Below the pieces are notes generated by a model. That model made no database searches and had not been told where the DNA came from. It saw only the letters and a list, made by a program, of their open reading frames with translations. The position numbers and the translations under genes were made by a program. A stretch of DNA of 26,011 nt from Verrucomicrobiia bacterium (lineage in GTDB: Bacteria; Pseudomonadota; Alphaproteobacteria; Dongiales; Dongiaceae), in contig DATHQQ010000423.1 in NCBI GenBank assembly GCA_035482595.1, positions 1-26,011 on the forward strand, in the 5' to 3' direction. Positions 1 through 26,011 of this stretch are shown one piece after another; positions within the stretch are counted from its first letter, which is position 1, and every line of letters starts with the position of its first letter.

Positions 1-1
1 C

Positions 2-3000
2 CAGGGCGTGCTGCTGCAGCGCAACGTCGGCTACAAGTCGATCGGCCACGGCTTCTATCTCGAGAGCGGCACCGAGACCGACAACAAGTTCTACTCGAAC
101 CTCGGGATCTTCGCCCGCGCCGCCGCCGTCAACCCGCAGAATCCCCGCGCGCTGCCCGGCATCCTCGCCTACTCGGGACAGTTTTTCAAAAGCTACTACG
201 ATCCCATAAAGAAGGTCGACATCACTGCGGCGCTTCCCGACACAGCATTTCCGTGGCGAAGCGACTACATGTTCCCCACCGTGTTCTGGATCACGAACGG
301 CTGGAACGACTTCATCGGCAATATGGCGGCCGGCGCGGGGGCCTGCGGTGCCTCCTATTGGCTCGTCCCGGCCTGGAATACCGACATGCCCGACGTGAGG
401 ACGTCGAGCAACACGCAGTTCAACACTCACATGAAATGGAACGGCTTCGCCTCCCTGCAGAAGGACCTCTCCTTGGCGGGATCGACCCCGCTCAAGTCGT
501 TCTATGGCAATTTCGCGACTTCGACCATGACCTCGTTCCAGACTGTCGGACAGACGTCGCCCTGCCCCGGCGCAACCTGGCCGAAAGATCCGGCAGCAGG
601 CAATCCCGGCATTTTCCCGGGAGTCACAAGCTTCGCGCCGACACCCGAGGCACCCGCCAATACGGAAGCCGACATGTACTATCCGCATGTCAGCGGCGGC
701 GGCCGGATGGCCACCATGTGCCCCCTCAAAGTCGAGGGTGACCCGAGCAAGGGCTACGACTGCACGCTCTTCACCAGCGGACAGAGATCATCCTGCAACA
801 ACGGCGACCCGCTGAAGAATTGCGCCGTCACCGTGCTCGACCACTTCACCTCCTCCTTCCATTGGGCCCAGACGAATTTCGCGGCGATCTGGCTGCGGCC
901 GCAATGGTATCTGGTCGACAACAGCGTGCTGACCGATGTCCAGAACGGCGGCCTCAGCTTCATCACCAGCGGCACCTATGACCGCTCCGCGGTGGTCGAC
1001 GGCGACTGGGCGGTGGTGAGGACCAGCGTGTTCATCGGCAATACGCAGAAGGAGGGGACAAACTCCTACGCCTCGAACCTCACCCCCTTCCAGCACACCT
1101 TCAAAGAGAACGACGGCTTGCCTTGCCAGAATGGCCGCCAGCCATCCCTCATGTGCGCCAACGCGAACGAGGGCGTCAGCCTTCCGATCGACAATTTCGC
1201 GGTCGGCCAGCGTCTCTTCAACATCTACGACGGGCCGGCCTATCAGGAGTCGAATATCTACCTGGATACAAGTACGGCGGAGTGCAAGGAATGCGTGTAT
1301 TCGCGCATGCCGGGCATCCGAAAGCAGACCAACTCGGACAAGTCGGTCTCTTGCTACCTGCCCAACGCGGCCATCGGATGGAAGCAGCCCAACGGCTTCT
1401 TCTATCCGCCCTCCTTCCACTCGACCAACCTGTTCTTCGACAAAGTCGAGATCCGGCACTACGTCATCGATGCCTTGTTCAAGGTGGGCAGCTACAATGA
1501 CGATACGACGCAGATAATGAATGACTATTGCGACTTCAGCGGCATTTTCCCCAACTTCGGAAACTTCAGCGATATCGACCGGCAGACCGAGCTCAACGAC
1601 GATGACGGCTCGCTGACGGGTCTGACCAACGACGTCAAGGTCCAGACCAAGGACCAGCCGCCAACGACCGAGTCCAAACCGACCGGCACGATATCGGTCA
1701 ACCCGGTCGAATTCTTCAGGGCACCGGTCGAAACGGCGGAATGCCTGTCGAACAGAGGCGTGACGCCGGACAAGGCCTGTCCGATTTCCAACCCGAAGCC
1801 GCCGCCGCCTTTCGTTTTGCCGGCTACGCCGACCCCGGCCGGGGCCAACACCAGCCCCTACGACTACGTCACGACGGTCGTCTTTCCGGAGCTCTGCAAA
1901 GGAGCTTTTCCCGCTGCGGGGACCCCTCGGAAATGCGGCGACGACAACGACAACGTCGGTGGAGTCGTCGAAGTCGGTGGAATCAAGTACACACGCTGGA
2001 CGAAGCTCCTCGGCAGGGCCGGCGACTGGTCGGCGGAATGCACGAATCCGGCCTGCTACGGCGTGCCTCTCTATCGCCAGCTCCTGACCGGCACCAGCGC
2101 TTCGCGCGAGCTGAAAGACTGGAACGCGACCTGCGGCACGATTGAGCTGCGCAAGAAAAACCAGAAGGACTGCCGCTGGCCCTTCGTGCGAATGGGCGGC
2201 CAATCGACCTACCAGCGCAGCTCGCTGACGGTCAATCACGGCACCTATTTCATCGACACCAGCGTCAGCAATGATACGCAAACGAAAAAGGAGGCTTTCA
2301 CGACGACCAAGCCCTGCAACGACCCAAGCGTCCCAGCCGCGGCTGACTGCTCTCCGCGCAGCGTGAATGTGTTCCTTAAGGGTCAGACCTACGACGTGTT
2401 CTTCCTCTTTGCGAAACCCGCGACCAAGCAGACCTACCAGATCTACGTCGGGTCCACGGGCTTTAACCTCGCCAACGATGTCGGAGCCATCCGGCCGGTG
2501 CTCGACACCATGCCGATGCCGAGCATCGAGTCCGTTACCCCCTGGCCCACGAATTGGACGAAGAACTACAACGACAAGGTGGCTTGCGCGACCTTCTTGA
2601 AGCCGGATAAGACGATAGATACGAGCTGCGGCATCCTCCAGGTCACGGTCGATTTCTCGGCCCAGACCGATCTCGATCCGAAAAGCCAGTGCCTGCCGGC
2701 CAACTTCTGCGTGAAATCCGGCAGCACTTGCGGCTGCAGCCTCAAGGCCAGCGATCCGCTGGCCTTGGCCGACCCTGTCCGCATGGATGCCTCGGGCAAA
2801 AACGTACTCTTCGGCGGCATACTGGGCGCTTGCCAGAAGACCTGCAGCCAATGGGCGGTCAAGGATCTGGATTTCCCGGGGAAGGGACCGCTGGGCTTCT
2901 CCTTCAAGATGGCCACCGACCCCGACGACCAAGGCTATCTGCACCGGCCGGTACCGCAGCCCTTCCCCACGACAAGGGATCGGGATCCGAAGAAATTTGA

Positions 3001-3124
3001 CCAACCCGATCCCGACTGGCTGACGATGTTCGCCACCACCGCGGTCCAACCCGATAAGTCGACGGGGGAATGCCACTATTCCAGCATTCCGACTAATGGT
3101 CCTGGCGCTTGCCAGATCCCCTGA
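2..3124 (+). CDS. Large secreted-type beta-helix protein, G8-domain/CEMIP-TMEM2-like (5'-truncated by window edge)
   Basis: Frame open from base 2 (QGVLLQRNVGYKSIGHGFYLESGTETDNKFYSNLG) to TGA 3122-3124. Motifs GHGFYLESGTE..N.FYSNLG, VFWITNGWNDFIGNMAAG, PLKSFYGN, FNIYDGP and NDDDGSLTG occur in the order I recall for CEMIP/TMEM2/PKHD1L1-type proteins. 32 Cys by hand count; Pro-rich linker PKPPPPFVLPATPTP. The G8 domain and signal peptide would lie upstream and are not visible. Confidence 0.75.
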   Translation, partial: QGVLLQRNVGYKSIGHGFYLESGTETDNKFYSNLGIFARAAAVNPQNPRALPGILAYSGQFFKSYYDPIKKVDITAALPDTAFPWRSDYMFPTVFWITNGWNDFIGNMAAGAGACGASYWLVPAWNTDMPDVRTSSNTQFNTHMKWNGFASLQKDLSLAGSTPLKSFYGNFATSTMTSFQTVGQTSPCPGATWPKDPAAGNPGIFPGVTSFAPTPEAPANTEADMYYPHVSGGGRMATMCPLKVEGDPSKGYDCTLFTSGQRSSCNNGDPLKNCAVTVLDHFTSSFHWAQTNFAAIWLRPQWYLVDNSVLTDVQNGGLSFITSGTYDRSAVVDGDWAVVRTSVFIGNTQKEGTNSYASNLTPFQHTFKENDGLPCQNGRQPSLMCANANEGVSLPIDNFAVGQRLFNIYDGPAYQESNIYLDTSTAECKECVYSRMPGIRKQTNSDKSVSCYLPNAAIGWKQPNGFFYPPSFHSTNLFFDKVEIRHYVIDALFKVGSYNDDTTQIMNDYCDFSGIFPNFGNFSDIDRQTELNDDDGSLTGLTNDVKVQTKDQPPTTESKPTGTISVNPVEFFRAPVETAECLSNRGVTPDKACPISNPKPPPPFVLPATPTPAGANTSPYDYVTTVVFPELCKGAFPAAGTPRKCGDDNDNVGGVVEVGGIKYTRWTKLLGRAGDWSAECTNPACYGVPLYRQLLTGTSASRELKDWNATCGTIELRKKNQKDCRWPFVRMGGQSTYQRSSLTVNHGTYFIDTSVSNDTQTKKEAFTTTKPCNDPSVPAAADCSPRSVNVFLKGQTYDVFFLFAKPATKQTYQIYVGSTGFNLANDVGAIRPVLDTMPMPSIESVTPWPTNWTKNYNDKVACATFLKPDKTIDTSCGILQVTVDFSAQTDLDPKSQCLPANFCVKSGSTCGCSLKASDPLALADPVRMDASGKNVLFGGILGACQKTCSQWAVKDLDFPGKGPLGFSFKMATDPDDQGYLHRPVPQPFPTTRDRDPKKFDQPDPDWLTMFATTAVQPDKSTGECHYSSIPTNGPGACQIP

Positions 3125-3293
3125 GCGAGTCGTCTTGGGGAGAGGGTAGCGAAGGTGCGGCGGCGGGCTCGGGCCCGCCGCTCGCCGGCTTCGGGGGCCC
3201 TTGTTGGCGGCTGTAGGCAGTCTCCACGCCGCCGATCCGGAGCCTGCGACCGTCGGGGCGCTCGGGGAGATGCTGCACGAGCGCGCCGCGTCA

Positions 3294-3299
3294 TATAAT
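3294..3299 (+). promoter_or_regulatory. Candidate sigma70 -10 element upstream of gspH
   Basis: Perfect TATAAT in otherwise very GC-rich intergenic DNA, 8 nt before the gspH ATG; no convincing -35 and no Shine-Dalgarno sequence. Confidence 0.4.
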
Positions 3300-3307
3300 A
3301 CGAAGCG

Positions 3308-3793
3308 ATGGAACGGACAGTGCGGCGGTGTGGCCGGCGGGGCGGGGGGAGGCGGTTCTCCGAACGGGGGTTCTCCCTCGTCGAGCTTCTCGTCGTCCTC
3401 GCCATCGTGGCCGCGGTGGCGATCATCGCCTTGCCGAATCTCTTTTCGGGCCTGCCGGGCTTGCAGTTGCGGGGGGCGGCGGACGACATGGCCGCGACGC
3501 TGCGGGACCTGCATGAGACCGCCATCCGCGAGAGGATCACGACCGAGCTGACCCTCGACCCCGCGACGCGGATCTATCGAACATCGAATCTGCCGGCCCC
3601 CCATGCGCTGCCCAAGGTGGTCACGGGCGTGGGCTTCACCACGGCCGCCCTTCGCCCCGACGACACGGTGGCGCGGCTTCGCTTCTATCCCGACGGCACT
3701 TCCAGCGGCGGGACCCTCCGCCTGGAGCACGAGGGCCTCTCTGTGTCCGTCGTCGTCGACTGGCTGACGGGACGGGTATCGAGGCATGACTGA
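3308..3793 (+). CDS. gspH: Type II secretion minor pseudopilin GspH (GspH/FimT family)
   Basis: Basic leader, then class III signal G|FSLVELLVVLAIVAAVAII with E at +5; 161 aa; C-terminal LRFYPDGTSSGG..V.V.WLTGRV typical of GspH; first of four overlapping pseudopilin genes. Confidence 0.88.
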   Translation: MERTVRRCGRRGGGRRFSERGFSLVELLVVLAIVAAVAIIALPNLFSGLPGLQLRGAADDMAATLRDLHETAIRERITTELTLDPATRIYRTSNLPAPHALPKVVTGVGFTTAALRPDDTVARLRFYPDGTSSGGTLRLEHEGLSVSVVVDWLTGRVSRHD

Positions 3794-4184
3794 GCGCGCC
3801 CAGAGCGGCTTCACCCTGATCGAGGTTCTGGTCGCCCTCGCCATCGTCGCCATCGCCTTCGTCGTGGCCCTGGGCATATTCACCGGCGGGCTCTCCCGCC
3901 TCGACCACGACCACAATGTGCAATATGCCCTGCTGGTCGCCCAATCGGAGCTGGCGCGGGTGGGTCAGGATATCGCGCTGCAGGACCGCGAGATCGACGG
4001 CCCGGCAGACAGCCAAGGCGAGGACGGCTTCACATGGCATATCGCCATTGCGCCTTATGGCGGCGGGCCGGGGGGCCTGTTCGGTCATCGCGTCGTGGTC
4101 ACGGTCGGCTGGAACGAGGGCTGGCAGAAGCGCGAGGTGAGGCTCGACACCATCCGGCTCGGCCTCCAGGGAACCGGTTCGTGA
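3786..4184 (+). CDS. gspI: Type II secretion minor pseudopilin GspI
   Basis: G|FTLIEVLVALAIVAIAFVV prepilin motif; 132 aa; 8-nt overlap with gspH; second position in the H-I-J-K order. Confidence 0.88.
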   Translation: MTERAQSGFTLIEVLVALAIVAIAFVVALGIFTGGLSRLDHDHNVQYALLVAQSELARVGQDIALQDREIDGPADSQGEDGFTWHIAIAPYGGGPGGLFGHRVVVTVGWNEGWQKREVRLDTIRLGLQGTGS

Positions 4185-4861
4185 GCCGTCGCTTGCGCGC
4201 CGGAGAGGCCGGCTTCACGCTGATCGAGCTGCTCGTCGCCCTGGTCCTCGTGGCCTTCCTGACGACCCTGGTCTTCGGCGGATTGCGCCTGGCGGTACGG
4301 GCCTGGGCCAGATCCCACGAGAGCGTGGCCCAGGCCGCCGATCTCTGGGCGGTGGAGGGCGTGCTGCGCCGGGCGATCGCGCAAGCCATTCCGGCCTTCG
4401 CATCCGCGCGCAGCGACGATCGCAGGATCGTCTTCGACGGCGATGGCGAGAGCCTAGCGCTGCTGGCGCCCCTGCCCCAGGCCATCGCCGAAGGCATCAC
4501 GGCCCGGATGCGCTTCTTCCTGGCGCCGGACGGGTCGTCGAATGCCCTGATCATGGCCTGGCGCGTCGACCTGCCCGCGGCGGAAAGCGGGCGGGCACTG
4601 AGCGAAGACCGGGTCAAGCTGCTCGACCGCGTGAGCGCGATCCACATCGACTATCTGGGACCGGTCCAGCCCGGCGCCCCGCCGGTCTGGCAATCCAGGT
4701 GGTCGGGGCAGACCCGCCTTCCCGACCTCGTCCGCATCCGTCTCGAGCGCGACGGCACATCGCTGCCCAAATGGCCGGAGCTGACGGCAGAGCCGCAGGG
4801 ACAGCTGATCACGGGCTGCCTCTACGATCCCGTCAGCGGCGACTGCCGGAGGATCCCATGA
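4181..4861 (+). CDS. gspJ: Type II secretion minor pseudopilin GspJ
   Basis: GTG start at 4181 overlaps the gspI stop (GTGA), giving MSRRLRAGEAG|FTLIELLVALVLVAFL; C-terminal WQSRW...LPDLVRIRL and a CLYDPVSGDC Cys pair. The ORF-track start at 4034 is too far upstream. Confidence 0.88.
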   Translation: MSRRLRAGEAGFTLIELLVALVLVAFLTTLVFGGLRLAVRAWARSHESVAQAADLWAVEGVLRRAIAQAIPAFASARSDDRRIVFDGDGESLALLAPLPQAIAEGITARMRFFLAPDGSSNALIMAWRVDLPAAESGRALSEDRVKLLDRVSAIHIDYLGPVQPGAPPVWQSRWSGQTRLPDLVRIRLERDGTSLPKWPELTAEPQGQLITGCLYDPVSGDCRRIP

Positions 4862-5748
4862 CCGGCGAGCCTGTCAATGCCGGTTCCCCGCTCGACCCCG
4901 CGAGGACCGGCGAGGAGGACCGGTTTGCCGGACAGCAGGGCTTCGCCCTGATCACCGTGCTCTTCGCCGTGCTGATCCTGGCCACGATCGCGGCCAGCAT
5001 CATGGCCACGGGGCGCACCGAGAGCCGGCTCTCCCGCACACATCTCGACATGGCCGAGCTCGATGCGGTTGCCGATGCCGCGATCAACATCACCATCCTG
5101 CATCTGCTCGATCCCACGGCCGAGGTAAGGCCGCCGGCCGACGGCACGCCCTTCACGGTCGAGTTCGCCGGCCGGCGGGTTGCCATGGCCGTCCTGGACG
5201 AGTCCGGCAAGATCGACCTCAACATGGCCGATGCCGAGCTGCTACGCCGCCTCCTGGTCGCGGCGGGGGTCGGAGCCGATGCCGCACAACCGCTCGTCGA
5301 CAAGATTCTCGATTGGCGCGAGCCCGGCGAGGGCAAGCGGCTCAACGGCGCGAAGGCCAATGAATACAACGCGGCGGGCATCCTCTACGGCCCCCGCGAC
5401 GGGCCCTTCCAATCCATCGAGGAGCTGCAGCTCGTCCTGGGCATCACGCCGGAATTGTACGCGCGCCTGGCGCCCTCGCTGACCATCTATTCCCAGACGC
5501 CCTGGGTCGATCCGGGGTTTGCGCCGAGAGACGTGCTGACCGCGCTCGCGGGAATGGGCGGCGACCCGGTCTCGACGGTCTTGGCGGAACGCGGCACGGG
5601 CAGCAGCACCGGGGGCGTGATGATCGGGCATGCCTTCACGATCAGCGCCGATATCGAAGGCCCCGACCGGCTGCATGTCGCAAGGACGGCGGTGATCCGG
5701 CTGAGCGGCGCGCCGGGCGCGCCGGTGGGGATCTATCGGTGGCGGTGA
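4858..5748 (+). CDS. gspK: Type II secretion minor pseudopilin GspK
   Basis: ATG at 4858 overlaps the gspJ stop (ATGA); G|FALITVLFAVLILATIA lacks E+5 as expected for GspK; motifs DESGKIDLN, ILDWRE, GPFQSIEELQLVLGITPELYARLAPSLTIYS. Confidence 0.92.
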   Translation: MTGEPVNAGSPLDPARTGEEDRFAGQQGFALITVLFAVLILATIAASIMATGRTESRLSRTHLDMAELDAVADAAINITILHLLDPTAEVRPPADGTPFTVEFAGRRVAMAVLDESGKIDLNMADAELLRRLLVAAGVGADAAQPLVDKILDWREPGEGKRLNGAKANEYNAAGILYGPRDGPFQSIEELQLVLGITPELYARLAPSLTIYSQTPWVDPGFAPRDVLTALAGMGGDPVSTVLAERGTGSSTGGVMIGHAFTISADIEGPDRLHVARTAVIRLSGAPGAPVGIYRWR

Positions 5749-5805
5749 GACGCGCTACCGCTCCTTGTTCCGGGGGCGGGGGGAAGAGAGGAAGTGGAGA
5801 AATTC

Positions 5806-6504
5806 ATGAAGACCATCGGCCTGATCGGCGGCCTCAGCTGGGAGAGCACGGCGATCTACTATCGCCTGCTGAACGAGGCGGTGCGGTGGCGCCTGGGGGG
5901 CTTGCATTCCGCCAGACTCCTGCTGTGGTCCTTTGACTTCGCCGAGATCGAGGCGCTGCAGGCCGCGGGCGATTGGGCGAGCGCGACGGCGCATATGGCA
6001 GACGCCGCCCGGCGCCTGGCGCAAGGTGGGGCGGATTGCCTCGTCATCTGCAGTAATACCATGCATCGCATGGCCGCGGAGGTGGAGGCGGCCGGGGCCC
6101 TGCCCCTCATCCATATCGCCGATGCGACGGCCGCGGCGATCAAGCCCAGCGCCAGCCGCCGGCCGCTCCTGCTCGCCACGCGCTATACCATGGAGCAGCC
6201 CTTCTACAAGGGCCGGCTCCGCGAGCGCCACGGCATCGAGGCGATGGTGCCCGACGACGGCGAGCGCGATACGGTCCACCGCATCATCTTCGAGGAGCTC
6301 TGCCGCGGGATCCTCCGGCCGGAGTCCAAGGCCGCCTATCTGGAGATCGTGGGGCGATGCCGCGCCCGGGGCGCCGATGGCGTCATCTTCGGGTGCACCG
6401 AGATCGGCATGATCCTGGCCGAGCGGGATTTCGACATCCCGGTCTTCGACACCACCCTCCTCCATGCCGAGGCGGCCATCGCCTTCGCCGCGGGCGGCGG
6501 ATAG
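5806..6504 (+). CDS. Aspartate/glutamate racemase family protein (YgeA/RacX-like)
   Basis: MKTIGLIGGLSWEST N-terminus; two catalytic Cys motifs ICSNTMH and GCTEI; GGAGA RBS at 5796-5800 favours the ATG at 5806. Confidence 0.93.
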   Translation: MKTIGLIGGLSWESTAIYYRLLNEAVRWRLGGLHSARLLLWSFDFAEIEALQAAGDWASATAHMADAARRLAQGGADCLVICSNTMHRMAAEVEAAGALPLIHIADATAAAIKPSASRRPLLLATRYTMEQPFYKGRLRERHGIEAMVPDDGERDTVHRIIFEELCRGILRPESKAAYLEIVGRCRARGADGVIFGCTEIGMILAERDFDIPVFDTTLLHAEAAIAFAAGGG

Positions 6505-6515
6505 GCCCGTTCGCG

Positions 6516-6543
6516 TTGCGACTCGCCCCTGCCATGATATAAA
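6516..6543 (+). promoter_or_regulatory. Candidate sigma70 promoter for aroQ-accB-accC
   Basis: TTGCGA (6516-6521) - N16 - TATAAA (6538-6543), followed by AGGAGG (6550-6555) before the TTG start. Confidence 0.45.
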
Positions 6544-6564
6544 CGCCTGAGGAGGCGCGCTTTC

Positions 6565-7023
6565 TTGGCTCGAACCGCAGTGATACTCGTCCTCAACGGA
6601 CCCAATCTCAACCTGCTCGGCACCCGCCAGCCGGAGATCTACGGCCGTGCCAGCCTGGCGGATGTCGAGAAATCCTGCCGCCGGCGCGCCGGCGAGCTCG
6701 GCCTCGGCCTGGAATTCCGCCAGTCCAATCACGAGGGCGAGCTGATCGACTGGATCCAGCAGGCGCGCGGCAAGATGGCCGGCATCGTCATCAACCCGGC
6801 CGGCTACAGCCACAGCTCGGTCGCCTTGCTCGACGCCCTGGTCGCCTCAGACCTGCCGGTGATCGAGGTCCATCTCTCCAATATTTTCAAGCGCGAAGCC
6901 TTCCGCCACCACAGTTTCGTGAGCGAGGCGGCCCGCGGGGTCATCTGCGGCCTCGGCCCCCGGGGCTATGTCCTGGCGCTGGATGCCCTCGCCGACATCA
7001 TCGCAGCCAAGAAGGACGCCTGA
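6565..7023 (+). CDS. aroQ: Type II 3-dehydroquinate dehydratase
   Basis: [61 protein letters not shown]; TTG start with AGGAGG upstream; stop overlaps the accB ATG. Confidence 0.97.
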
Positions 7024-7472
7024 TGGCCAAGTTCGATATCGACGAGGCGCTGCTGCGCAAGCTCGCCCAATTGCTGCAAGAGACCGGCCTGACCGAGATC
7101 GAATACGAGAACAACGGTCAGCGCATCCGCGTCAACCGCGGCGGCGGCCAGACGGTCTATACCACGGCGCCCGCGGGCTCGACGGCACCGGCCGGCGGGG
7201 GCGGCAGCGCCTCGACAGCCGCGCCCTCGGGTCCGCCGGCGGGGGCCGTCACCTCGCCCATGGTCGGCACGGCCTATCTGGCCGCCGAGCCTGGGGCCGA
7301 TCCCTTCATCAAGGTCGGCGACAGGGTGAAGAAGGGCCAGACCCTGCTGATCATCGAGGCGATGAAGGTCATGAACCCCATCGCCGCCCCGGAGGCGGGG
7401 GTCGTCGAGGCGATCCTCATCAGCGACGGCCAGCCGGTGGAATACGGCGAGCCGATGCTGGTCCTGCGCTGA
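7023..7472 (+). CDS. accB: Acetyl-CoA carboxylase biotin carboxyl carrier protein
   Basis: SPMVGTAY and IIEAMKVMN biotinylation motif; Ala/Gly/Pro linker; between aroQ and accC. Confidence 0.97.
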   Translation: MAKFDIDEALLRKLAQLLQETGLTEIEYENNGQRIRVNRGGGQTVYTTAPAGSTAPAGGGGSASTAAPSGPPAGAVTSPMVGTAYLAAEPGADPFIKVGDRVKKGQTLLIIEAMKVMNPIAAPEAGVVEAILISDGQPVEYGEPMLVLR

Positions 7473-7476
7473 ACTG

Positions 7477-8820
7477 ATGTTCGAGAAGGTCCTGATCGCA
7501 AATCGCGGCGAGATCGCGCTGCGCATCCATCGCGCCTGCCATGAAATGGGGATCCGGACGGTCGCGGTCCACTCGACGGCCGATGCCGATGCCATGCATG
7601 TGCGCCTCGCCGATGAGAGCGTCTGCATCGGCCCGCCGCCCTCCAAGGCCAGCTATCTGAACATCCCGGCCATCATCTCCGCGGCCACCATCGCCGGGGC
7701 CGATGCCATCCATCCCGGCATCGGCTTCCTGTCGGAGAACGCCAAATTCGCCGCCATGGTCGAGGAGCATGGCATCGCCTTCATCGGCCCCTCGCCCGAG
7801 CATCTCTCGATGATGGGCGACAAGGTCCGCGCCAAGGAGATGGCGGTGGAGCTGGGCCTGCCTATCGTGCCGGGCTCCGAGGGCGCGGTCACCGAGGATG
7901 GCGAGGCCATCGAGGTCGCCGAACGGGTCGGCTATCCCGTGCTGATCAAGGCGGCGGCGGGCGGCGGCGGAAAGGGCATGAAGCTCGCCTATAGCCGGAG
8001 CGAGATGTCGGAATCCCTCAGCCTCGCCCGCAACGAGGCCCGCGCCCATTTCGGCAATGACGCGGTCTATATCGAAAAATATCTCTCCCATCCGCGCCAT
8101 ATCGAGATCCAGGTCCTGGCCGACAGCCACGGCAATGTCGTGCATCTGGGCGAGCGCGACTGCTCCCTGCAGCGCCGCCACCAGAAGGTGCTGGAGGAGG
8201 CCCCCTCCCCCGCCCTCAACGCCGCACAGCGCCAGATGATCGGCGGGGTCGTGGTCGATGCCATGCGCAAGCTCGGCTACCGCAGCGTCGGCACCGTCGA
8301 GTTCCTGTTCCAGGACGGCGAGTTCTATTTCATCGAGATGAACACCCGCCTGCAGGTCGAGCATCCCGTGACCGAGATGATCACCGACCTCGACATCGTG
8401 CGCGAGCAGATCCGGGTCGCCACCGGCGCCCCGCTGGGCTTCACCCAGAAGGACATCATTTTCGCCGGCCATGCCATCGAATGCCGCATCAATGCCGAGG
8501 ACCCCGAGACCTTCATGCCCTCGCCCGGGCTGGTCACCGACTTCCACGCGCCGGGTGGGCTCGGCGTCCGGGTGGATTCGGCCCTCTATGCCGGCTATCG
8601 CGTGCCCTCGCATTACGATAGCCTGATCGCCAAGCTGATCGTGCACGGCAAGACCCGCAACGAATGCCTGATGAGGTTGCGCCGGGCGCTTGAGGAGATC
8701 TTCGTCGGCGGCATCAAGAGCAATATCGAGCTCCACCGCCGGCTAATCGCCGAGCCCGACTTCATCAATGGCGATTACGATATCCGCTGGCTGGAGCGCA
8801 TCGTCGCCGGCGAACATTGA
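7477..8820 (+). CDS. accC: Acetyl-CoA carboxylase biotin carboxylase subunit
   Basis: MFEKVLIANRGEIALRI, KAAAGGGGKGM, ERDCSLQRRHQK, FIEMNTRLQVEHPVTE, YDSLIAKLIV; 447 aa, full length. Confidence 0.98.
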   Translation: MFEKVLIANRGEIALRIHRACHEMGIRTVAVHSTADADAMHVRLADESVCIGPPPSKASYLNIPAIISAATIAGADAIHPGIGFLSENAKFAAMVEEHGIAFIGPSPEHLSMMGDKVRAKEMAVELGLPIVPGSEGAVTEDGEAIEVAERVGYPVLIKAAAGGGGKGMKLAYSRSEMSESLSLARNEARAHFGNDAVYIEKYLSHPRHIEIQVLADSHGNVVHLGERDCSLQRRHQKVLEEAPSPALNAAQRQMIGGVVVDAMRKLGYRSVGTVEFLFQDGEFYFIEMNTRLQVEHPVTEMITDLDIVREQIRVATGAPLGFTQKDIIFAGHAIECRINAEDPETFMPSPGLVTDFHAPGGLGVRVDSALYAGYRVPSHYDSLIAKLIVHGKTRNECLMRLRRALEEIFVGGIKSNIELHRRLIAEPDFINGDYDIRWLERIVAGEH

Positions 8821-8935
8821 GGGCCCGGGGTTGAGGGTCCCGGAACGATACGGCGATAGGACGATCCCGCGATAGCAGGAGGGCCTGACGACGTCGCAGC
8901 GCATTCGCCCGCCGCCCCATGAGATCACCGCGCAG

Positions 8936-9565
8936 ATGCTGCTGCGCGCCTATGCCCTCGGCATCTTCCCGATGGCCGAGCGGCGCGGCGACGACGAGAT
9001 CTACTGGGTCGATCCGGAGCGGCGCGGCGTCCTGCCCCTGGATGGCTTCCATCTGCCGAGGCGCCTCGGCCGCACCATCCGCCAAGCCCGCTTCGAGATC
9101 CACTGCGATTCCGCCTTCGACCGCGTCGTGGAGGCCTGCGCCGAGCCCGATTTCGGCCGGCCGGAGACCTGGATCAACTCGCCGATCGAGCGCCTCAGCG
9201 CCCAGCTCTTCGCGCTGGGCTATGCCCATAGCGTGGAATGCTGGCATGGCGGCAAGCTCGCGGGCGGGCTCTATGGCATTTCGCTGGGGGGCGCCTTCTT
9301 CGGGGAGAGCATGTTCAGCCGCGAGCGTGATGCGAGCAAGGTGGCGCTCGCCCATCTGGTGCTGCGCCTGCGCTTGGGCGGCTATCGCCTGCTCGACACC
9401 CAGTTCATCACCAGCCATCTCGCCCAGTTCGGGACCATCGAGATCAGCCGGGCCGATTATCGCCGGCGCCTGGCCGACGCCATCGCCGTCAAGGCGCAGT
9501 TCTACGGCGAGGTGCCGCCCGACGCGCTGGCGGCATTCTTGCAGTCGAGCACCCATAGATCATAG
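8936..9565 (+). CDS. aat: Leucyl/phenylalanyl-tRNA--protein transferase
   Basis: [66 protein letters not shown]. The true start may be upstream, at CTG 8885. Confidence 0.95.
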
Positions 9566-9912
9566 ATCGGGTTGTCCATGGCCGAGAGGGCCGGGCTGGA
9601 GGCGAACATCCAGCCGGAGAAGAGAGGGCGCGGCGTCTCCCCGGGGCGGGCCTCGACCACCTCGAGGAAGGCCGCACTCTCCGGCGTCTCTTCCGGCGAG
9701 TGCTTGTCGCAGGCCCGGGCCGTGATCTTGAGCGCCCCGAAGGTGACCGTCTTGCCGATGGGCGCCTCGAAGGTGGAGACATGGGCAGTGATCTTGTCGA
9801 GCCCGCCGAGCACCACGATCTGCATCGGCGCGGCCCCAGCGCGGGAGACCAGGGCGCTGGAACTCAGGCCTAGGCTCAGGGCCAGCCCCAGAACCGCCGC
9901 CGGCGCCCGCAT
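9502..9912 (-). CDS. DUF2155 domain-containing exported protein
   Basis: Signal-peptide-like N-terminus; [54 protein letters not shown]; usual position between mlaD and aat. Confidence 0.88.
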
Positions 9913-10146
9913 CTACTTCGCCTTCCCATAGGGGTTTTCGAGGGAATCGACCAGCTGGCGCAGAACCAGGCGCAGCTGATCCTCGGAGCAGCCCATGAGC
10001 AGCCCATCCTCCAGCGCATCCTGGGCGAGCTGGCGAATCTCCGCCAGATTCTCGTTCAGCACCTTGATCTTCTCAAAGCAGGACAGCGGCTTGCCGTCGG
10101 GCTGGCGCCAGACCGGGAATTCCGGCGCTGTCGTATCGCGGGTCAT
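9913..10146 (-). CDS. Small hypothetical protein (77 aa)
   Basis: Natural-looking amphipathic sequence (PDGKPLSCFEKIKVLNENLAEIRQLAQDALEDGLLMGC); GGAGG/AGAGG upstream on the minus strand; its TAG directly abuts the DUF2155 ATG. Confidence 0.78.
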   Translation of the reverse strand: MTRDTTAPEFPVWRQPDGKPLSCFEKIKVLNENLAEIRQLAQDALEDGLLMGCSEDQLRLVLRQLVDSLENPYGKAK

Positions 10147-10289
10147 GCCTCTTTAGAATCCTCCGAACGACGGGACAATGCCCCGGCTTGATGTCGGTTT
10201 CAAGGCGGGCAAGCACAAGGGCGCCAGCGCCAGGCAGCCCCTACTCCGAACAAAGGTGCGGACAAATTGTTCAGAAATCGCGGCGTCCG

Positions 10290-10793
10290 CTATTGCCCAC
10301 CCGACGTCTGCGCCGGGGGCTGCTCGGGCTGTTCCGACTTGGGCTTCGGCTTGCCGCCGGTGCTGCCGAAGATATAGCGGCCGATCAGATCGCCGATATT
10401 GATCGGGTCCTGGGTCGCGACGATCTGCCCGCCGTCGGGGATGAGCTTCTCGTCCGCGCCGGGCTCGATGGCGATGTAATTGCTGCCGAGAAGACTGTCC
10501 GAGGTGATCTTGGCCGTGGTGTCGACGGGTAGCTTGACGTCCCGCTCGATGCTCAGCCGGACGATCGCCAGATAGGTGTCCGGGTCGAGCTTCTCGGCGA
10601 CGACACGGCCGATCTTGATCCCGCTCAGGCGCACTTCGCTGCCCAGCGCAAGACCGTCGATGCGGTTGAACTTCGCCGTCACCTGATAGCCGTCGACATG
10701 CTGATAGCCGGAGTTGTAGGTGAAATAGAGGAACATCGCCGCGACGACCAGGACCAGGGCCCCGATCACCGTCTCGATCACGCTGCGGTGCAT
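10290..10793 (-). CDS. mlaD: Outer membrane lipid asymmetry protein MlaD (MCE domain)
   Basis: IETVIGALVLVVAAMFLYF anchor, AKFNRIDGLALGSEVRLSGIKIGRV, PVDTTAKITSDSLLGSNYIAIEPG, TQDPINIGDLIGRYIF. Confidence 0.92.
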   Translation of the reverse strand: MHRSVIETVIGALVLVVAAMFLYFTYNSGYQHVDGYQVTAKFNRIDGLALGSEVRLSGIKIGRVVAEKLDPDTYLAIVRLSIERDVKLPVDTTAKITSDSLLGSNYIAIEPGADEKLIPDGGQIVATQDPINIGDLIGRYIFGSTGGKPKPKSEQPEQPPAQTSGGQ

Positions 10794-10816
10794 CCTCTGG
10801 ACCTCTCTCGGCGCGC

Positions 10817-11203
10817 CTAGCTGGGCGTGCGGGTGCTGGGCGCCGCCGAATCAGGCGACCAGGCCTGATAGTCGCCGGTGGCCGCCGCGCGGCGTCCGCC
10901 GGCAAGCGTGTGACCCGGCGGGCGATAGGCAAGAGGGGTGCCTGTCAGATTGGGCAGATGGGGCTTCATCCACTCATAGTGCACCGGCTTCACTTCGGTC
11001 GGCGGCTCGGCCTGGGTGCCATGCAGCCAGCCATGCCATTCGGCCGGTACCTTGGAAGCCTCCGGCTGACCGGCATAGACGACCCAGCGTCGTTCGCGCT
11101 TGCGCGCGCCGATCGGCCGGCCGCGATAGTAGCGGTTGCCGGCTGAATCGCTGCCGACATAGGTTCCGTGCAGCCAGGTGAAGAGACGGGTCCCGAAAGA
11201 CAT
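10817..11203 (-). CDS. NDUFA12-family (complex I 17.2 kDa subunit-like) protein
   Basis: Start MSFGTRLFTWLHGTYVGSDSAGNRYY at 11203; RRWVVY, EASKVPAEWHGWLH, WMKPHLPNLTGTPLAYRPPG, GDYQAWSP. The ORF-track extension to 11461 is not supported. Confidence 0.92.
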   Translation of the reverse strand: MSFGTRLFTWLHGTYVGSDSAGNRYYRGRPIGARKRERRWVVYAGQPEASKVPAEWHGWLHGTQAEPPTEVKPVHYEWMKPHLPNLTGTPLAYRPPGHTLAGGRRAAATGDYQAWSPDSAAPSTRTPS

Positions 11204-11360
11204 GGCAGATCCATTGTTGCTCAGCCACTTGCCGGGCTTGGGCGCCTGGCCGGGGCGGCGAAATATGGCATTGCCGCCCGCGGACTGTCCAGTCATGCTG
11301 CCTGCCGGCTGCGCGGCAGGGCCTTGGTGGCAAGGGCTTGGGGGCCAGTGGGGGTAGGGA

Positions 11361-12263
11361 TTGTCTCGAGGCGCTGACGATAGCGCAGGGCCCGGGGCGC
11401 AGCAGGGGCTGGGGCTCGTCCTCATCTTCCTGACCACCGCCTGCTTCGCCTGCATCACCACCTTCTCGAAGCTCGCTTATGCGGACGGGTCGAATCCGGA
11501 GACCCTGATGCTGCTGCGTTTCGTCGGCTTCGCGGCCTTCATCCTGCTGTTCCAGCGGCTGCGCGGACGCCCGATCCGGCTGGAGCCAGGCATGCTGCTG
11601 CCGATATTCGGCATGGCCTGTTTCACGTTGATGCTGTCGGGCGGCTATCTCGTGGCCGCCTCCTTCATTCCCGTGGGGCTGGCGGCGGTCCTGCTCTATA
11701 CCGCCCCCTTCATGGTCGCGGCGGTCGCCGTTCTCATGGGACGGGAGCGCATGACGATTCTGAAGGGCGCCACCATGGCGCTGGCCTTCGCCGGCCTGGT
11801 CATGGCCGTGGGGCTGGATCTCAACCATCTCGATCTGCGCGGAGTCGCGGCCGGGCTGACCGCCGCCGCCGGGCTGGTGCTGGTCATCAGCCTCGGCGGA
11901 GTCTGGATGCAGCGCCACGACCCGCTGGTCATCTATCTCTTCGCCAGCCTGCTGCTGGTCCTCCCGGTCGGCCTCTATCTCTTGGGGACGGGTAATTTCC
12001 ATCTGCCGCCGACTCGCCTCGGCCAGATCGGAGTCGCGGGCGCGACGTGTTTTTTCCTCGCCGGCAATCTTCTCTGGGCCCTTTCCATGCGGCTCGTACC
12101 GCCGATTCGAATGGCGGTGATCCTCAATCTCGAGACACCGATCACCATCGCCCTCGGCGCCGGGGTGCTGGGCGAAAGGCTCGGCTTGTGGCAACTTGCC
12201 GGGGCCGCTCTCGTCGTGGCGGCCATCATGGCCCTGACGGTGCTCGGCCGCCGCTCCCGCTAG
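11361..12263 (+). CDS. DMT/EamA-family transporter
   Basis: 300 aa, about 10 hydrophobic segments in two repeats (FSKLAY..G.NP..L..LRF; LLYTAPFMVA; LNLETPITIALGAGVLGERL). Start codon uncertain (TTG). Confidence 0.9.
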   Translation: MSRGADDSAGPGAQQGLGLVLIFLTTACFACITTFSKLAYADGSNPETLMLLRFVGFAAFILLFQRLRGRPIRLEPGMLLPIFGMACFTLMLSGGYLVAASFIPVGLAAVLLYTAPFMVAAVAVLMGRERMTILKGATMALAFAGLVMAVGLDLNHLDLRGVAAGLTAAAGLVLVISLGGVWMQRHDPLVIYLFASLLLVLPVGLYLLGTGNFHLPPTRLGQIGVAGATCFFLAGNLLWALSMRLVPPIRMAVILNLETPITIALGAGVLGERLGLWQLAGAALVVAAIMALTVLGRRSR

Positions 12264-12280
12264 CTATAGAGCGGCCATTC

Positions 12281-12296
12281 CTACTATATATAGTAG
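12281..12296. promoter_or_regulatory. NrdR box 1
   Basis: ctaCTATATATAGtag matches the acaCwAtATaTwGtgt consensus core exactly; part of a perfect 18-bp palindrome (12280-12297); upstream of nrdJ. Confidence 0.75.
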
Positions 12297-12313
12297 GTTA
12301 CCCTGCTGAATGT

Positions 12314-12325
12314 TGCAGCGCAGCA
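12314..12325 (+). promoter_or_regulatory. PhaR-type motif between NrdR boxes
   Basis: TGCAGCGCAGCA fits the recalled PhaR consensus TGCRNYGCASMA at every position and resembles the site upstream of the phasin gene in this window. Confidence 0.4.
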
Positions 12326-12338
12326 CAATATGTTGCGG
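12323..12338. promoter_or_regulatory. NrdR box 2
   Basis: gcaCAATATGTTGcgg; starts 42 bp (about 4 helical turns) after box 1. Confidence 0.75.
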
Positions 12339-12403
12339 AAGAGTGTCATTACAGCGGCAGTTTTCTGTTGATCCCCACCACGGCTTGAGGCACACTCTCC
12401 CTA

Positions 12404-12431
12404 TTGTGGGCGGCGCTAGTTAGGATACAAT
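12404..12431 (+). promoter_or_regulatory. Candidate sigma70 promoter of nrdJ
   Basis: TTGTGG (12404-12409) - N16 - TACAAT (12426-12431), about 100 bp before the ATG. Confidence 0.45.
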
Positions 12432-12440
12432 AACTAGCGT
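12425..12440. promoter_or_regulatory. Degenerate NrdR box 3 overlapping the candidate -10
   Basis: ataCAATAACTAGcgt; two core mismatches to consensus. Confidence 0.45.
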
Positions 12441-12527
12441 CGCCTTAAGCGCCTAAGGGCCCAAGTTAAAGTGATTTCTCGGGTTTTGGCGCCGGGGCTG
12501 AAGTCGGACGGCCAGAGGGGGATTACG

Positions 12528-15500
12528 ATGCGGATCGAACGGCGCTACACGGAAACCGGCAAGTCGCCTTATGCGGGAATCGAGTTCCGCACCACGACCT
12601 CGGAGATCCGCAATCCGGACGGATCGGTGGTGTTCCAGCTCAAGGACATCGAGGTCCCGGCCGACTGGTCCCAGGTGGCCTGCGACGTGCTGGCCCAGAA
12701 ATATTTTCGCAAGGCGGGCATCCCCCAGCGCCTGAAGCCCGTGACCGAAGCCGATATGCCGGTCTGGCTCTGCCGCCACGCCCCCGACGAGCCCGCCCTG
12801 GCGGTCCTGGACCCGGCCCAGCGCATGGGCGGGGAGACCAAGGCCACTCAGGTCTTCGACCGTCTGGCCGGCACCTGGACCTATTGGGGCTGGAAGGGGG
12901 GTTATTTCGACGGCGAGGCCGACGCCCGCAATTTCTATGACGAGATGCGCTACATGATGTGCCGGCAGATGGGCGCGCCCAACTCGCCGCAATGGTTCAA
13001 CACGGGCCTGCATTGGGCCTATGGCATCGACGGCCCCGCCCAGGGCCACTACTACGTCGATTACCGGACCGGCAAGCTCGTGGCCTCCGAATCCGCCTAT
13101 GAGCATCCCCAGCCCCATGCCTGTTTCATCCAGTCGGTCGCCGACGATCTGGTGAACGAGGGCGGCATCATGGACCTTTGGGTCCGCGAGGCGCGGCTGT
13201 TCAAATACGGCTCGGGTACCGGCTCCAATTTCTCCAAGCTCCGGGGCGAGAACGAGCGCCTCTCGGGCGGCGGACGCTCCTCCGGCCTGATGAGCTTCCT
13301 CAAGATCGGCGACCGCGCGGCGGGCGCCATCAAATCGGGCGGGACCACGCGCCGGGCCGCCAAGATGGTGACGGTCGATCTCGACCATCCCGATATCGAA
13401 TCCTACATCGACTGGAAGGTGGTCGAGGAGCAGAAGGTGGCCGCCTTGGTCGCCGGTTCCAAGCTGGCCCAGAAGCATCTCAACGCCATCATCCAGGCCT
13501 GCAGCGCCGAGACCGGCGAGGGGCGCCTCGATCCGAAACAGAACAAGGCGCTGCGCAAGGCGATCCGCGCCGCCCGCGAGTGCCATATCCCGGAGAGCTA
13601 TATCCGCCGGGTCATGCAATTCGGCGAGCAGGGTTATGACCGGATCGACTTCCGGACCTATGACACCGATTGGGATTCGGAGGCCTATCTGACCGTCTCC
13701 GGCCAGAACTCCAACAATTCCGTGCGCATCCCCAACGAGTTCATCCATCAGGTCCAGGCCGATGGCGAGTGGAAGCTCTACCGGCGCACGGACGGCAAGG
13801 TCGCCAAGACCCTGCCCGCCCGCGAGCTGTGGGAAAAGATCAGCGGCGCGGCCTGGGCCTGCGCCGATCCCGGGGTGCAATACGACACCACCATCAACGA
13901 GTGGCATACCTGCCCAGCCAGCGGGCGGATCAACGCCTCCAATCCCTGCTCGGAATACATGTTCCTGGACGATACGGCCTGCAATCTGGCGTCCTTGAAC
14001 CTGATGACCTTCCGCCAGCCCGACGGCGGCTTCGACGTCGTGAGCTATGAGCATGCCGTCCGGCTCTGGACCATGGTGCTCGAGATCTCGGTGCTGATGG
14101 CCCAGTTCCCCTCGCGCGAGATCGCCCAGCTCTCCTACGAGTACCGCACCCTGGGGCTGGGCTACGCCAATATCGGCGGGCTCCTGATGACCATGGGCCT
14201 CGGCTATGACAGCGCCGCCGGCCGCGCCTTCACCGGCGCCCTGACGGCGATCATGACCGGCGTCGCCTATGCCACCTCGGCCGAGATGGCGGGCGAGCTC
14301 GGCAGCTTCCCCGGCTATGAGCGCAACCGCGAGGCGATGCTGCGGGTCATGCGCAATCACCGCCGCGCGGCCTATGGCTTCACCGGCGGCTATGAGGGTC
14401 TCGCCACTTTGCCCGTGCCCCTCGACGCCCCGAACTGCCCCGAGGCCAGCCTGGTCACGGCGGCCAAGCGGGCCTGGGATCTGGCGCTGACCCTGGGCGA
14501 GCAGCATGGCTATCGCAATGCCCAGGCCACGGTCATCGCGCCCACCGGCACCATCGGCCTGGTGATGGATTGCGACACCACGGGGATCGAGCCGGACTTT
14601 GCCCTGGTGAAGTTCAAGAAGCTCGCCGGCGGCGGCTATTTCAAGATCATCAACCGGATGGTGCCGCTCGCGCTCCAGACCCTGGGCTACAGCCAGGCGG
14701 AGATCGAGGAGATCATCCGCTACGCCGTCGGCCATGGGACGTTGGAGAGCTCGCCGGGCGTCAATCACGCAGCGCTCCGGGCCAAGGGCTTCACGGCTGC
14801 GGCGCTCCAATCCCTCGAGGGCGCGCTTGCCGCCGCCTTCGACATCCGCTTCGCCTTCAACCGCTACACTTTGGGCGAGGATTTCGCCACCAAGACGCTG
14901 GGCCTCACCCCCGCCCAGCTCGACGATGTTTCCTTCGACATGCTGGCCGCGCTGGGCTTCAGCAAGGGGGATGTCGAGGCGGCCAATACCTACTGCTGCG
15001 GGGCGATGACCCTGGAGGGTGCGCCCTATCTGAAGGAGAAGCATATCTCCATCTTCGATTGCGCCAATCCCTGCGGGCGCATCGGCAAGCGCTTCCTCTC
15101 CGTGGAGAGCCATATCCGCATGATGGCGGCGGCCCAGCCCTTCATCTCCGGGGCCATCTCCAAGACCATCAACATGCCCAATGTGGCCAGCGTCGAGGAT
15201 TGCAAGCAGGCCTATATGCTGTCCTGGGAGCTGGGGCTGAAGGCCAATGCCCTCTACCGCGACGGCTCCAAGCTCTCCCAGCCCCTGGCCTCCGCCGTGC
15301 TCGGCGACGATGCCGAGGATATCGAGGAGATCATCGAGGCGCCGGCGGGCATTCGGGCGCCGATGGTGGCCGAGCGGATCGTCGAGCGGATCATAGAGCG
15401 CGTGGTCAACGCCGGACGGCGGCGCCTGCCCAATCGGCGCAAGGGTTATACCCAGAAGGCCATCGTCGGCGACCACAAGGTCTATCTCAGGACCGGCGAA

Positions 15501-16316
15501 TACGAAGACGGGCATCTGGGCGAGATCTTCATCGACATGCACAAGGAAGGTGCGGCCTTCCGCAGCCTGATGAACAATTTCGCCATCGCCATCTCCATCG
15601 GCCTGCAATATGGCGTGCCGCTGGAGGAGTTCGTCGAGGCCTTCACCTTCACCCGCTTCGAGCCCTCGGGCCTGGTCGAAGGCAATGACGCCATCAAGAT
15701 GGCGACCTCCGTGCTCGACTACATCTTCCGCGAGCTCGCCATCAGCTATATCGGGCGCAACGACCTCGCCCATGTGCAGCCGAACGACCTGCAGCCCGAT
15801 GCCATGGGCAGCGGCGTCAGCGAGGGCGAGATGACGGCCCTCGACGAGACGGAAGCGGCCATCGATGCGGTCAAGCGGTATGCCAGCACCGGCTATGTGC
15901 GCAACAACCTGGTCGTCTTCCACAACCACGCCCATGCGCATGCGGCCCATGCGAACGGGGCCAACGGCCATGGGGCGAGCGCCAACGGCCACGCCAATGG
16001 CAATGGTCACGCCCATGCCCACGCCTCGGAAGAAGGCGGCACGACCGTCATGGCCGAAGCCAGCGGTGCGGGCTACGCGGTCGCCTCGGGCAATGGCATC
16101 GCCGTCGCGGTGGCCTCGGTCAACGGGATTGGCGCCTCGGTCATCGTCGAGCCCCATGTGGCGGCCGCCGTGGACGCCAAGCTGGACCGGATCCGCGAGG
16201 CCCGCCTCAAGGGCTACGAGGGCGACGCCTGCGGCGAATGCGGCAACTTCACCTTGGTCCGCAATGGAACCTGCATGAAATGCACAACCTGCGGATCGAC
16301 CAGCGGCTGCTCCTAG
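12528..16316 (+). CDS. nrdJ: Vitamin B12-dependent class II ribonucleotide reductase (long form with TSCPD domain and C-terminal Cys cluster)
   Basis: [67 protein letters not shown] (radical Cys), [33 protein letters not shown]-terminal [28 protein letters not shown]; GAGGGG RBS before ATG 12528. Confidence 0.97.
15921..16026 (+). repeat. His/Ala/Asn/Gly low-complexity tract inside NrdJ
   Basis: Encodes [35 protein letters not shown] with repeated (A)NGH and HAHAH units. Confidence 0.85.
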
Positions 16317-16380
16317 GCAGCCGCTTTCTCGGGCGGCGCGGCATCGACCACTGTAGCCAAGCGCCTCCCTTCTCTCACTG

Positions 16381-16418
16381 AGCCGGGCCCGTCGGGGGAA
16401 GATGGGCCCGGCTTTTTA
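16381..16418 (+). terminator. Rho-independent terminator of nrdJ
   Basis: AGCCGGGCCCGTC - 7-nt loop - GATGGGCCCGGCT followed by TTTTATT. Confidence 0.85.
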
Positions 16419-19061
16419 TTGGGGGCTGGGTTGCTGGGCGAGCGCCGCCTTGGACAGGAGGCGCTTCAGCTCCACCGGGGCCATCTCAAATTCGATGAAG
16501 GAACGCGGGCATTCGCCGGCCGCGCGCTCGAACAGTTGCCGGGCCACCTCGCTGTCGTGGCGCAGGAGGTGCCACTCGGCGATATAGAAATCGGCCTCGC
16601 AGCGCCGTCCACGCTCGGTCAGCGGGTCGGCGGAAAGGGCCGCCCTTCTGACCTCCTCCTCCGAGAGCTGGCCGCGGTAGAAGGCAATGAGAGCGCCCGG
16701 CCATGTGCTCGGATCCGGCTTCCCGCCGCCCTCGTCCAAAAAGCCGACGTCGAGCCGGCCGTCCCGGGCATGGGCGATATACAGCCAAAGCGGCAGATAG
16801 GTCGAGCCATCGGGATCGGCGACCTTTTGCGCGCCTGCGAAATCCTCAGCTGCGGCGGCATAGCGGCCCGCGGCGAATCGCGACAGCGCGCGACCGAAGA
16901 AGGCTGCTGATTCGGTCGGCCGAAGGGCGAGGACTTTGGCGAATTCCGAATCGGCGAGCTCGTAGCGACCCTGTCTACGATAGAGAATGCCACGTCCGGT
17001 CATGACCCGGACGTCGTCCGGCTTCAGTTGCGCCGCCGCATAGTAGTCAACCAAGCTCAGATCCCATCGCTGGTCGGTGCGATAGGCTTGTGCGCGATAG
17101 TAGAAGGCAGACTCGTTTCCCGGATCGAGGCGCAATGCGTGAGTGTAGTCCGCGATCGCCTCCGTCCTTTCGTCCAGCTGGTAGTGAGCATATCCGCGTC
17201 GGATGTAAGCTAGGGCATTGTCAGGGTGGAGACGGATGGCCTCACTGTAATCGGCAATCGCCTCAGGCCACCGATGCGCCAATTCATAGGCCAAGCCCCT
17301 TCCGAAATAGGCCGCATGGTCATTCGGCGCCAGACGAAGGGCGGCGCCGAACTCCGTGATCGCCCGGGCAGCGTCTTTCTTGTCGTAGTAGGCAAAGGCG
17401 CGCTGGAAATAGCCATCGATGAAATCCGGCTTGAGGCGAATGGCCGTGGTCAGATCGGCGATAGCCTGATCCAATTTTCCCAGGGAATCATAGGTGACGC
17501 CGCGGCTTGCATAGGCCTCGGCATAGTTCGGGTCGATCGTGATCGCGGCATCGAAGTCCGCAATGGCCTGCTCCGGTTTCTCCTTATTGGCATAGGCAAG
17601 TCCCCGATTGCGCAGAGCAATCTTGTCGCGCGGATCGATATCGATGGCCGCGTTGTAATCGGCGATCGCCTCGTCCCACTTCCTCATCTTGGCATGGGCG
17701 ATCCCGCGATCGGTGTAGAACCGCGTCGGCTTTGGATCCAAACGAATGGCCGCATCGAAATCCCGGATCGCTTGCTCATACTCCCCCTTGTGGGAGTAGC
17801 TCGCCCCTCGATAGTCCAGAGCCAGGGCGTCCTTGGGATCGAGCTGTATGGCCCGGTCAAGATCGAGAATGGCCCGTTCCACCTCGCCTTTGCGGTCATA
17901 GGCATAACCGCGGGTTCTGAAGGCTTCGCCGACCGCCGGATCGAGCCGCACGGCGCTGTCGCAGTCGGCGATGGCCAAGTCGAGCTGTCCAGCTTCGACA
18001 TAGGCCCAGGCGCGGTCGATATAGACCGAGGCATCGCGGGGATCGAGGCGAAGTGCCGCCTCGAAGTCGGCAAGGGCATCCTTGAAAGCATCATTCTTGT
18101 AGTGAGCGCGACCCCGCTCGGCATAGGCGCGCGCAAAACCAGGATAGAGCCGGATGGCCGCATTGAGATCGAAGATGGCGTCATCGACGCGGTCGGCCTT
18201 CAGGTCGTCCTGCGCGCTTTGATACCAGTCCTTCGGCAGGCCGGGATCGAGCCGCACCGCGCGGCGATAATCGGCGACGGCGCGCTTCATATCTCCCTGG
18301 TGCTCATGGGCGAGGCCGCGGTCATAGAGGTAGTCGGCATCCTTCGGATCGAGGTGGATCGCCTTGTCGTAATCCGCCAGCGCCTGGTCGTAGTGCTTGG
18401 CTTCGTCATGGACATAGCCGCGCCAGGCAAAGGCAAAGGCGTAATCCGGCCTGACACGGATGGCGGCGGTGAAATCCGCCAGGGCTTCGTCGGTATCGTC
18501 GAGCTGGTAATGCGCCCTGCCACGATCGAGATAGGCCTCGGCGTAGTCAGAATCCAACGCGATTGCCTTGCTCTCGTCGGCGATCGCCCGGTCGTATTTG
18601 TTCTTGCGATAGTAGACGAGACCGCGGTGGCGATAAGCGTATGAGTCCTCCGGATTCAGCCGGATCGCTTCGTCGTAATCGGCAATGGCTCGATCGAGCT
18701 CGTCCTTCTGGTAGTAGGCGTCGGCGCGATTGCGGAAGGCCGGGCTGTAGTCCGGCTCGATCTTGATCGCCGCGTCGAAATCGACAATGGACCGGTCGAC
18801 CTGGTCCTTGTCGAGATAGGCCATGCCCCGATTGGTGAGTACGACGGCAGTCGTCCAATCGGAGAGCCCACCGTCACGGATCACCTTGCCATAGAACAGG
18901 ATCGCCTGGTCGAGGTCGCCGCGCACATGGGCCGCATAGGCCGTGTCGAAATCCACGTCCTTGCCCGTGGGGGTGGTGATTTGGGGCGACCCGCCCGCTT
19001 CGGCCCAAGCAGTTGCGCCCGCGAAGAGCAGAAGCAGCATGGCAAGAATGAGTCGGACCAT
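16416..19061 (-). CDS. Exported TPR-repeat protein (about 21 TPRs) with NlpI-like C-terminal domain
   Basis: Signal peptide MVRLILAMLLLLFAGATAWA with no lipobox Cys; 20 clean 34-aa repeats (A..Y..RG.AY...G....AIADF..AIRL.P..) plus one degenerate; tail YLPLWLY...WPGALIAFYRGQLSEEEV...CEADFYIAEWHL...FIEFEMA resembles the NlpI C-terminus. Confidence 0.9.
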   Translation of the reverse strand: MVRLILAMLLLLFAGATAWAEAGGSPQITTPTGKDVDFDTAYAAHVRGDLDQAILFYGKVIRDGGLSDWTTAVVLTNRGMAYLDKDQVDRSIVDFDAAIKIEPDYSPAFRNRADAYYQKDELDRAIADYDEAIRLNPEDSYAYRHRGLVYYRKNKYDRAIADESKAIALDSDYAEAYLDRGRAHYQLDDTDEALADFTAAIRVRPDYAFAFAWRGYVHDEAKHYDQALADYDKAIHLDPKDADYLYDRGLAHEHQGDMKRAVADYRRAVRLDPGLPKDWYQSAQDDLKADRVDDAIFDLNAAIRLYPGFARAYAERGRAHYKNDAFKDALADFEAALRLDPRDASVYIDRAWAYVEAGQLDLAIADCDSAVRLDPAVGEAFRTRGYAYDRKGEVERAILDLDRAIQLDPKDALALDYRGASYSHKGEYEQAIRDFDAAIRLDPKPTRFYTDRGIAHAKMRKWDEAIADYNAAIDIDPRDKIALRNRGLAYANKEKPEQAIADFDAAITIDPNYAEAYASRGVTYDSLGKLDQAIADLTTAIRLKPDFIDGYFQRAFAYYDKKDAARAITEFGAALRLAPNDHAAYFGRGLAYELAHRWPEAIADYSEAIRLHPDNALAYIRRGYAHYQLDERTEAIADYTHALRLDPGNESAFYYRAQAYRTDQRWDLSLVDYYAAAQLKPDDVRVMTGRGILYRRQGRYELADSEFAKVLALRPTESAAFFGRALSRFAAGRYAAAAEDFAGAQKVADPDGSTYLPLWLYIAHARDGRLDVGFLDEGGGKPDPSTWPGALIAFYRGQLSEEEVRRAALSADPLTERGRRCEADFYIAEWHLLRHDSEVARQLFERAAGECPRSFIEFEMAPVELKRLLSKAALAQQPSPQ

Positions 19062-19198
19062 CGTTCCCCCTTCCGCTGGTCGCGCCGGGAATTATCAACT
19101 TCTTGCGGGCGAAGCTCAATATCGCCCTGAGCCGAGACAAGGGCGCCCTGCCCCGCTATTCTCCGGCCCCGAATTCGAAGAAACCAAGGAGGAGCCCC

Positions 19199-19666
19199 AT
19201 GGGCGGAAGGATCGAGAAGCTGCTGGCGGAGAAGAAGATCGAGTTGCCCAAGGCGGCGATTCCCGTGGCCAATTACGTGCCGGTGGTCGTCGCCGGCAAT
19301 CTGGCCTTCGTCGCCGGACAGGTGACGGTGTGGAACGGCGAGTTCAAATTCATCGGCAAGCTGGGCAAGGAATATACGGTCGAGCAGGGCCAGCAGGCGG
19401 CGCGCATCTGCGGGCTGAATATCCTGGCCCAGGTCAAGCTGGCGCTGGGCGGCGATCTCGACCGGGTGAAGCGCTGCGTCAAGCTCAACGTCTTCGTCAA
19501 TTCGATGCCCGATTTCACCGACCAGCCGAAGGTCGCCAACGGCGTCTCCGATCTGATGGTCGAGATCTTCGGCGATGCCGGCAAGCATGCCCGGGCCGCG
19601 GTCGGCGTCAACGTGCTGCCGCTCAATGTGGCGGTGGAAGTCGACGCGGTCTTCGAGGTGAGCTAG
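19199..19666 (+). CDS. RidA/YjgF-family protein
   Basis: AAGGAGG RBS, then MGGRIEKLL...PVANYVP...AFVAGQV, FTDQPKVANGVSDLMVEIFGDAGKHARAAVGV..LPLNVAVEVD (conserved Arg present). Confidence 0.93.
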   Translation: MGGRIEKLLAEKKIELPKAAIPVANYVPVVVAGNLAFVAGQVTVWNGEFKFIGKLGKEYTVEQGQQAARICGLNILAQVKLALGGDLDRVKRCVKLNVFVNSMPDFTDQPKVANGVSDLMVEIFGDAGKHARAAVGVNVLPLNVAVEVDAVFEVS

Positions 19667-19695
19667 GACGCGCCGCCCCTCTCAGGGCGTCGGGG

Positions 19696-20547
19696 TCAGG
19701 AGGTCGGCAGGTCGCAATTGCCGCCGACCGCCTTCTCAACGGCCGATTGGTCGGGCACGGCGGGCGCCGGCGAACCGGGCGTCCCGCTCGCCATGCGCTC
19801 CTGCATCTTGGATTTGAAGATGGCCTGGCCCTCGGCATGGAGGAAATCCTTGCCCTCGATGCTGAGGAGCTGCTGCCGGTCGGCGAGGTCATAGGCCTGC
19901 TGCCACTGCATCTTGGCATCGGCGGTCAGGCCGACTTGCCAGAAGGCATCGCCCAGATGGGAATGGATCTCCGGACTGCCGGGGTCGAGCTTCGCCGCCT
20001 TGCAGAGCGGGGGCAGCGCCTCGCCATAGCGGCGCTGCTGATAGAGCACCCAGCCGAGGGTATCCTGATAGGCGCCCTCCTCCGGCTGCTTGGCGGTCGC
20101 TTCCCGGGCATAGGCCAGAGCCTCGTCCAGCCGCCGGCCGCCGAGCGACCATTCATAGGCGATGTTGTTGCGCGCCAGCAGATTGCCGGCGGCGGCGGCA
20201 CTTTCATAGAGCTGCTCCGCCTTGGCCTGGTCGCGGGCCACGCCGAGCCCGAAGTCGTAGAGATAGCCAAGTGCATTCTGCGCATCGGACTGACCCTGCG
20301 CCGCGGCCTTGTCGTACCAATCGGCCGCCGCAGCGTAGTCCCGCGGCCCCATATCGCCGTCGTTGTAGATGGCGCCCATCATATATTGGGCATCGGCATT
20401 GCCCTGCTGCGCCTCGGCCCGGAACAGATCGGCGGCGGTCTTGTAATCGCCCCTGTCATAGGCCGCCCAAGCCCCATCCATATCGGCCCAGGCCGGCGCG
20501 GCCGTGACCAGAAGAGCGGCAAGGATCAGATATCGCCAGAAAGTCAT
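19696..20547 (-). CDS. Exported Sel1-repeat plus TPR protein
   Basis: Signal peptide MTFWRYLILAALLVTAAPAWA; two Sel1 repeats (AQYMMGAIYNDG..RDYAAAADWYDKAAAQG; AQNALGYLYDFGLGVARDQAKA); then TPRs (DTLGWVLYQ..YGEA; PEIHSHLGDAFWQVG). Confidence 0.88.
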   Translation of the reverse strand: MTFWRYLILAALLVTAAPAWADMDGAWAAYDRGDYKTAADLFRAEAQQGNADAQYMMGAIYNDGDMGPRDYAAAADWYDKAAAQGQSDAQNALGYLYDFGLGVARDQAKAEQLYESAAAAGNLLARNNIAYEWSLGGRRLDEALAYAREATAKQPEEGAYQDTLGWVLYQQRRYGEALPPLCKAAKLDPGSPEIHSHLGDAFWQVGLTADAKMQWQQAYDLADRQQLLSIEGKDFLHAEGQAIFKSKMQERMASGTPGSPAPAVPDQSAVEKAVGGNCDLPTS

Positions 20548-20740
20548 GAAACGAGCACCCACCTGCCTAGATAGTCGCAGTTTACGCCGATGCCAGGTCA
20601 CGGGACCATGCAGGGATGGCAAACCCGGCCCGAATGGCCCGCAAGAAAAATAATAGCACGGCCGGCATGGGCGAAGCCCTTGCCGGAAGGCCGCGGCGGC
20701 ATGATTCTATCCGCCGTGACCTGGAACTCATCCCTCGGCG

Positions 20741-21937
20741 ATGCCTGACGGCCGCGAGCCCCAACGTCTGAAGCTGGGCGAGGGCGTGGCGGGTCTCGAT
20801 GCCGGCGCCTGGAACGCCTGCGCGGGCGATGGCAACCCCTTCCTCTCCCACGATTTCCTGGCGGCGCTGGAGGAGAGCGGCTGCGTCGGCCGGCGTACCG
20901 GCTGGCGTCCCTGCCCGCTGCTTCTCGAGGGGGCCGACGGCGTGCTGCTCGGCGCAGCACCCCTCTATCTGAAGAACCATTCCTCGGGTGAATACATCTT
21001 CGACCACGGTTGGGCCGAGGCCTATGAGCGGGCGGGTGGCGAGTATTACCCGAAGCTGGTGGCCGCCGTACCCTTCACCCCGGTCCCGGGGCCGCGCCTC
21101 CTCATCCGCCCCGGTCCGGAGGCCGAGACCCATCGCCGCCAGCTGGCGGAGGGGCTGATTGCGGTGGTGCGCCAGCTCGGTGTCTCCTCGCTGCATGTGA
21201 ATTTCACCGAGCCGGCGGATGCGGCGGCCCTGGCCGCGGCGGGCATGATGCAGCGGGTAGGCACCCAATACCATTGGCAGAACCGCGGCTATGACAGTTT
21301 CGAGGCCTTCCTCGGCGATCTCTCCTCGCGCAAGCGCAAGATGATCCGCAAGGAGCGCGAGGCGGCCAAGCGCGAGGGGCTCGTGCTGCGGCGCCTGGTG
21401 GGCGCCGATATCAAGCCGCGGCATTGGCAGCAGTTCTATCGCTTCTACATCGATACCAGCGAGCGCAAATGGGGCCGGCCCTATCTGACCCGCGCCTTCT
21501 TCGAGGCCATCGGCGAGCGCCTGGCGGACCGCATCCTCCTGGTCATGGCGGAGGATGACGGCACGCCGGTGGCCGGTGCCCTCAATCTATTCGGCAGCGA
21601 GGCGCTCTACGGGCGCAACTGGGGTTCCGACGGGGCCTTCAAATTCCTGCATTTCGAGGCCTGCTACTACCAGGCCATCGATTTCGCCATCGAGAACCGA
21701 CTCGTACGGGTGGAGGCCGGGGCCCAGGGCGAGCACAAGATCTCGCGGGGTTATCTGCCGGTCGAGACCCGCAGCTTCCACTTCATCGCCGACCCGCGCT
21801 TCGCCTCCGCCGTCGCCGATTTCCTGGCGCGCGAGACCCGGGCAGTGGAGCAGGAGCGCGACGCGCTGGCCGAGTACTCGCCGTTCAGATGCGCAGCGGA
21901 TCCCGCGAAGAAATCCACGGATGCCGCGGACAAGTAA
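20741..21937 (+). CDS. FemAB-like GNAT-fold protein (DUF482 / 'peptidoglycan biosynthesis/recognition' family)
   Basis: NPFLSHDFLAALEESG, PLYLKNHSSGEYIFDHGWAEAY, YYPKL.AAVPFTPVPGPRLL, LYGRNWG, LHFEACYYQAIDFAI, EAGAQGEHKISRGY. Confidence 0.9.
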   Translation: MPDGREPQRLKLGEGVAGLDAGAWNACAGDGNPFLSHDFLAALEESGCVGRRTGWRPCPLLLEGADGVLLGAAPLYLKNHSSGEYIFDHGWAEAYERAGGEYYPKLVAAVPFTPVPGPRLLIRPGPEAETHRRQLAEGLIAVVRQLGVSSLHVNFTEPADAAALAAAGMMQRVGTQYHWQNRGYDSFEAFLGDLSSRKRKMIRKEREAAKREGLVLRRLVGADIKPRHWQQFYRFYIDTSERKWGRPYLTRAFFEAIGERLADRILLVMAEDDGTPVAGALNLFGSEALYGRNWGSDGAFKFLHFEACYYQAIDFAIENRLVRVEAGAQGEHKISRGYLPVETRSFHFIADPRFASAVADFLARETRAVEQERDALAEYSPFRCAADPAKKSTDAADK

Positions 21938-21957
21938 GAGGGCCTTACCCGATGCCC

Positions 21958-21984
21958 CACCCCGGCCATGACGGCCAAGGGGTG
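21958..21984. terminator. Possible hairpin between convergent GNAT and clpA
   Basis: CACCCCGGCC-atgac-GGCCaaGGGGTG bulged stem; no U-tract on either side. Confidence 0.3.
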
Positions 21985-21994
21985 ATACTGATCC

Positions 21995-24292
21995 TCAGGT
22001 CTCCACCAGCACCGGCAGCTTGGGCGCCTGAGGCGGAGCCGGCGGCGTGGGATAGGTGAAGACCAGCTTTTCCTCCACCACATCGACCTGTACGACGCCG
22101 CCCTTCTCCAGGCGGCCGAAGAGGAGCTCCTCGGCCAGCGGCTTCTTGATGTACTCCTGGATCACCCGGGAGAGCGGCCGGGCACCATAGAGCGGGTCAT
22201 AGCCCTTGCGGGCGAGCCAGGCGCGCGCCGTGTCGCTGAGCTCGATGGTGACCTGCCGGTCGGCGAGCTGAGCCTCCAGCTGCATCACGAACTTGTCGAC
22301 CACCTTGGCCACCACCTCCGGCGGGAGGGTGCTGAAGGTGATCACCGCATCCAGCCGGTTGCGGAACTCGGGCGAGAACATGCGCTCGATGGCCTCCGTA
22401 TCCTCCCCTGTCCGGCCTTCGCGGCCGAAGCCGATCGCAGGCTTGGCCATCTGGGAAGCGCCGGCATTGGTCGTCATGATCAGGATCACATTCCGGAAGT
22501 CGACCGTCTTGCCGTTGTGATCGGTCAGCTTGCCGTGGTCCATGACCTGCAGCAGGACGTTGAAGAGATCGGGATGGGCCTTCTCGATCTCATCCAGCAG
22601 CAGCACCGCATGGGGGTGCTGGTCGATGGCATCGGTCAGAAGCCCGCCCTGGTCGAAGCCGACATAGCCCGGGGGCGCGCCCAACAGCCGCGACACGGTA
22701 TGGCGCTCCATGTATTCGGACATGTCGAAGCGGATCAGCTCGATCCCCAGGCTGCGGGCCAGCTGCCGGGCAACCTCGGTCTTGCCCACGCCGGTCGGGC
22801 CCGAGAAGAGATAGGCGCCGATCGGCTTCTCCGGCTCGCGCAGGCCCGCACGGGCGAGCTTGATGGCCGAGGCCAAGGCGTCGATCGGCTTCTCCTGGCC
22901 GAAGACCATGGTCTTCAGATCGCGCTCCAGATTCTGCAGGGCGAGGCGATCGTCCCGGCTCACGCTCTTGGGCGGGATGCGGGCGATCTTGGCCACCACT
23001 GCCTCGACATCCTTGACCGCGATGGTCTTGCGCCGCTTGCCCTCGGGCAGCAGCATCTGAGCCGCGCCGACCTCGTCGATCACGTCGATCGCCTTGTCCG
23101 GCAGCTTGCGGTCGTTGATGTAGCGCTGCGCCAGCTCCACCGCGGCGCGGATCGCCTCGGCGGTGTAGCGCACGTTGTGATGCTTCTCGTAATAGGGCTT
23201 GAGGCCGCGCAGGATCTTGATCGAATCCTCGAGCGAGGGCTCGTTGACGTCGATCTTCTGGAAGCGGCGGACCAGCGCCCGGTCCTTCTCGAAGTAGTTC
23301 CGGTATTCCTTGTAGGTGGTGGAGCCGATGCAGCGGATGACACCGCCCGCCAGCGCCGGCTTCAGCAGATTGGAAGCGTCCATCGAGCCGCCGCTGGTGG
23401 CACCGGCGCCGATCACCGTATGGATCTCGTCGATGAACAGGATGGCGTTGGGCATCTTCTCGAGCTCGCCGATCACCGCCTTCAGCCGTTCCTCGAAATC
23501 GCCGCGGTAGCGGGTGCCGGCCAGGAGCGAGCCCATGTCGAGGCTATAGATCACGCAGCCCTTCAGCACCTCCGGCACGTCGCCGGTGACGATGCGCCGT
23601 GCCAGGCCCTCGGCAATGGCGGTCTTGCCCACGCCGGGCTCGCCGACATAGAGGGGATTGTTCTTGGTGCGCCGGCAGAGGATCTGGATGGTACGCTCGA
23701 CCTCGGCCTCGCGACCGATGAGGGGGTCGATCTTGCCCGCCGAGGCCTTCTTGTTGAGGTCGACGCAATAGGAGTCCAGGGCCTCGCTGCCGCCCTTGGA
23801 GGTCTTGTCGCCCGCATCGGCTTCGGCACCCTGGACGCGGCGGGTCTCGGAGCGGCCATGGGCCTTGGCGATGCCGTGGCTGATGTAGTTGACGGCATCG
23901 AGGCGCGACATCTCCTGCTCCTGCAGGAAAAATACAGCGTGGCTCTCGCGTTCGGAGAAGATGGCGACCAGGATATTGGCGCCCGTCACTTCCTCGCGGC
24001 CGGAGGACTGCACATGGATGGCCGCGCGCTGGAGCACCCGCTGGAAGCCGGCGGTGGGCTTGGCCTCACCCCCGCGGTTGGAGACGAGATTGCCGAGCTG
24101 GCTGTCGATGTAGTCGATCAGGTCGCGGCGCAGGCGCTCGACATCGACATTGCACGCCCGCATCACCGCGATCGCATCGGGATCCTCGGTCAGCGCCAGC
24201 AGCAGATGCTCGAGGGTCGCGAAGTCATGCCGTCGCTCATTGGCATAGGCGAGCGCACGGTGCAGCGTCTTCTCCAGATTGGGCGACAGCAT
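21995..24292 (-). CDS. clpA: ATP-dependent Clp protease ATP-binding subunit ClpA
   Basis: Two AAA+ modules ([15 protein letters not shown]; [18 protein letters not shown]), [31 protein letters not shown]; 765 aa; directly downstream of clpS. Confidence 0.98.
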
Positions 24293-24298
24293 CGGGCT

Positions 24299-24628
24299 CT
24301 ACTCCTTCTCCATCGTGCATTGCAGCGGGTGCTGGTGGCGGCGCGCAAAGTCGATGACCTGGGTCACCTTGGTCTCCGCCACTTCGTAGGTAAAGACGCC
24401 GCAAACCCCCACTCCGCGGCGGTGGACATGCAACATGATCTGCGTGGCTTCCTCGCGGCTCTTCGCGAAGAAGCGCTCGAGCACATGAACGACGAACTCC
24501 ATGGGCGTATAGTCGTCGTTCAGAAGAAGCACCTTGTACATAGAGGGCTTCTTGGTCTTCGGCTTGCTTTTGACAACGACCCCGACCTGACGATCGTCGT
24601 CGTTACGCCTGTCATCGCCGCCCATCAT
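24299..24628 (-). CDS. clpS: ATP-dependent Clp protease adaptor ClpS
   Basis: [53 protein letters not shown]. Confidence 0.98.
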
Positions 24629-24679
24629 CCTGCAACATCGTCAATCCATCGGAAAATCAGCGGTTTCATCACGGCCATA

Positions 24680-24707
24680 ATATTGGATCGCAAGCGCCAC
24701 CGCAAAG
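24680..24707 (-). promoter_or_regulatory. Possible RpoH-like promoter for clpS-clpA
   Basis: Minus strand CTTTGC - N15 - CCAATAT resembles the alphaproteobacterial RpoH consensus CTTGAA-N15/16-CCTATAT with mismatches. Confidence 0.3.
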
Positions 24708-24792
24708 ACCCCGGGGCCGAAGAGACGCAAAAAAAGTCCGGCGGCTTCGTTCTGACGGGCATTTGCGACATGCATGGCCGCAAATCCCCTCT

Positions 24793-25251
24793 TCAGGAGC
24801 TCCGGGTGCGGCCCAGACCCGCGCCGACTCGGGGCGTCAGCGGCGCCCAGGCCTCCTTGACGACGCGGTTCGCCAGCTCGGCCAGGCCCCCGGTGTCACG
24901 CACGGCATTCTCGACCGACCCGTTGACGAAGCGGCGCTGAACCTCGATCACATCCTGAAGGTTGCGCGCATCAACAAGGGCGCACACCGCCGACAGTCCG
25001 GTGGAGACCGACAGCCGCTGCATCTCGATCAGCGCCTGTCCGAAGGCCTGGATGCCATCGGCGAGCGCCACGCTCGATCGAGCGACGGCATCGACATCCT
25101 CCGCCCCAAAGGGAATAAAACCAAGCTCCGCAACAGCCGGAGCCACGCAAACAGCCGACTCGACCGCCGGCCGGGCGCCGCCCGAGTCGCGAGTCGGCCG
25201 GGAGATCAAGGCCGTTTTGGGGCTCTTTCGCGATTTCTTTTTGGCAGTCAT
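24793..25251 (-). CDS. phaP: Phasin family protein (PHA granule-associated)
   Basis: FGAEDVDAVARSS..LADGIQAFG..LVDARNLQDVIEVQRRFV...ELANRVVKEAWAPLTPRV fits the phasin helical pattern; typical dac<-|->phasin-clpS-clpA context; PhaR-type sites upstream. Confidence 0.78.
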   Translation of the reverse strand: MTAKKKSRKSPKTALISRPTRDSGGARPAVESAVCVAPAVAELGFIPFGAEDVDAVARSSVALADGIQAFGQALIEMQRLSVSTGLSAVCALVDARNLQDVIEVQRRFVNGSVENAVRDTGGLAELANRVVKEAWAPLTPRVGAGLGRTRSS

Positions 25252-25283
25252 GAATTTTTCCTCGCTCCCTCATCGATTAACAT

Positions 25284-25297
25284 TTGCTGCGGTGCAA
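25284..25297 (-). promoter_or_regulatory. PhaR-type operator 1 upstream of phasin
   Basis: Minus strand TTGCACCGCAGCAA contains TGCACCGCAGCA (TGCRNYGCASMA); plus strand reads CTGC-N3-GCAA at 25287-25297. Confidence 0.6.
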
Positions 25298-25341
25298 TAT
25301 GGCTAAATATGGGATTTTTCACAAATAGGTCAATGACTTCA

Positions 25342-25352
25342 CTGCATCGCAA
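25342..25352. promoter_or_regulatory. PhaR-type operator 2 upstream of phasin
   Basis: CTGCATCGCAA (CTGC-N3-GCAA), 55 bp from the first copy. Confidence 0.5.
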
Positions 25353-25478
25353 CATAGCAGCCGATTCCCGAGGCATACTGCCCGGAGTTAATCCTCCATA
25401 AAAGCCGGCATGTTCTAGGTAGACAGGATTCCTCAGCTTTTTTACCATGGGGGCTGGTAACGACTCGGGAACAGGCCG

Positions 25479-26011
25479 ATGCAAGAGGCACGACTGACGG
25501 GGGGGCCCGGTTCGAGGATTCCCGCCACGGCGCTGATATGGAGTCTGCCATGGATCGGGCTGATTTTTGCCTTCATGTCGACATCATCGCCAAGCTTCGC
25601 CGCTGCGCCCGTCAGCGCCAGCATCGTCGTCGATGAGGCGAGCGGGCAGGTTCTCTCCCAGTCCAATGCGGATGTGCTGACTTATCCGGCCTCGCTGACG
25701 AAGATGATGACGCTCTACCTCACCTTCGAGGCGTTGCAGAAGGGCAAGATCACGCTGAACGAGGCGCTGCCGGTCTCCGCCAATGCCGCCAGCCAGCCGC
25801 CGACAAAGCTCGGCCTCTATCCTGGCGAGACGATCACGGTCGCGCTTGCGATCCGCGGCATGATCATCAAATCGGCGAATGACGCCGCCATGGTCATGGG
25901 CGAGGCGCTGGGCGGCAGCGTCGAAGGCTTTGCCCAGAAGATGAACGCCAAGGCCCAGGCGCTGGGGATGACCCGGACCCTGTTTCGCAATCCCAACGGC
26001 CTGCCCGACCC
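25479..26011 (+). CDS. D-alanyl-D-alanine carboxypeptidase (PBP5/peptidase S11 family), 3'-truncated by window edge
   Basis: Absent from the ORF track because there is no stop in the window. Hand translation from ATG 25479: MQEARLTGGPGSRIPATALIWSLPWIGLIFAFMS...ASIVVDEASGQVL..NAD..TYPASLTKMMT (SxxK)...IIKSANDAA (SxN)...MNAKAQALGMTRTLFRNPNGLP. Confidence 0.95.
   Translation, partial: MQEARLTGGPGSRIPATALIWSLPWIGLIFAFMSTSSPSFAAAPVSASIVVDEASGQVLSQSNADVLTYPASLTKMMTLYLTFEALQKGKITLNEALPVSANAASQPPTKLGLYPGETITVALAIRGMIIKSANDAAMVMGEALGGSVEGFAQKMNAKAQALGMTRTLFRNPNGLPD

Follow-up and report, generated by a model that had tools for sequence, protein, structure and literature searches.

The gspH-I-J-K genes that follow a giant G8/CEMIP-type gene in the analyzed DNA are a second set in their genome, because a separate core type II secretion system (T2SS) encoded on other contigs includes H, I, J, and K genes separate from these. 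This cassette has an origin separate from that of the core set and, judging from its phylogeny, appears to be a reduced descendant of a T2SS operon headed by the giant gene. The reading that we adopt, to which we give about an even chance of being correct, is that the giant protein travels through a T2SS as a dedicated cargo and that the cassette, a remnant of the ancestral machine of this cargo, has been retained to give the resident T2SS a tip matched to it.

Organization of the locus

The window, i.e., the whole stretch of DNA that was analyzed (26,011 nt), is one entire contig of a soil MAG (G000) and begins inside the giant gene, the 5′ end of which is open. The features of the locus are the following:

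2..3124, +: giant gene, 3′ 1040 codons; Pfam PF24606, profile match to TMEM2 8C6I, 32 Cys
3160..3181, +: perfect 9-bp GC hairpin (GCGGCGGGC-TCGG-GCCCGCCGC), 3′ of the giant-gene stop
3294..3299, +: TATAAT box, 8 nt 5′ of the gspH ATG
3308..3793, +: gspH, 161 aa; prepilin motif G|FSLVE; N_methyl, GspH PF12019, XpsH
3786..4184, +: gspI, 132 aa; prepilin motif G|FTLIE; N_methyl, XpsI, TIGR01707; 8-nt overlap with gspH
4181..4861, +: gspJ, 226 aa; GTG start, GTGA overlap with the gspI stop; prepilin motif G|FTLIE
4858..5748, +: gspK, 296 aa; ATG start, ATGA overlap with gspJ; motif G|FALIT
5737..5760, +: terminator-like hairpin at the gspK end

The stop codon of the giant gene (3122–3124) and the ATG of gspH at 3308 are separated by exactly 183 bp, and gspH-I-J-K follow directly after this gap as a translationally coupled unit (3308–5748, +), with the H-I-J-K order kept and overlaps of 8, 4, and 4 nt at the junctions. 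The preliminary description had reported four overlapping pseudopilin genes in this order, a Cys-rich beta-helix-type gene of more than 1,040 aa lying 183 bp upstream, and a racemase with housekeeping genes downstream, all of which are recovered here; the upstream gene is represented by 1040 aa, and 3′ of gspK are found an Asp/Glu racemase, a type II dehydroquinase (aroQ), accB, and accC. It also holds that no gspG precedes gspH and that no gspL, M, D, E, or F follows gspK, neither these nor any other gsp genes being present elsewhere within the window, where the cassette is not flanked by gspG and gspL as in a T2SS operon.

The hairpin at 3160–3181 has no T tail. Its arms are identical in a metagenome contig (L022) and in the same-genus genome G005, the loop there being 2 nt longer, and it may represent a transcript end or a stabilizer. 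The TATAAT box is conserved in the same two sequences. The promoter scan finds no −35 partner for it, and it is possibly the cassette's own promoter, which would yield a near-leaderless mRNA.

The H, I, and J proteins combine matches to N_methyl/TIGR02532 with the prepilin motifs given above, while the motif of the K protein lacks the Glu at +5, a usual trait of GspK. The gspH product is matched by PF12019 with 25.6 bits (cut-off 21) and by the XpsH NCBIfam model with 82 bits, and that of gspK by T2SSK_1st PF21687 with 65.3 bits (cut-off 26.2), by NF037980 with 84 bits, and by XcpX (PDB 5VTM) with E=6.8e-5. For gspI and gspJ, the best matches lie below the cut-offs, namely, TIGR01707 with 33.4 bits (cut-off 44.35) and T2SSJ PF11612 with 22.3 bits (cut-off 28), and the scores with XpsI and PRK08808 are 52.7 and 61.5 bits, respectively. 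Since the NCBIfam equivalog scores of all four proteins are under the cut-off, we regard the cassette genes as divergent Xps-like members. In length, gspJ agrees with the J called in L022.

Second T2SS and origin of the cassette

A search for another HIJK set, which had been proposed as a check on the locus, locates core G, H, I, J, and K on other contigs of G000 (C199, C514, and C534). GspO, E, F, G, L, M, and C are also found, so that a prepilin peptidase and an assembly machine are available in the genome; the assembly of G000 lacks the secretin, which is present in the congeners G003 and G005. These three genomes have two GspK genes each, one from the cassette and one from the core, while the relatives that have a T2SS and no giant gene have one each. 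The second GspK thus occurs in 3/3 giant-gene genomes versus 0/7 T2SS-positive relatives without the giant (6 at the Pfam cut-off), the sample being small and the genomes related. In the complete genome G041, the sole GspK sits in the giant-linked cluster.

The preliminary description had envisaged a stand-alone tip cassette for a T2SS or type IV pilus (T4P) machine encoded elsewhere. The orphan HIJK and the distinct complete T2SS of the genome bear out this idea in part, but the T4P option had to be rejected, because no second PF00437 ATPase was found in G005 or G000. The one PF00437 ATPase of G005 is the core GspE, which leaves the T2SS as the only machine available to the cassette.

In the concatenated HIJK tree, the cassette is nested (100/98) among the HIJK of giant-headed T2SS operons from other Alphaproteobacteria, and the core sets group with the giant-less T2SSs of the family (100/100). 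The AU test rejects the cassette and the core as one clade (p = 1e-53), and an in-genome duplication of the core HIJK, considered as the source of the cassette, was ruled out by the tree together with this test. The cassette K is 33% identical to the core K and 54% identical to a giant-linked K. The core T2SS of this Dongiaceae lineage is vertically inherited and differs from the giant-linked system.

The cassette is under purifying selection, with dN/dS values of 0.15–0.5 across species, in lineages down to about 57–61% identity (rough estimates, obtained by NG86 in a GC-rich genome). The coupled start/stop overlaps are preserved, with the J–K junction rebuilt as an ATGA overlap, and the module of cassette and giant is found in three different chromosomal contexts. 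Soil metatranscriptome contigs with 0–1 mismatch cover the giant gene, gspH/I, and gspK, at low depth and with DNA carry-over being possible.

The N-terminal ~480 codons of the giant, and any upstream tandem copy, are assembled nowhere in G000. In L022, whose cassette proteins are 92–97% identical to those of the window, the giant is preceded on the left by a second tandem copy and then by an ABC transporter, both giant copies reading in several frames. No gsp genes are found there, and the simple insertion into a normal T2SS cluster that gsp genes just upstream of the giant would have implied is thus absent in this genus. A degraded C-terminal giant fragment lies on contig C781 of G000, the genes of which match the left flank of L022.

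The giant protein and its linkage to T2SS genes

CEMIP and TMEM2 are human hyaluronan-degrading proteins. The sole Pfam match of the window fragment is to the beta-helix of this group (CEMIP_beta-hel, PF24606; aa 2–126, 61.7 bits), the domain being partial and cut at the contig end; close full-length relatives add the G8 domain (PF10162). The profile of the giant family matches the TMEM2 (CEMIP2) ectodomain (PDB 8C6I) with E=1.6e-36. The AF2 model of the fragment is poor (mean pLDDT 59) and is confident at residues ~620–990 only; Foldseek with this model gives TMEM2 as the top match, which is weak. The full-length relatives comprise about 1450–1550 aa and have a Sec-type signal peptide (P0009, P0021, and P0054) and no pilin motif, and neither the giant nor its relatives have a Pfam or NCBIfam match to PilY1/PilC (Neisseria_PilC beta-propeller) or vWA domains. 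The giant thus has the G8 and beta-helix core in common with TMEM2 and CEMIP, but it is a bacterial, soluble protein with predicted Sec export, and its long Cys-rich C-terminal half is without a Pfam match. Like TMEM2/CEMIP, it is probably a beta-helix enzyme that binds or cleaves glycans.

The linkage between the giant and T2SS genes is recurrent. T2SS genes follow the giant gene immediately and in the same orientation at 17/25 alphaproteobacterial loci (those with at least 3 kb of downstream sequence), and one further linked locus has its sequence ending 1 kb past the giant gene. Across at least 18 loci, the linkage keeps a constant position and strand over a divergence down to ~43–56% identity, and it is restricted to one clade of the giant-gene tree. 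The pairing of giant and pseudopilins noted in the preliminary description is therefore a recurrent one, but among alphaproteobacterial carriers the giant mostly stands at the front of an entire T2SS operon, a common layout being giant-gspE-F-H-I-J-L-M-C-D-K, with 1–3 tandem giant copies ahead of one tip set. Eight alphaproteobacterial loci are without T2SS linkage, as are all 48 giant genes of the tree from outside the Alphaproteobacteria (47 loci), and G011 has a giant-family gene, yet no detectable GspK or GspG. These cases indicate that the giant family can at times do without a neighboring T2SS.

In an even sample of the class, PF24606 is found at E≤0.001 in 3/400 genomes besides G000, two of them above the Pfam cut-off. 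These two clear matches (G051 and G338) have lengths unlike the typical ~1450-aa giants and no adjoining T2SS ATPase. Class-wide co-occurrence statistics were dropped, the domain being too rare in this sample. A cultured carrier of the giant gene is Marinibaculum pumilum.

Proposed function and alternative explanations

In the mechanism that we propose, the giant would be exported by Sec, fold in the periplasm with many disulfides, and be pushed out in folded form by a T2SS as a dedicated exoprotein. The ancestral layout would be giant(x1-3)-gspE-F-H-I-J-L-M-C-D-K, as it survives in many Alphaproteobacteria. In the Dongiaceae lineage, with its different core T2SS, the giant-linked machine genes E, F, L, M, C, and D would have been lost, whereas the four minor-pseudopilin genes would have stayed next to the cargo gene, joined in a compact H-I-J-K operon. 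After processing by the resident prepilin peptidase, their products would serve the resident GspG/E/F/L/M/D machine as an alternative pseudopilus tip, allowing it to recognize and extrude the giant protein.

We have also considered the possibility that the giant is a tip adhesin analogous to PilY1, as suggested in the preliminary description, i.e., a stable non-pilin part of the HIJK tip that is displayed at the surface on a short pseudopilus as an unreleased glycan-binding adhesin or surface enzyme. The adjacency to a minor-(pseudo)pilin operon, the Sec signal, the absence of a pilin motif, and the large size are all PilY1-like, and the cassette is kept with the giant in its three contexts. 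Moreover, the type IVa fimU-pilVWXY1E cassettes are likewise alternative priming/tip sets co-encoded with a large non-pilin protein, Myxococcus xanthus having three interchangeable minor-pilin/PilY1 sets that serve one machine (PMC7541494). However, the giant has no PilY1/PilC or vWA domain, its matches being CEMIP beta-helix and, in relatives, G8; the machine is a T2SS, no T4aP ATPase being found in G005; and the giant gene of most carriers is placed ahead of gspE rather than within the pseudopilin block. The tandem giants that share a single tip set, and the 48 unlinked homologues of other phyla, near which no type IV filament genes are found, speak for a cargo rather than a structural subunit of the tip. 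With the position of the giant before a whole T2SS operon, they lead us to favor a cargo with a cognate tip and to consider the adhesin improbable.

A somewhat less improbable explanation, although still an unlikely one, is that HIJK are left over from a lost second T2SS, as a redundant spare priming complex or in decay, the adjacency to the giant reflecting ancestry. This would fit the phylogeny, in which the cassette derives from a giant-linked T2SS that has lost its remaining genes, and the interrupted reading frames of the L022 giants. In addition, foreign minor pilins can prime the T2SS pseudopilus in a non-specific manner (PMC5131608, citing Cisneros 2012): the E. coli set ppdAB-ygdB-ppdC, comprising four genes and standing apart from its machine like the present cassette, can do so for a heterologous T2SS, although it is of the T4P lineage and has no linked cargo gene. 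What speaks against a mere leftover is that the four genes are intact and under the selection described above, that the translational coupling is kept, including the rebuilt J–K overlap, that the module is conserved in its different contexts, and that the second GspK is confined to giant-gene genomes in our small, related sample. A point against our own reading is that HIJK could have been retained for priming or regulation, without a part in the choice of cargo. An unrelated gene inserted into a T2SS cluster, or a chance neighborhood, is very improbable; the giant inside a T2SS locus in L046 and the transposase upstream in L027 could be taken as signs of it, but the linkage recurs over divergent sequences with fixed position and strand within one clade, and L022 has no gsp genes upstream of the giant.

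The reading of the giant as a dedicated cargo can be compared with a number of cargo-machine pairs, such as PulA/pul in Klebsiella, LapA/hxc in P. aeruginosa, and lsdA adjoining gsp in Gluconacetobacter. The location of a cargo gene beside a T2SS operon is suggestive, though no proof, of secretion by it. A close parallel is the E. coli T2SS-beta cluster yghJ(sslE)-pppA-yghG-gspC-M, where a very large, Sec-exported, glycan-processing cargo heads its own T2SS operon (PMC3707838, PMC4014459), a logic that is matched by the alphaproteobacterial layout. The window cargo differs in being a G8/CEMIP beta-helix protein without a lipobox rather than an M60 metalloprotease, and the genus of the window keeps only the four minor pseudopilins with the cargo, the machine being a separate, phylogenetically distinct T2SS. 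To our knowledge, no case of a cargo with four minor pseudopilins apart from a distinct machine has been described. Our literature search for such a pairing, or for G8/CEMIP with type II secretion, found no paper, in line with the earlier statement that no system of this kind was known.

A mechanistic model for a cargo-matched tip is provided by the type IVb pairs TcpF/TcpB and CofJ/CofB, where the cargo gene accompanies the filament genes and the cargo binds its own tip minor pilin, being specific for the autologous machine (PMC10120004). These systems rely on one trimeric minor pilin, and their cargo of ~320 aa has a short N-terminal export signal, whereas the window would have a four-protein T2SS tip and a ~1500-aa cargo, with the tip-cargo binding being a prediction. 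For the T2SS, the tip complex is described as critical for substrate recognition and binding (PMC6211770, citing Douzi 2011).

The locus amounts to a natural deletion experiment, in which a cargo-linked T2SS has been reduced to its cargo plus four tip pseudopilins, within a host that has a different complete T2SS. Should the giant depend on the retained tip for its export, cargo recognition would be pinned to GspH-K. More tentatively, the tip complex may be a portable T2SS specificity determinant, such that a cargo moves from host to host, or outlives its own machine, with only its four cognate tip genes that reprogram an unrelated T2SS; the locus would then be a natural "cargo + adaptor" cassette and a handle on T2SS substrate recognition. 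How the T2SS chooses its folded substrates is, as far as we know, a long-standing problem, because no common signal is known. The cassette tip and the core tip offer a matched pair for swaps on one machine, and the bacterial TMEM2/CEMIP-like family gains, from the gene neighborhoods, a probable export route in Alphaproteobacteria.

Window genes and the giant protein family

The window spans one complete contig (G000:C423, 26,011 bp), the longest among the 820 contigs of the MAG, whose completeness is 90%. The gene layout claimed in the preliminary description, namely a giant gene, a 183-bp gap to gspH, coupled gspH-I-J-K, and a racemase with housekeeping genes downstream, was confirmed in every detail.

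Features of the giant gene and the cassette in the window
2-3124, + strand: giant gene fragment, ORF with open 5' end, 1040 aa, 32 Cys
3160-3181: perfect 9-bp GC hairpin in the giant-gspH intergenic region
3294-3299: TATAAT box, 8 nt 5' of the gspH ATG, conserved, without a clear Shine-Dalgarno
3308-3793, + strand: gspH, named GspH by Pfam/NCBIfam, above the curated Pfam cut-off
3786-4184, + strand: gspI, best Pfam/NCBIfam match XpsI/GspI, below cut-off
4181-4861, + strand: gspJ, GTG start, GTGA overlap, best match GspJ, below cut-off
4858-5748, + strand: gspK, ATGA overlap, above the curated Pfam cut-off, matches XcpX in PDB 5VTM
5737-5760: terminator-like hairpin closing the cassette block

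Stops and starts overlap through all four cassette genes. The prepilin motif G|FxxxE is present in H, I, and J, and K carries G|FALIT, which is normal for GspK. On the 3' side follow an Asp/Glu racemase and then aroQ, accB, and accC.

The Pfam CEMIP_beta-hel model matches the first 126 residues of the giant fragment (61.7 bits). The protein has >1000 homologues, typically of about 1450-1550 aa, which combine G8 (PF10162) with the CEMIP beta-helix and are named "G8 domain-containing protein" or "cell migration-inducing and hyaluronan-binding protein" in the databases. Full-length relatives start with Sec-type signal peptides, and neither a lipobox nor a pilin motif was found in them; the window copy is without its N-terminus. 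The family profile matches the TMEM2 ectodomain (8C6I, E=1.6e-36), which is also the top, if weak, Foldseek match of the AF2 model of the truncated window fragment, a poor model overall (pLDDT 59) with a confident C-terminal domain at residues ~620-990. In the giant-gene tree, the window copy clusters inside the alphaproteobacterial clade with those of the congener G005, the metagenome contig L022, and locus L024 (GCA_037024555.1).

The family is expanded to 3-4 copies per genome in the congeners G003 and G005. Further paralogues lie at G005:C14:610607-613655, G005:C36, G003:C485, and G003:C394, where the assembled sequence shows no T2SS genes; the G005:C36 contig stops just after its paralogue. 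At the end of G000:C781 (L021, 8287-8588), a stop-containing, degraded fragment resembles the C-terminal ~100 residues of the giant protein. The ABC-transporter genes of this contig correspond to those flanking the giant-gene tandem on the left in L022. The fragment is probably the remnant of a further giant copy, marking an assembly break. In the close relative seen in L022 and L023 (8731-19047), both tandem giant copies are split over two or three frames, identically in contigs from two samples, and represent either real pseudogenes or shared assembly errors; unlike these, the window copy keeps one uninterrupted frame through its 1040 codons. The giant gene of the "uncultured archaeon" contig L101 is nearly identical to that of Nitrobacter vulgaris, and the "Bifidobacterium" contig L059 holds an Acetobacteraceae-like giant gene followed by gspE; judging by the record titles, both look like mis-binned contigs.

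Linkage to T2SS genes and the core machine

In more distant Alphaproteobacteria (Stellaceae, Acetobacteraceae, Sneathiellaceae, Marinibaculum, and others), a full T2SS operon starts immediately downstream of one to three giant genes in tandem and in the same orientation, its order being E-F-H-I-J-L-M-(C)-D-K(-G). The cultured carrier Marinibaculum pumilum KCTC 42964 has giant-giant-E-F-H-I-J-L-M-...-K-G. T2SS genes are linked to the giant locus in 17/25 alphaproteobacterial cases with at least 3 kb of downstream sequence, and several of the 8 unlinked informative loci hold a paralogue of a copy that is linked elsewhere in the same genome. At one further alphaproteobacterial locus, gspE begins right after the giant gene and the contig then ends. 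The tree also holds 48 giant genes (47 loci) from outside the Alphaproteobacteria (Acidobacteria, Binatia, delta-, beta-, and gammaproteobacteria), and no T2SS gene lies within 10 kb of any of them. The giant gene of G011 belongs to this non-alphaproteobacterial clade, and neither GspK nor GspG is detectable in that genome. The sole GspK of the complete 8.3-Mb genome G041 sits in its giant-linked cluster. It was also observed that gspG is absent between gspF and gspH in the giant-linked operons L025-L027, L036, L047, and L052; in G043 and G044 the gene for the major pseudopilin comes last in the cluster, after gspK, and in G041 it lies ~4 Mb away.

The layout of the window recurs at other loci. 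G005 has two tandem giant genes, HIJK, and then the same racemase-aroQ-accBC as the window. L022, a JGI metagenome contig, has a second giant copy to the left, followed by an ABC transporter; this left flank is free of gsp genes. In G003 (contig C513) the cassette stands in a different context, and in L024 again in a different one, arranged as GspE (- strand)/prepilin peptidase/giant/H-I-J-K. The GspE adjoining the L024 cassette (7069-9819) is 77% identical to Dongiaceae core GspE, and the prepilin peptidase is also there; at this locus the foreign cargo/tip module adjoins core-type machine genes.

The core T2SS of G000 is spread over three small contigs.

Core T2SS pieces of G000
C199: prepilin peptidase, GspE N-terminus
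C514: GspE C-terminus, F, G, H, I
C534: J, L, M, C, K

The core locus of G005, a much better assembled genome, has O-E-F-G-H-I-J-L-M-C on one strand and D-K on the opposite one. Since the core T2SS has its own tip genes in the same genome, the HIJK of the window is an extra set. The sole PF00437 ATPase of G005 is the core GspE, and the cassette, if functional, must therefore use the core machine. Across 41 relatives, a small sample of non-independent genomes, two GspK genes occur in each of the three that carry a giant gene of this type (G000, G003, and G005), and one in T2SS-positive relatives without it. The G005 core gspJ (L018, G005:C14, 10988-11640) reads in two overlapping frames, suggesting either a frameshift or an error in the assembly; G003 and G007 have an intact gene.

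Origin and maintenance of the cassette

The maximum-likelihood tree of concatenated H+I+J+K has two groups with 100/100 support. One combines the core sets of the genus with those of family members that have a giant-less T2SS (G010 and G015); the other contains the sets of giant-linked T2SS operons. Nested in this giant-linked group (100/98) is a clade of the orphan cassettes, from the window, L022, G005, G003, and L024. We have also considered the cassette as a duplicate of the resident tip genes, but a tree constrained to unite the cassette and core sets of the genus is 136 log-likelihood units worse (AU p = 1e-53). The cassette K is 33% identical to the core K and 54% to a giant-linked K, and the giant-gene tree agrees with the HIJK tree on the origin. 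Together, the two trees, the AU test, and the K identities indicate that the cassette is a reduced descendant of a giant-linked T2SS. The full layout would become giant-H-I-J-K by two deletions, of E-F and of L-M-C-D. In L027, the one full cluster examined, gene coordinates place 4-nt overlaps at both J/L and D/K; the J/K junction of the cassette is an ATGA overlap.

Pairwise dN/dS of the cassette H, I, J, and K is 0.15-0.5, at protein identities from 97% down to about 57-61%. Frames and translational coupling are intact, the module is retained in three chromosomal contexts, and L022 and G005 share a conserved giant-gspH intergenic region with the 9-bp hairpin and the TATAAT box. The latter could mark a separate promoter, from which a near-leaderless gspH mRNA would start. 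The source organism is from soil, and soil metatranscriptome contigs from four libraries match the region with 0-1 mismatch.

Metatranscriptome matches in the window
490-774, 2638-2822, 2934-3146: giant gene
3401-3727, 3668-3818: gspH/I
5378-5528: gspK

Their depth over the giant gene and cassette is similar to that over the neighbouring aroQ/accB. The matches are consistent with transcription, DNA carry-over being possible.

Proposed role and alternative readings

T2SSs with adjacent dedicated cargo and alternative minor-pilin sets are already known, and the present locus is a variant of these. PulA/pul, LapA/hxc, and lsdA/gsp also pair a cargo gene with a T2SS. To our knowledge, no genome has been described that retains an orphan gspHIJK set together with a cargo gene while owning a complete second T2SS, and a literature search for G8/CEMIP combined with type II secretion found no paper. 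The giant-T2SS layout parallels the E. coli yghJ(sslE)-pppA-yghG-gspC-M cluster, in which the operon of the secretion machine begins with the gene for its giant glycan-processing cargo (PMC3707838, PMC4014459). The most economical reading, and a probable one, is that the giant protein is a dedicated T2SS exoprotein.

A cargo-matched tip is plausible because of three published points. The T2SS tip complex is described as critical in substrate recognition and binding in a passage citing Douzi 2011 (PMC6211770); in type IVb pili, TcpF and CofJ are exoproteins that each bind the tip minor pilin of their own system, with specificity for the autologous machine (PMC10120004); and a statement citing Cisneros et al. 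2012 has the T2SS pseudopilus primed by foreign minor pilins (PMC5131608). We propose that the giant-linked system would have shed its motor, platform, and secretin in this lineage as redundant, and that its tip set had to stay because the resident tip would fail to handle the giant cargo. That the cassette acts as a cargo-specific tip on the core machine has a little under an even chance in our estimate, and the combined statement, T2SS cargo plus such a tip, is evenly balanced. The locus may prove useful for studying how the T2SS recognises its substrates.

The phylogeny agrees with a redundant, decaying remnant, but purifying selection, the rebuilt coupling, and conservation in three contexts fit this poorly, and the second GspK is restricted to giant-gene genomes; we regard this reading as rather unlikely. 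A PilY1-like tip adhesin is quite improbable: the giant protein has neither PilY1 nor vWA domains, its gene usually precedes gspE and occurs in tandem copies, unlinked homologues exist in other phyla, and no T4aP ATPase was found in G005. A chance neighbourhood of the giant and T2SS genes is contradicted by the recurrent linkage and appears most improbable.

What the first reader, a model, noticed from the sequence alone, without database searches (positions are those of the whole stretch)
2..3124. Bacterial homologue of the animal hyaluronan-depolymerising proteins CEMIP/TMEM2, with 32 cysteines
Seen: the ordered motifs GHGFYLESGTE-x-N-x-FYSNLG, FWITNGWNDFIGNMAAG, PLKSFYGN, FNIYDGP and DDDGSLTG; 32 Cys by hand count, mostly as close pairs; a Pro-rich hinge near 1790-1845; lower GC than the housekeeping genes (29/60 at 181-240 versus 41/60 at 23041-23100 in clpA). 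Established: CEMIP/KIAA1199 and TMEM2 are G8-domain, parallel beta-helix proteins tied to hyaluronan degradation, and PKHD1/PKHD1L1 share the fold. Inference: an exported, disulfide-rich glycan lyase/hydrolase or adhesin of unknown substrate. The motif match is from memory, and the G8 domain and catalytic residues cannot be checked because the N-terminus lies outside the window.
Basis: partly seen in the sequence, partly recalled or inferred. Interest (0 to 1): 0.62.

Follow-up and report, generated by a model that had tools for sequence, protein, structure and literature searches.

The report
Bacterial TMEM2/CEMIP-like exoprotein beside pseudopilin genes
The open frame is the last 1,040 residues of a large, cysteine-rich bacterial relative of the human hyaluronan-turnover proteins TMEM2/CEMIP; the family is widespread and already annotated but unstudied, and here it sits beside its own set of type II secretion "tip" genes, which suggests how it leaves the cell.

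Summary
All six motifs, the 32 cysteines, the Pro-rich linker and the lower GC are at the stated coordinates.

The homology is real:
- Pfam CEMIP_beta-hel scores E 1.1e-16.
- A family profile hits TMEM2 (8c6i) at E 1.5e-41.
- The AF2 model (pLDDT 87.8) has TMEM2 as its only significant Foldseek match, with VIA Z 20.3.
- The C-terminal 430 residues alone match TMEM2's otherwise unique "domain X" (Z 10.9; next best 4.1).

The gene is cut by the contig start. Its G8 domain and signal peptide are seen only in full-length relatives of 70-76% identity. No lectin (GG) domain was found.

The family is not new. It has 430 loci in GTDB species genomes, is named "G8 domain-containing protein" or CEMIP in public records, and this scan found it at least 8 times before on other DNA.

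What is added here is the genomic context. Translationally coupled gspH-I-J-K genes follow directly. They are orthologous to the tip genes of an accessory, G8-linked type II secretion cluster seen in 14 other alphaproteobacterial loci. Within the genus they co-occur with the G8 gene.

Best reading: an exported beta-helix glycan-binding or glycan-cleaving protein secreted through a cargo-specific pseudopilus tip. The substrate is unknown, and hyaluronan is unlikely.

The parts
2..3124 (+). 3' part (1040 codons plus stop) of a gene of about 1,600 codons for a G8/CEMIP-type beta-helix protein. The 5' end lies off the contig.
   Evidence: It is 70-76% identical to the full-length proteins P0003 and P0004 and to L005.
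5..379 (+). Stretch matching Pfam CEMIP_beta-hel (aa 2-126, profile positions 72-179 of 212). It holds the GH-x-F-Y-L-E-x-G-x-E-x-x-N motif shared with TMEM2.
   Evidence: E 1.1e-16; alignment to 8c6i residues 507-605.
2..1860 (+). Right-handed parallel beta-helix body with long cysteine-bearing loops (aa 1 to about 620).
   Evidence: AF2 model. In one search, beta-helix lyases, hydrolases and tailspikes align to model residues 1 to about 615-620 with Z 14-17.
1793..1843 (+). Pro-rich linker between the beta-helix and the C-terminal domain.
   Evidence: sequence; pLDDT 69-71 in this stretch.
1850..3028 (+). C-terminal beta-sandwich domain with the fold of TMEM2 'domain X' (aa about 617-1009).
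   Evidence: Model mef96e440b328 has pLDDT 87.8. VIA against 48,161 chains gives 8c6i residues 964-1184 at Z 10.9 with 176 residues aligned and rmsd 3.3, and the next best is Z 4.1. Foldseek's top hit is 8c6i with probability 0.96.
3159..3181 (+). GC-rich hairpin (10-bp stem, 3-nt loop) in the 183-nt spacer after the stop codon. It has no T tail. It may be an attenuator or an mRNA-stabilising element.
   Evidence: Function is inferred only.
3308..3793 (+). gspH/xpsH-like minor pseudopilin with a prepilin motif (G|FSLVELLVVL).
   Evidence: N_methyl, GspH; XpsH, 3e-23.
3786..4184 (+). gspI/xpsI-like minor pseudopilin. It overlaps gspH by 8 nt.
   Evidence: N_methyl; XpsI 4e-14, GspI 5e-8.
4181..4861 (+). 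gspJ-like minor pseudopilin. Its GTG start overlaps the gspI stop (GTGA).
   Evidence: T2SSJ, below the cut-off; T2SS protein J, 2e-17.
4858..5748 (+). gspK-like minor pseudopilin. Its ATG overlaps the gspJ stop (ATGA). The N-terminal motif G|FALITVL lacks Glu5, as in GspK.
   Evidence: T2SSK_1st, 1.3e-17; GspK, 1.2e-23.

Best explanation
The ORF is the C-terminal two thirds of an exported, disulfide-rich protein of about 1,600 residues. It belongs to the bacterial branch of the TMEM2/CEMIP family. Family members begin with a G8 segment that starts a right-handed parallel beta-helix, and the helix is followed by a 'domain X' beta-sandwich. No lectin (GG) domains were detected.

By synteny with its closest relative, it is probably the second gene of a tandem pair.

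It is followed by translationally coupled gspH-I-J-K genes. These are the retained part of an accessory, G8-linked type II secretion cluster. That cluster reads G8, GspE, F, H, I, J, L, M, a GspC-like gene, sometimes D, and K. It never includes the major pseudopilin G.

The proposed mechanism has four steps:
1. The protein crosses the inner membrane by Sec.
2. It folds and forms about 16 disulfides in the periplasm.
3. The cell's general T2SS motor, whose genes lie elsewhere in this genome, expels it through the outer membrane.
4. That motor is primed with this cargo-specific H-I-J-K tip.

Outside the cell the protein binds, and probably cuts or remodels, a polysaccharide along the beta-helix groove.

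Shown here: the homology, the fold, the gene linkage, and co-occurrence within the genus. Inferred: export of this particular copy, dependence on the T2SS, and any enzymatic activity or substrate.
For: Homology and fold:
- Pfam, profile, Foldseek and VIA all point to TMEM2.
- 92 full-length relatives mostly begin with Sec-type signal peptides.
- Four full-length relatives that were checked carry G8.
- Many cysteines are invariant across 95 sequences.

Linkage to type II secretion genes:
- H-I-J-K follow on the same strand with overlapping stop and start codons.
- 14 alphaproteobacterial loci carry a fuller T2SS gene set (GspE and F, the minor pseudopilins, L and M, where the contig reaches that far) next to the G8 gene. 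In 13 it lies downstream on the same strand (L009, L011, L013, L017, L018, L019, L022, L027, L037, L039, L049, L063, L076). In L020 it lies alongside on the opposite strand.
- L005 and L038 share the short G8-HIJK form of the window.

The tip genes belong to the G8-linked set:
- The window's HIJK are 53-58% identical to the G8-linked HIJK of L022.
- They are only 30-42% identical to this genome's own general-T2SS H, I, J and K on C514 and C534.

Shared machinery:
- The genomes of L011, L022 and L076 each hold a general T2SS with D and G, plus the G8-linked cluster without G.
- The L005 genome has one T2SS plus the orphan G8-G8-HIJK.

Co-occurrence and selection:
- In the genus, the three genomes with G8 (G000, G008, G010) are the only ones with a GspK orthologue of 70% identity or more. 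Seven genomes without G8 have none.
- HIJK are under purifying selection, omega 0.15-0.29.

Glycan link:
- All structural neighbours after TMEM2 are polysaccharide lyases, hydrolases, epimerases and tailspikes, Z 14-17.
- In a Thermodesulfobacteriota/Dadabacteria clade, the family sits beside GT-C glycosyltransferases.
Against: - The N-terminus is missing, so no signal peptide or G8 domain can be shown for this copy.
- No secretin was found in this 90%-complete assembly.
- Most family members (Acidobacteriota, Binatia, 'delta' lineages, Nitrobacter) have no pseudopilin genes within 10 kb, so T2SS linkage is not a property of the whole family.
- The linked genomes are related to each other, so the counts are not independent.
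- No catalytic residues are defined for any family member, and purified TMEM2 ectodomain was inactive (PMC10206443).
- omega of 0.65 against the L005 copy could mean relaxed constraint rather than diversifying selection.
Confidence: 0.55

Rival explanations
1. Tip-displayed adhesin or enzyme. The G8 protein is not released. It rides on the H-I-J-K tip complex of a short pseudopilus, as PilY1 rides on the minor-pilin tip of type IV pili.
For: - In the window, L005 and L038, the only secretion genes kept next to the G8 genes are the four tip pseudopilins.
- The linked clusters never encode the major pseudopilin G.
- The protein evolves fast (omega 0.65 against 0.03-0.08 for accC and aroQ), as surface adhesins often do.
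- PilY1 genes also sit within minor-pilin operons (my own knowledge).
Against: - The structure and family searches returned only TMEM2 and beta-helix glycan enzymes. Nothing resembling PilY1's beta-propeller or vWA domains appeared.
- The conserved C-terminal tail is shared by family members that have no pseudopilin neighbours.
- No T2SS is known to carry a large tip protein (my own knowledge).
Confidence: 0.2
2. The adjacency has no functional meaning. The protein is a periplasmic or surface enzyme that trims the cell's own exopolysaccharide, and the neighbouring T2SS genes are inherited synteny.
For: - Most of the family has no T2SS neighbours.
- One clade is linked to GT87 and PMT_2 glycosyltransferases instead.
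- Another finding of this scan places a family member inside an EPS island (a lead only, not tested here).
Against: - The G8 and HIJK genes are gained or lost together within the genus.
- They sit at a different chromosomal site in the L038 genome while staying together.
- Linkage persists across several alphaproteobacterial families although the G8 genes fall in several tree clades.
- The orphan HIJK genes are under purifying selection.
Confidence: 0.15
3. A true hyaluronidase, working like the activity claimed for animal CEMIP/TMEM2.
For: Homology to TMEM2/CEMIP over the beta-helix and domain X.
Against: - The carriers are free-living soil, peat and water bacteria such as Stellaceae, Nitrobacter, Acidobacteriota and Binatia, where hyaluronan is not an expected substrate.
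- The lectin-like domain bearing the Arg residue needed for hyaluronan degradation in CEMIP and TMEM2 was not detected (PMC10206443).
- The intrinsic activity of TMEM2 is itself disputed (PMC10206443; references 34 and 45 in PMC12423501).
Confidence: 0.03

Closest known systems
Vertebrate TMEM2 (CEMIP2; PDB 8c6i) and CEMIP (KIAA1199/HYBID)
   Same: - The beta-helix belongs to Pfam CEMIP_beta-hel, with shared motifs: G-H/R-YPVHFH, GH-x-F-F/Y-LE-x-G-x-E-x-x-N and FWI...N...N-x-AAG.
- G8 forms the first turns of the helix in full-length relatives.
- A 'domain X' beta-sandwich follows the helix.
- Both are extracytoplasmic and disulfide-rich.

   Different: - No counterpart of lectin-like (GG) domain 2 follows domain X. 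No GG/ILEI Pfam hit was found in four full-length relatives.
- Only about 135 profile positions lie between G8 and the main helix, where TMEM2 carries a beta-sandwich plus a lectin domain.
- Pfam CEMIP_X is not hit by sequence.
- Long Cys-rich loops are present and there is no transmembrane anchor.
- The genomic setting is bacterial, beside T2SS genes.
Accessory type II secretion systems with an adjacent dedicated cargo gene: Dickeya Stt with PnlH (a beta-helix pectin-lyase homologue), Pseudomonas Hxc with LapA, and E. coli T2SS-beta with SslE. These are cited from my own knowledge and were not checked here.
   Same: A second T2SS-type gene set lies next to one large exoprotein gene, in a genome that also has a general T2SS.
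   Different: - The G8-linked sets lack the major pseudopilin GspG and the prepilin peptidase, and mostly lack the secretin.
- In this window only the four minor pseudopilins remain.
- None of these clusters has been studied experimentally.
PilY1 with the minor pilins FimU-PilVWX of type IV pili (from my own knowledge)
   Same: A gene for a large exported protein sits in one operon with four tip (pseudo)pilin genes. Some bacteria carry alternative sets of such genes.
   Different: There is no PilY1-type fold or domain. The pilin genes here are of the T2SS type (XpsH, XpsI, GspJ, GspK).

Membership tests
TMEM2/CEMIP family (G8, CEMIP beta-helix, domain X) | CEMIP-type beta-helix (Pfam PF24606) above the gathering score | tested here: met
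   61.7 bits against a cut-off of 27.3, E 1.1e-16. The family profile hits 8c6i at E 1.5e-41.
TMEM2/CEMIP family (G8, CEMIP beta-helix, domain X) | N-terminal G8 domain (PF10162) | tested here: inconclusive
   The N-terminus lies off the contig and is absent from the assembly. G8 is present in relatives P0003, P0005 and P0017 above the cut-off, in P0042 just below it (21.4 against 22.9 bits), and in the L005 paralogue.
TMEM2/CEMIP family (G8, CEMIP beta-helix, domain X) | 'Domain X' beta-sandwich after the helix | tested here: met
   By structure: Z 10.9, 176 residues aligned, rmsd 3.3 to 8c6i residues 964-1184. The next of 48,161 chains scores Z 4.1. By sequence, Pfam CEMIP_X (PF24605), assuming it is in this copy of Pfam, is not hit at E up to 1.
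TMEM2/CEMIP family (G8, CEMIP beta-helix, domain X) | Two lectin-like GG domains | tested here: not met
   Nothing follows domain X except a tail of about 30 residues. The model aligns to TMEM2 only up to residue 1191. No GG/ILEI Pfam hit was found in four full-length relatives at E up to 0.01. The N-terminal insert was not folded.
TMEM2/CEMIP family (G8, CEMIP beta-helix, domain X) | Hyaluronan binding or depolymerisation | not testable with these tools
   No catalytic residues are defined for the family (PMC10206443; no residue data in PMC10474455).
Exported (Sec-dependent) protein | N-terminal signal peptide | tested here: inconclusive
   It is missing here. Most of the 92 full-length relatives start with a hydrophobic core followed by an A-x-A site. 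The 32 Cys, many of them invariant, fit an extracytoplasmic protein.
Type II secretion minor pseudopilins GspH-I-J-K | Prepilin-type N-terminal cleavage/methylation motif, with best family matches to H, I, J and K | tested here: met
   N_methyl is found in H, I and J, and T2SSK_1st in K. NCBIfam gives XpsH 3e-23, XpsI 4e-14, protein J 2e-17 and GspK 1e-23, all below the equivalog cut-offs. K has the motif G|FALITVL.
Complete type II secretion system in one locus | GspC, D, E, F, G, L, M and O alongside H-K | tested here: not met
   The window has none of them. E, F, O, a G-like gene, L and M lie on C199, C514 and C534. No secretin was found in this 90%-complete genome.
PilY1-like tip adhesin | C-terminal beta-propeller (PilY1/PilC) or vWA domain | tested here: inconclusive
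   There is no such Pfam hit. No such chain appears among the fold matches, which are filled by TMEM2 and beta-helix enzymes.

The most novel reading that the evidence does not exclude
The orphan gspH-I-J-K set is a cargo-specific pseudopilus tip. The cell swaps this tip onto its general type II secretion motor to export, or to display, the TMEM2/CEMIP-like protein. The minor pseudopilins, and not GspC or GspD alone, would then determine which cargo is secreted. The series from a full accessory T2SS to the tip genes alone would be a natural experiment showing which parts carry specificity. It would also give the first tractable bacterial model for finding the binding or active site of the TMEM2/CEMIP fold.
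Probability: 0.3. Interest if true: 0.7.

Novelty: new member of a known kind. Interest (0 to 1): 0.42.

Why it matters
Whether the TMEM2/CEMIP fold is itself an enzyme is disputed, and its active site is unknown (PMC10206443; opposing JBC 2023 papers cited in PMC12423501). A bacterial branch that keeps the conserved beta-helix rungs and domain X but lacks the lectin domains is a simpler system for testing what the core does.

For secretion biology, a cargo gene that travels with only the four tip pseudopilins offers a direct genetic test of whether the pseudopilus tip contributes to cargo specificity.

The gene in this window is truncated. The practical value therefore lies in the family and in cultured carriers (Marinibaculum pumilum, Reyranella soli, Nitrobacter), not in this copy.

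Tried and rejected
Context came from the search for related loci and the genome search instead.
- The missing N-terminus was sought in the whole assembly with a full-length relative and was not found.
- NCBIfam has no model that hits the G8 protein.
- No match was found in 72,556 plasmids.
- Foreign origin inferred from low GC was rejected, because GC3 is normal and only GC1 is low, as in all homologues.
- Cytochrome pairing, reported by earlier notes for other subfamilies, was checked. No CxxCH-bearing neighbour lies within 600 bp of any G8 gene in the 77 fetched loci and the window.
- The first tree attempt timed out in MAFFT. It was redone with FFT-NS-2 and FastTree.
- Literature searches found no paper on bacterial G8/CEMIP-like proteins or on their link to type II secretion.
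I could not test whether the residues shared with TMEM2 cluster in the groove.
Full report
**Observation**

Window 2..3124 (+) is an open frame that runs from the contig edge to a TGA. The frame has exactly 32 cysteines. A PKPPPPFVLPATPTP stretch starts at nt 1793.

The GC counts given (29/60 and 41/60) are exact. The ORF is 60.9% GC, against 65-69% for its neighbours. The deficit sits in first codon positions (0.52 against 0.62-0.74), while third positions are normal (0.82). All homologues show the same pattern. It therefore reflects a Thr/Ser/Asn/Asp/Lys/Phe-rich composition and not recent transfer.

The window is the start of contig C423 of an 820-contig, 90%-complete assembly. The missing N-terminal part was not found anywhere in that assembly.

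**Identity**

- Pfam gives one hit: CEMIP_beta-hel, 61.7 bits against a cut-off of 27.3.
- phmmer against PDB sequences finds TMEM2 (8c6i) at 8e-4. The alignment includes GH-x-F-Y/F-LE-x-G-x-E-x-x-N-x-F-x-NLG.
- A profile of 95 family members raises the TMEM2 hit to E 1.5e-41. It covers both the G8 part and the main beta-helix, including the G-H/R-YPVHFH rung that lies just upstream of the window.
- An AF2 model of the 1040 residues is confident (pLDDT 87.8, pTM 0.91).
- Foldseek finds TMEM2 as the only significant PDB match (E 2.3e-10).
- VIA gives Z 20.3 over 555 residues (model 1..1016 against TMEM2 587..1191). It is followed by polysaccharide lyases, hydrolases, epimerases and phage tailspikes at Z 14-17, which cover only model residues 1 to about 620.
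- The last 431 residues were folded alone (pLDDT 87.8) and compared with 48,161 representative chains. They match TMEM2 residues 964-1184 at Z 10.9. The next chain scores Z 4.1.

TMEM2 residues 964-1184 form its 'domain X', which the crystallographers described as unrelated to any known structure (PMC10206443). The shared architecture therefore goes beyond a generic beta-helix.

There is no counterpart of TMEM2's second lectin-like domain. No GG/ILEI hit appears in four full-length relatives either.

**The family**

More than 1,250 proteins match. Full-length members have 1,400-1,620 residues and carry G8 plus CEMIP_beta-hel. Several are already named 'G8 domain-containing protein' (NCBI: Nitrobacter hamburgensis, Reyranella soli) or 'cell migration-inducing and hyaluronan-binding protein' (JGI).

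Across one genome per GTDB species there are 430 loci. They lie in Alphaproteobacteria, Acidobacteriota, Binatia, 'delta' lineages, Dadabacteria, Rokubacteria, Thiocapsa and Methylotetracoccus.

Most full-length members start with a Sec-type signal peptide. Many cysteines are invariant. The distribution is patchy: 4 of 41 related genomes carry the family. None is on a plasmid in PLSDB.

This scan had already reported the family at least eight times on other DNA. The protein as such is therefore a new member of a known, though biochemically untested, kind.

**Context**

Directly downstream on the same strand are four translationally coupled genes for minor pseudopilins:
- gspH (3308-3793)
- gspI (3786-4184)
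- gspJ (4181-4861)
- gspK (4858-5748)

All four carry prepilin-type N-termini. Their best matches are XpsH, XpsI, T2SS protein J and GspK. A GC-rich hairpin without a T tail lies in the 183-nt spacer. An Asp/Glu racemase gene and aroQ-accB-accC follow.

I compared the window with the 77 fetched loci:
- 14 alphaproteobacterial loci carry, next to one to three tandem G8 genes, a fuller T2SS set of GspE, GspF, H, I, J, a GspL/PilN fusion, GspM (subtype b), a small GspC-like protein, sometimes the secretin, and GspK. This set lies downstream on the same strand in 13 of them and on the opposite strand in L020. A few of these loci end at a contig edge before the set is complete.
- None of the clusters includes the major pseudopilin GspG.
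- L005 (76% identical and syntenic through accC) and L038 share the short form seen here, G8-H-I-J-K.

The genomes of L011, L022 and L076 each also hold a separate general T2SS with secretin and GspG. The L005 genome has a single T2SS plus the orphan module.

The window's own genome carries general-T2SS genes on three small contigs, with GspO, E, F, a G-like gene, H, I, J, L, M and K. No secretin was found.

The window's H, I, J and K are 53-58% identical to the G8-linked set of L022. They are only 30-42% identical to the genome's own general set. They are therefore orthologues of the G8-linked tip genes.

Within the genus, the three genomes with the G8 gene are exactly the three with a GspK orthologue of 70% identity or more. 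Seven genomes without the G8 gene have none. Two genomes lacking G8 that were inspected also have an unrelated sequence upstream of aroQ. In the L038 genome the module sits at another site but remains intact.

The H-K genes are under purifying selection against L005 (omega 0.15-0.29). The G8 part evolves much faster (omega 0.65, at the same dS as accC and aroQ, whose omega is 0.03-0.08).

On a tree of 85 family members, T2SS linkage is confined to alphaproteobacterial clades. A Thermodesulfobacteriota/Dadabacteria clade is linked instead to GT87 and PMT_2 membrane glycosyltransferases and an FAD amine-oxidase-like protein. Other lineages show no conserved neighbour.

**Interpretation**

The most economical reading has the following parts:
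- The protein is exported and disulfide-bonded, with a beta-helix that binds and probably processes a polysaccharide.
- In this alphaproteobacterial lineage it leaves the cell by type II secretion, using its own H-I-J-K tip on shared machinery.

Homology, fold, linkage and co-occurrence are shown. Export of this copy, T2SS dependence and any activity are inferred.

Rival readings are:
- display on the pseudopilus tip in the manner of PilY1
- adjacency without function
- a true hyaluronidase, which is unlikely given the habitats, the missing lectin domain and the unsettled activity of TMEM2 itself

**Limits**

- The gene is truncated.
- The related genomes are not independent samples.
- Model coordinates could not be inspected, so the position of the residues shared with TMEM2 relative to the groove is untested.

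Noticed in passing
G000 contig C781:8062-8588 (outside the window; L003 and L004): A degraded relic of the last ~150 codons of another G8-family gene, with in-frame stops and a frameshift. It still ends in the family's C-x-Y-x-x-LP...C-Q-I-P tail.
   Followed up: partly
G000 contigs C199, C514 and C534: A general type II secretion gene set (GspO, E, F, a G-like gene, H, I, J, L, M, K) is split over three small contigs. No secretin was found anywhere in the 90%-complete assembly.
   Followed up: partly
L041, L050, L051, L067, L074 and L080 (for example L074:4517-11140): In Thermodesulfobacteriota and Dadabacteria, the G8 genes are followed by a conserved set of neighbours: GT87 and PMT_2 (GT-C) glycosyltransferases, an FAD amine-oxidase-like protein and two proteins with no family match. 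This suggests glycosylation of the G8 protein or joint work on a glycan.
   Followed up: partly
L009 and L021 (same 332-kb contig); also L005, L011, L013, L049, L050, L067 and L080: The family is expanded in tandem. One contig carries five paralogues (2 + 3), and several other loci carry pairs. The assembly break at the window start probably falls in such a repeat.
   Followed up: partly
window 2-3121 against L005:10001-13111: The G8 part has dN/dS 0.65, reaching about 1 in residues 307-408 and 619-723. Its dS is the same as that of accC and aroQ, whose omega is 0.03-0.08. This means diversifying or relaxed selection on an otherwise deeply conserved scaffold.
   Followed up: partly
L012 (CAWEBX010000026.1): A record titled 'uncultured archaeon' carries a G8 gene and neighbours nearly identical to those of Nitrobacter vulgaris (L014). 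The label or the bin is probably wrong.
   Followed up: no
window 5794-6504 and G013:C2 / G007:C7 (L094, L095): Same-genus genomes without the G8 gene share aroQ-accB-accC. They lack the Asp/Glu racemase and everything upstream of it, so the racemase may belong to the accessory module.
   Followed up: partly
L009:8195-8488, L013:6927-7364 and L018:7770-8384: A CueR-type MerR regulator, preceded in L018 by the end of a P-type ATPase gene, lies just upstream of the G8 gene in three related loci. This is probably inherited synteny.
   Followed up: no
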